From Ostreococcus lucimarinus (taxonomy: Eukaryota), in assembly GCA_000092065.1 (NCBI GenBank), contig CP000593.1: a stretch of 64,000 bases of DNA; one strand, written 5' to 3'. Shown here piece by piece: positions 1-64,000 of the stretch; position 1 is the first letter of the stretch; the number at the start of each line of letters is the position of its first letter. Position numbers and translations under genes: made by a program. The notes below the pieces were generated by a model. It was not told the DNA's origin, made no database searches, and worked only from the letters and a program-made list of their open reading frames with translations.

Positions 1-1078
1 CCCACTTCTTTCGCAAATCGTCGTCGAGCGTGCGATACACGCCGTGATCAAGCAGCACAATGCCTCCCTTATCTGTAATCAAGATGTTCCCCGGGTGCGG
101 ATCAGCGTGCACGAATCCGTGCACAAAAGTCATTTGCGCGAATATTTTCTGTATTCTCGCCGCGACGTCGGCTAAATCGATCCCCTTGCCTTTGAGCGCC
201 TCGACGTCGTCTATTCTCACCCCGGGCACAAACTCCATCGTGAGCACTCGCTTACCGCTCAAATGTCTGTGCACGCGCGGTATCTTCAACTCACTCTCGT
301 CGAACTCATCCGCGAGCATCTTGCTCGCCTTGAGCGCGTTCGCTGCCTCGCGAGTAAAATCCATCTCCTCTCCCATGTGCCTTCGCGTCTCCTTTGCCAG
401 CCACCCAAATCGCAACGACGGCACGAGCCATTCCATGAGCGAGTAATACCCTTCTATCGTAAAAAGATCGCTCTCCAGGAACCTCGCCACCGGTCGCTGC
501 TGAATCTTCACCGCGACATCTTCCCCCCCGAACGTTTTCGCTCGATACACCTGCGCCAACGACGCCGACGCCACCGGCGTCTCGTCGAACTCCGCGAACG
601 CCTCTTCGATTTCCAACCCGGTTTCCTCCGCGAACGTCTTTCGATCCTCCTCAAACGGCCGTCGCGCCGCGTCGTCCATCAGCGCTCGCAGCACGATTTG
701 AAAAGGTTTCGGCGCGATCGGCTGCGCCGCCAGGTGTTGCCCAGCCTTGACGTATATCCCTCCCAGCGCCCGCGCGCACGCCAAAAATCGCTCGCTCACC
801 GCGCGCCACAAAATTTGTCTCGACGCCCGTCGCTCGTCCTCGCTCGCGCTCGCCCCGAGCGCGCGCACCCGCGCGCGGTGTTCGCGATAATCGATCGCGT
901 ACATCGGCACGAAGTGCGTCGACGCCACGGCGAAGCGCCGCGCGGACGTCACCGCGCGATCGACGTCGTCGACGAGGCGTCCCGGCGTCGGCGTCGACGT
1001 CGACGTCGCGACGTGCGCGAGCGCGGCGCCGCACGCGAGCGCGGGCGCGAGGGCGCGCAACGCCGGCGCGCGCGCCAT
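1..1078 (-). CDS. ABC1/UbiB-family atypical protein kinase (ADCK-like), N-terminal part; the gene continues past the window start
   Basis: Reverse-strand translation from the ATG at 1078..1076 gives MARAPALRALAPALACGAALAHV (presequence-like). It continues into IYVKAGQHLA, SASLAQVYRAKTFGGEDVAVKIQ and FVHADPHPGNILI, which are typical ABC1/aarF-domain kinase motifs. The frame stays open to position 1, so this ORF is absent from the track. Confidence 0.8.
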   Translation of the reverse strand, partial: MARAPALRALAPALACGAALAHVATSTSTPTPGRLVDDVDRAVTSARRFAVASTHFVPMYAIDYREHRARVRALGASASEDERRASRQILWRAVSERFLACARALGGIYVKAGQHLAAQPIAPKPFQIVLRALMDDAARRPFEEDRKTFAEETGLEIEEAFAEFDETPVASASLAQVYRAKTFGGEDVAVKIQQRPVARFLESDLFTIEGYYSLMEWLVPSLRFGWLAKETRRHMGEEMDFTREAANALKASKMLADEFDESELKIPRVHRHLSGKRVLTMEFVPGVRIDDVEALKGKGIDLADVAARIQKIFAQMTFVHGFVHADPHPGNILITDKGGIVLLDHGVYRTLDDDLRKKW

Positions 1079-1324
1079 GCCGAGCGCGCCGCGTCGCGTC
1101 CGCGCGCGCGAGTGCGGTCCGACGGGCGGACGAGGCGACGACCGTCACGTCGCGACGCGTCGCGCGGGATGCGAGGCCGCGCGCGCGCGGTCGCGGCGCG
1201 ATCGGCGCGTCTGATCGCGCGCGATGCGCGACGGCGCGCGGTCGTCTCGCGCGCGAGCGGTGATGGGCGCGAGGCGCTCGTGCCGCGCGCGCGCGAGGGA
1301 GCGACGGCGCTCGCGACGCTGAGC

Positions 1325-2224
1325 ATGGCGAGCTACTGGCGCTTCGGACAGCGCGGATACTTCGACGCGGACGCGCGAGAGGCGGAGTTAGACTTCGCGA
1401 CGCCGCTTGGATTCGAACCGCTGATAGGAGACGGGCGAGCGCTGCGGCGAGCGACGCTGGAGGCGTTTCCAAAGCTGAAGCGACTGTCGTGGAACGACGG
1501 CGGCGAGGCGACGACGCGCGCGGGGGTGTTCGCGACGAGCGATGAGGAGTGGGTGGTGGTGGTTTTCAGAGGTACGACGCCGAGCCCGCTGAGAGGGTTG
1601 ATTCGAGAGTCGCAGATCAACGGTAGGGCGGGGCAGGTGAAGATGAAGGAAGGACGCGCGCACGCGGGATACGCGCGGGCGTACGAGGCGTTACGAGACG
1701 AGATCGAGACGACGGTGCGCGATGAACTAGAGCGTGGACGCGGAAAGAAAGTCGTCGTCACGGGACACTCGTTGGGGGGGGCGCTGACGACGCTGTGCGC
1801 GGCGTCATTGGCGGAGGCGCACGCCGACGTCGAGGTGGAGGCTGTGACATTCGGACAACCGCGCGTGGGCGACAAAGCCTTCGCGCGTTACCTCGATCAA
1901 GGGTTGACAAATTTGAATTACGCCCGCATCGTGCACGGCGGCGATTTATTCGCTCGCGTGCCAACGAGCGGTTATTGGTTGCCGTCCGCAAATGACGGGA
2001 AATTTGCCGTCGAGTACGCGCACGCGGGTTCGATGCTCTGGACGAATTCAAACTCAGGCGGCGGTCACACGTACGTCGCCAAGGGCGAAGAAGAACCCGA
2101 AGAGTTTTCTCGCGACGTGCGCATGCTGAATCCAATCACGGTGGCGAACCATCACAGCGGGTACGCGCGTTTCTTCGAGGACTCGACCATCGCCGACGCG
2201 TGGCCGAAGGCTGGTCTACTCTGA
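1325..2224 (+). CDS. class 3 (fungal-type) lipase domain protein
   Basis: GHSLGGALTTLCAASLA is the lipase_3 nucleophile elbow (GHSLGG). VVVFRGTTPS and the downstream Asp/His region fit the alpha/beta hydrolase triad. The first in-frame ATG that does not overlap the upstream kinase gene is at 1325. The track ORF 263..2224 is an Arg-rich over-extension. Confidence 0.7.
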   Translation: MASYWRFGQRGYFDADAREAELDFATPLGFEPLIGDGRALRRATLEAFPKLKRLSWNDGGEATTRAGVFATSDEEWVVVVFRGTTPSPLRGLIRESQINGRAGQVKMKEGRAHAGYARAYEALRDEIETTVRDELERGRGKKVVVTGHSLGGALTTLCAASLAEAHADVEVEAVTFGQPRVGDKAFARYLDQGLTNLNYARIVHGGDLFARVPTSGYWLPSANDGKFAVEYAHAGSMLWTNSNSGGGHTYVAKGEEEPEEFSRDVRMLNPITVANHHSGYARFFEDSTIADAWPKAGLL

Positions 2225-2429
2225 GACGCGACATCTAGCGCGCTTGGAATCGCACAGTAGCGCATCGTTGTATTTCATTGTTGTATTTTATGAAATTTTA
2301 TGAATTGATCGCGCGATTCGCGCGCGCCTTCGCGCCGATCGTCCGCCCGCTCTTCGCCTTGCGCGCGCCTTCGCGTCTCGCGAGCGCGAGCTCGCTCGTT
2401 ATCCAAGCCTCACACACGCGCTCGACGCG

Positions 2430-3110
2430 ATGTCCGCGCGCTCTTTCGCGTCCACCGCGCGACCGCACGTCGCGGTGCGATCCAAAGCCCCGTCGCGCAC
2501 CGTCGCCGTTCGCCGCCTCGCCGCGATTCCGTGCACGGCGAGCGCGTCGTCGTCGTCCGAAGACGACGCGCGCCACGTCACCAAGCGTGGTCGTCGACCG
2601 CTCATCGTGCTCCCGCTCGCCGGCGCCGCGCTCGCGGCCTCCGCGCCGAGCGGCGACGCGAAGGCGAACGGTGAATTCGTCACCGACGCCCAGCTCGCCG
2701 TGCTCGAGCGACGGGGACCGATCGCGTTCACGGAGGATGAGTGGAAGAACAAGCTGGAACCGTTCTCGTACAAGGTGCTGCGGAAAGAGGCGACGGAGCG
2801 ACCGTTTTCGAGCGAGTTGAACTCGGAGAAACGAACTGGACGGTTCGTGTGCGCTGGGTGTGGAACGCCGCTGTTCGACTCGAAGGCGAAGTACGATTCG
2901 GGGACGGGTTGGCCGAGCTTTTACGAGCCGCTCGCGGGCGCGGTGATGGAGGTTCCGGATTACTCCATCATGTTCTTACCGCGCTCGGAGGTGCGATGCA
3001 CGGCGTGCCAAGGGCACCTTGGGCATGTGTTCGAAGATGGGCCGCCGCCAACGGGCTTGCGATACTGCATGAACGGTGCGGCGATGAAATTTGAGCCGGC
3101 GTCGGCGTAA
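2430..3110 (+). CDS. MSRB: peptide methionine sulfoxide reductase B (MsrB/SelR) with an N-terminal organellar presequence
   Basis: Two CxxC zinc knuckles, CAGCGTPLF and CTACQGHLGHVF. The catalytic motif is GLRYCMNGAAM. The N-terminus is Ser/Arg/Ala-rich and presequence-like. Confidence 0.85.
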   Translation: MSARSFASTARPHVAVRSKAPSRTVAVRRLAAIPCTASASSSSEDDARHVTKRGRRPLIVLPLAGAALAASAPSGDAKANGEFVTDAQLAVLERRGPIAFTEDEWKNKLEPFSYKVLRKEATERPFSSELNSEKRTGRFVCAGCGTPLFDSKAKYDSGTGWPSFYEPLAGAVMEVPDYSIMFLPRSEVRCTACQGHLGHVFEDGPPPTGLRYCMNGAAMKFEPASA

Positions 3111-3128
3111 AAAATATTGCACGATATG

Positions 3129-5726
3129 CTAGAAATTTGTAGTGTCGGAAACCGCACAGTTTTGTTCGTCGATCCACTTAAACCAACTTCGCCACATCTC
3201 ATTGTTTGACAAAGTTTTGCGATTTCCGAGGACGATCAATCCACGTTTCGCTCGCGTGATTCCCACGTTGAGCCGGCGCGGGTCGGCGACGAAGCCGATG
3301 TCTCCAGACGGGTTGCTTCGCACGGTGCACAAAACGATCACTTCCTTTTCTCTGCCTTGGAATCCATCAACGGAACGTATTTCGAGCTCCTCTATTTTAT
3401 CCTCTTCGGTGTAGTCCAAGTAATTTCGTTTCGGACTTCCTCCTACGCCGTATTCTTCTTGCAACCGTCGAACTTGCGCGGCGTACGGCGAGATGACGCC
3501 GATGTCCCCGGGTCCCGCTAAATCGCCCGCCGCGAGAAGTTTTCTCACCACACCGATGGCCATCTTCGCTTCTCCGACGTTATACAGACTGTTTCCATCG
3601 GGTGCTCGCGATTCAGGGGCGGAGATTTCTACGAAGGCTACTGGAACGTTCGGCGACGGCCAAGCGATACCCGGCACCAACGGACGATCTTGCGGCGTCG
3701 GTACCGATCCTACTTTCCCTTTGTAAAACGCCAGAGACGGAAATTCGGCGATTTGCGGATGCATGCGGTACTGCATGTCTAGCAAAGACACCTTCACCCC
3801 GAGCCTCTCCATGCGCTCAAAGATTGAAACTTGTAAGCCAGCGTCGACGGCGTCACGAGACACCACCGTGGGAGGCAATTGCTTGGAATCACCCACGAGC
3901 ACGGCGCTCAAGGCTTTCGTGAGAGAGATTAACGCTCCTGGTTCGGTGCATTGTGTCGCCTCATCCACGACAGCCACTGGGAACGTGAAGTCCTCCAGTA
4001 ACTCGTCGCCTGCGCCGACGCATGTGGTGCACACGACATCCACAGACTTTAATATGCTCTTCGCAGCCGTCAGTTCCAACTGCGTCGCTTGCTTGCGCTG
4101 GCGAGCAAACGCTGGACCAGATTGTCCTCGGATAGCTTCACGCATGGCCGCCGCTTGACGCCCGAGAGGGTGCAACGCGATTTGAGCATCCAGCGTGAGT
4201 TGCTGAAGCCAAGGTTGCACCTTTGCGGGCGCTCCCACGCGCACGACTCGCAGCGGTCGTCCATCGACGATGAAAGATTCTTTTGCCAGTCCTTCGAGGA
4301 TATTATCCACGGCTACGTTCGACGCAGCGGAAGCGAGAACGATCGGACCCCTTCCTCGCCTCTTTTGGATGGACGCCAGGTGTACGGCAGCACCGATGTA
4401 CGCTATGAGCGTGCGAGTCTTACCCGTACCGGGCGGACCTTGCCAAACCGCGAGCGAAGAGCTTAGCGCGCTTTTCACGGCGACGCGCTGGCTTGGGTTC
4501 AACGGCTCTCGCACTTCCTTCAACGCCATCGCGAGTTGCGGCTTTTGCGCCTTGCCCGCCCAATGCGGCGGCGTCGCCGCCAATTCCTCCAGCGTTCCGT
4601 TTTCATCGGGCACGCCGAGCAAGGCGCGCTGCAAAGTTGCGTACGCCGTGGAAGAACTGTTCTTATCGCTCGCGCGCGTGGACATGGAAGACGCGCCGGA
4701 CATGCCTCCCGGTTCAGAAAATGCGACGAGCGCCGCGAGCGAGCGATCGTGGGCCACCGTGTTCGCGCTCAAATCCACCCTCCATCTCGAGCCTTCGGAC
4801 ACGAGTCGAGAGAGATCATCCTCGTGAATGGCGACGGTGATGAAAAACATCGACCTCAGCGCGACGACGCCCGTGATTCCACCCGCGGCTTCGTGGTCGT
4901 CGCCTTCGCTGAGCTGTACCATGTCTCCAGTCGTGAAGCGATGATACGGCAACTCTTGTCCGAGCGGATTCGCCTCGCTCGCGTCCTTGTAAGGAATCGT
5001 CAAACGCACGAGCGAATCTCGCTGAAGCGTTCCTTCGTACTTCGCGCGCACGCCTAAAATCGCGTATCCCTCCGCGACGAGCCGCTCTCGCGGCCACGTG
5101 TTCAATCGCTCCTCCGCGAGCGCCATCTCTTCCTCGAGCTCGCACTTCAAACCTTTCGCAAACCTCTCCCTGTGCGCGGCGTACCCCAATCGCAGCGCCG
5201 CTCGATTACTCCCTCTCGATCTCGACGACGACGACGCGGACGAAGACGCGTTCCTCGCGTCTCCGTCGAGCAAGTGCGCGTACCGCGCGCCCCCGCTCTC
5301 GCCGCCCGTCGCCCCCAACCGCGCCCACATCTTTTCCCGTTCCTCCGCCGCCTTCCTCGGATCTCTCGCCCCCGCCTTACTGTACCCGATCGTCTTCTCC
5401 GCCCTCTCCGGCGTCGCCGTCAAGTCCCTCACCCTCGTCCGTCGCCGCGCCGGCGCCGCGCGCGTCCCCTCTCCTCCCCTCGTCGTCGCGTCGCCGCGTC
5501 CCGTTCCCTCCACCTTTCGTCGCGCGCGCGCCGCCCGACGTCGCTCGCCCCTCGCGCTCGCGCTCTCCGTCCTCGTCGCCTCCGTCCCGTCGTCGCCATC
5601 GCGCGCGTCGTCGCCCGTCCGTCGTCGTCGTCCCGTCGCCGCGACGCGACCGCCCCGTCCCTTCCCGCGCGCCGTCGTCGTCGCGACGCCGCGACGCGCG
5701 CCATCGCGCGACGCCGCGACGCGCAT
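3129..5726 (-). CDS. Upf1-like superfamily-1 helicase (AAA_11/AAA_12 type). The Arg/Gly-rich N-terminus of the ORF is probably over-extended
   Basis: Walker A VWQGPPGTGKTRT and motif II VVDEATQCTEP. The C-terminal AAA_12 signatures are GFQGREKEVIVLCTVRSN and VGITRAKRGLIVLGN. Confidence 0.7.
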   Translation of the reverse strand: MRVAASRDGARRGVATTTARGKGRGGRVAATGRRRRTGDDARDGDDGTEATRTESASARGERRRAARARRKVEGTGRGDATTRGGEGTRAAPARRRTRVRDLTATPERAEKTIGYSKAGARDPRKAAEEREKMWARLGATGGESGGARYAHLLDGDARNASSSASSSSRSRGSNRAALRLGYAAHRERFAKGLKCELEEEMALAEERLNTWPRERLVAEGYAILGVRAKYEGTLQRDSLVRLTIPYKDASEANPLGQELPYHRFTTGDMVQLSEGDDHEAAGGITGVVALRSMFFITVAIHEDDLSRLVSEGSRWRVDLSANTVAHDRSLAALVAFSEPGGMSGASSMSTRASDKNSSSTAYATLQRALLGVPDENGTLEELAATPPHWAGKAQKPQLAMALKEVREPLNPSQRVAVKSALSSSLAVWQGPPGTGKTRTLIAYIGAAVHLASIQKRRGRGPIVLASAASNVAVDNILEGLAKESFIVDGRPLRVVRVGAPAKVQPWLQQLTLDAQIALHPLGRQAAAMREAIRGQSGPAFARQRKQATQLELTAAKSILKSVDVVCTTCVGAGDELLEDFTFPVAVVDEATQCTEPGALISLTKALSAVLVGDSKQLPPTVVSRDAVDAGLQVSIFERMERLGVKVSLLDMQYRMHPQIAEFPSLAFYKGKVGSVPTPQDRPLVPGIAWPSPNVPVAFVEISAPESRAPDGNSLYNVGEAKMAIGVVRKLLAAGDLAGPGDIGVISPYAAQVRRLQEEYGVGGSPKRNYLDYTEEDKIEELEIRSVDGFQGREKEVIVLCTVRSNPSGDIGFVADPRRLNVGITRAKRGLIVLGNRKTLSNNEMWRSWFKWIDEQNCAVSDTTNF

Positions 5727-6307
5727 GTCGGCTTGTTCGCTTCGTTCGCGCGTCGCGTCGCGCGCTCGCGCCGACGCGTCTCGCCGCGCGCGTCGACGCG
5801 CCGAGCTGTCGCCGGCGGATTCGAATCGGATTTGAATCCGTGTTGTGAACGAGTCTCGAATGCGTGACGGTCCGTGTGTGAGAACACCGACACGAAACCG
5901 AACCGACGGCGACCCGCGCGACGGCGACGGAGCGCGACGCGCGAGCGACGGCGACGGCGCGACGCGCGATGATGCTGACCGCGACGACGACGACGACGAC
6001 GACGACGGTGCGGTGCGCGCGCGCGAGACGGACGCCGACGACGACGGGCGCGGGACGGGGACGCGCGCGGTTGACCTCGCGCGCGCGCGCGACGGGACGC
6101 GCGACGCGCGCGCTGGGACGCGAAACGACGCGCGAGCGCGCGAGCGGGACGCGGGATGGACGCGACGCGGCGCGGAGAGGCGCGAACGGGCGCGCGAGGG
6201 CGACGAGGGATGGGATGGAGGGCGACGCGCGCGAGGACGACGCGCGCGAGGGTCTCGCGCGCGAGGACGCGCGGGAAAAACGCGGTCGGGCGCTCGGGGC
6301 GTGCGCG

Positions 6308-7066
6308 ATGGTGGCGTGCGCGGTGGCGGTGACGGCGATGGTGATGCCGGAGAGCGCGCTCGCGGCGAAAGCGGCGGCGGTGGCGTCGTCGAGCGAGGGC
6401 TTGTTGGCCAAGGCGTTGTCGTGGGTGATGCACTTGGACAAACACCTCGCCGAGTTGTTCGTGAGTCAGGGGATGTTTGCGTACGGGATCTTGTTCGCGA
6501 TCATCTTCGCCGAGACTGGGTTCGTGGTGACGCCGTTCTTGCCGGGGGACTCTCTGCTGTTCGCCACCGGCGCGCTCGGCGCGCTGGGCGTGGTGAACTT
6601 TCCGTTGACGTGCGCTCTGCTCTTCGCCGCGGCGACGCTCGGGGACACGGTGAACTACTCCATCGGCTCTTACGTCGGTGCGAATTTCATGGAGACGCAT
6701 CCGAAAATCTTTCCTCCTGAATATATCGCGAAAACACGAAAGTTTTACGATCAGTACGGTGGTAAGACGGTGGTCCTCGCGCGCTTCTTCGTAATCGTGC
6801 GCACGTTTGCGCCGTTCGTCGCCGGCGTGGCAAACATGAACTATTCCAAGTTCATCACGTACAACGTTGTGGGTGCCGCGTTATGGATCGCGAGTTTCAT
6901 GGGACTGGGTTACTTTTTCGGCGCCATTCCCGCGGTGCAGGAGAACTTTGCCCTCGCCGTTGCCGGCATCGTCGTTCTCTCGCTCGTGCCCGTCATCGTA
7001 GAAATTATTCAACACGCCACGGGCAGTAAAGGGGACGAGAGCGAGACCGCCCCGGCCGCGACGTAA
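6308..7066 (+). CDS. DedA/TVP38/SNARE-associated family membrane protein
   Basis: DedA core FAIIFAETGFVVTPFLPGDSLLFATGAL, with several hydrophobic helices. The track ORF starts at 5969 but runs through a poly-Thr/Arg low-complexity stretch, so a start at ATG 6308 is more plausible. Confidence 0.7.
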   Translation: MVACAVAVTAMVMPESALAAKAAAVASSSEGLLAKALSWVMHLDKHLAELFVSQGMFAYGILFAIIFAETGFVVTPFLPGDSLLFATGALGALGVVNFPLTCALLFAAATLGDTVNYSIGSYVGANFMETHPKIFPPEYIAKTRKFYDQYGGKTVVLARFFVIVRTFAPFVAGVANMNYSKFITYNVVGAALWIASFMGLGYFFGAIPAVQENFALAVAGIVVLSLVPVIVEIIQHATGSKGDESETAPAAT

Positions 7067-7160
7067 ATCTCTTACAACATTCGTTCAATTTCGTGCGTTG
7101 CTTTTCAATATCCATTTTTCAATAGTTTTCGCTCGGCGCCGCACAACGCCGCTCTCGACG

Positions 7161-7877
7161 ATGGCGTCTCTCGCGCGCGTAACCCCTCTCCTCCCATCGC
7201 TCTCGCGAGCGCACGCCCGTCGACGCGCGTCGACGATTAGAGCATCCTCGAGCGGCCCGAACGAAGGGCAGAGTGGGTACCTTCCCGGAACGATGGCGTC
7301 GGCGGAAGAGATTCTCATGCAAGTCATCGACCGAAGAGAGTTCAAGCCCACGAGCGAAGAGTGCCCGTTCTGTCGCGAAGCGCGCGTGAAAGAGAACGGG
7401 TCGAAGTGCTTGGGGATCTGTCGAAACCCGCAAAACGTGCCGGGGCCTCTGGTGTACCCGCACGCGATGCAAACGTGGGAAGACGCGGTTGATTGTATAT
7501 TGTGGGCGATGAGAGACATATCGACGCCGCGAACCGACCACGGCGTTCAAGTGATGTGGGAGTACGCCGTGGAGCACGGAAATATGGAACGCTCGCGATT
7601 CTTTGGGTTTTCGAGTGATATGTATCACTTTGACCATTTCATCGGCAAGGCTTTGAACACTTACGACGCCTTCGTGAGGAACACTGGGCACGAAATCACG
7701 CAAGTGTCGACTATGGAAGACGGCCGAACAAGAGTTGATGTTCGAGTGAAGGATAGGGTAGGAGAGGAGACCGAATGGATTTTCATCATGGTGCGTAGGA
7801 CGTTTGGGAAATACGAGGGCTGCATCCAGGCTCATCGGATCGTGCGCGCGGATTTTCCGCACCTCGGCGATATTTAG
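7161..7877 (+). CDS. hypothetical protein with a predicted chloroplast-type transit peptide (MASLARVTPLLPSLSRAHARRRAS...)
   Basis: Normal amino-acid composition over about 240 aa, against an Arg/His-rich antisense ORF. No motif was recognised. The track ORF starts at 7098. Confidence 0.4.
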   Translation: MASLARVTPLLPSLSRAHARRRASTIRASSSGPNEGQSGYLPGTMASAEEILMQVIDRREFKPTSEECPFCREARVKENGSKCLGICRNPQNVPGPLVYPHAMQTWEDAVDCILWAMRDISTPRTDHGVQVMWEYAVEHGNMERSRFFGFSSDMYHFDHFIGKALNTYDAFVRNTGHEITQVSTMEDGRTRVDVRVKDRVGEETEWIFIMVRRTFGKYEGCIQAHRIVRADFPHLGDI

Positions 7878-7898
7878 GCCTTGTCATATCATAATCCT

Positions 7899-8954
7899 CT
7901 AGACATTCTCTACTTCGCGCGGCATCTCGCTCATTTCCTCGCTTCTATCTAAATCTACTTCCCTAAAGGCTCCTGGATCGCGATGCGTCGGCTGGAACGA
8001 TTTGCTTATCGCGGTGAGAAGAGGCGTGCCTTTCGGCGCGTACGTCCAACCGCTCTTCCACGCCAACAAGCACAAAATCCCAAGCGAAAACACCTGCACG
8101 AACTGATAAAACGTCGGCACGCCGCTCGCGACGCCGACGACGTTACACGCCGATCCTGCGCTCGATGCGCACGACGGATCGTCCTCAAATGAGCTTAAAA
8201 TCACCGCCAACGAGATGGCGGTGTTCTGATAGCACACCTCGATGGCCACCGCCAGGGCTTGAGGCATATCCAACCGAGTCAATTTGGCGAATCCCAAACT
8301 AACCACTAATCCAGCGACGCAGGGCACGATGAGGGCGACGTAGAACTTCCATTCGCGATCCCAAATCGGCGCCGAAGAATTTGACGAAAAGAAGAACCCC
8401 AAGAGCACAAGCAAGACGCCGCACACGTTGCCCACAAAGTTGAGAGGCGCGCGCGCTTTCGGCGCTCGCCGACCGACAAACAACCCCAACACGATCCCGC
8501 TAATCACCATCGAGATCGACAGAAACAGTCCCCCCCATTTCATCCGCACATTCGTTCCGTTAGGATACGCTCCCTCGGTGTACATGTACAGATTCAGCGG
8601 TAAAAATCCCACCGATAAAATCGAACTCACCGTCGTCATCGCCACGCTCAGCGACAGGTCCGCGTTGAACAGTGACGTCCACCAATTACTGTACGAACCC
8701 CCAGGCGAGCTCGTGGTGATAATGAGCGGTATTCCCAGCGCCGGTTGATCCCACAGCAGCGTCCGCGCCATCGTAAACCCAAACAGCGGTAAGAAGACGA
8801 ACTGCGAAAACACGCCTATGACCAAACCTCGGCTCCTCAACGACTTTTTAAACGCCTCGAATTCCACCGTCACCGCTAATCCGAGCACCAGCGCGAATAA
8901 CAGCACGTTACCCACGATCGCGGCCCACGACCCGAGCCCACCGCTCACCGCCAT
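7899..8954 (-). CDS. bile acid:sodium symporter (BASS/SBF) family transporter
   Basis: The SBF signature ITTSSPGGSYSNWWTSLFNADLSLSV sits within a protein of about 9-10 transmembrane helices. Confidence 0.75.
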   Translation of the reverse strand: MAVSGGLGSWAAIVGNVLLFALVLGLAVTVEFEAFKKSLRSRGLVIGVFSQFVFLPLFGFTMARTLLWDQPALGIPLIITTSSPGGSYSNWWTSLFNADLSLSVAMTTVSSILSVGFLPLNLYMYTEGAYPNGTNVRMKWGGLFLSISMVISGIVLGLFVGRRAPKARAPLNFVGNVCGVLLVLLGFFFSSNSSAPIWDREWKFYVALIVPCVAGLVVSLGFAKLTRLDMPQALAVAIEVCYQNTAISLAVILSSFEDDPSCASSAGSACNVVGVASGVPTFYQFVQVFSLGILCLLAWKSGWTYAPKGTPLLTAISKSFQPTHRDPGAFREVDLDRSEEMSEMPREVENV

Positions 8955-9102
8955 GACGTCTCGAACGTTCGATCAAACGCGCAGTCAATCGGCCGGAGAC
9001 GACGCTCGCATCTCCGCTCGAGGTCTTCGCCCGCGTCGCGTCGACGCGCGCGCGTTTTCGTCGATCGATCCGCCGTCCGACGAAAGATACAGCGCGCGCG
9101 CG

Positions 9103-9141
9103 TCGCTCGCGTCGCTCGCGTCGCTCGCGTCGCTCGCGCGC
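9103..9141. repeat. tandem 9-bp repeat (tcgctcgcg) x4-5 in a GC-rich spacer
   Basis: gcgtcgctcgcgtcgctcgcgtcgctcgcgtcgctcgcg, read directly from the sequence. Confidence 0.8.
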
Positions 9142-9293
9142 GCGACTGTGACCGGATAAACAGCGCGCGGCGACCGGACGCTTTTGCGGTCGGTCGCCGC
9201 GCGCGGACGTTGGCGCCACGCGAATGTTGATTTTGCGACACCGCGAGGCGGCGACGACGCGGCGTCAGATCGCGCGCGCGACCGACGCCGACG

Positions 9294-10169
9294 ATGGCGC
9301 GCGATCCGCGCGGGTTAGATCTGTTACTGCGCGCCGCGCGCACGGCGACGGAGGCGCGAGCGAGGGATAGGGATGAGACGGTGAAGAAGAGCACGACGGT
9401 TCGATTTCAAACCGCCGACGCGACGGGACGAGTCGAGGCGAAGACGAGACGACAGGGCAAAGCGCGAGCCGATGGGGCGATGCGGGACAGGACGAACGAT
9501 TTTGAACGAGGCGGGACGGCGGGTAAAGGGAAGAGAGGACGCGGGCGAGCGACGATGACGATGAAGGCGAAGGCGAACGCGCCGCCGCCAGACGTCGACG
9601 ACTCGGCCGAGGCGACGACGGTGCGCGAGGAAACGTTAGCGATCGGGGCGGAGACGTTGGCGAGGGAACACGCCGATGTGGTGATTGAACGTGTGCGGCA
9701 GTGGTTAGATGTGATGATGAGCGATGCGCGCGGGCGGTTAACGGCGCTCGAACGGAGCCAAACGAGGACGCATCGCGCGCTGGAAAAATACGACTCAGAG
9801 GAAGCACAGGACGACGTCGGGATCGAGATGCTGGTCGAGTTCGATAAGACATTGGAAATCGAGCGCAGCATCCTGGAGGAGACGATGAAGAATTTGGAGG
9901 CGATGCGCACGAAGGTTGAGTTTGAGAGCGCGAATTTGGCACTTCGGTGGTTACGCCGCTCAAATTGTGGAGGCGATGACGACGGCCAGGCGAGCGAGGA
10001 AGATCAAGCGACGGATGGACGCAAGTATTTTTATTCCTCGAGTGCGTACGCATTTCTTCAAACCGCCATCGGTGCGTTCATGAACGACACCACGCCCGCA
10101 AAGTCGGCAAAGAGCGCCGATGCGCACTCGCCGAGCGGCGTTCTAGACGCCGCGCGACTCTTTACGTGA
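9294..10169 (+). CDS. hypothetical coiled-coil protein (start uncertain)
   Basis: The C-terminal 170 aa have ordinary composition with heptad-like content (LTALERSQTRTHRALEKYDSEE...LEIERSILEETMKNLEAMRTKVEFE). The N-terminus is low-complexity. Confidence 0.3.
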   Translation: MARDPRGLDLLLRAARTATEARARDRDETVKKSTTVRFQTADATGRVEAKTRRQGKARADGAMRDRTNDFERGGTAGKGKRGRGRATMTMKAKANAPPPDVDDSAEATTVREETLAIGAETLAREHADVVIERVRQWLDVMMSDARGRLTALERSQTRTHRALEKYDSEEAQDDVGIEMLVEFDKTLEIERSILEETMKNLEAMRTKVEFESANLALRWLRRSNCGGDDDGQASEEDQATDGRKYFYSSSAYAFLQTAIGAFMNDTTPAKSAKSADAHSPSGVLDAARLFT

Positions 10170-10345
10170 TCCCACTCGCACTAGGCCGCACTAGGCGCTG
10201 AAAAACGTAGTACGAATTGAATGCCGATCTTAGCCGCGCGCGTAGCATTTTTAATCGGTAACCACGCCGTCGACAGATTGACGCCAAACCCTGGCGCGCG
10301 TACGAGTGCGCGCGCGCCTGCGTTCGTCCCCAGAAGCCGCCCGTC

Positions 10346-11446
10346 ATGCCCGTCGGCGTGTGCGTCATCACCGGTTTTCTCGGCAGTGGCAAGACGACGC
10401 TGGTGAATTACATCTTAAAAGCTGATCATGGGTACAGGATAGCCGTCATTCTCAACGATTTCGGCGCCGAACTCGGCGTGGAGAAGATGCTCGTCCAACA
10501 GGATGGCGTCGACGGGGACAACGCCTCGCGCACGCTCGTCGAGGATTGGGTCGAACTTAACAACGGATGCGTGTGTTGCACGGTTAAGGGGAGTTTGGTG
10601 CAAACCATCGAGGGTTTGCTGGAGAAGCGGAAGGAGATGGGGGAAAAGTTTGACTTCATCCTCCTCGAAACCACCGGACTCGCTGACCCGGGGCCAGTGG
10701 CGCGCGAGCTGTGGGTAGACGACGAACTCGTGGAGGAAGACGGGGCAGTTTTAGACTCCATCGTGACTTTAGTCGACGCATCGAACATCGAGAAGCAGAT
10801 CGAGGAGAACAAAGAGGCGACGCTGCAGGTGGCGTATGCGGATACGATTTTGTTAAATAAAGCCGACTTGGTGAAGGCGGAAGACTTAGAGCGCGTGAAA
10901 GCGCGAATAGCAGCGATTAACGCCGAAGCCGAGATAGTGGTGACGACGAGATCGAGCGTGGATTTAGGCATCGTGCTCAATCAAGGCACGGTCGCCGGTG
11001 GAGGTTGCGGTAGGAAGCCGGTTTTAGGCGAATTCGCGTCGGCGCCTCCGAGCGCGGTGGTCGCCTCGGGGGGCGGTTTCTGGGCCAAGGGTGTCGAAAA
11101 GTACGCACCTGCGTCGAGCGTGCACAATTCAGACATCAGAACCGTGTGCATCGCCACGAGTGGGTTCTTGGATGGCGAATCCTTTCAAAACTGGCTCGAA
11201 GACTTGCTGTGGGAACGACGAAACGCCGAGGGCGGCGCGGACATTTTACGCGCCAAAGGTCTCGTTTACACCGCAGGATCGGACAAGCGCCGAGTGTTAC
11301 AAGCGGTTCGCGAAGTGTACGAAATCACGGACGGGCCCGTCGAAGAGAACTCGGACGAAGTGATGAACAAGCTGGTGTTCATCGGACGTAACTTGGACGA
11401 AGACGCCTTGGCAGTCGGCCTGAAATCGTGCGTCGCGCGCGACTGA
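10346..11446 (+). CDS. CobW/COG0523-family GTPase (zinc-chaperone-like)
   Basis: P-loop VCVITGFLGSGKTTLVNYIL, the metal-binding motif GCVCCTVKG, switch II ILLETTGLADPGP, and a C-terminal CobW_C domain. Confidence 0.85.
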   Translation: MPVGVCVITGFLGSGKTTLVNYILKADHGYRIAVILNDFGAELGVEKMLVQQDGVDGDNASRTLVEDWVELNNGCVCCTVKGSLVQTIEGLLEKRKEMGEKFDFILLETTGLADPGPVARELWVDDELVEEDGAVLDSIVTLVDASNIEKQIEENKEATLQVAYADTILLNKADLVKAEDLERVKARIAAINAEAEIVVTTRSSVDLGIVLNQGTVAGGGCGRKPVLGEFASAPPSAVVASGGGFWAKGVEKYAPASSVHNSDIRTVCIATSGFLDGESFQNWLEDLLWERRNAEGGADILRAKGLVYTAGSDKRRVLQAVREVYEITDGPVEENSDEVMNKLVFIGRNLDEDALAVGLKSCVARD

Positions 11447-11503
11447 CTGTGTTTCATAGAATTCTTTCCATGTATGTAATGTACAAATTGTGTTGCTATC
11501 GCG

Positions 11504-12220
11504 CTAACGTTCGGCCTCGATCTGCGCCAGCGCGCTCACGAGCTTGGGCGCGAGCTCCTCGACGCCGCGTTTCTCGCCATCCTTGGCGCCGACGTTTGCG
11601 CCGTGCTTCGCCAGTCGAATCGCCGCTTCGTCTTGCCCCGCTTCGCACGCCACTAAAAGCGGCGTCTGTCCGCGCTTATCTCTCGCCTCGAGCGCCATTT
11701 TCGGCACCTCTGTCGTCCCGTTCGCGAGCGCGTCCACCAAGAAATCGATCGCCCGCAGCTCCCCTCGCGCCGCCGCCCGATGCAACGGCGTCGCCCCGAC
11801 GTCGTCCTCCATCGTCAACCACCCCCTCCCTCCGCTCACCAGCGTCTCCAGCGTCCCCACGCGTCCCTTGCTCGCCGCGTAGTGCCCCGGCGTCTGCCCC
11901 CCCGGCGTCCGCGCCTCGCAATCCGCCCCTCGCGCGAGCAGCGTCCCGCACGTCTCCCGCTCCCCCAGCGCCGCGCTCGTGTGCAGCGGCGTCCACCCAC
12001 CGTCGTCCGCCGTCGTCACCACCCTCGCCATCGCCTCGCCCTTCATCCGTTCGCGCGCCAGTCGCGTCACGTCGCGTCCGCGCGCGCCCGCGGCGCACGC
12101 GCGATGAAAGCTCGTGCGTCCGTCGTCGTCGCGACGCGTCATCGCGCGCTCGAGCGCGTCGTCGTCGAGCGCGGAGAACCACGCGGCGTCGCCCGCGCTC
12201 GCGCGCTCGAGCGCGTCCAT
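11504..12220 (-). CDS. ankyrin-repeat protein
   Basis: Several copies of the ankyrin repeat pattern (consensus G.TPLH.AA..G): GWTPLHTSAALGERETCGTLLARGAD, GQTPGHYAASKGRVGTLETLV and GATPLHRAAARGELRAIDFLV. Confidence 0.65.
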   Translation of the reverse strand: MDALERASAGDAAWFSALDDDALERAMTRRDDDGRTSFHRACAAGARGRDVTRLARERMKGEAMARVVTTADDGGWTPLHTSAALGERETCGTLLARGADCEARTPGGQTPGHYAASKGRVGTLETLVSGGRGWLTMEDDVGATPLHRAAARGELRAIDFLVDALANGTTEVPKMALEARDKRGQTPLLVACEAGQDEAAIRLAKHGANVGAKDGEKRGVEELAPKLVSALAQIEAER

Positions 12221-12255
12221 CGGCGCCGCCGTGTGCCGGTCGCGGGCCGGGGTGA

Positions 12256-15200
12256 TTGCGCGATGACTTCCCGGACTGTTTGCCCATACGGAAACTGCCG
12301 CGGACGATTTCGAGCCGTTCGTTCGCCCGTCGCCGCACCGCGCGACGCGCGACGACGGCGACGCGGGCGCCGACGCGCGGCGCGGCGACGACGGCGACGA
12401 TGACGCCGCGCGTCGCGACGACGGCGACGACGCGCCCGACGCCGCGCGCGACGCGAGACGAGAGACGCGCGCGCGGAGGACGACGCGCGGCGGCTGCGGC
12501 GCACGATGGACGACGAAGCGACGCGATGGGACGCGCGATGACGACGCGGGGAGGCGAACGAACGACGCGAGGACGATCGACGTCGTACGATGAAGCGATG
12601 ACGACGCGGGAGTCGGGAGAGACGCGACCGAGACGCGCGGAGACGACGATGGAGGGCGAGGGCGGGTGCGCGGCGACGGCGACGCGGACGACGAACGCGC
12701 AGGGCGTGCACACGGTGTCGATCGCGCTGAAGACGCTGCCGAAGGGAGTGGCGAACGCGAGGGAGGTGACGTTTCATTGGGGGGTGATGCGGGAAAAGAC
12801 GGGGAAGACGTGGCAGGTGTTGCCGAGCGAGTTGCACCCGCCGAACACCGAATATTACAAGGGCGACAAGGCGATGCGGAGCGCGTTTCCGGTGTGGGGA
12901 CCGGTGAACTTAGTGCTCGATCCGCAGGCGAAGAGCGTCGCGTTCGCGCTGTACGTCGAAAAGACTGGAGAGTGGATCAACGCGGTCGGGGGTGGGAATT
13001 TCGAGATCGACCTCGCGGCGGAAACGCCGTCGACGGCGGTCAAAGCGGCGGCGAGCGCCGTCGAAGCGCCCGCGCCGACGCCGAAGGAGGAAATCCTGAA
13101 GACGGCGCCGAAGGTGACTGTGAAGGCGACGGCGACAGAGATGACGAGTGCACTCACCGATCCCATCGAGCTTCTCATCGCGGACATGGCTCGTGTGGAA
13201 TGGGAAGCCGTCGGACGTCCGGGCCTCGACGCCCAGACTCGGGACGACATGCTCAGGCGCGCGGCGGATCAAATCAAAAGTAAGCTCGCCGAGGGTATGA
13301 GTTTTGAGCAAATCGCGGCCGGTGACGCTAGCGTGAAGAGTGTTCCCAAGGTTGTCGCGACTGAAGCGCCCAAGGTGGTTGCGAAGACGATTGAGACGCC
13401 AATCGCGACGAAGAAGTTTTCCCTCGAGGATTTCCAGGCTGTCGCGCAGGACAGAGCGACCGACGACACGAACGTCAAGTGGAATAAACTGTACGAAGAA
13501 GGTGGTACGACGATATTCGTGGAGGCGCGAGAAGTGAATGGTAGTGGGATCCAATTACACGTCTTGGCGGACTCCAAAGACGATCTTATCATTCATTGGG
13601 GCGCGACGACGACGACGGATGGCTCATGGAAACCGCCGCCGCACGGTTTCAGCACTCAACCCTCTCGTTCATGGGCTTCCTCGGGCAGCAGTTGGGAGAC
13701 TGAGCTCGAACGCATCAGTCCCAATCTTCGAGCGGTGACTTTGGATGTGCCGTTGGATGTAAAAGCGCGCGAGGGCATCATCTTTGTGCTACGAACAACG
13801 TCAAACAAATGGATCAAGAATGGTCGAGACGACTTTTTTGCCTCCCTCGAGGGTTCGGTTCTCGAGCGTCCGGCTAAGACGGAGAAAAAGTCGGAGCGTC
13901 GCAAAGATTCCCAACAAGATCGATCGCGTAAAGAGAGCCGTAGCGAACCAGTCGTCGTCAAAGTCGCGAAGAAGGAGAAGCCTGCGCCAATCAAGCGAGA
14001 CCGCTGGGACGTCGACGACATCGCGCTCGATCAGGGCGTATTCCAAAACTTGGGCGGTTTTGTCGCGCAGGATATGGTTGACAGGATTTGTGGCGAAGAA
14101 TCGGGTGCAACACGATCTTTGATGCATCGATACAACGCTGGCGCAGACATGTTGGGCGCAATGCACGGCGCGGGCGAACCCGGACTCACCGCCCTCTTCT
14201 GTTGGTTCCGCTTCATGGCGTTGAGACAGTTGGTCTGGAATAACGATTACAACATCAAGCCACGAGAAATTAGTGCAGCGCAGGCGAGAATGACAGAGGG
14301 TCTGAGTGCGATTTACAGACAAGATCCTGAGTACAGAGACATCGTGCGTCTCATCATGGCTACGATTGGCAGAGGTGGCGACGGAGACGTCGGTCAGCGC
14401 ATTCGAGACGAGATTCTTGCCGTTCAGCAAAAGAACAACTGCAAGGGTGGAATGATGGAAGAGTGGCATCAAAAGTTGCACAACAACACGTCGCCGGACG
14501 ATGTTCCTATTTGTGAGGCGTTGCTCAAATTTATTGCGGCAGATTGCGACATCAGCGTTTATTGGGCGCACCTTCACGCCAACGGCATTGACGCCGCGCG
14601 GATGAAAGCTTACGACCGCCAAATTTGTAGCGAACCCAGCTTCTCTCGAGATCAATACGAAGGTTTGACGGCTGATTTGACCGAGTATCTTCGCACGCTG
14701 AAGGCGGTGCACTCTGGTGCTGATCTTGATTCAGCCGCAGAGGCGTGCCTCGGTTACCACCAAGATGCGTGCAAAGGTAAGGAGATCAATATTCCTCCGA
14801 TTCGTGAAGTTGCGAGCGAACGTCTGGAAGAGCTCTTATGCGCAGCGCGAGAGTTACGTTCTGAAGATCCTTTGCTCGCGCTCGAAGCGATGATTGAGGC
14901 GAGAAGATACCTTTGGACGTGGACTCGTCCCGGCGGAAAATCAAACGATCGCATCAAGGATGTCATTTATCTCGATCTTGCGTTAGAAGGTGCGGCGCGT
15001 TCGGTCATCGAAGGATCTCTTGAATCTTTGCCTACTCGAGCTCCTTACGAAGTTTTGAGAATCATGAGCCTCGTCCTCGAGAATCTTTGCATGTCTGCAA
15101 GCGGCAACCACGAGTTGCGCATTTGCCTGAAAGAGTGGCAAAATGTGCTTGAAGCAGCGAGACGCCAAGGAGATTGGGCTTTGCAGGCAAAAGCGGTGTG

Positions 15201-16833
15201 CGATCGACTGCAAAACTCGCTTGGCGAAATTTCTCAGCGCTATATTGACGCACTTCAGCCGACGGCACAGAGCATGGGAAACAAGCTCGGTGTGGATGGA
15301 CACGTGCTCGACCTGTTCTCGGAAGAAATCATCCGTGGAACTGCAGCGGCGCCACTTTCTCAAATGCTCAGAGTTCTCGACCCAGTTATTCGTAATGTTG
15401 CGAACATGGGCAGCTGGCAAATCGTCAGTAACGCCGAGTGTAGTGGCGTGATTGTTTCGGTCGCATCCCTCGCCGATGTGCAAAATGTCAAGTATTCTCA
15501 ACCGACTGTCATTATTGCCGACCGCGTTGGTGGCGAAGAGGACATTCCGGTTGGCGTGGTCGCGATCGTTACTCCTGATATGCCAGATGTGCTGTCTCAC
15601 TGCGCCGTTCGCGCCCGTAACGAAAAGGTTCTTTTCGCTACTTTGTTTGACGTGAATGTTCTAGAACAGATGAAAGCCATGACCGGGAAATCCGTGCAAC
15701 TCAAGCCGTCTGCGCAGGGCGACGATTTGCAATTCGATGTTGTCGACGGCATCATCGGTACCGACGCGGAGGTCATAGCAACATCGTCGAGCGATTCCGT
15801 TTCGAGTGACATATCGATCATCAAACGTCCGTTTCAAGGAAAATTTGTCGCCACGTCATCAGAGTTTACCCCAGAGCTTGTCGGCGGCAAATCTCGAAAC
15901 TTGCAACTCCTTCGCGGTCGAGTCTCAAACCTCATAAAGTTACCGCCGTCCGTTGCGATGCCTTTTGGTACGTTCGATGCAGTTCTTGATGTCCCTGAGA
16001 ATGCAGGCGCAAAGAGACAAATTGCAGAGTTAGTCAAACAACTTGAAGCGTACGACTCCACAGACGGCGTTGGCTTCAAAGCACTCATTGCGGAAGTCAA
16101 GGCATGTATCGCCACTTTAAAACCGACGGCCGACCTGTCGAAAAGTTTGAAAGTCGCCTTCGAAGCCGAATCACTCGGTTGGCCGGGAGATCTCGTGACG
16201 AGCGCTCAAGGTCAAAAGGCATGGAAGACGATTCTTGGCGTATGGGCAAGCAAGTACAACGAGCGAGCCGTTTTGAGTTGCAAAAAGGCAGGGCTGAATC
16301 ACGCCGATTTGTCCATGGCTGTGCTTTGTCAGCCCGTCGTTCGTGCGCGATACGCATTCGTACTGCACACAGTGAATCCACAAAACAACGACAAGAGCGA
16401 AATTTACGGTGAGCTTGTGTGTGGTCTGGGCGAAGCGCTCGTCGGTAACTTTTCTGGTCGAGCATTGTCATTCAAGACATCCAAGAGCAATTTGGATAAT
16501 CCGACCGTCGTCGGGTTCCCTTCGAAGTCAAAAGGACTTTTCATGGAGCAAGATTCACTTATTTTCCGATCCGATAGTAACGGCGAAGACCTGGAAGGGT
16601 TCGCCGGTGCGGGCTTGTACGATAGCATCACCATGGAGGAGGCAACGTTGAAAAACGTCGACTACTCCACCGACAGCCTCATTACGGACGAAACCAAGCG
16701 ACAAAAGCTTTTAGCGACCATCTCCAAGGTTGCACTAGAGATTGAGACACTTTGTGGGTCTCCTCAAGACATTGAGGGCGCGATATCTGAAGATGGGCAG
16801 CTCTACATCGTTCAAACGCGACCTCAAGTGTAG
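12256..16833 (+). CDS. GWD: alpha-glucan, water dikinase (GWD/R1, starch phosphorylation). The first 100-130 codons of the ORF are low-complexity and overlap the start of the ankyrin gene, so the true start is probably further downstream
   Basis: The phosphohistidine domain VVAIVTPDMPDVLSHCAVRARNEKVLFATLFD matches the GWD catalytic His motif LSHVSVRARN. The C-terminal PPDK-type nucleotide-binding domain includes GGKSRNLQLLRG and GLYDSI. The N-terminus has CBM45-like Trp-containing segments (VTFHWGV...W). Confidence 0.85.
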   Translation: MRDDFPDCLPIRKLPRTISSRSFARRRTARRATTATRAPTRGAATTATMTPRVATTATTRPTPRATRDERRARGGRRAAAAAHDGRRSDAMGRAMTTRGGERTTRGRSTSYDEAMTTRESGETRPRRAETTMEGEGGCAATATRTTNAQGVHTVSIALKTLPKGVANAREVTFHWGVMREKTGKTWQVLPSELHPPNTEYYKGDKAMRSAFPVWGPVNLVLDPQAKSVAFALYVEKTGEWINAVGGGNFEIDLAAETPSTAVKAAASAVEAPAPTPKEEILKTAPKVTVKATATEMTSALTDPIELLIADMARVEWEAVGRPGLDAQTRDDMLRRAADQIKSKLAEGMSFEQIAAGDASVKSVPKVVATEAPKVVAKTIETPIATKKFSLEDFQAVAQDRATDDTNVKWNKLYEEGGTTIFVEAREVNGSGIQLHVLADSKDDLIIHWGATTTTDGSWKPPPHGFSTQPSRSWASSGSSWETELERISPNLRAVTLDVPLDVKAREGIIFVLRTTSNKWIKNGRDDFFASLEGSVLERPAKTEKKSERRKDSQQDRSRKESRSEPVVVKVAKKEKPAPIKRDRWDVDDIALDQGVFQNLGGFVAQDMVDRICGEESGATRSLMHRYNAGADMLGAMHGAGEPGLTALFCWFRFMALRQLVWNNDYNIKPREISAAQARMTEGLSAIYRQDPEYRDIVRLIMATIGRGGDGDVGQRIRDEILAVQQKNNCKGGMMEEWHQKLHNNTSPDDVPICEALLKFIAADCDISVYWAHLHANGIDAARMKAYDRQICSEPSFSRDQYEGLTADLTEYLRTLKAVHSGADLDSAAEACLGYHQDACKGKEINIPPIREVASERLEELLCAARELRSEDPLLALEAMIEARRYLWTWTRPGGKSNDRIKDVIYLDLALEGAARSVIEGSLESLPTRAPYEVLRIMSLVLENLCMSASGNHELRICLKEWQNVLEAARRQGDWALQAKAVCDRLQNSLGEISQRYIDALQPTAQSMGNKLGVDGHVLDLFSEEIIRGTAAAPLSQMLRVLDPVIRNVANMGSWQIVSNAECSGVIVSVASLADVQNVKYSQPTVIIADRVGGEEDIPVGVVAIVTPDMPDVLSHCAVRARNEKVLFATLFDVNVLEQMKAMTGKSVQLKPSAQGDDLQFDVVDGIIGTDAEVIATSSSDSVSSDISIIKRPFQGKFVATSSEFTPELVGGKSRNLQLLRGRVSNLIKLPPSVAMPFGTFDAVLDVPENAGAKRQIAELVKQLEAYDSTDGVGFKALIAEVKACIATLKPTADLSKSLKVAFEAESLGWPGDLVTSAQGQKAWKTILGVWASKYNERAVLSCKKAGLNHADLSMAVLCQPVVRARYAFVLHTVNPQNNDKSEIYGELVCGLGEALVGNFSGRALSFKTSKSNLDNPTVVGFPSKSKGLFMEQDSLIFRSDSNGEDLEGFAGAGLYDSITMEEATLKNVDYSTDSLITDETKRQKLLATISKVALEIETLCGSPQDIEGAISEDGQLYIVQTRPQV

Positions 16834-17045
16834 ATGCCCGCGCGCGCGGGCACCCATCAAGTATACATCTGCAACGCGCTTCAATTAGTAGTTATTGTAA
16901 ACTTAACGCACGCTAATGATAACGTGAAAGTGAGTCCGAATTTTATTTGACAAAACCGCTATCGAACCGTGATGTACGTACAGTAAATGGAGTGTTGTTA
17001 TAAGCGCAAGATGCGAGTTTTAAGGCGACCGAGTTACGTGTCAAA

Positions 17046-18938
17046 TCACGCGACGGTTCCAATCTTCGCGTCTGGAGAGAGATATTTCTTCAAGACGTTC
17101 GGAGGGTGGAGCATGTTGAACTCTTCAGTGGCATCCTTTCCGGCGAAGAGCATGATCGCTTTCTTTCCACCTGGATGATCGGGCAAGAAAGTCGTGAGAT
17201 CGTAAACGGCGCCCTCGATGATGACCCAGAGGTCGCCCTCGGAGTTGTGCTTCGCGATTTCATCCATGGTGATAGCGCGAGCACCGCCACCGCTAGACAC
17301 TGGCGCGGCGGACGCCGTGCTCATGGATGGGTTGATCTTGTCGTTCAAGTTAGCGACGCGATTAAGAGCGACGGATTGACCAGATCTAAGCGCCTTGATA
17401 GCCGTCGCCATGAGGTGTCGAGAAACTGAGGCACCCGCGACGCGACCAAAGACGACGCAATCCAACAGAGAGTTACCACCGAGTCGGTTACGGCCGTGAA
17501 TACCCCCAACGACCTCGCCCGCACCGTATAAACCAGGAATCGGTCCTGACGACCCGACGATTTGCGAATCAGTGTTGATGGCGAGTCCACCCATGGTGTA
17601 GTGCACGACGGTGCACACGATGGCGGAGTGAAAGAAATCATTCATTTCGAACGGAGCGTTGGTGAAAAACTTTTTACCGAACGGACACTTCTTCGTTCGA
17701 GCGGCTTCGTTGTACTTGGCAAAGGTGTCGGCGAGCTTTTGTGGACTGATGCCCATTTCTTTTGCAACTTCGGCACCCGTATCGTGACGCTTCATGATGC
17801 CTCGCCCGACGTAATGCTTGCAGTGCCATTCGATCTCCTTTGAAGCCTTGCCGTTCAGAATCAAACGGAAAGGCCCTTTGTTTCTGTTCATTTCACCACT
17901 GACGTAGTCTCGTCGACCGAGCTCATCGGCGAATCTGTTCCCGTCTGCGTCCAGGAGGATGCCTCCGACGCCTCGAAGCGCCTCGGCGGCTAAGAACTTC
18001 ACCTTGGAATCTGGCTCTGAAGGGTTGACTAATCCGGTAGGATGCACTTGCACAGACTCCATATCGATCGTATCCGCTCCGACGGCCAAGGCCATCTTGA
18101 TTCCATCCCCCGTGCAGTGGTCACCGTTCGTCGTCGGCAGCGCCTGCAAGTCGGGTCGGTACTTTTTCAACAACGAGTCTGACTGGTAATCCGCACCGAA
18201 ACCACCGGTAGCGATGACGACTGGACCGTACTCTTGATGTAAAGCGCCACCCTTCTCGTATTCCACCCCGATCACGGTACCACTTCCGTCCTTTAGCAAC
18301 CGCTTTGCCTCGGCTTTGGTCACGATTCGCGCAATTTCCCCATTCGTCTCCTCCATAATCTTCTCCAACCCCTCCATCAGGGCGTACGTGATCGTGAACC
18401 CTGGGAACCGCTCTTTGCCTCGATGCGTTCGCGGGAACGAGTGCCCACCGAGCTGCGCGACGAGGGACAAGTCAAGGTTAAACTTTTCCATCAACCAATC
18501 CACGCTCGAACCGCTTCCTTGCGCCAGCACCTTTGCGAGCGGCACCGTGTGTGCCGGCGCTTCGGTGTGCCCGACGCCCGCCGCGCCCTTGATGATATCA
18601 TCTTCAAACTTATCAGCGCTGTCGGGAATGTTCAACCGCGCCTGCGTCTTCGTCAACGCTCCGTTAATCCCACTCGTCGCCTTCGTGCTGTTCCCGCCCA
18701 GGAAGGAACATTTGTCGAGCAACACGACGCGCGCGCCGTGTTCGATGACGGTGTGCGCCGCGGACAGGCCCGCGAGACCACCGCCGATGACGATGACTTG
18801 ATCAGCCATGTCGACGGCGAGTCTGACGACGCACGACGACGCGTTATGACGACGAACACGCGCCGCAATCCGATCGCGATTATTTTTAACGACCTCGCGA
18901 TGGGACGTCGGTCGAGGTTCGCGAACCGCGCTCGGCAC
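17046..18938 (-). CDS. soluble fumarate reductase/succinate dehydrogenase-type flavoprotein (OSM1/FRD-like) with a C-terminal cytochrome b5 domain
   Basis: FAD motif VIVIGGGLAGLSAAHTV...GGNS, the FAD_binding_2 active-site region HYTMGG and a GAGEV...GRNRLGGNSL tail. The C-terminus carries a cytochrome b5 fold, ITMDEIAKHNSEGDLWVIIEGAVYDLTTFLPDHPGG. Confidence 0.8.
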   Translation of the reverse strand: MPSAVREPRPTSHREVVKNNRDRIAARVRRHNASSCVVRLAVDMADQVIVIGGGLAGLSAAHTVIEHGARVVLLDKCSFLGGNSTKATSGINGALTKTQARLNIPDSADKFEDDIIKGAAGVGHTEAPAHTVPLAKVLAQGSGSSVDWLMEKFNLDLSLVAQLGGHSFPRTHRGKERFPGFTITYALMEGLEKIMEETNGEIARIVTKAEAKRLLKDGSGTVIGVEYEKGGALHQEYGPVVIATGGFGADYQSDSLLKKYRPDLQALPTTNGDHCTGDGIKMALAVGADTIDMESVQVHPTGLVNPSEPDSKVKFLAAEALRGVGGILLDADGNRFADELGRRDYVSGEMNRNKGPFRLILNGKASKEIEWHCKHYVGRGIMKRHDTGAEVAKEMGISPQKLADTFAKYNEAARTKKCPFGKKFFTNAPFEMNDFFHSAIVCTVVHYTMGGLAINTDSQIVGSSGPIPGLYGAGEVVGGIHGRNRLGGNSLLDCVVFGRVAGASVSRHLMATAIKALRSGQSVALNRVANLNDKINPSMSTASAAPVSSGGGARAITMDEIAKHNSEGDLWVIIEGAVYDLTTFLPDHPGGKKAIMLFAGKDATEEFNMLHPPNVLKKYLSPDAKIGTVA

Positions 18939-19051
18939 CGGGACGAGATTTTAGAGACTGTGCTCGACAAACGACGCGATGAAGTCGTCGAGGGGGGAGA
19001 GAGTGGAGCGAAAACGACGCGATGACAACACAAAAATAGTATAATGTTACA

Positions 19052-21652
19052 TCACGCCGCGAGCTCTGTCGCGAGCGCGCTCAAGAGGACGTCGCACGCG
19101 TCTTTGGACGTCGTCGGCGCGCACATGAGGTAGACGACGTTACCCAGAGGACGCGCTTGGATGGAGTGGGGAAGAAGACGCATGACGACGTCTCGAGCGG
19201 CGTTGGAGCTATAACCACCTTCACCTTCGACCTCGAGCTCGACGGCGAGGACACAACCCTGACCGATGACTCGGCGAACGTTGCTCAAAGTGGAAATTTT
19301 CTTCAACGCGTCCTCGTCCCAGAGCTCGCGAAGCACCGACGTAGGCTCGCCCGTACTCGAAGACTTTGAGACGATCACGTTGCGATTTTTCGCGGGGTCT
19401 TTGTACATAGAAAGCGCTTTCGCCGCCACGGCGCATCCCATGGGGTATGCCGTGTACGAGTGCCCGTGTAACAAGCCCTGGGCTTTTCCAGGGCCGTAAA
19501 AAGCGTCGAAGACATCCGCCGTCGCGAGCGTGGCTGACATGGGAATGAGCCCACCAGTGAGAAGTTTTGCGTAGCACGAAATATCGGGTTTTTCGCCTAT
19601 GATTTCCCACGCACCTTCCGTGCCTAATCGCCAAATGCCAGCAAATACCTCGTCCAAGACGACTGGAATCTTTCGCTCGCGGCACGACTTCATGAGAATG
19701 TTTTGAAACAACGGATCAATCAAAACCATCCCACCTGCACCGTGAAGCACGGGTTCCATGATTAAAGCCCCGACGTGACCCATGTTATTATCCTTGGCGT
19801 CTTTCGCGGCGCGTTCTAAGACTTTGTCGATCGCAATTTTGTATTCTTTTGCGAGCGGGCTGTCGAGACGCGCAGCGATGTTGAAAGCCGCCTCCTTGCT
19901 AGTCCAACTGGTGTTCTCATCCACATCTTTGCCTTCGCGGAAGAGTCGATCGCCGTCGTTCAATAATCCATCACGCGGCAACGCCACGTTCCAACGTCCT
20001 TCTCTGATCGCTAAACTCGGAGGCTGAAGGAACAGTCCGCGAGGTTGGTACCAGGGCGTTTGCATTGGACCCGTAAAAACGCTCGGTGATTGCATATCCA
20101 TCGCACCGAGAGTATCACCGTGATACGAACCATCCAATGCTATTATTCGCAGCGGAGGTAAGTCATCGGCTCCTTTGTTGACGAGATCTTTCGCTCTCTG
20201 ATTGCCGTCTTTAGACACAAAGCCTGCGTCGACGTAAAACTTGCGAAAAGCCATTTTCAACCCAACCTCTGTCGCAGTCGATCCGTTGTCGGAATAAAAT
20301 GCTCTAGCTGCCCAACCTTTCCCAGGTCCTTCTAATAATGCCGTCGTCGCGTCCACGGCGGGCTGGTGCACGTTTTCTGGAAACATCGCGTGCCCGAATC
20401 GTCCCGCCGCATGCGTCGCGGTGCGAACCAACTCTTGCTGCAATTCTGGACTCAAACCTTGCGTCCACCAACTCGCTGAACCATCAAAGCGAAGTACTAT
20501 GGAGCCATCTTTCGATGAGTGCGTGTTTTGGGCGTAGATTGCGAAATCTTCACCATATCTCCCATCGATCACCGTGACGGCGTCGCGCTCCACCATCGCG
20601 TGCTGCGTAAACGGCCACCAAATCTTCGTCAGAGCCTCGTCTGGAAGACTTTGCAGAGTTTTGATGCGATCGTCGTGCCATTTTGTGATGTATTTCAGTA
20701 AATCGTCGAACGTGTGCTTTGAGTCTTCGAGCCAAGCGTCCGCTTGTCCTTCTGGGGGCAGAGGCGGAAGCGCCCAGACGCGGGTTTCGCTCGGCAAAAT
20801 CTTTGCCATGGCTTTGTGATTGGCCAAACCATCATCGTCCGCCATGACGATGGCGACGATGTCGTACCCTCTCGCGTGCAGTGATTCGTACGCGGCCGTG
20901 GTGGCAGATATCCCGCCCAAACGCCCGTCACCCACGAGTATGGCTGGCAATCGTAGCCCGCGCAAAAGCTCGCATTGCAGCGTTCCCGACGGCCCCGGAC
21001 TCGCCACCCCTCCCGCGGTTTCGACGAGCGCCAACGCTCGCTGCTGCCCCGATTCGTTCGCTCGCATTTTTTCCGCGAATTCTCTCAAATATCTCGACGT
21101 CGCTCGCACGATGTCATCGTCTAAAACGCCTCTCCCCTCCTCCGCCGCGCTCACGTGCGGCCCCGCGGGGCGTCGCCACGCAAACTCGGTGTGCGCCCAC
21201 GCCCCTCGATCGCCCTCTAATCCTTTCCTCGCCGTTTCTCCCGCCGCCACCGCCGCGTGTTCGCCCATGCTCTCCACGCCACCGCTCACGCGCGCCACGA
21301 ACGCGGCGTCTGAATCTTCTGGGAATCCCGTCTGCACGGGTTTCACGAAGAGCGTCCCCGCCTCCGCGCTCCGCGCCGCGCGCGCCAGTCCTCCCGACAC
21401 CAGCGTCTTCCCGACCGCGGTGTTCGCCCCCCACACCGCGAACGCGGCGCACGTCAGTTCGACGTCCCGCGCCGCCCGCGTCGCCAGCGCGCGGCGTCCC
21501 GCGTCCCGCTCGACCCGTCGCTCGCGCGCGCGCGGTAACCGCCGCGCCGTCGTCGTCGTCGTCGTCGTCGTCGTCGCGCCCGTCGTCGCGCCCGTCGTCG
21601 CGCCCGCGCATCGTCGCGCGAGCGCGCGCATCGCGTCGCGTCGTCCGCCTCG
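19052..21652 (-). CDS. BIO3-BIO1: bifunctional dethiobiotin synthetase / 7,8-diaminopelargonic acid aminotransferase (BIO3-BIO1 type; BioD-BioA fusion)
   Basis: The N-terminal BioD P-loop is FAVWGANTAVGKTLVSGGL...KPVQTG. The C-terminal class-III aminotransferase shows GSYHGDTLGAMD, HVGALIMEPVLHGAGGM and VVLDEVFAGIWRLG. The track ORF extends to 22021 through a low-complexity region that overlaps the divergent CSN7-like gene. Confidence 0.8.
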   Translation of the reverse strand, partial: RGGRRDAMRALARRCAGATTGATTGATTTTTTTTTARRLPRARERRVERDAGRRALATRAARDVELTCAAFAVWGANTAVGKTLVSGGLARAARSAEAGTLFVKPVQTGFPEDSDAAFVARVSGGVESMGEHAAVAAGETARKGLEGDRGAWAHTEFAWRRPAGPHVSAAEEGRGVLDDDIVRATSRYLREFAEKMRANESGQQRALALVETAGGVASPGPSGTLQCELLRGLRLPAILVGDGRLGGISATTAAYESLHARGYDIVAIVMADDDGLANHKAMAKILPSETRVWALPPLPPEGQADAWLEDSKHTFDDLLKYITKWHDDRIKTLQSLPDEALTKIWWPFTQHAMVERDAVTVIDGRYGEDFAIYAQNTHSSKDGSIVLRFDGSASWWTQGLSPELQQELVRTATHAAGRFGHAMFPENVHQPAVDATTALLEGPGKGWAARAFYSDNGSTATEVGLKMAFRKFYVDAGFVSKDGNQRAKDLVNKGADDLPPLRIIALDGSYHGDTLGAMDMQSPSVFTGPMQTPWYQPRGLFLQPPSLAIREGRWNVALPRDGLLNDGDRLFREGKDVDENTSWTSKEAAFNIAARLDSPLAKEYKIAIDKVLERAAKDAKDNNMGHVGALIMEPVLHGAGGMVLIDPLFQNILMKSCRERKIPVVLDEVFAGIWRLGTEGAWEIIGEKPDISCYAKLLTGGLIPMSATLATADVFDAFYGPGKAQGLLHGHSYTAYPMGCAVAAKALSMYKDPAKNRNVIVSKSSSTGEPTSVLRELWDEDALKKISTLSNVRRVIGQGCVLAVELEVEGEGGYSSNAARDVVMRLLPHSIQARPLGNVVYLMCAPTTSKDACDVLLSALATELAA

Positions 21653-21787
21653 CATCGCCCTCGACCGCGCCGACGTCGCGATGTGACCGCGGAGAGAAGA
21701 ATGGATGCGTGGATGGATGGATGAACAGATGGCGCGATTGGGATTCGGGGCCGATCGATCGACACTCGCGCGCGTCGTTCGCTCGCG

Positions 21788-22564
21788 ATGCGCGCCGACG
21801 ACGAGGACGATGCGATGGCGTCGATGACGCCCGACGACGGCGCGGTGACGCGGTGCGCGACGTCGATCGCGACGACGAAGACGCTCGATCGCGACGCGCT
21901 CGGCGAGGCGCTCGAGGCGCGCGACGCGATGCGCGTGACGAAGATACTGCACGCCATGGAGCGCACGGAGGGGTTCGAGTGCGCGGCGGAGGTGCGCGCG
22001 ATGGTGGAAATATTCGCGCACGGCACGCTGCGCGAATATCGCGCGCGAGCGGCAAACGAAAAGTTGCCGACGCTGACGACGCGCGAGGAGGCGAAACTGA
22101 AGCGACTGTCGACGTGCGCGCTGTGCGCGGAGGGAGGGACGATCGCGTACGTACGATTGATGCGAGAGCTGGAGTTCACGAGCGAACGCGCGATGGAAAA
22201 GTTCATCGTCGACGAGTGCCTGGGAGAAATCGTGTGGGGAAGGCTCGATCCGAAAAATAAAGTTTTACGGGTTCGACGCGCGAAGGCGAGAGACGCGCGA
22301 GCGAGCGCGCTCGACGGCGTCATCGCGGACGTCTCGCGGTGGCACGCGATAACGGAAACGATGTTGGCGAGTTTGAATGAGCAAATTGCGTACGTGTCGA
22401 GTGAAAAAGCGGAATCACTGGCGCGCGAGGACGAGCTCAACGCCGCGATAGAGGAGACGAAGAAACAACTCAAAGCCGCCGAGCCGGACGTCGCCGAGCG
22501 CGTCGACGAGGACGAGGACATGGACGAGGACGGTCCGAGCACGGGCGTGAAACGAAGACGATAG
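21788..22564 (+). CDS. PCI-domain protein, COP9 signalosome subunit 7 (CSN7)-like
   Basis: LTTREEAKLKRLSTCALCAEGGTIAYVRLMRELEFTSERAMEKFIVDECLGEIVWGRLDPKNKVLRV fits the CSN7 PCI core, with an acidic tail. Confidence 0.5.
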   Translation: MRADDEDDAMASMTPDDGAVTRCATSIATTKTLDRDALGEALEARDAMRVTKILHAMERTEGFECAAEVRAMVEIFAHGTLREYRARAANEKLPTLTTREEAKLKRLSTCALCAEGGTIAYVRLMRELEFTSERAMEKFIVDECLGEIVWGRLDPKNKVLRVRRAKARDARASALDGVIADVSRWHAITETMLASLNEQIAYVSSEKAESLAREDELNAAIEETKKQLKAAEPDVAERVDEDEDMDEDGPSTGVKRRR

Positions 22565-22712
22565 CTACGTCACGATTAGATGCGGCGCGATGATGTGTAA
22601 TTTTAGTTGAATGCGCGTTTAGGAATTTGGTTTGAGCAGGCGTTGCTTCGTTCAATTACACAGTCTCGCTATTTGCTAAGAACGTGAACGAAAGCCAGTA
22701 AGCGTGAGCCGC

Positions 22713-23986
22713 TTACATCATGCCGGTGCCCACGGAACCGACCGACCAAACGCGAATGACGTTATCGGTGTAGCCCGTGTAGAGGGTGGAACCGTCCGCC
22801 GACCATTGGAGGGAGGTGCAGTACGGTTGTTGGGACTTCTTGCCAACCGGCGGGAACTCCGGGCGGAGCTCGTCGACGATGGACTTGGATTCGAGGTCCC
22901 AAATCTTGACGCAGGACTCGGTCGCCGCGCACAACCAGTAGCGGTTGGGGGAGAAGCACAAGCCGTAAATGATGTCACCCGCATCGAGGGAGTACAATCG
23001 CTTGCCCTCGCCGAGATCCCAAAGCATGGCGACGCCATCCTTGCCGCCGGAGGCGCACAAGGAACCGTCCGGAGAGACGGTGACGGCGTTGATGTAGCCG
23101 GTGTGACCAACAAGGTTGGTGCGAATCTTGCAGTTGGTGAGGTTCCAGACCTTGACGAGCTTATCCCAGCCCCCAGACACGATGATCGGGTTGGAGGTGA
23201 CCGGGGAGAAGCGCACGCACGACACCCACTCGGAGTGCGCGTCGGCGTCTTGAATCGTGTACTTGCACTCGCCGAGCGTGTTCCACAACTTGATCGTCTT
23301 ATCCCGGGAGCCGGAGACGATTTGGCGGTTGTCCACGGAGAAAGCCACCGAAAGGACATCCTTGGTGTGTCCGACAAAGCGTCGGGTGGTGGTACCGGTG
23401 TTAAGGTCCCACAATCGAAGGGTGCCGTCCCAAGACCCCGAGAGCGCGAATTGCCCGTCCGAGGAGATGACGACGTCTTGCACGAAGTGCGAGTGTCCGT
23501 GAAGCGATCGGCGCGGGTAACCGTAGTTCTCTTCCTCGCGCGTCAGGTTCCAAAGGATCACCGTCTTGTCTCGCGAGGACGACAAGAGAATGTCAGAGTT
23601 ATCCAACGGAGTCGCGATGGACGTGACCCAGTTTTCGTGCCTGCGCGGAAATGAAAAAAACGTGTGGGTTAGTGTCGTCGTTCGACGTCGTGATCGAGCT
23701 CGTCGAGCTCGAGTCCGTTTCGCGTGAACGGTCACGCGCTCGAGACGACGCGCGTTCGACGCGTGAAATAATCATCGCACGAACGCGTCGCCGTCGTCGC
23801 GCGTCCCATCGCCGCGCGCCGCCGCCGCGAGCGTCAACGTCCGCCTCGTTCGATGGCGCAGACCCTATTCCACGAACGATCGGTTCGCCGCGCGTTCGCC
23901 GTCGACGCGACGCGACGCGCGCTCGGATCATCGATTCGCGCGACGCACCCCTTGAGCACGCCTCTGAGCTGCATTTGAGTCGCCAT
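22713..23986 (-). CDS. RACK1: RACK1 / G-protein beta-like WD40 protein, encoded in two exons (23986..23949 and 23640..22713)
   Basis: The exon-2 translation (G)[30 protein letters not shown]...[12 protein letters not shown] is near-identical to algal RACK1 (Cblp). Exon 1 on the minus strand encodes [13 protein letters not shown], ends in a GTGCGT donor, and joins in frame to the acceptor ttttcatttccgcgcag. The track ORF 22713..23735 carries a spurious N-terminus. Confidence 0.9.
23641..23948 (-). other. spliceosomal intron of RACK1 (308 nt; donor GTGCGT, acceptor pyrimidine tract + CAG)
   Basis: Splicing is needed to join the conserved [13 protein letters not shown] exon to the body of the gene in frame. 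The junction codon GG|G encodes the conserved Gly. Confidence 0.8.
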
Positions 23987-24124
23987 GTCGCGCGTCGAAC
24001 GCGTCGCGTAGAGGCGGACGTCGTCGCGCGCGCCATCCACCCGGTCGCGCGCGCGGGTGATTGTGATGGTCCGTGTGTTTGACACCGCGGGCGGTCTCAC
24101 GACGTCCCGACGCGCGCGGTCGTT

Positions 24125-24127
24125 TCA

Positions 24128-24178
<51 letters not shown>
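24125..24178. repeat. (GAC)17-18 trinucleotide microsatellite about 130 bp upstream of the ADA2 start codon
   Basis: A run of gac repeats read directly from the sequence. Confidence 0.9.
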
Positions 24179-24180
<2 letters not shown>

Positions 24181-24307
24181 GCGCGAGTCGCGCGTGAACG
24201 CACGCGAGTGAGCGCGCGCACGACCGTCGAGGACGCGCGCGACGGGAACGCGGACGCGGAGGTAACGCGACGCATCGGCATCGGCGTTCGGCATCGCATT
24301 CGGCGCC

Positions 24308-25954
24308 ATGGCGAGCGCGCTCGTGCCGAAACGGCGACGGGTGGCGACGGAAAACGCGATGACGAAGCTGAGTGGGAACGGGGAGTCGTGCGCACTGTTT
24401 AACTGTAACTATTGCCAAAAGGACATCTCGAACGTGGTGCGCGTACGGTGCGCGGAGTGCGCAAACGTGGATCTGTGCACGGAGTGCTTCGCGGTCGGCG
24501 TGGAGCCGCACCCGCACAAGGCGTATCATCAGTATCACGTCATCGACAACATGTCGTTTCCGCTGTTCACGCGAGATTGGGGGGCTGACGAAGAGTTGTT
24601 ATTGCTGGAGGCAGTGGAGATGTTCGGGTTGGGGAACTGGACCGAGGTGAGCGAACACGTCGGGACGAAGACGCGCGCGCAGTGTCACGCGCACTATTTT
24701 GAAGTCTACGTCAAGTCTCCTTGCGCGCCGTTACCGGATATGTCGAAGATTTTAGGAAAAGGCGTCGCGCGTATGACATCAGACGAGCTCAAAGCGGAGG
24801 CGGAGCAAAAGGCGAACGAAAATAAGGATGTGGAGGAGGAGGAGAAGCTTCTCGAATCGCTTGCTAACCCGAACGCAGTGAAGACGGAGGGCAACGTGCA
24901 GGAACTCACAGGTTACAACATCAAGCGCAATGAGTTCGATCCCGAATACGACATGGATGCCGAACTTCCCCTGGCGGAGATGGAATTTCGCGAAAACGAC
25001 ACCGAAGAAGACGTCCAGATGAAGCTGCGAATGATTGAAATCTACAACAGCCGGCTTCAAGAACGAGCGAGAAGAAAACAATTCATTCTCGAACGCAATC
25101 TGCTGAACGTGAAAAAGCAACAAAACGTGGAAAAGAAGCGTTCACAATACGAGCGCGACTTACACGGCACCATGCGTATATTTGCACGCTTTCTCACGAG
25201 TACCGAGTACGACGTCTTGCTCGAGGGTCTCGCCGCGGAGCACCGAATCCGAACCCGCATCACCGAACTGAAAGAGTACAGACGCAATGGTATTCATACC
25301 ATCGCAGAGGGCGAGGATTACGATTTGGAGAAGCGTCGTCGTGAGACGGAGTTCGCTCGTCTACACGCGATCGAGCATCCAACTAGCAAGAACATAGCCA
25401 GAGCGAACAAGTTCATCGTGCGAGATGCCACACAAATCAATGAGCAGTTGACTCGCATGAACGACGAAGACAAGACGGTATCCGTGATCCCGACGCCTCG
25501 TACGTCGAGCTTAGGTCCTCGCCGTCGAATGTACTTGTCACTTGATCTCGCCGATCTTCCAGGCGTAGACCTTTTGAACGACGACGAAAAGGAGTTGTGC
25601 AGGAGCTGTCGCTTATTGCCTGTGCAGTATCTCTCGATGAAGGTGGAGTTGATGCGAGAGGGTCTCAAGTCCGAAAAGCCGCTCAACAGAAATCACGTTC
25701 GGAATATGTTCAAAGTAGACCCACTCAAGGCTATTCGTGTGTATGAGTTACTCCTACAGCACGGCTGGGTGTTGGAAGACGGCTTCGTGAACCCAGGTGA
25801 GGATGAAGACTCCGAACCTGCGCCGAAAAAGTCAGCCAGCGCAGACGAGGAGGAAGACGAGGAGGACGATGAAGTAGATTACGAAACCGACGATAACGAC
25901 GAAGACGAGGACGAGGAAGACGACGAGGAAGAGGATAGCGAGGAAGACGATTAG
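24308..25954 (+). CDS. ADA2: transcriptional adaptor ADA2 (SAGA/ADA complex)
   Basis: ZZ zinc finger CNYCQKDISNVVRVRCAECANVDLCTECFAVGVEPHPH. SANT/Myb domain WGADEELLLLEAVEMFGLGNWTEVSEHVGTKTRAQCHAHY. A C-terminal SWIRM-like region and an acidic tail. Confidence 0.85.
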   Translation: MASALVPKRRRVATENAMTKLSGNGESCALFNCNYCQKDISNVVRVRCAECANVDLCTECFAVGVEPHPHKAYHQYHVIDNMSFPLFTRDWGADEELLLLEAVEMFGLGNWTEVSEHVGTKTRAQCHAHYFEVYVKSPCAPLPDMSKILGKGVARMTSDELKAEAEQKANENKDVEEEEKLLESLANPNAVKTEGNVQELTGYNIKRNEFDPEYDMDAELPLAEMEFRENDTEEDVQMKLRMIEIYNSRLQERARRKQFILERNLLNVKKQQNVEKKRSQYERDLHGTMRIFARFLTSTEYDVLLEGLAAEHRIRTRITELKEYRRNGIHTIAEGEDYDLEKRRRETEFARLHAIEHPTSKNIARANKFIVRDATQINEQLTRMNDEDKTVSVIPTPRTSSLGPRRRMYLSLDLADLPGVDLLNDDEKELCRSCRLLPVQYLSMKVELMREGLKSEKPLNRNHVRNMFKVDPLKAIRVYELLLQHGWVLEDGFVNPGEDEDSEPAPKKSASADEEEDEEDDEVDYETDDNDEDEDEEDDEEEDSEEDD

Positions 25955-26072
25955 CATGAGACGTTTTCTCCTCATTAGATTTTACAGTGCTGTAGTGACA
26001 TATGACGGGAGTCATTTATTATTAATTTTTTCCCCAGCGTAGAAGCGATCGCCCCGTGCTGCCTGTCGTCTA

Positions 26073-27447
26073 CTACGTGAATTTCACTCTGTTTTGAGGG
26101 TCCATGCTTTCTTTGATTCCACGATACACCAATCCAAGCGAACGGCCTGCGTTAGAGAGAGTAAGTCGATGCACAAAATAATTAATTTCAAACGCACCAA
26201 TTAATGTCACCAGTAACCAAGAAGCCACCCGGCTGCAGTTGTTCAGTGCGCTTCTGAACAAGGGAAGGCTCACATCAGCGAGTTCTATTATCATAGAAAC
26301 AGCTAAACGAAATCCCTTCACCTTTGCGAGCTCTGGCTGGCGACAAACGTGAATTTTCCTCGTCACGAGCTGTGTGAAAAATAATTAATTTCAGCGACAA
26401 ATTAAAAAATTAATTCAAACGCGCCGTCGCGCGGAGATACGTACCTCGCCGTTTGCATTCATGCCCCACAATTTATGCCAATCTTCGTACATCGCGACCA
26501 CGTCGTAATAATTGCGTGCAAGCCACGTGCGCAATGATGTTTCATTTCGAAATTTTTCCAACGAACGTGTGCTCTTCAAGCGAACGCTCAACGCGTCTCT
26601 GAACGGTGGAATGCGCACGACCGCTCCTGTGTCCTCCGTACGTGCGACTCCACCATTTACAGGCGCTTGTAGCCCGCTTTCACGCGCACACGTCACGTAA
26701 GCACACGCCACGGAGTCGGCAATATTTAATACCACGTCCTGCAAAACCGAAACGCACACCGAAGCCATAGGAGAATTGAAGAATTCCAGCACCGGTTCGA
26801 CGTCTTGAGTGTTAATTTTCGTCGATTTCTCAACGACTTGAACGCTTTCGGAAATATTGTCCGTTCGATTGGAGTTCTGCGATGATTGAAATAATTCAGA
26901 ATAATTAAATAAATATTTGTGAAGCTCAGCGAAAGTTAGACGTACCTTGGCCAAATACATCATCACTCCGGCATACAAAGCCATCTTACTTCCTTCAAGT
27001 ATTTCTCCTGTGAAAAACGCGATCAGCTCGGTCGAAGACGAAAGCGAGATCATACGTACCGTTCTGCCAAATTTTTTCATCGGCCACGTCTCCGGCCACG
27101 CGAACCACCCGAGCGCACCGCTCCTTGGCGCCGATGTCAAGCGCCATCGAATTCATCCAATCATTCGCGGAGACCCTAGCCACTGTTTGAATGAGTTCAC
27201 GCAAGCTTCCGTTGCTCTCTTCTATGTTCTCGAGCCCTTCTTTAAGCGCCAAGAGCACCACCCCTATGAGTTGTGCCCTGGCGCCGTCGTTGAGCGCCTG
27301 CAATTCAAGTTGCGGGGACGTGCCTTCTACCCCGCGTGAGTCCCACCAACCAATCGCTACGACGTCGCCTCCGACACCAGCTAACCCTTGACCCGCGGCG
27401 TGGAATATATCATCTCTTCCCGCGTCGGGCTTAAGCAAACTCTCCAC
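26073..27447 (-). CDS. multi-exon gene of unknown function. Approximate exons are 27447..27060, 27007..26946, 26876..26445, 26369..26190 and 26136..26073, separated by short AT-rich introns
   Basis: Track ORFs in three frames can be joined only by splicing. On the minus strand the donors are GTACGT/GTGCGT and the acceptors are ttttcacag, caatcatcgcag, ttttcacacag and ctaacgcag. The 52-nt intron at about 27008..27059 is required to keep the frame. Further upstream exons, to about 28000, are likely. Confidence 0.4.
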
Positions 27448-28262
27448 GCGCGCCTGGGTGAGCTCTGCGGCTCGCGTTCTCGAGTTTGTCTTCGCGGCGT
27501 CTAACGACTCGTTTTCCCGCTCGATTTCGACAGTATCGTCGTGTCCAAGCAGTATTGGTAACGCCTTCGATGCCTACGAATGAAAATAAATCGGTCAGCC
27601 TCAATCTTCGTCGCGTTTGCGCTCGTTTGCTTCACCGAGAGCGTGCGGCGAGAGGCAACAAAACCACTCTTGACATCGCTCTGTCGGCGCGCACCGATCG
27701 ATTTTAGGTCCGAATCTCGCGCTTGTCGATAACGTACCCTTTGAACGAACGTCTCCAACCCGTTTCTCGCCGCGTCGACGAGATCGACGCCGATTTGCGC
27801 CCGTCGAACCGTTTCTAACCTGCTCCCGCCGCGACGCCCACGCCATCCTCGGCGCGCCGTCGGTGCGCTCGCGAGCGATCGCGACGACGTCGAAACCGAG
27901 AGCATGTTCGTGTGGACGCTTTCGCAAATTTCGCCGCGCGCTGTGACGCGCGCGCGGTCTCGCGCTCTGGTTCGGCGCTTCAACGGTCGCCACGAACGTC
28001 GCTTCGTTCGCGCGCGCGGCGCGCGGGGGCCGACGCGGCGTTTATCGCGCGCGTACCGTGTTTGCAGATAGTTCTAAATTGTCTTTGAGTGCGTGATTTT
28101 TCGACGACGATTTCGTAGGGTTGCGCGCCCTCGAGACGCCCACGAAATCGCTCGACGCGCGTTCGTTTTGGCGTTCGTTCGTTCGAAATCGACTCGACGC
28201 GCGTCCACGTCGACCGCGCGCGTGATCGGCGGTGCGCCCGCAGACGGACGCGCGCGGCGCGC

Positions 28263-29312
28263 GTGCGGACGAATATCATGCACGTCACCAACGTCGGCGG
28301 TTCGTTAACCACCGCCGTGTGTCTGTCTCTCATCGCCTGGTCCGTGCGCGTCTTGCGAAGCGCCAAGCACAGAGATCGAGCGAGACAGCGAACGACGTCG
28401 AGCTCGCAACCGACGGTGAAATTGAACAAACAGACGTACGGGGTGCTGAGTGCGAAAGCGTTTTGGATGTTGGTTCAAACGAAACCGGTGAAATACTTGC
28501 TATTAGACGTCAGACCGAAGAGCGAGGACGGGGGGGCGACGGCGGTGACGAAGCTGAGCGACAGACTCGCCGTGACGCACATCTTACCGGAAGAGTTGGC
28601 GAACTTGTTGCGCAATCGTAACACACTGTGGAAGAAGAGATTTCCAAACATTCCCGTGCCGAGTTTAAGGACGACGATGATTTTTGTGAGCACGCACGGG
28701 CATAGCTCGTCGCACGCCGCGGCGCTCGCGACGAGCCTGGGATTCACGCGGTGCTCCATCGTGGACGGCGGACTCGCCGCGGCGGTACCTCTAGCACACT
28801 TCGACGAACCCGCTGTGTTTTCATCAGGGAAAGATCGAGCTCTGAGCTTCGACGCGGTGTTACTTCTCCTGGAAACGGTGAGAGACGACGGCAATGCGCT
28901 GGGACTAGTGATTTTGGACATTCGAAGGTTTGACGAGCGCGCGCTTTACGGAACACTCGAGGGGTCAACGCACGTCCCGGTGGATCATCTGCCCAAAGCA
29001 GTGCATATGAACGATGAAGAGTGGGTGCGGATGTTCCGATTTCACAAGCCGACGTCGGATAATCTCATCTTGTTGCATAGCCGAAGCAGTAGTTCCGCGG
29101 CGTGGGCGAAGCAGCTGCTTTCAGACGCCGGTTTGCACAACTGCCATTCTTACGTCGACGGCGCGTATGCCGGTCCTGATGGGACTTTAAGAAGTTACGA
29201 GGCATACGAAGAGGGTGGTGCACCCCCGGAGCCGGTGAGTATCGGACAAAGTGTGACGTTTAATCGAACGAGCGCCGAGCGAGAGTTGCTCAACTTGAGA
29301 ATTCGTGTGTAG
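28263..29312 (+). CDS. tandem rhodanese-domain protein (sulfurtransferase-like)
   Basis: Two rhodanese-like modules: LLLDVRPKSE...FVSTHGHSSSHAAALATSLGFTRCSIVDGGL, and VILDIRRFDERALYGTLEGSTHVP...LILLHSRSSSSAAWAKQLLSDAGLHNCHSYVDGAY. The second has a His in place of the canonical active-site Cys. Confidence 0.55.
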   Translation: MRTNIMHVTNVGGSLTTAVCLSLIAWSVRVLRSAKHRDRARQRTTSSSQPTVKLNKQTYGVLSAKAFWMLVQTKPVKYLLLDVRPKSEDGGATAVTKLSDRLAVTHILPEELANLLRNRNTLWKKRFPNIPVPSLRTTMIFVSTHGHSSSHAAALATSLGFTRCSIVDGGLAAAVPLAHFDEPAVFSSGKDRALSFDAVLLLLETVRDDGNALGLVILDIRRFDERALYGTLEGSTHVPVDHLPKAVHMNDEEWVRMFRFHKPTSDNLILLHSRSSSSAAWAKQLLSDAGLHNCHSYVDGAYAGPDGTLRSYEAYEEGGAPPEPVSIGQSVTFNRTSAERELLNLRIRV

Positions 29313-29431
29313 TTTGTAAGTTAGAATTAGATCAAAACAATGATGAGGCGGAGGTGTAAGTATATCACAATAATCGTATTTCTGTCGTTTGCTCGTTTGA
29401 AGTCAACAAGCGCGTAAGGTAAGTTATAATT

Positions 29432-30832
29432 CTAATTGATGGCTGGCGAAAGTTGCGGGTTCGCGAACTTCGGAAGTAAAACGTCGTCGATTTGCTCCGC
29501 CGTGCCCATGTCTCTGACGAATTTCCAGAACGCGACGAAAATGCCGGGAAGTGTTCTGTATGACGAGTAAGGAATGCCCATCTTCGCCGCTTCTTCCGCG
29601 ACAATTTTCGCGATCGCGGGGTAGTGCACAAAGCAAATCGCCGGGAACAGGTGATGCTCGACTTGCAAGTTCAGACCGCCGGTGAAAAAGTTTCCAATCT
29701 TTCCACCCCAGTCAGCGCTAGTCACCAACTGCTGCACGCCCCAATCTCTTTCCCACGCCTCTCCACCGGTATCTTCAGGGAGTTTGGCCTCGGGCACGTT
29801 GTGACTCACCGCGAACGTACACGCGAGGACGACTCCTTGGCACGCCATGAAACCGACGATGCCGGCGACGACGGCGGAAGCCGCGTGGCTCATCAAAGGT
29901 GCAGCCAACAAACCGAAGTGCACAAACTTGCCGATAACTACGGTGGCAAGTTCCCAAGTGGTCGCCCCGTGGAGCTTTGCGCCTTCGGTATCGCGAGTGA
30001 ACAAACCGACGATGTCGCCGACTTGGAACGCCACCTGCAACAACGGAAAGGCCAAGAACATGTACCAGTGCTGGAAGCGGTGGTACCACGCCTTGGGACG
30101 ACGAGCGTCGAAACGCAAGAGAGGCATGGCGGTGTACACGTCTTGATCCATAGCATTGTCGTTGCAGTGAATGTGGTGGCTCACCTGGTGGTGGTATCGC
30201 CACATCAAAGACGAGCCGCCGATGAGATCGTTCGTCAAACCGAGGACGCCGTTGACGGCGGGCGACGGTGACATCGCCCCGTGATTGGCGCAATGCTGAA
30301 TCGTGAGCCCGATCCACGCACCAGCTAAGCCAAGGAGGCAACCCGAGAGAAAGCCCGGGATGGTGGCGTACACACCGTACGCAAACGCGGCGAAAGACAA
30401 AATCGTTATCGTCGCGTGGTCGCCACCCATTCTGTGTTTGTTCTTCCCTTCTTCCGGGAAAAGTTCCTCGCGAACGCGATTGCGGATGTTGTTGTACAGC
30501 GGCGAATCGTTCGGTCTCGGTGACTTCGCCACGGCGTCGACCGGGAACCCCTCGAGCTTGGGTAACATCCTGAAGCGCGCCGTCGCCACCTCTGGTCGCA
30601 AGTGATAGGATTCCATGAGCGCCGTGCAGTCGCGACCGATGGCGAGGTTCAACAACCAGTTCCCGCCCGGATGCTTCTCAAAGAACGGTCCGAGGTCGTA
30701 CGCCACGTCTCGAAACACCGTCCACTTCACCTTTTGCCACTTCTCATCGTTCCACGGATCCTCCATCCCCGGCGCCGCGACGTCCGGGCGCGGCAACCTC
30801 AGCGCCTCGCGTCTCGCCTCCAGGGACATCAT
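29432..30832 (-). CDS. front-end (delta4/5/6-type) fatty-acid desaturase with an N-terminal cytochrome b5 domain
   Basis: Cyt b5 HPGG motif (FFEKHPGGNWLL). Histidine boxes HCANHGA, WRYHHQVSHHIHCN and QVEHHLFP; the third box has Q in place of H, which is diagnostic of front-end desaturases. The track ORF extends to 31297 through a low-complexity N-terminus. Confidence 0.8.
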   Translation of the reverse strand: MMSLEARREALRLPRPDVAAPGMEDPWNDEKWQKVKWTVFRDVAYDLGPFFEKHPGGNWLLNLAIGRDCTALMESYHLRPEVATARFRMLPKLEGFPVDAVAKSPRPNDSPLYNNIRNRVREELFPEEGKNKHRMGGDHATITILSFAAFAYGVYATIPGFLSGCLLGLAGAWIGLTIQHCANHGAMSPSPAVNGVLGLTNDLIGGSSLMWRYHHQVSHHIHCNDNAMDQDVYTAMPLLRFDARRPKAWYHRFQHWYMFLAFPLLQVAFQVGDIVGLFTRDTEGAKLHGATTWELATVVIGKFVHFGLLAAPLMSHAASAVVAGIVGFMACQGVVLACTFAVSHNVPEAKLPEDTGGEAWERDWGVQQLVTSADWGGKIGNFFTGGLNLQVEHHLFPAICFVHYPAIAKIVAEEAAKMGIPYSSYRTLPGIFVAFWKFVRDMGTAEQIDDVLLPKFANPQLSPAIN

Positions 30833-31892
30833 CTTCTCCCCCTCCTCGCCCTCGACGCTTCTTTCGACGACCGCGGCGTTCCCTTCGCCCTCGATCGATC
30901 GCGGAACGATCGCATACCTCCCCGATCGCGCGCGCCGCGCGTCCGCGCGCACCGCGCTCGTCGTCGCGCGCGTCGTCGTCGCTCGACGGCGATAATCACA
31001 CCTCGCGCTCGACGTCGTCGTCGTCGCGAACGCGCGCGCGACGGTGCGCATGGCGGGCTCGATCGCTCGGCGCGGATTCGTGGCGTTCGGATCCGTCTCG
31101 GGCGCTTCGCGCGTTCGGGCGTTCGAGCGCTCGCTGTCCCGGACGCGCGCTGTGACGAGCCGACGCGACGACGCCGACGCGACGACGCCGCGCGCGGATC
31201 GGATCGCGTGACGTCGGTCGGGGCGCGTCGGGCGTCGAGGGACTCGTTCTCGAGTCGAGACTCGTCGATGGGATCGGTGTGGTCCGTGTGTATCCATTCA
31301 ATCGCACCATCGGTCGCATCGTCCGATCGCGACCGCTCGCGACCGCTCGCGCTCGCGCTCGAGGCGGACGCGCGGGACGCCGCGGGACGACGACGAGACG
31401 ACGATCCGACGACGCGACGACGCCCGGCACAGCGACGCGCGTCGTCGTCGTCGACGTCGTCGTCGACGAGTCGCGAGCGTCGTCGACGCGCGCGCGTCGT
31501 CGACGCGCGAACGCGACGCGCGCGCCGTCGACGCCATGGCGCTGGATAGGGCGCTCGCGACGCGCGCGCGCGCGAGCGGGGCGTCGACGTCGACGTCGAC
31601 GCGCGACGCGAGCGGACGGCGACCGGGACCCGGCGCGCGAGGACGGCCGGCGAAGGGGCGCGGACGGGGGAAGGTGCGCGGCGACCGACGCGACGCGACG
31701 CGCGCGCGACGCGCGTCGATCGGGACGGGACGGGACGTCCGAGGCGCGGTTTTCGCGCGATGGGGGGGGACGGCGACGTCTAAAACCGCGAGCGACGCGC
31801 GAGAAAGGCGCGAGTGCGACTCGATGGAATCGTGACACTGACCGACGGCGATCGCGCGCGCGCAGACGACGACGAACGCGGTTTTCGACGCC

Positions 31893-32507
31893 TTGAAGTT
31901 TGACCCGGACAGAGTGTCGGTGGCGTTCGACGCGAGCTCGACGCGGGTGGAACCGGAGTCTTTATTGCAGCGGCGTTACACGCTGACGCACAACGATGTG
32001 ACGAGGAATTTGACGCTCACGGTAGGCGACGCGTTCAACGACGATCAAACGTCGATATGGTACACGAGATTGCTCAGAGACGAGGTGCTCGCGGAGTGGC
32101 GCGAGGACGGCTTGCACGTGTTTTGTCAGGTGAGCGCGAAGGAGGCTTGGTGGATACGATGGGCGGCGCCCCTTCGTTCGGTCGTGTTTCGTCAAAAATT
32201 ACCGTTGGTGTTAGATACGTTGCGTTACGCCGAGAGAGAGCTACTGGCGACGTATCCAGAGTTGTTTGACAGTCCGGTGTACGTCAACTTTGGCTCCGCG
32301 GACGGACCGGGGGACAAGGAGTATTGGGGAGATTTCAGAACGGCTGGATCGGAAGAGACGCGATCGAGTCGAGTGACGTGCGCGGATGGTGCAGGACTGG
32401 ATCCCAGAATAGCAGACAATGTTAGAAACACGATAATCACAGGGCGTGGTTCTCGCGTCGAGGTCGGCGGAGTGATTTTGGAAAACTCCCCAGCGCCTCC
32501 TCGCTAG
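31893..32507 (+). CDS. SGR: STAY-GREEN (SGR) family Mg-dechelatase
   Basis: RRYTLTHNDVTRNLTLTV, RDEVLAEW, LHVFCQVS, KLPLVLDTL, TYPELFDSPVYVNFGS and EYWGDF align with the conserved SGR core. Confidence 0.8.
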   Translation: MKFDPDRVSVAFDASSTRVEPESLLQRRYTLTHNDVTRNLTLTVGDAFNDDQTSIWYTRLLRDEVLAEWREDGLHVFCQVSAKEAWWIRWAAPLRSVVFRQKLPLVLDTLRYAERELLATYPELFDSPVYVNFGSADGPGDKEYWGDFRTAGSEETRSSRVTCADGAGLDPRIADNVRNTIITGRGSRVEVGGVILENSPAPPR

Positions 32508-32733
32508 CGAATGCGTTTTGAAGACCACGTCGTCGTCGTGCCGGCGGGCGAGCGACGCGGTCGAGTTTAGGACTTTTTATTACCACCTTTCTCATTAGTA
32601 CTCATCATTCTTCGCACGATTCGAGCGGTGCGAGGAGCCAACGAGAGCTCGCCGACTTCGCAGCCGCTCTTCTGCTCGCCCGACGAGTGACCGCAGACCG
32701 CGCTTCGCACGCGCGTCTCGGTGCGTCGCTACC

Positions 32734-34215
32734 ATGCGACGCTCGGCGTGTTCGCGCCAACACCGCGAGCTCTGTGAGAATTTGTTCTCGTTCGCGCACA
32801 GAGCGCGCGCACGAGCCCGCACATCGACCGCATTCGCGACGGTGGACGAAGCGTTGCGGGACTTCGTCAATCACGAAAAGAGCGGCGTCCCGCGAAACGC
32901 TGGGACGGATACGACGGACGGATTCGATCTCGGACGCATGCATAGATTGTTGCGAGACTTTGACGATCCACACAGGGCGTATAACACGATACACGTGTCG
33001 GGAACGAAGGGGAAAGGAACGACGGTTTCCGTGCTCGCGAGCGTCCTGCGCGCCGCTGGATTACGAATCGGCACGTATAAGAGCCCTCACGTGTATACCG
33101 TGGCGGAAAGGATTCGGAGTAGCGAAAGTGATGCGTCTGCACAAGTTCTCGACGTACTGCGCGATTTAGAGCGAGAGATAAAGTCTGCACAACAGCGTGA
33201 GGGCGGTCAGTTGTCGTACTTTGAAGTCCTCACGGCGCTCGCCTTTGCATACTTTAAAAAGGCAAACGTCGATTTAGCGCTCGTGGAAGTCGGTCTCGGG
33301 GGAAGTCGAGACGCCACAAACGTACTCGCGGCAGAAAATCTAGAAGCAGCGGTGATCACACACATAGGTGAGGAACACCTCGAAGCGCTCGGCGGTTCGA
33401 TTGAGACAATCGTAGACGCAAAAGCTGGCATCGCGCATAAAGGTCGTCCGGTGTTTTGTGCCCCAAACGTGGACGAACGAATAACAACAATGTTGAAAAC
33501 TGCGCTCCGCGCGCGTGGGGCGAACGTTATCGATAACGTATGCGTAGACACGCGTCTCGTGCGGTATCACGTGGAAGACTCGATCGCTTCGCAGGACGTC
33601 GACATCGACATCAAAGTGGATGGTAAAATAGCGTCCACCCTTTCGAACGTTCGAATTCCTCTCGCTGGGCCGCACCAGCGCGAGAACATAAGTCTTGCGC
33701 TTCGTGTTCTGTGGTGGCTTCGCGCTCAAAACAAAATCGACGCATCTCTGGAAGATATTCGAAGAGGCTTGGAAACGACGCGCAGTCCGGGGAACTTTGA
33801 AGTATTTGAGACGAGTGGAGGGCCCACGATGATTGCTGATGGCGCGCACACCAAAGGTTCCGCTCGAGTTCTCGTGAACACGATTCGTGAGGTTTATCCC
33901 GACCGAAAACTTTTGTTCGTCGTAGCGATGGCGGACGACAAGGATCACGGAGGATTTATTGAAGAGCTGTACAGGGCGGATCCCGTCGGTGTGGTGTGCA
34001 CTCAAATGCAAGTCGCCGGCGCATCGTCTCGAACGACGCCCGCGAAGACGCTCGCGAAGGCTTATATCGGCCCAGCGCATGGTCCGACTCCCACCTCAGA
34101 AGATGATTTCGAGAAGGCCTTGAAAGGAGCGCTCTCGCGCGGCGACGACGAGATTGTCGTGGTCGTGACGGGATCACTTTACACGTTCAAAGCGCTTAGC
34201 AAGGCGTTACTGTAG
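32734..34215 (+). CDS. FPGS: folylpolyglutamate synthase / dihydrofolate synthase (FolC family Mur ligase)
   Basis: P-loop IHVSGTKGKGTTVS, LVEVGLGGSRDATNVL, and C-terminal Mur-ligase motifs (DGAHTKGS). Confidence 0.85.
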   Translation: MRRSACSRQHRELCENLFSFAHRARARARTSTAFATVDEALRDFVNHEKSGVPRNAGTDTTDGFDLGRMHRLLRDFDDPHRAYNTIHVSGTKGKGTTVSVLASVLRAAGLRIGTYKSPHVYTVAERIRSSESDASAQVLDVLRDLEREIKSAQQREGGQLSYFEVLTALAFAYFKKANVDLALVEVGLGGSRDATNVLAAENLEAAVITHIGEEHLEALGGSIETIVDAKAGIAHKGRPVFCAPNVDERITTMLKTALRARGANVIDNVCVDTRLVRYHVEDSIASQDVDIDIKVDGKIASTLSNVRIPLAGPHQRENISLALRVLWWLRAQNKIDASLEDIRRGLETTRSPGNFEVFETSGGPTMIADGAHTKGSARVLVNTIREVYPDRKLLFVVAMADDKDHGGFIEELYRADPVGVVCTQMQVAGASSRTTPAKTLAKAYIGPAHGPTPTSEDDFEKALKGALSRGDDEIVVVVTGSLYTFKALSKALL

Positions 34216-34278
34216 AGACACCGTAGACGTAGACTAGCGTAGATTAAGTAGTTTAGTTACAGCCGCGTTAGACTAAAT

Positions 34279-36156
34279 CTAGAACTCAGCGCTACCCGGG
34301 TAACGGGGGAAAGGAATGGCGTCACGAATGTTCTCCACACCTGTGACGTACTGAACGAGGCGTTCAAAACCGAGGCCGAAACCGGCGTGCGGCTGCGAAC
34401 CGTATCGTCTCAAATCTAAGTACCACCAGTACGACTCCTTTTCCAAACCAACCTCTTCGATTCGGCGCTCCAAGACATCAAGGCGTTCTTCTCTTTGGCT
34501 ACCACCCATCAACTCACCAACGCGGGGCACCAAGACGTCCATTGCGGCGACGGTTTTGTTGTCGTCGTTGAGACGCATGTAGAACGCCTTGATATCTTTC
34601 GGATAATCGCGCACGATCACGGGGCGATCTTTGAAGACTTCTTCTGAGATGTACCGCTCGTGCTCGCTCTGAAGATCCGATCCCCATTCGATTGGGAACT
34701 CAAACTTCTTCTTCGCGTTCAACACGTGCTCGACGGCTTCGGTGTACGTGATGCGCGCAAACTCTTGCGACGCGACGTTTCGAAGTCGCTCTCTCAGGTT
34801 GTCTTTGGAGATGTTCTTCTCGAAGAATTCAAGATCTTCGTCGCAGTGCTCGAGGACGTGGTTCAGGCAATACTTCAAGTACGCTTCTGCGCAATCCATG
34901 TCGTCGTTCAAATCCGCGAACGCGAGTTCGGGCTCTACCATCCAAAACTCAGCCAGGTGGCGCGACGTGTTGCTATTCTCCGCGCGGAACGTCGGACCGA
35001 AGGTGTAGATGTCGTTGACCGCGCAAGCCATGATTTCACCGTTCAATTGCCCAGACACGGTCAAATAAGACGGTTTGCCGAAGAAGTCTTGAGAATAGTC
35101 GATGGAACCATCCTTATTCTTCGGCAAGTCGGACGACGGGCGATTGTTCTTCAGCGCCTCGACGCTCGCCTTGAGATCTAAAAGCTTCGCCACGGCCTCA
35201 TCAACTTGCTCTTTCGTCGCGTCTCCCGCTTTCTTCGCCTCCTTCAGGGCCTTCACCGCGTCACCCTGTGCCTTCACCATGGCTTCTTGCTCGTCCACGA
35301 CCGAGGCCGGCGTCGTCCACTCGCCGGCGCCGAAGCCGTTCAACAGCGTCGTCACTTGAAACTGTTCCCCAGCGCCTTCGCAATCCGACGCGGTGATGAT
35401 CGGCGTGTTGGCGTATAAAAACCCATGCTCTTGAAAGAACGTGTGCGTCGCGTACGCCAACTGATTGCGCACGCGAGCCACGGCGCCGATGGTGTTTGTG
35501 CGAGGTCGCAAGTGCGCGATGCTTCGAAGATATTCCAGCGTGTGTCGCTTCTTTTGCAGCGGATACGTCTCCGGATCCGCCGTTCCGATGACATCAATCT
35601 CCTCCACCGCCAATTCCGCCGCTTGCTTCCCTCCCGGACTCGCCACGAGTTTCCCCTTCACCCTGAGCGCCGCCCCCGTGGAGACGCCGCCCGCGTCGAG
35701 CGCGTCCCACGCCGCGCTTCCCTCGTTCACCACCGCTTGCATCCCCGAGATCGCGCTCCCATCGTTCAGGTCGATGAACGCCATTCCCTTCTGCGTCCGC
35801 ACCGATCGCGCCCACCCTCGCAGTTCCAACGCCTCGCCCACGCGCGACGCCCCCCCGTCGTTTCCCTTCACGCGCGCGATGCGCTCGGGTCGTCCGTACG
35901 TCGCCCGCGTCGCCACCGCGCGCGCGCTCCGCGCGTGTTTGATCGCTCCCGGCGTCGCTCTCGCCCGCATCGCGAGCGCACCGAGTCGCGCGCCGAGTCG
36001 CGCGCCGCGCACCGCGTCCACGGACGCGCGCGACATCATCGCGCCGTCGCCCGCGGGGACGTCCAGTGACGTCGCGCGCCCGTAATTCGTCGTCGGCAAA
36101 GGCGCGGTCGGTCGCCGAGACCATAAAATCGCGTTCGACGGCCACTTGCGAACCAT
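34279..36156 (-). CDS. asparaginyl-tRNA synthetase (class IIb), organellar type, with an inserted WHEP-like helix
   Basis: FRAENSNTSRHLAEFWMVEPELAF (motif 2, AsnRS-specific NSNTSRHL). Motif 3 is GGSQREERLDVLERR...GFGLGFERLV. An OB-fold anticodon-binding N-domain. The true start is probably the internal MMSRASV, at about 36039. Confidence 0.85.
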   Translation of the reverse strand: MVRKWPSNAILWSRRPTAPLPTTNYGRATSLDVPAGDGAMMSRASVDAVRGARLGARLGALAMRARATPGAIKHARSARAVATRATYGRPERIARVKGNDGGASRVGEALELRGWARSVRTQKGMAFIDLNDGSAISGMQAVVNEGSAAWDALDAGGVSTGAALRVKGKLVASPGGKQAAELAVEEIDVIGTADPETYPLQKKRHTLEYLRSIAHLRPRTNTIGAVARVRNQLAYATHTFFQEHGFLYANTPIITASDCEGAGEQFQVTTLLNGFGAGEWTTPASVVDEQEAMVKAQGDAVKALKEAKKAGDATKEQVDEAVAKLLDLKASVEALKNNRPSSDLPKNKDGSIDYSQDFFGKPSYLTVSGQLNGEIMACAVNDIYTFGPTFRAENSNTSRHLAEFWMVEPELAFADLNDDMDCAEAYLKYCLNHVLEHCDEDLEFFEKNISKDNLRERLRNVASQEFARITYTEAVEHVLNAKKKFEFPIEWGSDLQSEHERYISEEVFKDRPVIVRDYPKDIKAFYMRLNDDNKTVAAMDVLVPRVGELMGGSQREERLDVLERRIEEVGLEKESYWWYLDLRRYGSQPHAGFGLGFERLVQYVTGVENIRDAIPFPRYPGSAEF

Positions 36157-36177
36157 TGAGTTGATCGTTTTTTTCTC

Positions 36178-37398
36178 GTGTGGACGACTTTTTCGCTCGA
36201 CGCGCGTCGTCCGTCGGGCGTCGCGGTCGACGCGCGCGACGGGACGGGAGACGGCGTCGGGGGCGTGACGCGCATGCGGGACGAGATCGCGCTCGTCGAG
36301 CGCGCGCGCGTGGTCGTGGCGGACGACGGCGCGCGCGCGCGGCGAGACGCGGTCGCGCGGGCGACGACGCGACGGTTGATTTTGACGTTCGAGACGACGG
36401 CGACGGCGGCGGCGGCGGGGAGCGCGGCCGAGGGTGGGACGGTGATCGAGTACGACGACGTGGCGGCGTGCGAACGAGCGCAGGAGTCGCGGTCGACGCT
36501 GGGTGGGTTGTTCAGGAGGCGCGAGCGCGGGGTGGCGCTGGTTTTGACGAGCGGGAGACGGGTGACGATCGGCGCGCGAGGGGCGAGCGCGGAGGAGGTG
36601 TGCGGGAAAATCGAGAACGCGATCGTAAAGTATAAGAGACAGAAAGCGACGGCGGCGGTGGAGACGACGCGGGAGGATGCGAGGCGGCGGGCGAGCGGCG
36701 CGTCGGCGGCGACGGCGGGCGTCGGCGGCGCGGTGAATCGACAGCTCGAACGCGCGGAGGCGACGAATAAGACGATGGACGAGGCGTTTACCGATCTCAG
36801 AGCGCTCATGGCGAAGGCTGGAGAGATGGTGACGCTCGCCGAGCGGCTCGCGGAGTCGATGGACGGGAAAGGGGAAAGTTCAGAGCTTCAGCGTCTCGTG
36901 CTCAGTCTCGGGATTACGAGTCCGGTGACGCGCGCGAACGCGGGGGCAGAGTTTCATCGAGAATTAGGTAAACAATTAGCGGATTGGATAACGCCCGTGG
37001 TGCAAAAATCGAACGGCATCATTACCGTCACCGATGCGTTCTGTTTGTTCAATCGCGCGCGAGGCACGGAGTTAGTTTCCCCGCAAGACATGCTTCGCGC
37101 GAGCGAATCGTGGGAGTCGCTCGGGGTCGATTTGCACTTGCGTAAATTTGAAAGCGGAGTGATGGTGATTCATACCGTAGAACGCACAGACGAGGAAGCG
37201 TGCGCGCGATTGCTCGCGCGATTGCCGTCTTACGAGCATTCAATCGATTCGTACGAGGCGGCGCAAATATTAGCGACGACGCCCGAAATAGCGCTCGAGT
37301 ACCTCTACATGGCAGAAAGCCGAGGCGTTTTGTGTCGAGACGACGGACCTGCGCAGATGAGATTTTATGCAAACATGTTCGAGGCTAGATTGACGTAG
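36178..37398 (+). CDS. VPS36: ESCRT-II subunit VPS36 (EAP45)-like
   Basis: The N-terminus has a GLUE/PH-like segment (GGTVIEYDDV...VALVLTSGRRVTIGARGASAEEV). The C-terminal EAP30 winged-helix region is ITVTDAFCLFNRARGTELVSPQDMLRASESWESLGVDLHLRKFESGVMVI. The start may lie internally, at about 36274. Confidence 0.65.
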   Translation: MWTTFSLDARRPSGVAVDARDGTGDGVGGVTRMRDEIALVERARVVVADDGARARRDAVARATTRRLILTFETTATAAAAGSAAEGGTVIEYDDVAACERAQESRSTLGGLFRRRERGVALVLTSGRRVTIGARGASAEEVCGKIENAIVKYKRQKATAAVETTREDARRRASGASAATAGVGGAVNRQLERAEATNKTMDEAFTDLRALMAKAGEMVTLAERLAESMDGKGESSELQRLVLSLGITSPVTRANAGAEFHRELGKQLADWITPVVQKSNGIITVTDAFCLFNRARGTELVSPQDMLRASESWESLGVDLHLRKFESGVMVIHTVERTDEEACARLLARLPSYEHSIDSYEAAQILATTPEIALEYLYMAESRGVLCRDDGPAQMRFYANMFEARLT

Positions 37399-37469
37399 AT
37401 TTTTATTGAACAACTCACAAATTAGCCACGGGTGATTGATGATGCTACACAATTTTCAAGCGCGCGCGC

Positions 37470-37898
37470 TTAAATGTCATTAATGTCGTCGAAATCGAAG
37501 AAGTCATCGTTCTCGTCGCGCTCTTCTTCGAACGTATCCGTATCGTTCACGCGGAAAGTGTCCGGGAGTTCCCCGTACGCCTTCAACGAGCGCGCCTCGT
37601 CGGCCAAGTACTTCAAGATGACGTCCGCCTTTTCGTCTTGAAAGTCCCGCAAGCCCAACAGGATGATGTCCCCGGTGTTCACCCAAACCTTTTTCCGCAT
37701 TTTACCGCGAATGTGACACAAACGCTTCACCCCATCGATGCACTGCGCCTCTAAGCGCCCGTTCCCGAGCATGCGCAACACTTGCGCGTACTCTTGACCG
37801 TCCTCTTTGAAGATGAGTTCGCGCTTCTCGTCTTCGCCGCCCCCTTTCCCGCGACGACGGTTCTTCCCTCCCTTTCCCTTGGAGTTACTCTTCGGCAT
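37470..37898 (-). CDS. EIF1A: eukaryotic translation initiation factor 1A (eIF1A)
   Basis: [64 protein letters not shown] is the eIF1A S1/OB core. The N-terminus is basic and the C-terminal tail acidic (DDINDI). Confidence 0.9.
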
Positions 37899-38337
37899 CG
37901 TGCGTTTACGACGCTCGCGTGTCTAAAACTTTACGCAGTCCCTCGATCGAGGACGAGTCGCGGATGAATGCGATTTCGGCGTCGTTCAAACTGAAGACCC
38001 TAGAACTTTCTTCGCGCGTCCGTCGCGCGCGTCCGTGCGCGCGAGGCGTGCGGTGAATCGATCGAACGCGCGTGCGTGACGTTTACGTGCGTGGAGCGCG
38101 CGCAAAGATCGGCCGAGTCCGGGTCGTCGACGGCGGGGCGTCGAAAAGAGACGGATGGGCGCGGGCCGAGCTCGACGTCGTTCGAGCGAACGCGCGGCGA
38201 AATCGAACCCGACCCCGTGGGCCAGGGTTGATGCGAGCGTTCGTGACTCAAGGAGTGGGGACTCGATCGGCGCGCGCGCGCGCGTCGAGAGGAAGTCGGT
38301 CGCTCGGGCGCTCTACAATCGGCGACGACGCTATGAA

Positions 38338-41300
38338 CTATAAATACTTCAGCCCGACGATCTTCGCTCGACGCTGGAGGGTGTGCTGGGTGACGACGGC
38401 GATGAGACTGGTGAAGGCGAGCGCGCGCACGGAGGGAATTTTTGAAAGAAACGGCGCCACGACGGCGAGCGGGGCGGTCAAGATGAGCGTCATCCCGTCC
38501 GTGCGAACGCTCGTGGCGAGGTAGTGCACCAAATTGATGCTATTCACCGAAGCGAGGAGCAGACTCAACGCGTTGAGCGTCATCCACGGCAACTTGGAGG
38601 CGGTCGCGGCGAGAACGTGAACTCGGTTCGGGCCGGCGAGGATGGCGGCGACGGCGTCCCAGCACATCTTACCCACGATCATCGCGAGCGGTGGAGCGTA
38701 TCGTTGGCTGTCTTCCAGTATAGGAAATATCACCGAGTCTTGGTGAAGAAGAAGCAGAATGGGCGCGAGGACGAAGACCGAAAACGCGGAGCCATCGGCC
38801 AACTCATCGCTCAGCACCACGCACGCGAGAAAGGACGTGAGCGTGGCGATGTTCCCGATGATTGGCATCCAAGCGATCGCCTTTGCCTTGAGTTCTCTGT
38901 GCTCGTTTCTGCTCGCGACACCGCGGAAATATTCCGGACGACTGCGACCAGTGGCGGGAAGGAACGGTGAAGTACCGCCTTGACGTCGTCGATGTTGCAC
39001 GCTCTCCAGGCTCGTTTTGATTCTCAACTTCAGAGCAAACGCGATTTGCAGCGAAGTCCCGGCGAAAACGCCGACGACACCGAATTTTCCTTCCATTCTC
39101 GCCTGATGGTCGTCCACAGTCTCGTCTGAGCCACCCATTTGTGTGACGTACGCCAAGCCGAGAACGGAGACGAACGATAAATACACGTAAGGCAACCAGC
39201 GCGAAGACTTCGGCGAAGGGCTGTACGTGAAAGACAAGAACACTCCCACCAGCGCACACGCGACAAATAGTAGTGCCGTCAGCGCCACTTGCTGGACGAA
39301 GAATTCCAGCGCCATATATAAACCAACGCTCCCACCGCACACGGCGCTTAAGGCGATTCGAATCGTTGACGTTGATTTTGTCTGTTGTCGTGGAGACGAG
39401 ACGGCGAATATCGCGGTGAGCGCGGCTAACATCAGCAACCAGCTCGGCCATCCATGATGCGCGTTCTCGCGCACGCCGTACATTCTCGCTTCGTCTTCTT
39501 CAGAGTCGGGAACGTGTTCGGCGTCATACCACATGCCCACCTCGCCCTTCCAAGGCATCGGCGGTCGGAAGGTGATGAGAAAGACGCCACAGAAACTCAA
39601 GAGCATCATCAATCGTTTGCTAAACATGTCATCACCGTAACTTTGTCGCGTTACCACGGACGCCAAGCTCGCCCCCGTGATCAGGAGGAGTCCACCGAAG
39701 AGCGTCGCGTCCGTCGGTCGGTGACCCGAGAGTTCAAATATAACGTCAAACATCGCAAACCGAGCGAATACCAAAGAGAACACCAAAGCGACGCAATAAC
39801 CAACGCTCGCGCCCGGAGATAATTGAGTCATTCGCCGTGACATCGCGTGCGGAGCGGTGATGGCGAGCACGACCACCAAGACGCTGAACATTTCCTTCAA
39901 ACCGCGAACAAAGAGCATGGAGAGCTTTGCGCCGCACACGCTCTGCATCACCCAGCCAAATTCGCGACTGATTCTCCCGCTGATGACGAGGCCTCGACTC
40001 GCCAAGAAGCCGCTGATGGAAGTGACGATGACCAAATATGGTGGATAAATCAAAGAATCGTCGTCATGCGTCGCTTGACTCAGGATTTGTTCAATCGTTG
40101 CGAGCGCCGAGACGTAACAGACGACGAGGACGCCAACCGTCGGCGCGCGCGCGCTTTTCGTATTCAACACCGCTGGCAAAGCCAAAGCCGCCACGGCGAG
40201 GAGTAATATGGCGACACACAATTGTTTGACGTCGAAAGCTCCCACGCGCACATCGAGTGACCAGAAATTCTTCGAAAGAAACCACGAAAAGCATCCGACG
40301 CAACTCGCGGCAAACACGCCGTAATCCTTCGGCTCTCGGTCCTCGTAATAATATTTGACGAATGACGATGATCCGGCGATGGGGATCGGAATCATCCACA
40401 GAGGTGCACCCAAAGCACAAATTGCGGTCGACGTAGACAGAGCCAACGTCGCCTTCACCGCACCCGTCGGGACGCCGTCGCCGACGGCGTTTGCGTAGCA
40501 CGCGGCGAAAACTGCCAGCGCGCTGTGGACGGAAACCGTCACCATGATGTAATTCAAAGGAGCCATGATTTCGATGTACTCGGCAAATTCACTAAATATT
40601 ATTCCACCTTCAACGCTCACCGCAAATCCAGTGAGTGCGAAGAGGAGCACGGCGGTTTCCATCCTTTTCGACGCCACGTCGACGCCGCGCGCGCGCCACC
40701 ACAACGACTTCTCCGTGCCGGCGGCTATTAAATACAACACCGGGACCGTCACCAACGCCCCACACGCGAAGACGTGATCGAGGGACTTGAACAGTGTGTC
40801 GAGGTTCGTCCATAAATACAACGCGACGGGTAAGCCGAGCGTGGCCACGGTGGCGTACTCGGCGTCGCTCTCGGTCAACGCCGAGCGCTTGTCCGACGGA
40901 GGCCCGTTCGTCTTCGTCACCGCCGCGCACGCGCTCGCGCACGGAAACAAAAACATCCGATGCGTGATCAACGACACGACCGAGCCGTAAAACGCCGCTC
41001 TCTCAGCTCCCGCGCTCGCGCTCGCGAACGCCCACGTCAGAATCGTCGTCGTCGTCGGCGGACACAGCGCGAAAATCAAACGCTCGCACGTCGCCGCCGC
41101 GCCCGCGTGCGACTCGTGTATCCACCGAAATTGCAGCGTGCACCACGAGCAAAATAAAAACAAATTCACCCCATTCACCGCGAGCAGCGCGCACGACGTC
41201 CCGACCGTCGCGCTCGTCCGCCAGCTCCCTCTCGTCAGCAGCGTCCCGAGCGCCGCCGTCGCCGTCGTCCAAATCGCGCCCAGCGCCCCCTCTCCGTTCC

Positions 41301-41508
41301 CCATCGCGTCCATCCCGCGCGCCGCGCTCGCCCCGATCGCGACCACGGTCACCATCGTCTCCCCCCCGCTGCCGAGCGTGACGCACAGCGCCGGCGCGAG
41401 CGCCGTCAGCGCGCGCGTCGAGTGTCCCCAACGACATCCCGCGCGTCGTCGCGTCGCCTCCTCGCGCGCCCCCGTCGCGCGCTCGCGCCCGCGTCCGCGC
41501 GCGCGCAT
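38338..41508 (-). CDS. large polytopic integral membrane protein (more than 20 predicted TM helices), family unassigned
   Basis: A continuous ORF of 1142 aa, mostly hydrophobic helical segments with short loops. No motif was recognised. The first 90-140 codons, to 41766, are an Arg-rich low-complexity extension that may not be coding. Confidence 0.5.
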   Translation of the reverse strand: MRARGRGRERATGAREEATRRRAGCRWGHSTRALTALAPALCVTLGSGGETMVTVVAIGASAARGMDAMGNGEGALGAIWTTATAALGTLLTRGSWRTSATVGTSCALLAVNGVNLFLFCSWCTLQFRWIHESHAGAAATCERLIFALCPPTTTTILTWAFASASAGAERAAFYGSVVSLITHRMFLFPCASACAAVTKTNGPPSDKRSALTESDAEYATVATLGLPVALYLWTNLDTLFKSLDHVFACGALVTVPVLYLIAAGTEKSLWWRARGVDVASKRMETAVLLFALTGFAVSVEGGIIFSEFAEYIEIMAPLNYIMVTVSVHSALAVFAACYANAVGDGVPTGAVKATLALSTSTAICALGAPLWMIPIPIAGSSSFVKYYYEDREPKDYGVFAASCVGCFSWFLSKNFWSLDVRVGAFDVKQLCVAILLLAVAALALPAVLNTKSARAPTVGVLVVCYVSALATIEQILSQATHDDDSLIYPPYLVIVTSISGFLASRGLVISGRISREFGWVMQSVCGAKLSMLFVRGLKEMFSVLVVVLAITAPHAMSRRMTQLSPGASVGYCVALVFSLVFARFAMFDVIFELSGHRPTDATLFGGLLLITGASLASVVTRQSYGDDMFSKRLMMLLSFCGVFLITFRPPMPWKGEVGMWYDAEHVPDSEEDEARMYGVRENAHHGWPSWLLMLAALTAIFAVSSPRQQTKSTSTIRIALSAVCGGSVGLYMALEFFVQQVALTALLFVACALVGVFLSFTYSPSPKSSRWLPYVYLSFVSVLGLAYVTQMGGSDETVDDHQARMEGKFGVVGVFAGTSLQIAFALKLRIKTSLESVQHRRRQGGTSPFLPATGRSRPEYFRGVASRNEHRELKAKAIAWMPIIGNIATLTSFLACVVLSDELADGSAFSVFVLAPILLLLHQDSVIFPILEDSQRYAPPLAMIVGKMCWDAVAAILAGPNRVHVLAATASKLPWMTLNALSLLLASVNSINLVHYLATSVRTDGMTLILTAPLAVVAPFLSKIPSVRALAFTSLIAVVTQHTLQRRAKIVGLKYL

Positions 41509-41792
41509 CCCGGACGCGCGCGCGCGTCGTTTCCTCGCCCGATTCGCGCGCGTCGTCACCGCATCGCCGCCGCGCGTCGCTCGATGGCGTCGTTCGTCGT
41601 CCGTCCGACCGCCCGCGCGCCCGCGCCGCCCGCGCTCGCGCCTTCCGTTCGACGAGACCGTCCGATTGAGACCGTCCTCGCGCGCGCGCCCTCGCGCGCG
41701 CGCCCTCCGCGCGCGCGCCGCGCCGCGCGGACCCCGAACGCGCGCGGACGCGACGCGTCGCGACACAACGCGACGACGCGAAGCACGACGCG

Positions 41793-42221
41793 ATGGCGAC
41801 GCCGCGCGCGATGACGATGACGCGCTCGCGCGCGCTCGTCGCGACGCGCGTGACGACGCGAAGAGGGACGGCGACGACGCGACGCGCGCGCGCGACGCGC
41901 CCGAAGATCGAAAGCCTCGGTGGGTTCGGGCCGAACATCGACGCGAAGGAGATTCAACGACGCATGGCGGAGAAGCAGCGAAAGATCGACGAGAACAAGC
42001 GCAAGGCGCGGGGCGCGAAGGAGGCGTCGACCGCGTTCGGGGCGCGAAGGGAGTTTCAGAGGACGATCTCGAGCGCGAGACCGTCGCGCGCGGGACGGAC
42101 GATGCCGGGGGGCGGCGTCGCCGCGGGGACGACGTCGAGCAAGACGAAGACGACGAGCGGGAAGGGCGGGAAGGGCGGGAAGGAGGAGGCGCCGAAGAAG
42201 AAACTGTTCGGATTGTTTTGA
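41793..42221 (+). CDS. hypothetical small basic protein (weak call)
   Basis: A non-repetitive Lys-rich ORF, ...KKKLFGLF, lying in a GC-rich spacer. It could instead be UTR. Confidence 0.2.
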   Translation: MATPRAMTMTRSRALVATRVTTRRGTATTRRARATRPKIESLGGFGPNIDAKEIQRRMAEKQRKIDENKRKARGAKEASTAFGARREFQRTISSARPSRAGRTMPGGGVAAGTTSSKTKTTSGKGGKGGKEEAPKKKLFGLF

Positions 42222-42742
42222 GCGACGACGACGGGCGCGAGTTTGTAACGAACGAGTCATTCTAATCGCTCGCGAGTCGACGCGACGACGCGAATGCGCG
42301 CGCGCGTCGACGCCACAATTCGACGACGTCTCGACGCGACGTCTCGACGCGATCGCGCGATCGCGATCGGTCGACGGCGAGAACGCGACGACGGCGCGAT
42401 CGCCGACGCGCGATCGGGCGTGAGTCGTCGCGACGGGCGCGCGGGGCGACGACGACCGACAACACGTGGCGCGATCGACGGTCGACGACGACGCGATGAG
42501 CGCGCAGGCGACGCGAGATCAGCTGCGGACGGCGTTCGCGGAGTTAGAGTGCGTCGCGCGATGCGATGGGATGGGATTCGAGCGACGCGAGCGACGCGAC
42601 GAGACGGAATACGCGCGAGGGACGGGACTGACGGAGCGAGCTCGCGACGCGTCGGCGCAGGGACGGATTCAAGCGTAAGGACGTTCTCGAGAGCCGCGAG
42701 ACGTCGGTGTCGAGCGGACACTTGAAAAAGTTGACCAATAAA

Positions 42743-43378
42743 ATGGCGGAGAGTAAAAAGCTGATCAAGGAGTTTGAGAGACGGGCGCTGAGCGAAGGGG
42801 CCATGGACGCGAACGCGTTGGCGGCGGCGAAGAAGGAATACGTGTCGAGGTTGAACAAGTTTGTGCAGATGAAGAAGGAGGCGCAGATTGCGATCGCGGA
42901 GAAACAAGAAGAGAGGAAGAGCGAGGTTGGTAGTCAGGGCGGGGAAGCGAGCACGTCGGGAGGGGTGACGACGTCGACGACGGCTACGTCGACGGCGTTT
43001 ACGTTGCCGGCGTTCCGGCCAAAGCCAAAGGGGGAGATTGTAGAGGATGAGCAGTTGCAACTCATGGAGGCTGGGGATTTGATTGATCACGGTAGGAACG
43101 TCATGGACCAAACGGATAAGAGCATCATGCGAAGCGAAGCGGTGGTTGAGGAGACGATTCAAATAGGGACGCAAACCGCCGAGGCGTTGCGCGGGCAGAC
43201 AAAACAACTGGAGAAAATCGTAGATGATCTCGATGAAATCCACTTTTCGTTGAAAAAGTCGTTTGGCGTGCTGAAGGACATCACCCGTGGGTTAGCGACG
43301 GATAAGTGCATCATGCTCTTGCTCTTTTTGGTCGTCGTCGGCGTAGTTGTGGTCATCATTACGAGGTTCGTGAAGTAG
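42743..43378 (+). CDS. Qb-SNARE (NPSN/novel plant SNARE-like), tail-anchored
   Basis: The C-terminal SNARE heptad TIQIGTQTAEALRGQTKQLEKIVDDLDEIHFSLKKSFGVLKDITRG carries a central Gln and is followed by the TM anchor IMLLLFLVVVGVVVVII. There is an N-terminal coiled coil. Confidence 0.7.
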   Translation: MAESKKLIKEFERRALSEGAMDANALAAAKKEYVSRLNKFVQMKKEAQIAIAEKQEERKSEVGSQGGEASTSGGVTTSTTATSTAFTLPAFRPKPKGEIVEDEQLQLMEAGDLIDHGRNVMDQTDKSIMRSEAVVEETIQIGTQTAEALRGQTKQLEKIVDDLDEIHFSLKKSFGVLKDITRGLATDKCIMLLLFLVVVGVVVVIITRFVK

Positions 43379-43608
43379 CGCGTATCTAAATAAAAGAAGT
43401 TTCGCATCTTAAACATCGCGCGTCTACTTCATCGTCATCAGTTTAATTGCTGAAATTAAAAATTGGATATTCTTTCGCTCGGTAGCGTCGTCGTCGTCGT
43501 CGTCGTCATCTCGCAATCATCCCAGACCGCGGTTGTCATCCTTCGTCGTCGCCAGCGTCGTTTTTCCGAGCTCCATCGTTGTACAGTACAGTATGCTAGA
43601 ACATTCGT

Positions 43609-45486
43609 TTAGTTTTCGCGCATCGAATCAGGTTCAAAGTCGGCATCATCGTCGTCATCCTCTTCTGGCGCATCCGCAGCATCGACGAGCGCTCGAGACC
43701 ATCTCGCGAGATTTTCGCCGCGGTGGTCGTCGTCGCTATCGGTGCTCGCTTCGTCTTCATCGTCTTCATCCGTATCTTCTTCTTCCTCGTCATCTTCTTC
43801 GTCAAATCCCCAAGCGTCGTGTTCATCGCGCATGGGAGGGGTGCCGAGATGCACTCCACCATCACCAGCTTCGAAGACGCGCACGTGATTGTCTATACCG
43901 CAGCACACGATGGTCGGCAAGTGCGGGTGCGGCAAAACGGTGTTCACCACCTGACTGTCTGCTTGCATTTTGCACACGAGCTCGCACGTATCTTTGTGCC
44001 AGACGTATACGTTGCCATCGTCACCACCCGTCGTGACGTACTCATCGTCGCACATAAAAGCGACACCCTTTAAGAAGGTTTTCACATTTCTGCGTCCGAC
44101 GTACCTCTTCGCCGCCTGATGCGTGATCGGCATTTCCCACGGCACGGAGAACGACTTAAAAATACGTTCCTCAGAATTGATATTCGCCGCCGCTCGGCGA
44201 GTGTCCAACAGGTACACGTCGTCGCCTTTGCAGTTAATCGCGAGTTCGCCCTTGGACGAGTAAGCCAGGCCAGATATACCCTCAAAGCCCGGGCTTCGCA
44301 CGCCTCGACCGAGCTCGAGCGGACTGAGCATCATGACGCACGGAATGTCGTGATTCATCGAAGGCCGAGGCGATCTCAGAAACATCGGTTGACCCGTGGG
44401 CGACGTGCTCGGACTCGGTGCCGCTGGACATTCGCGCGCCGCTTCTCGCCGGTTACTCTTGACGTGTCTGAGATCAAACACGCGCACGTGAGGATCGTCC
44501 GAGCACGCGGCGAACGTCGTAGGCGCCGTCGGGTCGAACACGATTTCCGACGTCGGCCCGCACGCGCTCAAATCGACGACGATTTCGTGTGAGTTTCCTT
44601 CGAAACCACCGTGACTTTGCCTCAAGTCGAACAAACGAACGCGACCGTCTTGATGGCACGACAAAAACGTATTCGGTTCGTTCGGCACGAACGTCATGCC
44701 GAACCCCATCCCCGCGCCTCGACCGTGCCAGAGCGAGCGACTGCACTCGGAATTCGGTTGATTCGCCCCGCGCAGGCGATAACCGTAATGCGCGGGCGCG
44801 GGCCCTCGAAACCCACGCTCTAAATCCACCAACCGCACGTCTCCATCCGCGGACGTCGTGACGCAGTACGCGCTGTTCGATTGCGGCACGAATTCGCTCG
44901 CGAAGACGTTGTGCGTGTGCCCCGTGAACGCCGACCCCTTCAGCGGCATCTTCGCCCCGCACCCCCACACGCACACCGTCATATCATCGCTCCCAGAGAT
45001 CAACAGCGACGCATCGTCGTTCCAACTCACGCAATTCACGCACCCACCGTGCTTCTCCAGCGTCTCCCTCAGCCTCAATTCCTCCACGAAGCGCTTATTC
45101 GAGCACCGCAGCGCCGTCGCCCCCGTCTTCGCGCTCGCCGCGCCTCCCCGTCGCTCCCCGATCTGCCGCTCTCTGCACCACTGCCGTCGCTGCGCGTCGG
45201 CGAATATATTTCGACTCCGTCGCGCGAATCCTCCCGCGCCGTCCTCGTCCATCCGCGTCGTTCGCGTCGTCGTCGCCGCCCCGTCGTCGCGCGCCGCCTC
45301 CGCGCCTCGTCCCGCGCCGTCTTCGTCCTCGTCCCGCGCCGTCTTCGTCCGCGCTCTGGCGCGCGCGCTTCTCGCGCCGTCGTCCATCGACGTTCGCCTC
45401 GTCGCCTCGTCCCGTCGTCCCGTCGTCCCGTCGTCGCGCGTCGTCGCGCGTCCGTCCGTCCGTCCGTCCGTCCGTCCGTCAACCAC
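43609..45486 (-). CDS. DCAF8/WDR42-like WD40 repeat protein (DDB1-CUL4 associated factor-like)
   Basis: VEELRLRETLEKHGGCVNCVSWNDDASLLISGSDDMTVCVWG is the first of several WD repeats. The C-terminal tail is acidic (EEDDEEEEDTDEDDEDE). The N-terminus reads through the (TCCG)n repeat (DGRTDGRTDGR), so the true start is probably downstream of 45486. Confidence 0.6.
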   Translation of the reverse strand: MVDGRTDGRTDGRATTRDDGTTGRRDEATRRTSMDDGARSARARARTKTARDEDEDGAGRGAEAARDDGAATTTRTTRMDEDGAGGFARRSRNIFADAQRRQWCRERQIGERRGGAASAKTGATALRCSNKRFVEELRLRETLEKHGGCVNCVSWNDDASLLISGSDDMTVCVWGCGAKMPLKGSAFTGHTHNVFASEFVPQSNSAYCVTTSADGDVRLVDLERGFRGPAPAHYGYRLRGANQPNSECSRSLWHGRGAGMGFGMTFVPNEPNTFLSCHQDGRVRLFDLRQSHGGFEGNSHEIVVDLSACGPTSEIVFDPTAPTTFAACSDDPHVRVFDLRHVKSNRREAARECPAAPSPSTSPTGQPMFLRSPRPSMNHDIPCVMMLSPLELGRGVRSPGFEGISGLAYSSKGELAINCKGDDVYLLDTRRAAANINSEERIFKSFSVPWEMPITHQAAKRYVGRRNVKTFLKGVAFMCDDEYVTTGGDDGNVYVWHKDTCELVCKMQADSQVVNTVLPHPHLPTIVCCGIDNHVRVFEAGDGGVHLGTPPMRDEHDAWGFDEEDDEEEEDTDEDDEDEASTDSDDDHRGENLARWSRALVDAADAPEEDDDDDADFEPDSMREN

Positions 45487-45487
45487 C
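45462..45487. repeat. (TCCG)6 tetranucleotide repeat
   Basis: gtccgtccgtccgtccgtccgtccgtc, read directly from the sequence. Confidence 0.9.
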
Positions 45488-45684
45488 GCGTCCGTCGCCC
45501 CGTCGGTCCTTCGTCGGTCGCCTCGCGTCGCGCCTCGCGTCGCGGCCGACGGTCCGCGTCAGCGCGCGCGTCGCGATCGCCCGGCCGACGCGCGCCGCCG
45601 ACTGCCGCGCGTCGCGCGCGTCCGCGTCCGCGTCGCGCGCGCTGACGCGGCCCGTCGGCCGGCGACCGCGCTGGACGTCGCCAC

Positions 45685-45812
45685 ACGAGGGTGTTTTTCG
45701 TCCGGGATCGCCATACGAGGGTATTTTTCGTCCGGGATCGCCACACGAGGGTGTTTTTCGTCCGTCCGGGATCGCCATACGAGGGTTGTTTTTCGTCGAG
45801 TCGGCGCGGGAC
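45685..45812. repeat. four tandem copies of an imperfect 33-bp unit (cgccaYacgagggtRtttttcgtccgggat) in the divergent promoter region between the DCAF8-like gene and BRF1
   Basis: Read directly from the sequence. The unit ends about 110 bp upstream of the BRF1 ATG. A 9-mer (gcgaggtgc) x3 follows at 45885..45911. Confidence 0.85.
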
Positions 45813-45922
45813 GATTGGGCGACGAGGATTGGGCTCGCGACGCGCGACGACGGGAGAGGACGGCGCGGTGCGCGCGGGACGCGAGGTGCGCGAGGTGCGC
45901 GAGGTGCGCGGTGCGGCGCGCG

Positions 45923-48199
45923 ATGGTGCACCGGTGGTGCGAGACGTGCGGGAAACGGGTCGCGGCGGAGACGAACGAGGCGAACGGGTTCACGTGCTGC
46001 ACGACGTGCGGGAAGATTTTAGACGAGCGCGCGGCGTTCAGCGCGGACGCGACGTTCGTGAAGAACGCGCAGGGAGCGTCCGTGCCGGATGGACACTACG
46101 TGCCGGAGAGCGGGGTGGCGCACGGGGTGATACGGGCGACGCGAGGCGGAAGACTGTACGGCGTGCAGTTGGACTCGCACGAGCGCACGCTGTATCGAGG
46201 GAAGCTGGAGATTAAACAGTTGGCGGATCGGTTGGGGATACGACCGAGGGAGGACGTCGTGGACGCGGCGCATCGGCTGTATAAGCTCGCGGTGCAGAGA
46301 AATTTTACGCGAGGGCGAAGGATTTCGCAAGTGGCGGGGGCGTGCATGTACATCATCTGTCGACAGGAATCGAGACCGTACATGTTGATTGATTTCGCGG
46401 ATATTTTACAGACGAACGTGTACGTTTTGGGGGGCGTGTTCTTACAGTTGTGTCGGTTGTTGCGACTGGAGCAGCATCCGCTCATGCAAAAGCCGATCGA
46501 TCCGAGTCTGTTCATTCATCGATTCGCGGACAAGTTGAACTTGGGACGACGGATGCACACCGTGGCGAACACGGCGCTGCGGCTCGTGGCGTCCATGAAG
46601 CGGGATTGGATGCAGACTGGTCGTCGTCCGAATGGAATTTGTGGTGCCGCGTTGTGGGTCGCCGCTCAAATTCATGGATTCAGTCCGAGCAAGCGCGATG
46701 TCGTGGCTGTGGTGCACGTCGGCGAATCGACGCTGAAGAAGCGTCTGAGCGAATTCGAAAACACGCCGAGCGCGGCGCTGTCGATCGAGGAGTTTGACAC
46801 GCAAGCTCGCACGTTTGAGGCTGAAGAAGAAGCGAATAAAAACACAAAATCGCTAGCGTCGAGCCCAATGTCGGTGCTGAGCTGTGTGCACAAAGACAAC
46901 GAAAACATTCCGCACTTTGCGCACGGAATGTGTCGCGCGTGTTACGTGGATTACGTTAGAATTTCGGGGGGTTCGGTGGGAGGCGCCGATCCGCCCGCGT
47001 TCATGCGCGCAGAAGCGAAGCGGAAAATCGATGCAAAACAAAAGCTTTTGTTGCCCGCGCTGTCGTCGGGCGAATTGGGAGACGAAGACGCGTTGACGCA
47101 AGAATTTAACTCGGCGCTCGAGCAAGACTTGAGCGCGCTGCTCGCGTCGCCTACGCCGTTGAATTCAGTTCAGCCCTTGGCCTTACCTTGCTCGTCGAAA
47201 CGCGCGACTTCGGCGAGGAATATGACGAAAAAGGGGCAAAAGCAGCAACAGCAACATCACGTTCAAACTAGTCGCCGCGAGCCGGTCGACGCTGATTTCT
47301 TGAGACGCGCCGAGGACGCCCTGCGCCTGCTCGTCGGATCTCGATGGGCCGAACTCGTTTGCTTACCGTTTACAAGCGATCTCTCCAAGGCGCGACTGTC
47401 GAAGATGCATATGTGTGAGCTCCATCCAAACTACGAAACCTTTGTGAACAACGAAGGTGAACGCATCGCGCAAGTGGACGCGCTGGTCTTACACTTTTTA
47501 ATAGCCGCGAAGTGTTTCGACGATTCAGCTCTGGCGCAGTTGGCAAAGCATTCGCCGCACGACGTCGAGGCTTTCCAAACGACGCCGTTCGATCCATCGC
47601 AAACGTCATCGAAGGCCGCGCTTGCGGTCGTTGAAAGCGACGGTCTCGTCGCCAAGGAGGATAACGAAGTCATCGATACGCTCTCGGACGTTGACGACGA
47701 TGAAATCGATTCGTACATTCACAACGAAAACGAAGTCAACCTTCGTCGTTTGGTTTGGTCTGAGATGAACAAGGAGTACTTGGAATTCCAAGCCTTGAAA
47801 GAGCAAGCCGCCAGCCGCACGAGCGCGCCGACGAAAAAGAAGCATAGAAAAGCCCCCGACACGCTGCCCGCGGAGACTCCCGCGGAAGCTGCGCGTCAAG
47901 TCTTAGCTAAAAAGAAGGGCAGCTCGAAAATCAACTACGAAGCGTTGGAAAATCTCTTCAAAGTTTCTGATGGTTCGCAGCCGCCTCCGAACTCAAAAGC
48001 GACGTCTGACGTCGAAAATGACGCTTCTCCGACAAAGTCTCCTCGCACGAGACGCGCGCGTCCCGCAGGCTTACCCTCGAGCGCTCCGATGTCGACGAAA
48101 TCAACCGCCAAGCGTCGCGGCTCGAGCGTCTCGACGCACGCGCCGTCGTCCGCGCGTCCGAGCGGTCTCGCGAAGAAGCCATCGGCGAAGAAAAAGTGA
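45923..48199 (+). CDS. BRF1: TFIIIB subunit BRF1 (TFIIB-related factor)
   Basis: N-terminal zinc ribbon CETCGKRVAAETNEANGFTCCTTCGKIL, two cyclin-fold repeats (ISQVAGACMYIICRQESRPYMLIDFAD and NGICGAALWVAAQIHGF), and a long BRF-type C-terminal extension. The track ORF 44858..48199 is over-extended across the promoter repeats and the opposite-strand gene. Confidence 0.8.
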   Translation: MVHRWCETCGKRVAAETNEANGFTCCTTCGKILDERAAFSADATFVKNAQGASVPDGHYVPESGVAHGVIRATRGGRLYGVQLDSHERTLYRGKLEIKQLADRLGIRPREDVVDAAHRLYKLAVQRNFTRGRRISQVAGACMYIICRQESRPYMLIDFADILQTNVYVLGGVFLQLCRLLRLEQHPLMQKPIDPSLFIHRFADKLNLGRRMHTVANTALRLVASMKRDWMQTGRRPNGICGAALWVAAQIHGFSPSKRDVVAVVHVGESTLKKRLSEFENTPSAALSIEEFDTQARTFEAEEEANKNTKSLASSPMSVLSCVHKDNENIPHFAHGMCRACYVDYVRISGGSVGGADPPAFMRAEAKRKIDAKQKLLLPALSSGELGDEDALTQEFNSALEQDLSALLASPTPLNSVQPLALPCSSKRATSARNMTKKGQKQQQQHHVQTSRREPVDADFLRRAEDALRLLVGSRWAELVCLPFTSDLSKARLSKMHMCELHPNYETFVNNEGERIAQVDALVLHFLIAAKCFDDSALAQLAKHSPHDVEAFQTTPFDPSQTSSKAALAVVESDGLVAKEDNEVIDTLSDVDDDEIDSYIHNENEVNLRRLVWSEMNKEYLEFQALKEQAASRTSAPTKKKHRKAPDTLPAETPAEAARQVLAKKKGSSKINYEALENLFKVSDGSQPPPNSKATSDVENDASPTKSPRTRRARPAGLPSSAPMSTKSTAKRRGSSVSTHAPSSARPSGLAKKPSAKKK

Positions 48200-48476
48200 A
48201 GCACGAGATGATCGTTCATTACCATTCCTGCACGTCGCCTCGCTCATTGTTGTTTGTATTCATCATGTACTGTACATTACATTAATTATTCGCCCACCGC
48301 CAGCCGCCAGCCGCGCCAACCGCGCCGGCGCGCTGCATTTCGCATTTCGCATTCCGCATTTCGCGTTCGTTTCATTGACGCGCGCTCAACATCGCCGTCT
48401 CATCGCCCCGAGCACCATCACGTTCACGAACGACGACGCGTAACACATCGACGAACACCACACGCCGACGCGCGCG

Positions 48477-48899
48477 ATGTCGTCCGCCAAGGTGCAGTTC
48501 ATGATCACGAACGCCATGCGCGCGATTTTGGTTGATGATTTGGATTATCTCGACGCCGAAGTCGACGTGATGCGACCCGAGATCGCGGCACAGCTCATCG
48601 AAACGCGAACGAAACGACCGTTTGGCGATCGCCCGATGCCGGAGGCGTGGAAACGAGGAGGGAACATGCCGCAGAGACGAGGGGGAGGGGCGCTGTCGAA
48701 TAATCTGGTAAAGCTGTTCCTCGCCGGCGTCTGTTGCCTGGGCGCGGCGGTGATGAGCGGGAGAGTGTCCGTGGGAACTCTTCTCGGTGGGGCGCCGCTG
48801 GGGAGGAAACCGTTGAAGAAACTTTCGAGCGAGATGAAGTCGACGAAGAAGCGGAAGAGTTCGTCGAAAAAGCGAAGAAAAAAAACGGCGGCGGCGTAA
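48477..48899 (+). CDS. hypothetical small protein with a Lys-rich C-terminus
   Basis: Ordinary composition and one hydrophobic Gly-rich segment (LFLAGVCCLGAAVMSG). No motif was recognised. Confidence 0.3.
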   Translation: MSSAKVQFMITNAMRAILVDDLDYLDAEVDVMRPEIAAQLIETRTKRPFGDRPMPEAWKRGGNMPQRRGGGALSNNLVKLFLAGVCCLGAAVMSGRVSVGTLLGGAPLGRKPLKKLSSEMKSTKKRKSSSKKRRKKTAAA

Positions 48900-48949
48900 C
48901 GCGCAACGCGACTCGGGAAGGAAGTTGTTATATTAAACGTAGCATATAT

Positions 48950-51900
48950 CTAAATGTATCCTCGTCGATACGCCTGAATCGCGCCAACCATGATGAACAC
49001 GCTACCTTCACTCCAAACGTACCAGATGGCGATGATGGACCATATGATGGCTCGGCGTATGAAAGGAAGCGCGTCTTGCATCGTCGGCATGGCGGTGATG
49101 GTGTCGCGATAAGACGCGAACAAAATGTCCCTAGCGAAAATGAACAGCATGAGTTGATCCCAACCCACGGTACCGATGACGGATCCCGCGAGAATACCGA
49201 GCACCTTGTATCTAAAAGCGTCGTCCGGCATCGATACGAGTTGGAGCTTCTTGTTCAACCATGGGATGACTTCGAACGCGCACACGAAGGCGCCGATGAC
49301 CATAGACGCCATCGATCCCATGAGAGATTTGTTCTCCATCGCACCGAGCATGAACGGACGTCCTTTGTAGTTGACGAGCATGACACATACTCGCTGCACG
49401 GTGTCAACGAGGAACACGACGGTGTTCAGCAAGCACGGTTCAAAAGGCGGTCCCTGTTCCCAGAAGCTTCGCTGCGTTTCGTTCGCTGCTTTTTTAACCT
49501 CCTGACTCACCACAGCCACCTTTTCAGCAGTAGGGAAAGCAAGCTCTTCCCCAGTCACGGACTTAACAAGATGTACAGCGTAAACCATGGCGGCGAGGTG
49601 GATGACGAGTTGGCCAAAGAGGGACAAAAAGTTTGCCGGGTGGAAAATCGAGCGGAGAGGACGAACCTCGCTCAACGTGTGGACCGGTGTTGCGTACGAA
49701 AACGCAAGCCCGGCTACCGTGAGCGCGGTTCCAGCCGCCATCATTTGACTTTCGCTGTTGCGAACACCGTCCAAGTACAACACGGATAGAGAGTACGCGG
49801 AAATCAGGCAACTCAACATCAACACTTGCTGCATTTGAATGGCAGAGACGAGCGTGCATCGACCTTGACGGATGATATCAGCCGTGGCTTTAATGCTCGG
49901 GGCTCTGCTCGTGAAAGGTGCAGCCATGGAGGCGTCACCAAGCTTAACTTTCGGCACTTCCCCGTCCGTCTCTTCCAACTCTGCAAACACTTGCTGCAGC
50001 GACTGCCCAGTCCCAGCAACCTTTGATCTGGCAGCTTGTCTACGCTTTGCCTCTTGTACTAGTCGTTGCGTCGCCACTTTCATGGCGTTCAATTGAGCCC
50101 ACTTTTCTCCAGCTTCTAAGCGAACCTTCAACTCCTCTTCGTACCATTGAGTTTGAAGTACTTGTAATTCTGCACGGTCTGCCGCCTGCGCGAGCTTTTC
50201 CTTTTCCTTGTCCGCCTTTATCTTTTCGGCTTGCTCCTTGACGCGGGCCATCTTTTCGGCGAAAGTTTCCGTCTTTGTGGCAATTGTAGCGGCACCTTCC
50301 TGCTTCTTCGTGTTTGCACTACCAAATCCGCTCAACAAGGCGACGCCGACGTGCGCTTGCTTGAGTGCGCCGACATCGTTTGCGCCATCGCCGCACATCA
50401 GGGTATGTTTTCCTTGCGTCTTCAAACGTTTTAGAACTCTCTCCTTGTCGTCAGGAGACATACGAGCGTAAATGCTAATTTGATCCAGGTTATCCCAAAG
50501 TGTACCGGAAGCCGTGAGAGCGACGTTCAGGCTTTTACCGGTGACGCACAAACTGTACTCTTTCGCAAGTTCGCGAATGGATGTTTCTTCGTATGGGAAA
50601 ACTTTCATAGGCTTCATGTGCTCATCAACTCGAGCGCTCTGCCACTCCAATTTATCCAACTGGTCACGTGCTAATATCAACGCTCCATCGAGACCACCTC
50701 GAGCGATCCCAACTTCGTTACCGACGTGTAACGCCGTGAGCGTTGCGTCGCCTGTCGCCATCATCACATTATTAGAACTCGCCTGTAGTGCGTGAATGAT
50801 CTCAGCAGAGTCAGCGCGGACCTTGCAAGCGAACGCAAAAAATCCATCAAACACGAGATCTGATTCCGCTTCATCCCGAGTCAAAGGTGTGGACTGGGAG
50901 CCAACTCGAGCGCTCTCTTCGGCGCTCAATTCCTTGTGCGCCAGAGCAATCACTCTCATACCTTGCTCGGCCAAGCCGCGGTACGCGGCATCATAACCTT
51001 GCGGAACGTTCTTCAACAGTGATTTGATCATCTCTGGAGAACCCTTCACCAAAGACCATCGACTAACGGTTGAATTACTCGAGACGTCTGCAATGACGCT
51101 CATTCGCTGCAATGCTGACGCAAAGTGATTGCGCACCAAAATCTTCACAGAAGTGTTCTCAGCGCCAGTCCACGATCGAGTAATCTTATCATCAAGTTTT
51201 GGCGTTCCTAAGTGAGTGGCGGGATCGTACTTCCATTTGATTCCCAAAAGAGCAGCCTTTTCGAGAGGGTCGCCAAACGTTTTTCCGTCGATTTCAAGCA
51301 GTGCGTGACAACCACCGATGACAATGGATACGTTCTTGTCCGCTTCTACGGGTTGTTTAAGCGGAGCGCCCTTGGTCAAATCACTTAGGACTCCCTCGGC
51401 AACGAGACGGTCGCTCGTGATGGTGCCAGTCTTGTCGAATAAGCAGCAGTCCACCTTACCGGCGACGGGAACGCGGAACGGCTCTGTGCAGTAAACGGAA
51501 GCTTTCACCAAAGCAATGAGAGCCGTGTTTACCGCCATCGCTGTTTGCATCGGAAGATCCGGAGGCACAACACTTGTGACGATCATAATGCATCGCAGGA
51601 TGAGTTCATACTGACTCCGTTTCCCATCTGCAATGCCTTTGACGTAAACGTTGTAACTCGCCGCTAAAGCAAAGATGAGGAGAATGAAGAGTAAAACGAG
51701 CGTTTCCTTTGTGTCTCCAGTGACTTGCTCACTGCTAAATTCCATCATACGCATCAATTTACCTTGCGTAGACGCGAAACCCGTTTGAAGGACGTAGCAC
51801 AAGCATCCGCCATCCGGCGTGGTCACTTGGAGCGCCGACGATTCGCTTTCTGTCTTTGAGGTGTGTTGCATCAACGTCGTGCCGCTGTAGAGAATGTGTA

Positions 51901-53215
51901 CTTTGTGCAAGCCATTCATATCAAGTCTTTCATCCTTCGACACCTCCGGGTTGATGTGCTCTTTCATTTGCGGGACACTTTCGCCGGTCAAGCTCGCTTC
52001 GTTGACGACAGCTGATCCGGCAAGGAGCACGCAGTCGCAAGGAACCGGGACTTCTTCGCCTCCGTTACGCTTAATGGAAATGATATCGCCAGGGTACAGC
52101 TCTTCAGTTGAGTGATCTTCCCATACACCACCACGTCGCACAAGGATGCGCCCAGCTTTTTGACCCATACCCCGCAAAGTGGCGATGTTTCTCTGCCGCG
52201 AAAACGCCGTAGTGCCTTCAAAGATCAACAAGCTCAACGCGCTGAACAGGGCGTACTTCCAGTACTCATCCATGAGCCAAAGGAGTACGGTAAAGATTTG
52301 GAAAACAGTCACCGGACCCGTGAGTTGCTCTTTGTACAAGTTCCAAAACGTGGGAATGTTGACTTGGAGCGCGTTGTCGCCGTATCGTTCATGACTGTGG
52401 TGTACCTCTTCTCCGGAAAGACCTCTCGACTTGACGTAATGCGAAAGCGGTAAATCTTTTGGCGTCTCGATTTCGCGAAGTTCGCCTTGACCTTTGCCGC
52501 GAGCTTCGTCCCACTCAATCTCCACGTACTCGTACCGCTGGCGCTGAAACACGCACCAAAGCATTGTTCGTAAACTACCATCCGCGTCAAACACTCGTAA
52601 GCGCGACACCGGCACGATTTCCGGTTTCCCTTGATGCGCGTGCGGAGTAATGATAAAGTAAGACCCCTCGGTCACGCGGTTGATGGGTTTGTACTGCACG
52701 AAGCACCGAATACGAACGCTCCAATGTTGCGCGAAGAGCAACAACGCGTGCGCCGTCGCGATGGACGCGAACGCCAAAACCGTGGGAAAGTCCGGCAACC
52801 ATCGCGCGGGCAGCGTCGGCGGTACTTCATACTTGACCTCTTCATCCACCGTGGCCCCAGCGTCGTCCTCGCTCGCTTCCGGCTCCCCCGCGTCCCACGC
52901 CCCGCTCGCGTCGTCCCCGCCGTCCCCGCTCGTCCACTCGTCTCGCACTCGCCCTTCGCCAACCCGCGTCTTCTCCACCCCGACCGCATCGAACACCGCG
53001 GGATCGTATCCAGCGTCGATGTGATGCGCCAGCGCCGCCCTGTACGGGTTTCCAGACGTTTCGTAGCACTTTTTCAGCGAGATCGCGTAGAGCACGAAGA
53101 ACGGCAGATGAATCAATCCGACCGCGTTCGCGACGCGGTACCGCCGCGTTCGCGGTCGCGCGTCGTGCACGTGCGCGGGCACGCTCACGCGCAGGTTTCC
53201 ATCGCGCGGCGCCAT
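48950..53215 (-). CDS. P5A-type P-type ATPase (Spf1/ATP13A1/MIA-like)
   Basis: Phosphorylation motif CLFDKTGTITSD. The P5 signature PPDLP lies in the TM4 region SVVPPDLPMQTA. Hinge MCGDGANDVGALKQAHVGVALL, TGES (LTGESVP), and a long C-terminal coiled-coil insert typical of P5A pumps. Confidence 0.85.
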   Translation of the reverse strand: MAPRDGNLRVSVPAHVHDARPRTRRYRVANAVGLIHLPFFVLYAISLKKCYETSGNPYRAALAHHIDAGYDPAVFDAVGVEKTRVGEGRVRDEWTSGDGGDDASGAWDAGEPEASEDDAGATVDEEVKYEVPPTLPARWLPDFPTVLAFASIATAHALLLFAQHWSVRIRCFVQYKPINRVTEGSYFIITPHAHQGKPEIVPVSRLRVFDADGSLRTMLWCVFQRQRYEYVEIEWDEARGKGQGELREIETPKDLPLSHYVKSRGLSGEEVHHSHERYGDNALQVNIPTFWNLYKEQLTGPVTVFQIFTVLLWLMDEYWKYALFSALSLLIFEGTTAFSRQRNIATLRGMGQKAGRILVRRGGVWEDHSTEELYPGDIISIKRNGGEEVPVPCDCVLLAGSAVVNEASLTGESVPQMKEHINPEVSKDERLDMNGLHKVHILYSGTTLMQHTSKTESESSALQVTTPDGGCLCYVLQTGFASTQGKLMRMMEFSSEQVTGDTKETLVLLFILLIFALAASYNVYVKGIADGKRSQYELILRCIMIVTSVVPPDLPMQTAMAVNTALIALVKASVYCTEPFRVPVAGKVDCCLFDKTGTITSDRLVAEGVLSDLTKGAPLKQPVEADKNVSIVIGGCHALLEIDGKTFGDPLEKAALLGIKWKYDPATHLGTPKLDDKITRSWTGAENTSVKILVRNHFASALQRMSVIADVSSNSTVSRWSLVKGSPEMIKSLLKNVPQGYDAAYRGLAEQGMRVIALAHKELSAEESARVGSQSTPLTRDEAESDLVFDGFFAFACKVRADSAEIIHALQASSNNVMMATGDATLTALHVGNEVGIARGGLDGALILARDQLDKLEWQSARVDEHMKPMKVFPYEETSIRELAKEYSLCVTGKSLNVALTASGTLWDNLDQISIYARMSPDDKERVLKRLKTQGKHTLMCGDGANDVGALKQAHVGVALLSGFGSANTKKQEGAATIATKTETFAEKMARVKEQAEKIKADKEKEKLAQAADRAELQVLQTQWYEEELKVRLEAGEKWAQLNAMKVATQRLVQEAKRRQAARSKVAGTGQSLQQVFAELEETDGEVPKVKLGDASMAAPFTSRAPSIKATADIIRQGRCTLVSAIQMQQVLMLSCLISAYSLSVLYLDGVRNSESQMMAAGTALTVAGLAFSYATPVHTLSEVRPLRSIFHPANFLSLFGQLVIHLAAMVYAVHLVKSVTGEELAFPTAEKVAVVSQEVKKAANETQRSFWEQGPPFEPCLLNTVVFLVDTVQRVCVMLVNYKGRPFMLGAMENKSLMGSMASMVIGAFVCAFEVIPWLNKKLQLVSMPDDAFRYKVLGILAGSVIGTVGWDQLMLFIFARDILFASYRDTITAMPTMQDALPFIRRAIIWSIIAIWYVWSEGSVFIMVGAIQAYRRGYI

Positions 53216-53309
53216 TCGTTGGCGCGCGAACGACGCGTCGATGTGACGCCTTCGCTGCTCCGCGACCTTTCGTCACAGCGCGACGGCGCCGCGCGCGAGA
53301 CGACGCGCG

Positions 53310-54926
53310 ATGGCGTCTCTCGCGATTCGAGACGCCGTGCGCGCGCACGGCGCGCGCGCGCGACTCGCGCGCGCGCTCGCGCGACGGCGCGCGGGCGCGA
53401 CGACGGGCGCGCGCGGTGCGACGACGACGACAGCGACGGCGACGACGACGCGCGGTGCGCGCGATGGCGTGGACGCGCGACGGTGCCGAGGGATGAACGA
53501 CGCGGCGAAGGCGGCGTTGGATGCGTCGGCGCGCGCGCGCGCGAGCGCGAGCGCGAGCGCGAGCGCGGGGCCGGTGGTGTACTGGTGCGACCGGGACAGG
53601 CGGTGCGCGAATAACGACGCGCTGGGACGAGCGATGGAATTGGCGAACGAAAGGCGCGTCCCGCTCGTCGTGGCGATGCACGTGGGGACAGATTTGAGCG
53701 GGAGCGGCATCGGAGGCGCGCGCAGGGCGGTGTTCGCGCTGAAGGGGTTGAAGGAATTGGATGAGGATTTGCGAGCGCGAGGAGTGTCGACGCGAACGAC
53801 GACGGGAAGCGACGTCGCGGGAGGAATCGTGGAGACGTGCGAGACGCTGAATGCGAGTGCGGTCGTGTGTGACTTTTCGCCGTTGCGAGAGGGGCGTGCG
53901 GCGAGGGAAGCGGTGGCGCGTGTGGTGGAGGTTCCGGTGATTGAAGTGGACGCGCACAACGTCGTGCCGGCGTGGGTGACGAGCGATAAGCAAGAGTACG
54001 CGGCGAGAACGATTCGGCCGAAGATTCATCGAAATCTCGGGGATTTTCTCACCGCACCGCAAGCGTTAGATGATCTCATCGCCGCGCCGGACGCGTTGAC
54101 GCCAAGTGAGACGGATTGGGACGCATTGATTGACACCGCGCGCGTCAAGGGCGCGCACGTCCCAGAGGTTGACTGGATCAAACCGGGTGAACGTGCCGCC
54201 TTAGCCGCGCTGCTCGATCCGAATGTCGACTCTTTCCTCCCACAGCGATTGACACTCTACGGGGAGCGAAACAAGCCGACGTCGCCGCGCGCCGTGTCTC
54301 GCCTCTCGCCGTACTTGAATCACGGCCAGCTGTCGCCACGTCGCGCCGCGTGGGAAGCTGCGCAACTTCGGGGAATCGTAGACGACGAGGCGATCGATAG
54401 CTACTTGGAAGAGCTCATCGTTCGAAGGGAATTATCAGACAACTATTGTCTCTTCAATCCGTATTACGACTCGTTGCAAGGAGCGAGTCAATGGGCGCAA
54501 GATTCACTGAGTTTGCACGCCCGCGACGTTCGCGAGTACGTGTACGATTACAAAACACTCGAGCGTGGCAACACGCACGACGAGCTTTGGAACGCGGCTC
54601 AGAAAGAATTATACCATCTCGGACGAATGCATGGGTTCATGAGAATGTACTGGGCGAAGAAGATTCTTGAGTGGACGCCGTCGCCGGAGGTGGCCCTGCA
54701 GACGGCGATTCAACTCAACGACGCTTACGCGTTAGACGGTCTCGATCCCAACGGCTACGTTGGTTGTATGTGGAGCATTGCCGGTGTGCACGATCAAGGA
54801 TGGAAAGAGCGCGCGGTGTTCGGTAAAGTGCGGTATATGAATTACGCCGGTTGCAAGAGAAAGTTTCAAATCCAAGATTACGTAGCGGCGGTCGACGCTG
54901 AGATAAGCGGAATAGGTCGCAAATAG
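53310..54926 (+). CDS. PHR: class II CPD photolyase (deoxyribodipyrimidine photolyase)
   Basis: The N-terminal alpha/beta domain is VVYWCDRDRRCANNDAL...VPLVVAM. The FAD-binding domain shows LSPYLNHGQLSP, LEELIVRRELSDNYC, GFMRMYWAKKILEW and GKVRYMNYAGCKRKFQIQDYVAAV. The start may be the internal MNDAAKA, at about 53493. Confidence 0.85.
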   Translation: MASLAIRDAVRAHGARARLARALARRRAGATTGARGATTTTATATTTRGARDGVDARRCRGMNDAAKAALDASARARASASASASAGPVVYWCDRDRRCANNDALGRAMELANERRVPLVVAMHVGTDLSGSGIGGARRAVFALKGLKELDEDLRARGVSTRTTTGSDVAGGIVETCETLNASAVVCDFSPLREGRAAREAVARVVEVPVIEVDAHNVVPAWVTSDKQEYAARTIRPKIHRNLGDFLTAPQALDDLIAAPDALTPSETDWDALIDTARVKGAHVPEVDWIKPGERAALAALLDPNVDSFLPQRLTLYGERNKPTSPRAVSRLSPYLNHGQLSPRRAAWEAAQLRGIVDDEAIDSYLEELIVRRELSDNYCLFNPYYDSLQGASQWAQDSLSLHARDVREYVYDYKTLERGNTHDELWNAAQKELYHLGRMHGFMRMYWAKKILEWTPSPEVALQTAIQLNDAYALDGLDPNGYVGCMWSIAGVHDQGWKERAVFGKVRYMNYAGCKRKFQIQDYVAAVDAEISGIGRK

Positions 54927-55011
54927 GACAGCAATCTTTGTTATTCTTAGAGATTTTAGGTAGAAACGTTACAATCACTAGCGACGTACTACTGACACAC
55001 GACGTACATAC

Positions 55012-56400
55012 TTACGGTGCGCCTTCGGCGGAGCAAAGGAAAGGATCTAAAGGCTTCCCAAGCGCATACACAATGAAACCAATGTCCTTCAACTTCTGGT
55101 GGTCCAAGATGAGGCGGCCGTCGAACACAAAGGCCGGCTTTTGCATGACGCCATAGATCGCTTCCCAGTCGTACGTCTTGAACTCGTCCCATTCCGTCAT
55201 AATGCACACGGCGTGCGCACCAGTCAAAGACTCAGTGTGAGTCTTGCAGCACGTGATGGATTTCATCGCTTCCTCGCCCATGTCCAACGCGATTTGCGCC
55301 GCAGCAACCTTCGGGTCATAAATATTGAGCTTCGCACCGTCTTCGATGAGGCCGTGACCGACGTCGATAGCCGGAGACTCACGAGTATCACCCGTATCTT
55401 TCTTAAAAGCGTAACCGAGCATTGAAATCTTCTTGCCGCTGATCGTGTTGAACATGGCGGAAATCATGCGCTTGACGAAGCGGCTCTTTTGGTAGTCGTT
55501 CATGCCGACAACGCTGTGCCAGTACTCCGCCACTTCCGGCAAGCCGTGGCACTCACAAATGTATGCCAAGTTTAAGATATCCTTTTGGAAGCACGAGCCA
55601 CCGAAACCGACCGAGGCGTTCAAAAATTTGGAGCCGATACGCGTGTCGGTGCCGATGGCGTGCGAAACTTGCTGGACATCCGCGCCGGTCGCTTCACAAA
55701 GCGCGCTCATGGCGTTGATGGAAGAAATGCGCTGCGCCAAGAATGCGTTCGCAGCGAGCTTTGAGAGCTCGGCAGACCACAAGTTAGCGGTCAGAATGTT
55801 CTCTTTCGGTACCCAGTTGGAGTACACGCCTACGAGCGCGTCCACCGCCGCTTGACCTTTGGCGTTTTCAATCTTACCCCCGATCAACACGCGATCGGGC
55901 GCATCCAAGTCTACAATGGCCGTACCTTCGGCCAAGAATTCTGGGTTGGACAAGATGTCGAATCGCACGCCGTCGTGCGGGCAGTTGCGCTGGAGCACCT
56001 TTTCAATGGCCTCCGCCGTTCGCACGGGCACCGTAGACTTCTCAACGATGATCTTATCACTCTCGGAGCACGCCGCGATGGTGCGCGCCGCCAACTCCCA
56101 GTACGTCAAATCCGCCGCCTTACCTTTTCCTAAACCAGTCTTCTTCGTCGGCGTGTTCACGGAGACGAAAATCATCTCGCAGTCTCGAATAGCCCCTTCG
56201 ACATCCGTCGAAAAGAACAAGTTCTTCCCTCTGCACTCGAACACGATCTCATCCAACCCGGGCTCATAAATCGGCAGCTCGCTCGAGTTCCACGCGTCGA
56301 TCCTCGGCTGCGAGATGTCCACCACCGTGACCGAGATCTGCGGGCACTTCTTCGCGATCATCGCCATCGTCGGCCCGCCCACGTATCCCGCGCCGATGCA
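55012..56400 (-). CDS. UGDH: UDP-glucose 6-dehydrogenase
   Basis: (V)[30 protein letters not shown]ossmann N-terminus, [14 protein letters not shown] around the catalytic Cys, and the C-terminal UDP-binding domain. The track start at 56382 is a GTG codon, and no in-frame ATG precedes the conserved [10 protein letters not shown]. Confidence 0.85.
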
Positions 56401-56912
56401 ACATACTGCGTCGTCCCCGAAACCGCGCGCGTCGTCAGTCCTTCGTCCTCGCGCGCCTCCATTCGCACCGTCGCGCGCTCTCCCATCTTTCGCGCCCGTC
56501 CCAACGCTCTCCCGTCGCCGTCGTCGCGTCTCCGGTCGTCGCCGCGTCTCGCGGATGGTTTCCGGACATCTTTCCGACGACCGTCGCGATCGCCCTCGTC
56601 GCGTCGTCTCGCGCGTCGCGTCGTCTCGCGTCGCGTCGCGTCGCGTCGCTCGCGTCGTTCTTCACGCACTCGTCGTGATCGGCCTCGTCATGCCGCGATC
56701 GCGTCGCGTCGCGTCGTCGCGCGCGCGCGTGTGCGGGGCGACCGGATCGCGCGCGCCTCCGAGGCGTCGATGTCGTGTGGGTAAACAGTCCGACGTCGCG
56801 GTCGGTCGTGTATTGGCACCGCGCGCGGGTGTGATTTCGAATTCGATTTCGAAATCGACCTCGCGCGTCGCCGGCGCCGACCGACGCGCGGCGCGCGACA
56901 CCGACGCGCGCG

Positions 56913-58190
56913 ATGGCGACGGCGACGACGACGACGACGGCGCGCGCGATGCCGTCGCGATGGCGCGCGCGCGCGACGACGCGAACGAACGCGAGGGCGA
57001 ACGCGAGGGCGAGCGCGGCGGCGGACGAGCGGTACGCGATGCGCGGCGTGAGCGCGTCCAAGGAGGACGTGCACGCGGCGATAAAGAAGGTGGACAAGGG
57101 ATTGTTCCCGAAGGCGTTCTGTAAGATCGTGGAGGACATCGCTGGGGACGAGGCGTACTGCACGTGCATGCACGCGGACGGCGCGGGGACGAAGACGAGC
57201 CTGGCGTACGCGTACTGGAGAGAGACGGGAGATTTGGGAGTGTGGCGAGGAATCGCGCAGGATTCGATCGTGATGAACACGGATGATTTGTTGTGCGTCG
57301 GGTGCGTGGATAACATATTCGTCTCGAGCACGATCGGGAGGAATAAGGCTTTGATTCCGGGGGAGGTGCTGAGCGCGCTCATCAACGGGACGGAGGAGGT
57401 TTTGGAGACTTTGCGCGAGTGTGGGGTCGGGGTGAAGTCCACGGGAGGTGAAACCGCGGATTTGGGTGATTTAGTGCGCACGGTGGTGGTGGACACCACG
57501 GTCACGGCGCGCATGCGAAGAGACGCGGTGGTGAGTAACGACAACATTCGCGCCGGAGACGTCGTCGTCGGTTTGGCGTCGTTCGGTCAAGCGACGTACG
57601 AGAGCGAGTACAACGGCGGAATGGGAAGCAACGGATTGACGTCTGCTCGACACGACGTGTTTGCGAAGAATTTGGCGGAAAAATATCCGGAAACGTTCGA
57701 TCCGAACGTACCCGAATCGTTGGTGTACAGCGGCAAGTATCAGCTCACCGACGTCGAGCCGGAAACCGGCGTGACGGTTGGCAAGTTGGTGCTCAGTCCG
57801 ACGCGAACGTACGCCCCCGTGGTGAAAGCCGTGCTCGATGCCATGGACGTGAGGGATATTCACGGCATGGTGCACTGCAGCGGCGGCGCGCAGTCCAAGG
57901 TTGGACACTTTCTCCTCGACGGCTTGCGCGTCGTCAAGGATAACATGTTCCCCATTCCCCCGCTCTTCCGCTTGATCCAGGAGTGCTCCAACACCGAATG
58001 GAGCGAGATGTACAAAGTGTTCAACTGCGGACATCGTCTCGAGTTTTACTGCTCCCCCGAACACGCGCAAAAGATTATCGATATTAGCCAGAGCTTTAAC
58101 ATCGACGCCCGCGTCGTCGGCAGAGTCGAAGCCAAGGATGGCAAGTCTGAAGTCGTGGTGAAGAGTGAATACGGTGAGTTTACGTATTAA
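56913..58190 (+). CDS. PurM-superfamily (AIR synthase-related) protein of uncertain specificity
   Basis: HADGAGTKTSLAY (compare PurM DGVGTK), a central GGETADLGD and a C-terminal CSGGAQSKV (compare PurM-like GGGxxxN). The N-terminus has Thr/Ala/Arg presequence-like repeats. Confidence 0.5.
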   Translation: MATATTTTTARAMPSRWRARATTRTNARANARASAAADERYAMRGVSASKEDVHAAIKKVDKGLFPKAFCKIVEDIAGDEAYCTCMHADGAGTKTSLAYAYWRETGDLGVWRGIAQDSIVMNTDDLLCVGCVDNIFVSSTIGRNKALIPGEVLSALINGTEEVLETLRECGVGVKSTGGETADLGDLVRTVVVDTTVTARMRRDAVVSNDNIRAGDVVVGLASFGQATYESEYNGGMGSNGLTSARHDVFAKNLAEKYPETFDPNVPESLVYSGKYQLTDVEPETGVTVGKLVLSPTRTYAPVVKAVLDAMDVRDIHGMVHCSGGAQSKVGHFLLDGLRVVKDNMFPIPPLFRLIQECSNTEWSEMYKVFNCGHRLEFYCSPEHAQKIIDISQSFNIDARVVGRVEAKDGKSEVVVKSEYGEFTY

Positions 58191-58212
58191 TACGTAATAT
58201 AAAATCAAAAAT

Positions 58213-58932
58213 CTAAACCACCCCTTGTTTCGTCGTCCCCGTCGGGCGATCCTGCTTGCCCTCGGCGATTTCCTTTGCCTTGCGCGCGTCGCGCCGCGCT
58301 CGCAACTCTTCGATGCTCACCCCTCGAAGCTCGCGCCTGTAAAACAACAACCAATTCGCCACCTGCGCTCGACGCGTCATGTTCGGCGTCAACCCTTCCA
58401 TCTTAAACCCTTTCCATCCCAACGGCGTGAGCGTCGTCTTAATCCCTTGCTTGTGTTCCTCCGGCACCGACCGCGTCAACGCCGCGCACGCCACCTTCAC
58501 CGGCGCGTCAATCTTCGGATCGTACTTCCTCGTCACCCCGATCACGTCCGGTGGTTCGGGATAACTTTTCGCCCAATTCGGAAACACCTCATCCGGCGTC
58601 CACACCTCGTTCGCCGTGAGCGTCTCCGCGTCCAGCTCCACGCGCGAGCGATAGCCCAGCGCGTTCCACACCAGCCGGTTCACCTCCTCATCCGCGAGCT
58701 CCGAGCGCACGATCGACAGCAGCACCTCGTTCGACAGCGGGTCCGCCCCATCGCGCGCGTCGTCCCACGGCTTCGCGCCCCACTCGTCCTCACCAGCGCG
58801 CGTCTCGACGCGTCTTCGTCCCGAGGGCGTTCGCACCGCGGCGGCGCGTCGCGGCGTCGCGCGTCGCGTCGTCGTCGCGTCGCGCGTCGCGCGTCGCAGC
58901 GTCGTCGCGGACGTCGTCGTCGAGCTCGCCAT
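58213..58932 (-). CDS. hypothetical conserved protein (start uncertain; the track ORF extends to 59307)
   Basis: The C-terminal 200 aa have ordinary composition (LLSIVRSELADEEVNRLVWNALGYRS...GWKGFKMEGLTPNMTRRAQVANWLLFYRREL). No motif was recognised. Confidence 0.35.
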   Translation of the reverse strand: MASSTTTSATTLRRATRDATTTRRATPRRAAAVRTPSGRRRVETRAGEDEWGAKPWDDARDGADPLSNEVLLSIVRSELADEEVNRLVWNALGYRSRVELDAETLTANEVWTPDEVFPNWAKSYPEPPDVIGVTRKYDPKIDAPVKVACAALTRSVPEEHKQGIKTTLTPLGWKGFKMEGLTPNMTRRAQVANWLLFYRRELRGVSIEELRARRDARKAKEIAEGKQDRPTGTTKQGVV

Positions 58933-59062
58933 CGCGCGTCGTCGCTCGCGCGCGTCGTCGTCGAGCGGGCGCGTCGAGGTGTCCCGAGCCGTCCCGGCGC
59001 CGTCGCGACGCCGTCCGCACACGCGCGCGCGCGTCCGCGAGCGCACGTCGCGCGCTCGAGCG

Positions 59063-61150
59063 ATGGAGTGGACGACGCGCGACGTCGCCGCGGACCCGCG
59101 CGCGACGCGCGCGCGCTGGACGCGCTCGGCGGCGGAAACATCGTCCGGGAGCGGTGCGGACGATGGATTCTTCGCGTCGTGGTCGACGCCCGTGTTCGTC
59201 GTCGCGGCGTGCGTCGCGGCGCTCGCCGTGGCGCGATTCGCCGATCGTCGGGTCGGCGCGGCCGTGCGCGCGCACTGTTTCGTCGCGTGGACGCTGGCGC
59301 TGATCATGGTGGGGATCGTGCCGACGGATGTGACGGCGACGCTGCGCGCGGGAGAGGCGCCGCGCGGGTTGGACGCGACGTGGGACGTCGCGTACTGGAG
59401 TACGTACGCGCTGACGTGGATCGTGCTGCCGCTGCACCAGTGTTACGTGGACGCGGCGGATTTTTCGTCCGTGGGACGATTGAAGAGAGCGGCGCGGGAG
59501 AACGCGATGTTTTTGGGAATCGCGGCGACGGCGATGTTCGTGGGCGCGGCGGCGCTGTTGGCGACCGAGTCGCTGTCTTTGGACGCGATGCGCGCGTATG
59601 GGATCGTGGTGGCGAACGTGTGGGGTATTTCGACCGGGGTTTTACTCATGGGGTTTGGTTTGGTGGACGTGCCGCGGGCGATTTGGCGGCGAGCGGCGTT
59701 TAATAATCGTCTCACGCGGTCGTACAAGCGCGTCGCCGGAGTGTCGCGGGCGCTCGGTAACGCTCACGCGCGCTTGGCACGGCAAGTTGTGGCGGTAACG
59801 ACGACGAGTCGAGTGATGCCACGGCGACATAGTTTGCGTTGGGCGATGAGCGTCATCGAAAACGAGACGCCAGAGTTCTCAGAAATGCACCGAGGAAGCT
59901 TAGATGAAGCGTTGGACGCGACAGAGGAAGACGTGCTGGATTACGATTACGATGAGTTGAACGATTTAGTTGCGCTGCGTCGCGCGGTTCGCCGTTCGCT
60001 GAGGCAGTACGATCGCACTAAGGCGCAGTACGTGATAGCGGTGAAGGATGCGTTTGAAGCGGAAGCCGCCGAGCAATCGCGGGCATCGTCAACTCGACGA
60101 TTGCATCGCCCGCCAAACTCGGTATCTCGTAGCGGCTCGCTCGGAAAGTGTATGGATGATGTGCAGTACACGTGGTCGATCGTCATCGTGCCCGTCCTCT
60201 TGAGAGTCATCGCCACTGGTTTGGCCTTTTTTTCGGTATCCATCATCATCGCAGAGAGCAGTATTTGGATCGGGAAACTGTGGGAAGAGGCGGATCAGAT
60301 ATCTCTTTTGAGCGTGATGCTGGAAAACGCTGAAGATTCGACATCGGGTTTGACCTCCATGCACGTCGTCGTGGCGTTTCCGCTCGCTTACATGTGCCTT
60401 TGCACGTTTCATTCCCTCCACAAGCTGGGCATGTTTTCGTTTTACACGCTCGTGCCTCGACACACGGATGCGTTTTCGCTCTTGGTGAACGCGAGTCTGG
60501 TATGCCGTTACTCAGCGCCGCTGAGTTTCAACTTTCTCATGCTTTTGCCCATTATTCGCGCGAGTGGCAAGATGACAACCTTCTCACGGAAGATGGCCAA
60601 CAACGTCCCAGAGCTCGCGGGTGAGCTGAACATCATCGTGCCCACGTTTTTGGGCTTGTACTGCGTCGCCATCGCCCTCGGCTGGTTCGACCGCATCGCA
60701 CGCGTACTCAACGTGGAGGGGTTTAAATTCGATAGCGACAAAGACGTGAATGAGAGCACGGAAACTGGAAAGTCAATCGTAGACAGGGAACGCGCCGAAG
60801 TCATGGACGGCGCCGAAATCGGAAGCTCGCACGAATCTTTCGTCTCTGAGACTGCGCCTCGCGAGCAAAGGCTTCCGCCAATTGCTTCGAATAGTAACGA
60901 GTGGAACGACGTCGAGCACGACGCTCGAGGAGGTCTGCTATCGACCTATCCCGATCCGGAATCCGCGAGCGCACGGTGGGAGACGCAAAAAGCCCGTCTC
61001 GCCCAAGCCACGCAAGCGAGCGCCGCAAGAGCCGTACCGCGCGGGTCGCCGCTCTCGCGAACTGGTCGAGACAAAGTGAGCGAACTCGACTTCATGTTCT
61101 CGAACCTCGGTCGCCGCAGCAGCGGCGGTGAATCGTTCTCGGATGAATGA
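59063..61150 (+). CDS. LMBR1-like (LIMR family) multi-pass membrane protein
   Basis: WSTYALTWIVLPLHQCYVDAADFSSVGRLKRAARENAMF matches the LMBR1 N-terminal block. There are about nine TM segments, a central cytosolic coiled region, and the second TM bundle (LLPIIRASGKMTTFS...). Confidence 0.6.
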   Translation: MEWTTRDVAADPRATRARWTRSAAETSSGSGADDGFFASWSTPVFVVAACVAALAVARFADRRVGAAVRAHCFVAWTLALIMVGIVPTDVTATLRAGEAPRGLDATWDVAYWSTYALTWIVLPLHQCYVDAADFSSVGRLKRAARENAMFLGIAATAMFVGAAALLATESLSLDAMRAYGIVVANVWGISTGVLLMGFGLVDVPRAIWRRAAFNNRLTRSYKRVAGVSRALGNAHARLARQVVAVTTTSRVMPRRHSLRWAMSVIENETPEFSEMHRGSLDEALDATEEDVLDYDYDELNDLVALRRAVRRSLRQYDRTKAQYVIAVKDAFEAEAAEQSRASSTRRLHRPPNSVSRSGSLGKCMDDVQYTWSIVIVPVLLRVIATGLAFFSVSIIIAESSIWIGKLWEEADQISLLSVMLENAEDSTSGLTSMHVVVAFPLAYMCLCTFHSLHKLGMFSFYTLVPRHTDAFSLLVNASLVCRYSAPLSFNFLMLLPIIRASGKMTTFSRKMANNVPELAGELNIIVPTFLGLYCVAIALGWFDRIARVLNVEGFKFDSDKDVNESTETGKSIVDRERAEVMDGAEIGSSHESFVSETAPREQRLPPIASNSNEWNDVEHDARGGLLSTYPDPESASARWETQKARLAQATQASAARAVPRGSPLSRTGRDKVSELDFMFSNLGRRSSGGESFSDE

Positions 61151-61208
61151 ATATATTGTTGCAACATCGCTCGCGCGCCTAGATAAAATTACACCCCTCT
61201 ACGACAGC

Positions 61209-61856
61209 CTACTCCTCCGGCAACAGCGCCAGCGCGTGCCCATCGACGCACACCGTCCCACACTTCACTTTCCGCACCACCGTCTCGTACCGCGCCCTCG
61301 TTCCCGATCGTTTCACCAATTTCAACTCAATCTCCAGCTCCTCGTCCACGCGCACCGGTTCCCTGAATTTCAACTCTTGGCTCGCGTACACCGTCCCCGG
61401 CCTCGCGCGCGCCAGCAGCGCCCCGAACGCGCTCGCCGCCAGCATTCCGTGCACCGCGCGTCCTCGCAATCGATTCTCGCCGTCACCCACCGCGCCGTCG
61501 TCGAAGTGAATCGGATTCTCATCGCCCGTCAACCGCGCGAACGCCGCGCAATCGTCCGCCGTGAACGTCCTGCGCTCGCGCAGCGCGTCCGCGCGCGTCG
61601 ACGACGTCGCGGACATCCCGCGCCGCGCCGCGGACGACCGCGCGAGCGCGCGCGCGACGATTCGCGCGCGCATCACCGTCGGTCGCGCGACACAGCGCCG
61701 CGCGCCGGCGTCTGCGGCGTCGCGCGATGTCCGCGTCGGTCGACGCGCGCGCGCGCGCGCCGACGACGCGGTGGACATCGCGCGCGACGACGCGCGCGGC
61801 GACGAACGGCGCGGCGCGCGCGCGGCGAAGGAGTCGCGAGGGAATCGCGCGGGCAT
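61209..61856 (-). CDS. MaoC-like (R)-specific enoyl-CoA hydratase / hydroxyacyl-thioester dehydratase (hotdog fold)
   Basis: FARLTGDENPIHFDD...GRAVHGMLAASAF, with a presequence-like Arg/Ser/Ala N-terminus. Confidence 0.65.
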   Translation of the reverse strand: MPARFPRDSFAARAPRRSSPRASSRAMSTASSARARARRPTRTSRDAADAGARRCVARPTVMRARIVARALARSSAARRGMSATSSTRADALRERRTFTADDCAAFARLTGDENPIHFDDGAVGDGENRLRGRAVHGMLAASAFGALLARARPGTVYASQELKFREPVRVDEELEIELKLVKRSGTRARYETVVRKVKCGTVCVDGHALALLPEE

Positions 61857-61936
61857 TCAATTCCGGCGGCGGCTCGACGACGCGCCGCGGACGCGCGCTT
61901 CGCGTCGCTCGACGCGGTGCGGACGCGGACGACGCT

Positions 61937-62737
61937 ATGATGGACGACGACGACGACGACGACGCGAGCGCGAGCGCGTCGGGACGCGCGGCCGAGGACG
62001 CGCGGTGGCTGGACGAGGACGAGGCGCGACGCGCGCGAGGGGCGACGGCGTCGGCGTCGACGCGACAACGGCGAGCGGCGCGAAGGGAACCGCGAGAGCG
62101 ACGAAACGAGCGACGGGATCGAGGTGGAGCGCGACCGAACGTGCTGGTGCTGACGCAGCGGGATTACGAACGCGTGCTGCCCATCGCGGCGACGGGGGAG
62201 CAATACGGGTACTTTTGGGGGGATAACGATACCGCGTTTCAACGCGTGGGGTTGTCGCTGTTGACGACGGTGTTGACCGCGAATGCGGCGCCGGCGCTCG
62301 CCGTGCCCGCGAGCACGTTTTTTTTGTGGGCACCCGTGGCGTTAGCGGCGCGACGTAACTCAAAGGTGCGAAGCGCTAAATACGCGGGCCTGTGGCGCGC
62401 CAGAGTCATCTCAGTCGAGCCCGTGGAGACGCGCGGGACGTCGAGCGTAGATTGGATGTTTAACCTAGTCGTCGGAGATAGATCCGGGGCGCGAGTACCG
62501 CTGAAAGTTCCTTTAAAAGCGGAGTACGCGGATATCAACGTAGGCGACGACGTCGAGCTCATCGTGACATCAGACGACCCGTACTTTTACACGTTTCAAG
62601 CCGTTCGCGAGGCGTATTTTCCGTTCCTTAACGTCTGGGTGGGCGAGTATCCGTTCCTCGACCGTCGTGGGATGGTGAGCGTGAGCGATCGTTTAGCCGG
62701 GGAAGAGGAGGCGCGTCGCGCCAGGGCGAGAGGATAA
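61937..62737 (+). CDS. hypothetical protein (acidic N-terminus; no recognised domain)
   Basis: The C-terminal 200 aa have ordinary composition (NVLVLTQRDYERVLPIAATGEQYGYFWGDND...VELIVTSDDPYFYTFQAVREAYFPFLNVWVGEYPFLD). The track ORF starts at 61727 and overlaps the MaoC gene. Confidence 0.35.
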   Translation: MMDDDDDDDASASASGRAAEDARWLDEDEARRARGATASASTRQRRAARREPRERRNERRDRGGARPNVLVLTQRDYERVLPIAATGEQYGYFWGDNDTAFQRVGLSLLTTVLTANAAPALAVPASTFFLWAPVALAARRNSKVRSAKYAGLWRARVISVEPVETRGTSSVDWMFNLVVGDRSGARVPLKVPLKAEYADINVGDDVELIVTSDDPYFYTFQAVREAYFPFLNVWVGEYPFLDRRGMVSVSDRLAGEEEARRARARG

Positions 62738-62778
62738 ACTGATAAAAGCGCCGCACTTACACTGCAATAGAACACTAC

Positions 62779-63427
62779 TCACTTCTCGTCCAATTCGTCC
62801 ATCATCTTCTCCAGCTCGCTCGCCGGCATTTCTTCCAAACGCTTTTGCATCACCGCGTTTTCGTACTGTTTAACCATCGTCGAAACGAAACGTCTGAGCG
62901 TCAGTCTTCGGTTCGCGTTTTCTTTCTCCTTCGCGTTTCGTCTCGCGCTCTCGCCTCGTTCGCTTCGCACGCACATCCTTCAACTGCTTCGCGTAAGTCA
63001 TGTCCTTATTGAACACTCGCATGACGTACGACCCCACCCACGCGAGCGTCAATCCGAGCACGAACGTCAACTGCACCGCGTTGCCCGCCTTCGTCGAATC
63101 CATCCCCGCGAACGATTGCAACCCGTAGTACGCCGCGAATCCCGCGCCCGTGACCCCGGTCCCGATCAGCATCACGTCCGCGCGCGTGTACCCGAACGGC
63201 ACGTCGCCTTCATCGTCCGCGGGCGTCGCGCGCGTGCGCGTGGTCTTCCCGACGCGCGGCGATTCCAGCCTTCGCGTCGTCGTCATCGTCTTCGTCGTCG
63301 CGCGCGCGCGCGTCGCGCTCGACCGCGCGGCCGCGAACACGCCGCGCGCGCGTCGCGTCGTCGCGCGTCGCGTCGTCGCGCATCGCGCCGTCGTCGTCGT
63401 CGCGCGCGTCGTCGTCGCGAACGTCAT
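62779..63427 (-). CDS. small membrane protein (presequence plus two TM helices), two exons (63427..62975 and 62865..62779). It is possibly a DUF3007-like plastid protein, a family name recalled from memory and unconfirmed
   Basis: Exon 1 ends ...NKDMTYAKQLKD at a GTGCGT donor. A 109-nt intron follows. The acceptor ttaaacag joins in frame to YENAVMQKRLEEMPASELEKMMDELDEK*. The track lists the two parts as separate ORFs. Confidence 0.5.
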
Positions 63428-63438
63428 CGTCTCGATCG

Positions 63439-64000
63439 ATGATGCGTCGACGAATGGCGCGACGCCGCAGAGCGCGCCTCGCCGCGGGCGCGATGCGCGC
63501 GACGCCGGCGACGCGCGCGAGCGGGGACTCCGAGCGCGGCGCGCGCGACGCGATCGCCGCCGCCGCCGCCGACGCGTCGGTCCCGACGGTCGATGACGCG
63601 AACGACGACGACGACGCGAACGATGTCGACGCCGACGCCGACGCGCGACGCCGACGCGCGGGCGACGACGCGAACGCGTCTCGAGCGACGCGCGCCTCGA
63701 TGACGCCGGCGCGCGCGCTGTACGCGCGCTTCGTCGCCGTGGGCGTGGGGACGCTGTTCCCGTGGAACGTCTTCATCACCGAGCGCGCGTACTTCGCGCG
63801 ACGGTTCGCGAACGATGGCGCGAACGATGGGTCGTTCTTCGCGGCGAATTTCGAAGGGACGTTCGCGAACGCGTACGCGCTGAGCAATCTGATCGGATGC
63901 GCGGGGTTGGTGAAATATGGGGACGCGCGCGGCGCGGCGACGGGTTCGCGAGCGACGGCGAGCGCGCTGGGAATCGCGGCGGTGGGGATATGGACGTGTG
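63439..64000 (+). CDS. equilibrative nucleoside transporter (ENT/SLC29) family, 5' part (the gene continues past the window end)
   Basis: YARFVAVGVGTLFPWNVFITERAYFARRF...FANAYALSNLIGCAGLV matches the ENT TM1-TM2 signature (LLPWN.FITA..YF). The frame stays open to the end of the window. Confidence 0.65.
   Translation, partial: MMRRRMARRRRARLAAGAMRATPATRASGDSERGARDAIAAAAADASVPTVDDANDDDDANDVDADADARRRRAGDDANASRATRASMTPARALYARFVAVGVGTLFPWNVFITERAYFARRFANDGANDGSFFAANFEGTFANAYALSNLIGCAGLVKYGDARGAATGSRATASALGIAAVGIWTC

What the first reader, a model, noticed from the sequence alone, without database searches (positions are those of the whole stretch)
17046..18938. Fusion of a fumarate reductase flavoprotein with cytochrome b5
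A soluble FRD/OSM1-type FAD flavoprotein carries a C-terminal cytochrome b5 haem domain (HPGG) in a single ORF. The arrangement recalls yeast OSM1/FRD1 and trypanosomatid NADH-fumarate reductase, which couple fumarate reduction to a b5-type electron entry. It is relevant to anaerobic redox balance and oxidative protein folding in a phototroph.
Basis: partly seen in the sequence, partly recalled or inferred. Interest (0 to 1): 0.5.

Follow-up and report, generated by a model that had tools for sequence, protein, structure and literature searches.

The report
Fumarate reductase fused to cytochrome b5
This is a real single gene of an Ostreococcus-type green alga that joins a soluble fumarate-reductase flavoenzyme to a small haem (cytochrome b5) domain; the design is already annotated in many eukaryotes, so the finding is correct but ordinary.

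Summary
One uninterrupted reading frame on the minus strand encodes a FAD_binding_2 fumarate-reductase domain followed by a C-terminal Cyt-b5 domain. Both score far above the Pfam cut-offs.

The coordinates need trimming. The first 43 codons contain no ATG, so the gene is 18809..17046 (587 aa, MADQVIVIGGG…) and has no targeting peptide.

All six catalytic or substrate-binding residues of Shewanella Fcc3 and yeast Osm1 are present and invariant in 54 homologues, as are both haem-ligand histidines. The predicted fold matches Osm1 (TM 0.90). A roughly 30-residue disordered tether connects it to the b5 domain.

The architecture is not new:
- The O. tauri orthologue (91% identical, same neighbouring genes) is annotated.
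- 110 of the 120 best database hits carry the same two domains, including a fungus, a ciliate, a syndinian and Rigifila.
- The b5 domain is 73% identical to the crystallised stand-alone b5 of the prasinovirus OtV-2.

Osm1 and Frd1 have no haem domain. The trypanosomatid enzyme carries a b5-reductase domain, not a b5. Nothing supports a role in oxidative protein folding.

The most likely function is a cytosolic fumarate reductase whose tethered b5 haem is the electron entry point. The electron donor is unknown, and I found no biochemical study of this enzyme type. Interest is low.

The parts
17046..18809 (-). Complete CDS of the FRD-cytochrome b5 fusion protein: 587 aa plus a TGA stop at 17046-17048, single exon
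   Evidence: First ATG after the in-frame stop. The translation is 587 aa with one terminal stop. The identical protein is called on marine metagenome contigs in 503 index blocks. Orthologues start at the same M-x-[DE]-Q-V-I-V-I-G-G-G.
18810..18938 (-). It contains no ATG and is not conserved.
   Evidence: The ORF start here is a GTG under table 11. The in-frame translation shows a stop and then no Met until 18809. The upstream DNA of four Ostreococcus lineages aligns poorly, with indels that are not multiples of three.
17466..18797 (-). Fumarate-reductase flavoprotein part (flavin plus clamp domains), residues 5-448. It contains the GGGLAG dinucleotide-binding motif and the catalytic residues H256, E276, R279, R300, H403 and R442.
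   Evidence: Pfam FAD_binding_2 E 1.8e-70. TIGR01813 scores above its cut-off. Osm1 5glg matches at E 5e-89. Foldseek gives TM 0.90 and rmsd 2.3 A to Osm1. The catalytic residues are invariant in 17 and in 54 homologues.
17271..17465 (-). Inter-domain region, residues 449-513. It consists of a C-terminal helix of the flavoprotein, a short conserved NRVANLNDKINP segment and a low-complexity Ser/Ala/Gly tether. Residues 480-509 (17283-17372) are predicted to be disordered.
   Evidence: AlphaFold2 pLDDT is below 50 for residues 480-509. Length and sequence vary among homologues. The linker sequence is given.
17052..17270 (-). Cytochrome b5 haem-binding domain, residues 514-586. It carries HPGG (H545) and the second axial histidine H568, and has no membrane anchor.
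   Evidence: Pfam Cyt-b5 E 7.4e-25. It is 73% identical to the OtV-2 viral b5 (PDB 4b8n) and 54% identical to the b5 core of yeast flavocytochrome b2. H545 and H568 are invariant. The maximum 19-residue hydropathy in the whole protein is 1.54, and it falls at the N-terminal Rossmann strand.

Best explanation
The gene encodes a soluble, probably cytosolic, flavocytochrome fumarate reductase of a Mamiellales green alga (Ostreococcus clade).

Proposed mechanism:
1. A C-terminal cytochrome b5 domain hangs on a flexible tether of about 30 residues.
2. This domain picks up single electrons from an external donor, most plausibly an NADH-cytochrome b5 reductase.
3. It swings onto the flavoprotein and passes the electrons to the non-covalently bound FAD.
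4. The FAD reduces fumarate to succinate by the hydride and proton mechanism established for Shewanella Fcc3 and yeast Osm1.

The b5 domain would thus play the part that the tetrahaem c domain plays in Fcc3. Physiologically the enzyme would be an oxygen-independent sink for cytosolic reducing equivalents in the dark or under hypoxia.

Shown here: the domain architecture, the active-site and haem-ligand residues, the fold, the flexible tether, the absence of targeting signals, and conservation of the fusion.

Inferred: haem and FAD occupancy, the direction of electron flow, the identity of the donor, the localisation and the physiological role.
For: - Domains: FAD_binding_2 plus Cyt-b5 in one ORF; TIGR01813 flavocytochrome c scores above its curated cut-off.
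- Active site: the six residues shown by mutagenesis to be needed in Osm1 (H281, E301, R304, R326, H435, R477, equivalent to Fcc3 H365, E378, R381, R402, H504, R544; PMC6242907) correspond to H256, E276, R279, R300, H403 and R442. All are invariant in 54 homologues.
- Flavin: where the membrane-bound SdhA/FrdA enzymes have the His that binds FAD covalently (RSHT), this protein has NSTK (T42). This matches Osm1, whose FAD is non-covalent. Established knowledge associates a non-covalent flavin in this family with the fumarate-reducing direction.
- Fold: TM 0.90 to Osm1 and about 0.72 to Fcc3.
- Haem domain: HPGG and both histidines are invariant. A near-identical stand-alone copy from the virus OtV-2 has been crystallised with a haem moiety and is redox-active (PDB 4b8n; PMC11814380 and PMC5371798).
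- Tether: residues 480-509 have pLDDT below 50, between two well-folded parts.
- No N-terminal extension, transmembrane segment, CxxCH motif or PTS1.
- The fusion is conserved across Mamiellales, a ciliate, a syndinian, Rigifila and a basidiomycete; the basidiomycete protein is named 'fumarate reductase (NADH)' by UniRef.
Against: - No enzyme of this exact architecture was found to have been characterised in the searchable literature, so activity and electron donor are extrapolated from Osm1 and Fcc3.
- From my own knowledge, typical b5 haems (around 0 mV) are more positive than the FAD of Fcc3 (around -150 mV). Haem-to-FAD transfer would then be uphill unless this b5 is a low-potential variant, as in nitrate reductase. 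The potential cannot be read from the sequence.
- The closest non-viral b5 relative in the PDB is the b5 core of flavocytochrome b2, where electrons flow out of the flavin into the haem. That is the opposite of the direction proposed here.
- Cytosolic localisation is inferred only from the absence of signals.
Confidence: 0.62

Rival explanations
1. The b5 domain is the electron exit rather than the entry, as in flavocytochrome b2. The flavoprotein would be reduced by free reduced flavins (as Osm1 is) or by another substrate. It would then hand electrons to its b5 haem, which would deliver them to b5-dependent acceptors such as desaturases, CYP51 or cytochrome c. Fumarate would be only one of two competing outlets.
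For: Apart from the viral copy, the b5 domain's closest solved relative is the flavocytochrome b2 core (54% identity), where the flow is from flavin to haem. The virus-borne copy of this very domain can supply electrons to a CYP51 in vitro (PMC11814380). Transfer from FAD to b5 would be thermodynamically downhill (my own knowledge of typical potentials).
Against: The complete fumarate-binding and proton-delivery set is invariant across the family, which implies selection on fumarate reduction. Succinate oxidation by a non-covalent, low-potential FAD is unfavourable (established knowledge for this family). Only 4 of the 9 residues of Osm1's free-flavin pocket are retained, so reduction by free flavins is not assured either.
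Confidence: 0.12
2. The protein would be an Osm1-like oxidant regenerator for oxidative protein folding, taking electrons from Ero1 in the ER or Erv1 in the mitochondrial intermembrane space under anoxia.
For: Osm1 is the closest characterised homologue and has this role in yeast (PMC6242907 and PMC5638582).
Against: Osm1 reaches the ER and mitochondria through N-terminal sequences produced from two start codons. Here the protein starts at the Rossmann fold, the upstream region has no ATG and is not conserved, and there is no hydrophobic segment. According to the Osm1 authors' docking model, Ero1 docks near where the Fcc3 haem domain sits, and their Fcc3-haem/Osm1 chimera lost Ero1 binding.
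Confidence: 0.05
3. The flavoprotein reduces a substrate other than fumarate, such as urocanate, (meth)acrylate or another enoate, as some other TIGR01813-family members do.
For: Urocanate reductase is also a good sequence and fold match (E 2.6e-48; rank 17). The family is functionally diverse.
Against: Both histidines and both arginines that hold the two carboxylates of fumarate, together with the Glu-Arg-Arg proton relay, are conserved and invariant. Matches to fumarate reductases are much stronger than to urocanate reductase.
Confidence: 0.06
4. The fusion is a gene-model artefact: two adjacent genes, or an unseen intron or stop, read as a single ORF.
For: None was found.
Against: The frame is continuous with one terminal stop. 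The identical 587-aa product appears on hundreds of independent contigs. The fusion is present in a complete transcript ORF of a relative and in 110 of the top 120 homologues. The whole length aligns colinearly with those homologues.
Confidence: 0.01

Closest known systems
Ostreococcus tauri orthologue (P0004; GCA_002158475.1, contig KZ155784.1; named 'cytochrome b5' by NCBI/UniRef). A prasinovirus review says the OtV-2 viral b5, unlike this host version, 'lacks a reductase domain'.
   Same: 91% identical over the full length, with the same two domains. The gene order is also the same: BIO3-BIO1, then FRD-b5, then a convergent glucan-water dikinase gene.
   Different: The O. tauri gene model carries 24 extra N-terminal residues from an upstream ATG. 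That ATG does not exist in this window, and the region is not conserved in other lineages.
Yeast soluble fumarate reductases Osm1 and Frd1 (PDB 5glg)
   Same: Flavin and clamp domains have the same fold (TM 0.90, 38% identity). All six catalytic residues are shared. FAD is non-covalent.
   Different: Osm1 has no haem domain and takes electrons from free flavins through a second flavin pocket, or from Ero1. Only 4 of its 9 pocket residues are retained here, and the algal family has an invariant EIEWHCKHY in place of Osm1's YTNNINFY. Osm1 is targeted to the ER and mitochondria, whereas this protein has no targeting signal.
Shewanella flavocytochrome c3 (Fcc3; PDB 1qjd, 1d4c)
   Same: Same logic: a haem domain fused to the same flavoprotein as a built-in electron entry. 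Same active site.
   Different: The Fcc3 haem domain is N-terminal and holds four c-type haems bound through CxxCH motifs. Here the haem domain is C-terminal, holds a single b-type haem in a b5 fold, and there is no CxxCH motif. Fcc3 is periplasmic, while this protein is probably cytosolic.
Trypanosomatid NADH-dependent fumarate reductase (T. brucei FRDg and FRDm1)
   Same: A central FRD domain of the same family, with a C-terminal redox module fused to it.
   Different: The trypanosomatid module is a cytochrome b5 reductase (NADH/FAD) domain, not a b5 haem domain. The enzyme also has an N-terminal ApbE-like flavin-transferase domain with covalent flavinylation, and a PTS1 or a mitochondrial signal. 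None of these is present here.
Prasinovirus stand-alone cytochrome b5 (OtV-2; PDB 4b8n)
   Same: 73% identical to the b5 domain of this gene. In 36 viral contigs the identity is 74-82%. The viral N-terminus still aligns with part of the host inter-domain linker.
   Different: The viral protein is 91-92 aa, has no flavoprotein part, and lacks the low-complexity tether.
Yeast flavocytochrome b2 (L-lactate:cytochrome c oxidoreductase; PDB 1fcb)
   Same: A b5 core tethered by a hinge to a flavoprotein. The b5 cores are 54% identical.
   Different: In b2 the b5 is N-terminal, the flavoprotein is an FMN TIM-barrel lactate dehydrogenase, and electrons flow from flavin to haem to cytochrome c.

Membership tests
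Soluble Fcc3/Osm1-type fumarate reductase flavoprotein (NCBIfam TIGR01813) | Profile score above the curated cut-off | tested here: met
   376.6 bits against a cut-off of 285.45, covering profile positions 1-443 of 444.
Soluble Fcc3/Osm1-type fumarate reductase flavoprotein (NCBIfam TIGR01813) | The six substrate-binding and proton-relay residues (Fcc3 H365, E378, R381, R402, H504, R544; Osm1 H281, E301, R304, R326, H435, R477) | tested here: met
   H256, E276, R279, R300, H403 and R442 are present and invariant in 54 homologues.
Soluble Fcc3/Osm1-type fumarate reductase flavoprotein (NCBIfam TIGR01813) | Two-domain flavin plus clamp fold | tested here: met
   The AlphaFold2 model has pLDDT mostly above 90 in this part. 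Foldseek gives TM 0.90 and rmsd 2.3 A to Osm1.
Soluble Fcc3/Osm1-type fumarate reductase flavoprotein (NCBIfam TIGR01813) | Non-covalent FAD (no His at the SdhA/FrdA flavinylation position) | tested here: met
   NSTK (T42) occupies the position of RSHT. The position was assigned from the motif as I know it, not from a computed alignment with SdhA or FrdA.
Soluble Fcc3/Osm1-type fumarate reductase flavoprotein (NCBIfam TIGR01813) | Fumarate reductase activity | not testable with these tools
   Requires an enzyme assay.
Cytochrome b5 (Pfam PF00173) | Profile score above the gathering threshold over the full domain | tested here: met
   87.2 bits against 23.7, covering profile positions 1-73 of 74.
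Cytochrome b5 (Pfam PF00173) | HPGG motif and two axial haem histidines | tested here: met
   H545 (in HPGG) and H568 are invariant in 54 homologues.
Cytochrome b5 (Pfam PF00173) | C-terminal membrane anchor of microsomal or outer-mitochondrial-membrane b5 | tested here: not met
   The protein ends 1 residue after the b5 domain. The maximum 19-residue hydropathy is 1.54 and lies at the N-terminus. It is therefore a soluble, fused b5 core and not a tail-anchored b5.
Yeast Osm1/Frd1 type (haem-less, oxidises free flavins) | Absence of any haem domain | tested here: not met
   A Cyt-b5 domain is present. Osm1 is described as lacking one.
Yeast Osm1/Frd1 type (haem-less, oxidises free flavins) | Second flavin-binding pocket (K76, S78, P162, W295, F297, L298, N359, F362, Y363) | tested here: inconclusive
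   From the alignment, K, F, L and Y are retained. The substitutions are S to T, W to V, N to H and F to H, and P162 falls at a gap. That is 4 of 9 identical.
Yeast Osm1/Frd1 type (haem-less, oxidises free flavins) | N-terminal ER or mitochondrial targeting (Osm1) | tested here: not met
   No residues precede the Rossmann strand, and the upstream region has no ATG and is not conserved. No dedicated targeting predictor was available.
Trypanosomatid NADH-fumarate reductase | [quoted passage not shown] | tested here: not met
   Pfam reports neither an ApbE domain nor an FAD_binding_6/NAD_binding_1 domain. The architecture is defined in PMC8065229.
Shewanella flavocytochrome c3 | N-terminal tetrahaem cytochrome c domain (four CxxCH motifs) | tested here: not met
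   There are no CxxCH motifs, and the protein starts at the flavin domain.

The most novel reading that the evidence does not exclude
The FRD-b5 fusion could be the ancestral and still widespread eukaryotic form of soluble fumarate reductase. On this reading yeast lost the haem domain and trypanosomatids replaced it with a b5 reductase. The enzyme would run as a cytosolic relay from NADH through a b5 reductase, the tethered b5 and FAD to fumarate, a relay that has never been characterised biochemically. Prasinoviruses, which excised exactly this b5 domain together with a piece of its linker, would then use the free domain to plug into or short-circuit the host's FRD or b5-dependent redox network during infection.
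Probability: 0.12. Interest if true: 0.5.

Novelty: already known. Interest (0 to 1): 0.15.

Why it matters
The finding matters little as a discovery. The gene is a routine orthologue of an annotated O. tauri gene, and its domain architecture is common in public protein sets.

Three points have some residual value:
1. Within the literature I could search, this widespread eukaryotic flavocytochrome has no published enzymology. Its electron donor, the direction of electron flow and its role in algal dark or hypoxic redox balance are open questions.
2. It is the evident source of the prasinovirus cytochrome b5, so knowing what the host domain does would constrain what the viral copy does.
3. It corrects a tempting but wrong equation with Osm1 (no haem domain) and with trypanosomatid FRD (a b5 reductase domain, not a b5).

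Tried and rejected
- Five literature searches for a characterised FRD-b5 enzyme found none. A search for Ostreococcus plus fumarate reductase gave only passing mentions.
- Neither the primary OtV-2 b5 paper (Reid et al. 2013, FEBS Lett) nor the OtV-2 genome paper is held in the library. My recollection is that the first names the host protein 'fumarate reductase-like'. That is memory only. It is backed indirectly by a review statement that the viral protein, unlike the host version, 'lacks a reductase domain' and by my own alignments.
- I tested the idea of a hidden N-terminal extension, either non-AUG initiation or an Osm1-like dual start, and rejected it. There is no ATG, and the upstream DNA of four lineages is unconserved, with indels that shift the frame.
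- The AFDB fold library was unavailable. Taxonomic breadth therefore rests on the few named sequence hits.
- Model coordinates are not returned by the tools, so I could not assess the haem-to-FAD docking geometry or the role of the invariant EIEWHCKHY motif.
- The high-scoring hits without a b5 domain are truncated tandem FRD-FRD polyproteins, not a distinct b5-less algal form.
Full report
**1. What is there**

The window is GC-rich (52-67%) and densely packed with long ORFs on both strands. On the minus strand an ORF runs 18938..17046. Pfam finds two domains, in 630-aa ORF numbering:
- FAD_binding_2 at residues 48-491 (E 1.8e-70).
- Cyt-b5 at residues 557-629 (E 7.4e-25).

The NCBIfam subfamily model TIGR01813 'flavocytochrome c' is matched end to end, at 376.6 bits against a curated cut-off of 285.45.

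**2. Corrected gene model**

The ORF start reported by the tool is a GTG, which is valid only under the bacterial code. Read in frame upstream, there is a stop and then no ATG until 18809.

Several results agree that the CDS is 18809..17046, 587 aa, beginning MADQVIVIGGG, which is the first strand of the Rossmann fold:
- Orthologues from other Ostreococcus lineages begin at the equivalent M-[AST]-[DE]-QVIVIGGG.
- In a DNA alignment of the upstream regions of four lineages, conservation starts exactly at this ATG. Upstream of it there are frame-breaking indels.
- The exact 587-aa protein is called independently on marine metagenome contigs in 503 index blocks, including Tara Oceans assemblies.

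The O. tauri database model carries a 24-residue N-terminal extension from a species-specific upstream ATG. That extension cannot exist here.

The protein also lacks other sorting or haem c features:
- There is no hydrophobic segment. The maximum 19-residue hydropathy is 1.54, at the Rossmann strand.
- There is no CxxCH motif.
- It ends in ...KIGTVA, which is not a PTS1.

By default it is cytosolic. This is an inference from absent signals, not a measurement.

**3. The fusion is genuine and conserved**

- The frame is continuous with a single terminal stop.
- Of the 120 best hits in a 5.8-billion-protein collection, 110 carry both FAD_binding_2 and Cyt-b5.
- One of these hits is an MMETSP transcript ORF marked 'complete' from a close relative (P0015).
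- Named members come from O. tauri (91% identity), the syndinian Amoebophrya, the ciliate Protocruzia, Rigifila (CRuMs) and the basidiomycete Rhizoctonia. UniRef calls the Rhizoctonia protein 'fumarate reductase (NADH)'.
- The gene order is the same in O. tauri (KZ155784.1) and two further lineages. It runs: dethiobiotin synthetase/DAPA aminotransferase fusion, then FRD-b5, then a convergent alpha-glucan water dikinase.

The few high-scoring hits without a b5 domain are truncated tandem FRD-FRD polyproteins. Some relatives carry two b5 domains, and some of those also a multi-span membrane tail.

**4. Anatomy**

*Flavoprotein part (residues 5-448).* The closest solved structure is yeast Osm1 (E 5e-89; Foldseek TM 0.90, rmsd 2.3 A, 38% identity). 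Shewanella flavocytochromes c3 come next.

The six residues shown by mutagenesis to be required in Osm1 and Fcc3 (PMC6242907) are present as H256, E276, R279, R300, H403 and R442. All are invariant in 17- and 54-sequence alignments.

At the position of the covalent-FAD histidine of SdhA/FrdA (RSHT) the protein has NSTK. This assignment rests on my knowledge of the motif. It matches Osm1, whose FAD is non-covalent, and it favours the fumarate-reducing direction.

*Inter-domain region (residues 449-513).* It comprises a helix, a short conserved NRVANLNDKINP segment and a Ser/Ala/Gly-rich stretch. AlphaFold2 (mean pLDDT 84.5, pTM 0.84) gives residues 480-509 a pLDDT below 50, between two well-folded parts. 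That is the signature of a flexible tether.

*b5 domain (residues 514-586).* HPGG (H545) and the second axial histidine H568 are invariant. The best PDB match is 4b8n, the stand-alone b5 of the prasinovirus OtV-2 (73% identity). The b5 core of yeast flavocytochrome b2 follows at 54%.

**5. How it most likely works**

I judge a tethered-haem fumarate reductase to be the best-supported mechanism (confidence about 0.6):
1. The mobile b5 domain accepts single electrons from a donor. A cytosolic or ER-face NADH-cytochrome b5 reductase is the obvious candidate.
2. It docks on the flavoprotein and reduces the FAD.
3. The FAD reduces fumarate through the conserved Arg/His/Glu machinery.

This is the functional analogue of the tetrahaem domain of Fcc3, and it would give the alga an oxygen-independent outlet for reducing equivalents.

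The architecture, residues, fold, tether and conservation are shown. The cofactor loading, direction of flow, donor, localisation and physiology are inferred.

The main caveat is thermodynamic and rests on my own knowledge. Ordinary b5 haems lie near 0 mV and the Fcc3 FAD near -150 mV, so the haem here would have to be a low-potential variant, or the transfer would have to be pulled by fumarate.

For that reason, and because the nearest cellular b5 relative is the b2 core, I keep a rival reading at about 0.12. In it the haem is an exit from the flavin to other acceptors.

A different enoate substrate is unlikely given the intact dicarboxylate-binding set (about 0.06). The Osm1-like role in oxidative protein folding is unlikely without ER or intermembrane-space targeting (about 0.05). 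A gene-model artefact is essentially excluded.

**6. Comparison with what is known**

- Osm1 and Frd1 are notable precisely for lacking a haem domain and for using a second flavin pocket or Ero1 instead. Only 4 of the 9 pocket residues are retained here. The algal family has an invariant EIEWHCKHY where Osm1 has YTNNINFY.
- Trypanosomatid FRD consists of an ApbE-like domain, an FRD domain and a cytochrome b5 reductase domain. It carries no b5.

The gene therefore works like a flavocytochrome fumarate reductase and is a member of the TIGR01813 flavoprotein family and of the b5 domain family. It is not a member of the Osm1/Frd1, trypanosomatid or Fcc3 architectural types.

**7. Novelty and verdict**

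The same protein is annotated in O. tauri, inconsistently, as 'cytochrome b5'. JGI names many of the homologues 'flavocytochrome c'. [quoted passage not shown] From memory, the primary paper (Reid et al. 2013), which I could not open, calls the host protein 'fumarate reductase-like'.

I therefore rate the finding as already known and of low interest (0.15).

What remains open is the enzymology of this widespread fusion, for which I found no published work.

**8. Noticed along the way**

Thirty-six giant-virus contigs in IMG/VR carry a stand-alone 91-92 aa b5 that is 74-82% identical to this domain. Its N-terminus (M-[NH]-R-[IV]..IN-[DN]-HINP) aligns with the host inter-domain segment [LM]-NRVANLNDKINP, and the low-complexity tether is deleted. 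Its nearest FRD b5 domains are those of the Ostreococcus clade. This is direct sequence evidence that the viral gene was cut out of an FRD-b5 fusion gene rather than out of a free-standing b5.

Noticed in passing
window 17052-17330 (-); viral loci L005-L040, e.g. L009:3962-4240 and L028:3962-4237: Thirty-six giant-virus (prasinovirus-like) contigs encode a stand-alone 91-92 aa cytochrome b5 that is 74-82% identical to this gene's b5 domain. The viral N-terminus still aligns with the host inter-domain segment NRVANLNDKINP, and the Ser/Ala/Gly tether is deleted. This shows that the viral gene was excised from an FRD-b5 fusion gene. It matches PDB 4b8n (OtV-2).
   Followed up: partly
L009:2568-3956 and L028:2943-3566, 4261-4818: In the viral contigs the b5 gene is flanked by ORFs that I judged, by reading their translations, to be paralogous 2OG-Fe(II)-oxygenase-like genes, and in L028 by a sigma-factor-like ORF. 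No domain search was run on them. The reading agrees with published remarks on OtV-2 and related viruses.
   Followed up: no
window protein residues 325-333 (window about 17811-17837, -): The motif EIEWHCKHY (W328, H329, C330, H332 and Y333 invariant in 54 homologues) replaces the Osm1 segment YTNNINFY, which forms part of Osm1's second flavin pocket above the active site. It is also present in the b5-less tandem-FRD fragments. It may be a docking or electron-transfer patch, but its role is unexplained.
   Followed up: partly
homologues P0030, P0046, P0061, P0088, P0045: Several FRD-b5 homologues from other taxa end in SKM, SKL or AKL. These are candidate peroxisomal PTS1 signals, reminiscent of the glycosomal FRD of trypanosomes. 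The window protein ends in GTVA and has no such signal.
   Followed up: no
homologues P0069 (Amoebophrya) and P0051: In these roughly 1008-aa relatives the FRD is followed by two tandem b5 domains and a C-terminal tail that looks, from reading its sequence, long, hydrophobic and multi-span. That would make them membrane-anchored variants of the same flavocytochrome.
   Followed up: no
homologues P0022, P0025, P0035, P0056: These are tandem FRD-FRD repeats within a single predicted protein from marine eukaryote transcriptome-type sources. They may be polyprotein-style transcripts. All are truncated.
   Followed up: no
window 19052-22021 (-) and 12256-16833 (+): The flanking genes are a dethiobiotin synthetase/DAPA aminotransferase fusion (AAA_26 plus Aminotran_3) on the same strand upstream and an alpha-glucan water dikinase convergent downstream. 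This order is conserved in O. tauri and two other Ostreococcus lineages. The mechanical ORFs overshoot the likely ATG starts into Arg/Ala/Thr-rich sequence.
   Followed up: partly
L041:1501-1572 (O. tauri KZ155784.1): The O. tauri database model starts 24 codons upstream of the conserved ATG (MPDARESSTNDRVVTRRRRSRSIA). This Arg/Ser-rich extension has no counterpart in the window or in two other lineages, and it may be an annotation artefact.
   Followed up: partly

What the first reader, a model, noticed from the sequence alone, without database searches (positions are those of the whole stretch)
38338..41766. 1142-aa membrane protein with more than 20 TM helices and no recognisable family
This is the longest uncharacterised ORF in the window. 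It is almost entirely hydrophobic helices, and no transporter, channel or enzyme motif was recognised by eye. Its size and topology are reminiscent of plant NEF1-type plastid membrane proteins or of large lipid or glycan flippases, but that is speculation.
Basis: inference. Interest (0 to 1): 0.5.

Follow-up and report, generated by a model that had tools for sequence, protein, structure and literature searches.

The report
Ostreococcus orthologue of membrane protein NEF1
The long hydrophobic ORF is the Ostreococcus lucimarinus copy of NEF1 ("No Exine Formation 1"), a roughly 31-helix membrane protein family that is named but whose mechanism is unknown, and which also occurs in plastid-free amoebae; it is an ordinary orthologue of an enigmatic family.

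The parts
38338..41508 (-). Proposed coding sequence of the NEF1 orthologue. It is a single exon of 1056 aa, running from the first ATG (Met87 of the maximal ORF) to the stop at 38338-38340.
   Evidence: This is the first in-frame ATG. The alignment to Vanilla NEF1 is end to end, query residues 20-1056 against subject 58-1111. Members of 1056 aa are present in the 90% identity cluster. The AlphaFold model has mean pLDDT 88.6.
41509..41766 (-). In-frame upstream extension of 86 codons starting at a GTG. It is probably 5' UTR or promoter and is not translated.
   Evidence: GC is 0.80 with no codon-position periodicity, whereas the CDS has GC 0.59 and GC3 0.73. The composition is Arg/Ala/Gly-rich. 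There is no counterpart in the homologues. A divergent ORF starts at 41793.
41305..41421 (-). The first two family-conserved helices (residues 30-68 in Met87 numbering). They carry conserved R32, P39, G49, G59 and D67. The public 988-aa gene model, which starts at 41304, omits them.
   Evidence: pLDDT is 86-95 over this stretch. The public model XP_001421101.1 equals ORF residues 155-1142.
39451..39567 (-). Conserved acidic extramembrane loop (residues 648-686: RPPMPWKGEVGMWYDAEHVPDSEEDEARMYG...). It holds near-invariant P649 and conserved D662, H665, P667, D672 and G678.
38869..39024 (-). Conserved basic extramembrane segment (residues 829-880: ...SPFLPATGRSRPEYFR...NEHRELK...). It has 12 Lys/Arg and contains an amphipathic helix.
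38737..38769 (-). Family signature motif LAPILLLLHQD (residues 914-924). This is the most conserved stretch and is shared with the amoebozoan and ichthyosporean members.
   Evidence: L919 and L921 are invariant in the 28-sequence alignment. P916 and L918-L921 are at least 87% conserved and D924 is 80% conserved in the 67-sequence alignment. The motif is aligned in Polysphondylium and Chromosphaera and is invariant in alignment A6.

Best explanation
This is an intron-less nuclear gene of Ostreococcus lucimarinus (CDS 38338..41508, minus strand, 1056 aa). It encodes the orthologue of NEF1 (No Exine Formation 1, Arabidopsis At5g13390). The product is an integral membrane protein built almost wholly of about 31 hydrophobic helices joined by very short loops. 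It has only two sizeable extramembrane segments, one acidic and one basic, and no soluble domain. The family is ancient, inherited vertically, and present in green algae, land plants, a stramenopile, Amoebozoa and an ichthyosporean. 

Shown: the identity, the architecture, the distribution, and the absence of any relative among known families or solved folds. 

Inferred: the protein acts as a constitutive, membrane-embedded transporter or lipid-handling protein (a lipid or lipid-precursor translocator or scramblase) in an internal membrane, either the ER/endomembrane system or the plastid envelope. It would use the conserved polar residues at helix ends and within helices (R32, D67, E142, E300, E473, K528, R583, N886, D924, R936) together with the conserved acidic His-containing loop. 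The plant nef1 phenotype (less lipid in tapetal plastids, defective primexine) would then be a downstream effect of a general membrane-lipid function.
For: Identity and orthology:
- The window ORF is 100% identical over 988 aa to XP_001421101.1 of O. lucimarinus.
- The exhaustive HMMER profile search found 642 clusters at E<=1e-3 and 107 at E<=1e-30, many of them full length.
- The Chara hit (1e-133) and the Vanilla hit (1e-127) are named 'No exine formation 1' by UniRef, and a Pycnococcus member is named 'NEF1-like protein'.
- BLASTP against Vanilla NEF1 gives 27% identity over 1074 columns, collinear, E 3e-85.
- A profile of non-plant members retrieves a lycophyte (1e-153) and Chlorokybus in return.
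- A neighbour-joining tree of 14 named members follows the species tree.

Architecture:
- The AlphaFold2 model from a 67-sequence alignment has mean pLDDT 88.6 and pTM 0.80, is all-helical, and has about 31 hydrophobic helices.

Distribution:
- Full-length orthologues occur in Dictyostelium discoideum and four other dictyostelids.
- They also occur in Polysphondylium, Luapelamoeba, Chromosphaera and Phaeothamnion.

Function:
- The conserved charged and polar residues are listed.
- The reviews read here state that nef1 mutants have reduced lipid accumulation in tapetal plastids, reduced sterol esters and defective primexine (PMC12346373; PMC6136457; PMC3220415).
- The Micrasterias orthologue is expressed stably enough to serve as a qPCR reference gene (PMC3191482), which fits a housekeeping role.
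Against: - Nothing here tests the biochemical activity.
- Most conserved polar residues sit at helix ends rather than deep in the membrane, which fits a structural role equally well.
- The link to lipids rests on one Arabidopsis mutant phenotype, taken from reviews. The primary paper could not be read here.
- The membrane in which the protein resides is unknown.
Confidence: 0.9

Rival explanations
1. This is a plastid-envelope-specific lipid or fatty-acid transporter, as reviews label NEF1. The Ostreococcus protein would sit in the chloroplast envelope and move lipids or precursors between envelope and stroma or cytosol.
For: Reviews describe NEF1 as a plastid integral membrane protein or transporter that affects plastid lipid accumulation. 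The Ostreococcus N-terminus before the first conserved helix is short, basic and disordered (residues 1-25, pLDDT below 50). That is compatible with a short transit peptide.
Against: Full-length orthologues with the same signature residues exist in organisms without plastids: five dictyostelids, Polysphondylium, Luapelamoeba and Chromosphaera. Plant and algal members have no consistently longer N-terminal extension than amoebozoan ones. The extension is about 26 aa here, 57 in Vanilla and 38 in Polysphondylium. From my own recollection of the primary paper, which is not held here, the plastid location was predicted rather than shown.
Confidence: 0.2
2. This is a membrane-embedded enzyme, for example a glycosyl-, acyl- or other transferase acting on a lipid-linked substrate. 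The conserved acidic His-containing loop (residues 648-686) and conserved D67, E142 and E473 would form the active site.
For: The loop WYDAEHVPDSEEDD is highly conserved, with H665, D662 and D672. Acidic residues at helix ends are near-invariant. Many polytopic enzymes likewise lack soluble domains.
Confidence: 0.15
3. This is a structural or mechanical membrane protein with no transport activity. A large helical slab would shape, stabilise or sense membranes, in the manner of Piezo or reticulon, or scaffold other proteins.
For: The membrane footprint is very large, about 31 helices, with minimal loops. Most conserved polar residues lie at the membrane interfaces. From my recollection of the Arabidopsis primary paper, its authors discussed plastid envelope integrity.
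Confidence: 0.1
4. This is an artefact: a chance long ORF in GC-rich DNA, or a fusion of two genes or exons.
For: GC-rich genomes produce long spurious ORFs, and many overlap this locus on other frames. The first 86 codons do look non-coding.
Against: Orthologues at 54-67% identity and distant ones at 17-28% identity align collinearly over the full length, all with similar lengths of 1000-1170 aa. The CDS shows codon-position GC periodicity. The AlphaFold model is a single confident fold.
Confidence: 0.01

Closest known systems
NEF1 (No Exine Formation 1; Arabidopsis At5g13390) and its land-plant and charophyte orthologues (Vanilla A0A835Q7D0, Chara A0A388LQJ7)
   Same: The alignment is collinear end to end (27% identity, E 3e-85 to Vanilla; profile E 1e-127 and 1e-133). 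Lengths are alike (1056 aa against 1103-1111 aa). The architecture is the same, all-helical and polytopic, and the signature residues and the LAPILLLL motif are shared.
   Different: Ostreococcus is a wall-less unicell with no pollen, tapetum or sporopollenin, so the name-giving phenotype cannot apply. Identity is only about 25%. The N-terminal extension before the conserved core is shorter, about 26 aa against about 57 aa.
Prasinophyte 'NEF1-like protein' (Pycnococcus provasolii XRA98443.1 / GHP02956.1) and Ostreococcus tauri XP_022840211.1 ('unnamed product')
   Same: These belong to the same family within Chlorophyta and group with the query in the tree. O. tauri is 63% identical over the full length.
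   Different: The O. lucimarinus entry is annotated only as 'predicted protein'. Its public model of 988 aa lacks the first two conserved helices.
Dictyostelid 'hypothetical' or 'Transmembrane protein' orthologues (D. discoideum, D. firmibasis, D. citrinum, D. dimigraforme, Tieghemostelium lacteum, Polysphondylium violaceum KAF2075558.1)
   Same: D. discoideum matches the family HMM over its full length (HMM positions 7-1047 against residues 8-1171, E 1e-174), and it was not in the training alignment. The invariant residues are the same.
   Different: Identity is about 19%, and loops carry longer insertions. The organisms have no plastid. None has been characterised.
Large polytopic transporters, flippases, GT-C enzymes and Piezo-type proteins
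   Same: Only the general character is shared: many transmembrane helices, few soluble parts, and a genetic link to lipid handling.
   Different: No sequence-family or fold match to any of them was found.

Membership tests
NEF1 (No Exine Formation 1) family | Significant, collinear, full-length sequence similarity to proteins named NEF1 | tested here: met
   Profile E-values are 1e-133 (Chara) and 1e-127 (Vanilla), covering profile positions 22/30-1062 of 1062. BLASTP gives query 20-1056 against subject 58-1111, E 3e-85.
NEF1 (No Exine Formation 1) family | A protein of about 1000-1150 aa made almost entirely of transmembrane helices, with no soluble domains | tested here: met
   The protein is 1056 aa with about 31 hydrophobic helices in a model of pLDDT 88.6. 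Family members are 1000-1170 aa.
NEF1 (No Exine Formation 1) family | Family signature residues and motifs (E142, P227, E473, K528, P649, G729, N886, LAPILLLL, RYxP) | tested here: met
   All are present in the query. They are invariant in the 28-sequence alignment and at least 90% conserved in the 67-sequence alignment.
NEF1 (No Exine Formation 1) family | Orthology: reciprocal retrieval and a gene tree that follows the species tree | tested here: met
   The non-plant profile retrieves plant and charophyte members. The neighbour-joining tree resolves Chlorophyta, Streptophyta, and Amoebozoa plus Ichthyosporea. Copy number per genome was not tested across the family.
NEF1 (No Exine Formation 1) family | Location in a plastid membrane, as the literature describes NEF1 | not testable with these tools
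   Orthologues in plastid-free lineages show this cannot define the family as a whole. The location of the Ostreococcus protein is unknown.
NEF1 (No Exine Formation 1) family | Requirement for normal lipid accumulation or membrane integrity (the mutant phenotype) | not testable with these tools
   This is known only from Arabidopsis nef1 as cited in reviews.
Known transporter, flippase or GT-C families and folds | A match to a curated family model or to a solved structure of that fold | tested here: not met

The most novel reading that the evidence does not exclude
NEF1 is not a plant or plastid invention. It is an ancient eukaryotic membrane protein of about 31 helices, present in Archaeplastida, a stramenopile, Amoebozoa and an ichthyosporean. 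Its fold has no counterpart among solved structures. Its conserved function lies in a non-plastid membrane, and it may define a new class of lipid transporter or scramblase. The Arabidopsis plastid and exine phenotype would then be secondary.
Probability: 0.4. Interest if true: 0.6.

Novelty: new member of a known kind. Interest (0 to 1): 0.3.

Why it matters
For this window the result is mundane. An unannotated 'predicted protein' receives a family name and a corrected start codon.

The wider point concerns the family. NEF1 is cited throughout the pollen literature as a 'plastid membrane protein or transporter', yet it has no Pfam model and no structural relative in the PDB. The evidence here shows full-length orthologues in plastid-free amoebae and in an ichthyosporean. 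That makes tractable organisms such as Dictyostelium and Ostreococcus available for working out what this very large membrane protein does. It also cautions against using NEF1 homologues as markers of sporopollenin or exine pathways in algae.

Tried and rejected
- Pfam, NCBIfam and PDB sequence searches with the single protein gave no hits.
- The word-indexed homology search was weak for this hydrophobic protein. It returned only relatives at 54% identity or above and little more with a 28-sequence alignment. The exhaustive HMMER search was what opened up the family.
- The first AlphaFold run, on a 6-sequence alignment, was unusable (pLDDT 36). A 122-sequence alignment was too large to submit.
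- The afdb50 Foldseek library was not available, so no comparison with AlphaFold-database models was possible.
- The internal-duplication test with hhalign on five segments found no convincing repeat. The best result was 20% probability, for about residues 480-632 against 680-836.
- Topology from the positive-inside rule was inconclusive with about 31 helices and no access to coordinates.
- The scan of bacterial and archaeal genomes could not run, because the alignment lacked a sufficiently conserved short stretch. Absence from prokaryotes is therefore not shown.
- Domain-fusion hints came from single gene models only. P0103 carries NEF1 plus Ank, CBM20 and GDPD domains. P0262 has N-terminal EF-hands. 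Closterium P0028 has an RWP-RK domain. The P0103 contig could not be retrieved. These were treated as leads, not evidence.
- The literature searches found nothing on NEF1 outside pollen biology. The primary NEF1 paper is not held.
- The neighbouring genes (AsnRS, Vps36, eIF1A, Sec20-type SNARE, WD40) give no functional clue.
Full report
**1. The observation**

The ORF lister returns 38338..41766 on the minus strand, 1142 aa, starting at a GTG. The window is GC-rich and densely packed with eukaryotic housekeeping genes.

From ORF residue 155 onward, the product is 100% identical over 988 aa to XP_001421101.1, 'predicted protein [Ostreococcus lucimarinus CCE9901]'. The window is therefore nuclear DNA of that picoalga or a near-identical strain, and translation must start at an ATG.

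Several lines of evidence place the start at ORF residue 87:
- The first in-frame ATG is ORF residue 87, at window 41508.
- The 86 codons upstream are 80% GC with no codon-position periodicity (GC1/2/3 = 0.80/0.79/0.81). The rest is 59% GC with GC3 0.73 and GC2 0.50.
- Those upstream codons are Arg/Ala/Gly-rich and have no counterpart in the homologues.
- The family-conserved sequence (RWGHxxRA..L.PA...) begins about 25 residues after Met87.
- Members of exactly 1056 aa exist in the database cluster.

I therefore take the CDS to be 38338..41508, giving 1056 aa. All residue numbers below use that frame.

The public 988-aa model starts 68 residues further in. It would remove two conserved helices (residues 30-68) that are modelled with pLDDT 86-95. 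It is probably truncated.

The hydrophobic character is confirmed. Hydropathy finds 25-30 hydrophobic segments, and the structure model shows about 31 hydrophobic helices.

**2. What it is**

Pfam, NCBIfam and PDB sequences give nothing for the protein. The word-indexed database search found only unnamed relatives at 54-100% identity.

A profile built from those relatives (alignment A2) was run exhaustively against 1.84 billion representative proteins. It found 642 clusters at E<=1e-3, 263 at E<=1e-10 and 107 at E<=1e-30. Many are 1000-1150 aa and match end to end.

Cluster look-ups gave names to the hits:
- Chara braunii GBG84594.1 (E 1e-133) and Vanilla planifolia KAG0465526.1 (E 1e-127) are both called 'No exine formation 1' by UniRef.
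- Pycnococcus provasolii XRA98443.1 is called 'NEF1-like protein'.
- Other members come from Chlorokybus, Closterium and Ostreococcus tauri.

BLASTP of the ORF against the Vanilla protein gives a single collinear alignment. It spans query 20-1056 and subject 58-1111, with 27% identity and E 3e-85.

The ORF is thus the O. lucimarinus orthologue of NEF1. It is one gene, not a fusion.

**3. Family properties**

None of 28 diverse members hits any Pfam or NCBIfam model. A 67-sequence family profile finds nothing credible among PDB sequences.

With that alignment AlphaFold2 gives a confident model: mean pLDDT 88.6 and pTM 0.80. Only residues 1-23 and 853-856 fall below 50. An earlier run on six sequences had failed (pLDDT 36).

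The model is all-helical, with about 31 hydrophobic helices and loops mostly of 3-13 residues. Only two extramembrane segments are sizeable:
- An acidic, conserved one at residues 648-686 (WYDAEHVPDSEEDEARMYG).
- A basic, conserved one at residues 829-880 (SPFLPATGRSRPEYFR...).

The conserved polar residues are R32, D67, E142, E300, E473, K528, R583, H665, N886, D924, R936 and Y937. The strongest motif is LAPILLLL(H)QD at residues 914-924.

No convincing internal sequence repeat was found.

The fold searches found no relative:
- Foldseek against 350,542 PDB chains gave a best E-value of 0.35 with TM-score about 0.1, all alpha-solenoids.
- Foldseek against viral models gave nothing.
- The AlphaFold-database library was not available.

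As far as these tools can see, the fold has no solved relative.

**4. Distribution**

The family is not confined to plastid-bearing organisms. Named members include:
- Polysphondylium violaceum.
- Luapelamoeba hula, the ichthyosporean Chromosphaera perkinsii and the stramenopile Phaeothamnion.
- Dictyostelium discoideum, D. firmibasis, D. citrinum, D. dimigraforme and Tieghemostelium lacteum, at 97-99% coverage of the Polysphondylium protein.

The family HMM was trained without D. discoideum, Phaeothamnion and Chromosphaera. It still matches D. discoideum over HMM positions 7-1047 (E 1e-174) and Phaeothamnion over 14-1047 (E 2e-103). It matches Chromosphaera in two pieces (E 8e-101).

The non-plant members keep the same invariant residues. 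Their profile retrieves a lycophyte (1e-153) and Chlorokybus in return. A neighbour-joining tree of 14 named members mirrors the species tree, which indicates vertical descent. I could not test whether animals, fungi or prokaryotes have members (one search failed).

**5. How it most likely works**

The reviews read here say the following about NEF1:
- It is needed for lipid accumulation in tapetal plastids, for normal sterol-ester levels and for primexine formation (PMC12346373; PMC6136457; PMC3220415).

The primary paper (Ariizumi et al. 2004) is not held here. From my own memory, the plastid location was a prediction. The Micrasterias orthologue is expressed stably enough to serve as a qPCR reference gene (PMC3191482).

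I combine this with the architecture, the conserved charged residues and the occurrence in amoebae. The best-supported reading is a constitutive, membrane-embedded transporter or lipid-handling protein of an internal membrane, with the pollen phenotype as a downstream effect. This step is inference, and I put the transporter or lipid-handling mechanism at roughly 0.3-0.4. Identity as a NEF1 orthologue is about 0.95.

The rivals are:
- A plastid-specific transporter, weakened by the plastid-free orthologues.
- A polytopic enzyme that uses the acidic His loop, for which there is no fold support.
- A structural or mechanical membrane protein.
- An artefact or gene fusion, which is refuted.

Fused gene models offer weak leads only. 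P0103 has a complete NEF1 domain followed by ankyrin repeats, CBM20, a GDE1-type C2 domain and a glycerophosphodiester phosphodiesterase. P0262 has N-terminal EF-hands. Each is a single instance, and they may be merged gene predictions.

**6. Comparison with the known, and novelty**

Every membership feature of the NEF1 family that could be tested is met: full-length similarity, size and architecture, signature residues, and orthology. Localisation and phenotype cannot be tested here.

The protein is not a member of any characterised transporter, flippase or GT-C family. All such tests were negative.

The finding is a new, previously unlabelled member of a known, named but mechanistically uncharacterised family.

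The side results of some interest are the corrected start codon, the lack of any solved fold relative, and the pan-eukaryotic distribution that undercuts the 'plastid protein' label.

**7. Verdict**

This is a real gene, correctly spotted, and an ordinary orthologue. Interest for this locus is modest (0.3). The family itself remains an open problem worth experimental work.

Noticed in passing
window 41302-41304 (Met155) versus 41506-41508 (Met87): The public O. lucimarinus gene model XP_001421101.1 (988 aa) starts at the fourth in-frame ATG. It omits two family-conserved, confidently modelled helices, so its start is probably mis-annotated by 68 codons.
   Followed up: yes
window 38338-41304 (protein P0185): The identical 988-aa protein carries two separate accession pairs in O. 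lucimarinus: XP_001421101.1/ABO99394.1 and XP_001422853.1/ABP01212.1. This suggests the locus is annotated twice or lies in a duplicated segment.
   Followed up: no
window 41793-42221 (+): A 142-aa ORF lies divergent from the NEF1 gene, 285 bp from its proposed ATG. It has a basic, Thr/Arg-rich N-terminus and a Lys/Gly-rich C-terminus, and no Pfam match. It may be a small real gene sharing a bidirectional promoter.
   Followed up: partly
protein P0103 (2282 aa; no locus retrievable): One family member has a complete NEF1 domain (residues 2-976) followed by ankyrin repeats, a CBM20 starch-binding domain, a GDE1-like C2 domain and a GDPD glycerophosphodiester phosphodiesterase. This is either a merged gene model or a hint of a link to glycerophospholipid turnover.
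   Followed up: partly
proteins P0262 and P0028: Two other NEF1-family gene models carry N-terminal extras: EF-hand pairs in P0262 and an RWP-RK domain in Closterium P0028. The latter is very likely a merged prediction.
   Followed up: partly
window 34279-36156 (-): This is a class II asparaginyl-type tRNA synthetase. It has an N-terminal extension of about 100 aa that looks like an organellar presequence, and an inserted WHEP-TRS domain.
   Followed up: partly
window 36178-37398 (+), 37470-37898 (-), 42707-43378 (+), 43609-45486 (-): The neighbours are ordinary eukaryotic genes: Vps36/EAP30 (ESCRT-II), eIF1A, a Sec20/V-SNARE-type SNARE and a WD40 protein. The same gene order is seen on marine metagenome contigs that carry the identical NEF1 gene.
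   Followed up: yes
locus L001 3001-6606 and proteins P0003-P0006: Prokaryote-style gene callers on metagenome contigs give this gene a 1201-aa product, longer even than the 1142-aa ORF. This illustrates how GC-rich upstream sequence inflates ORF length for this locus.
   Followed up: no
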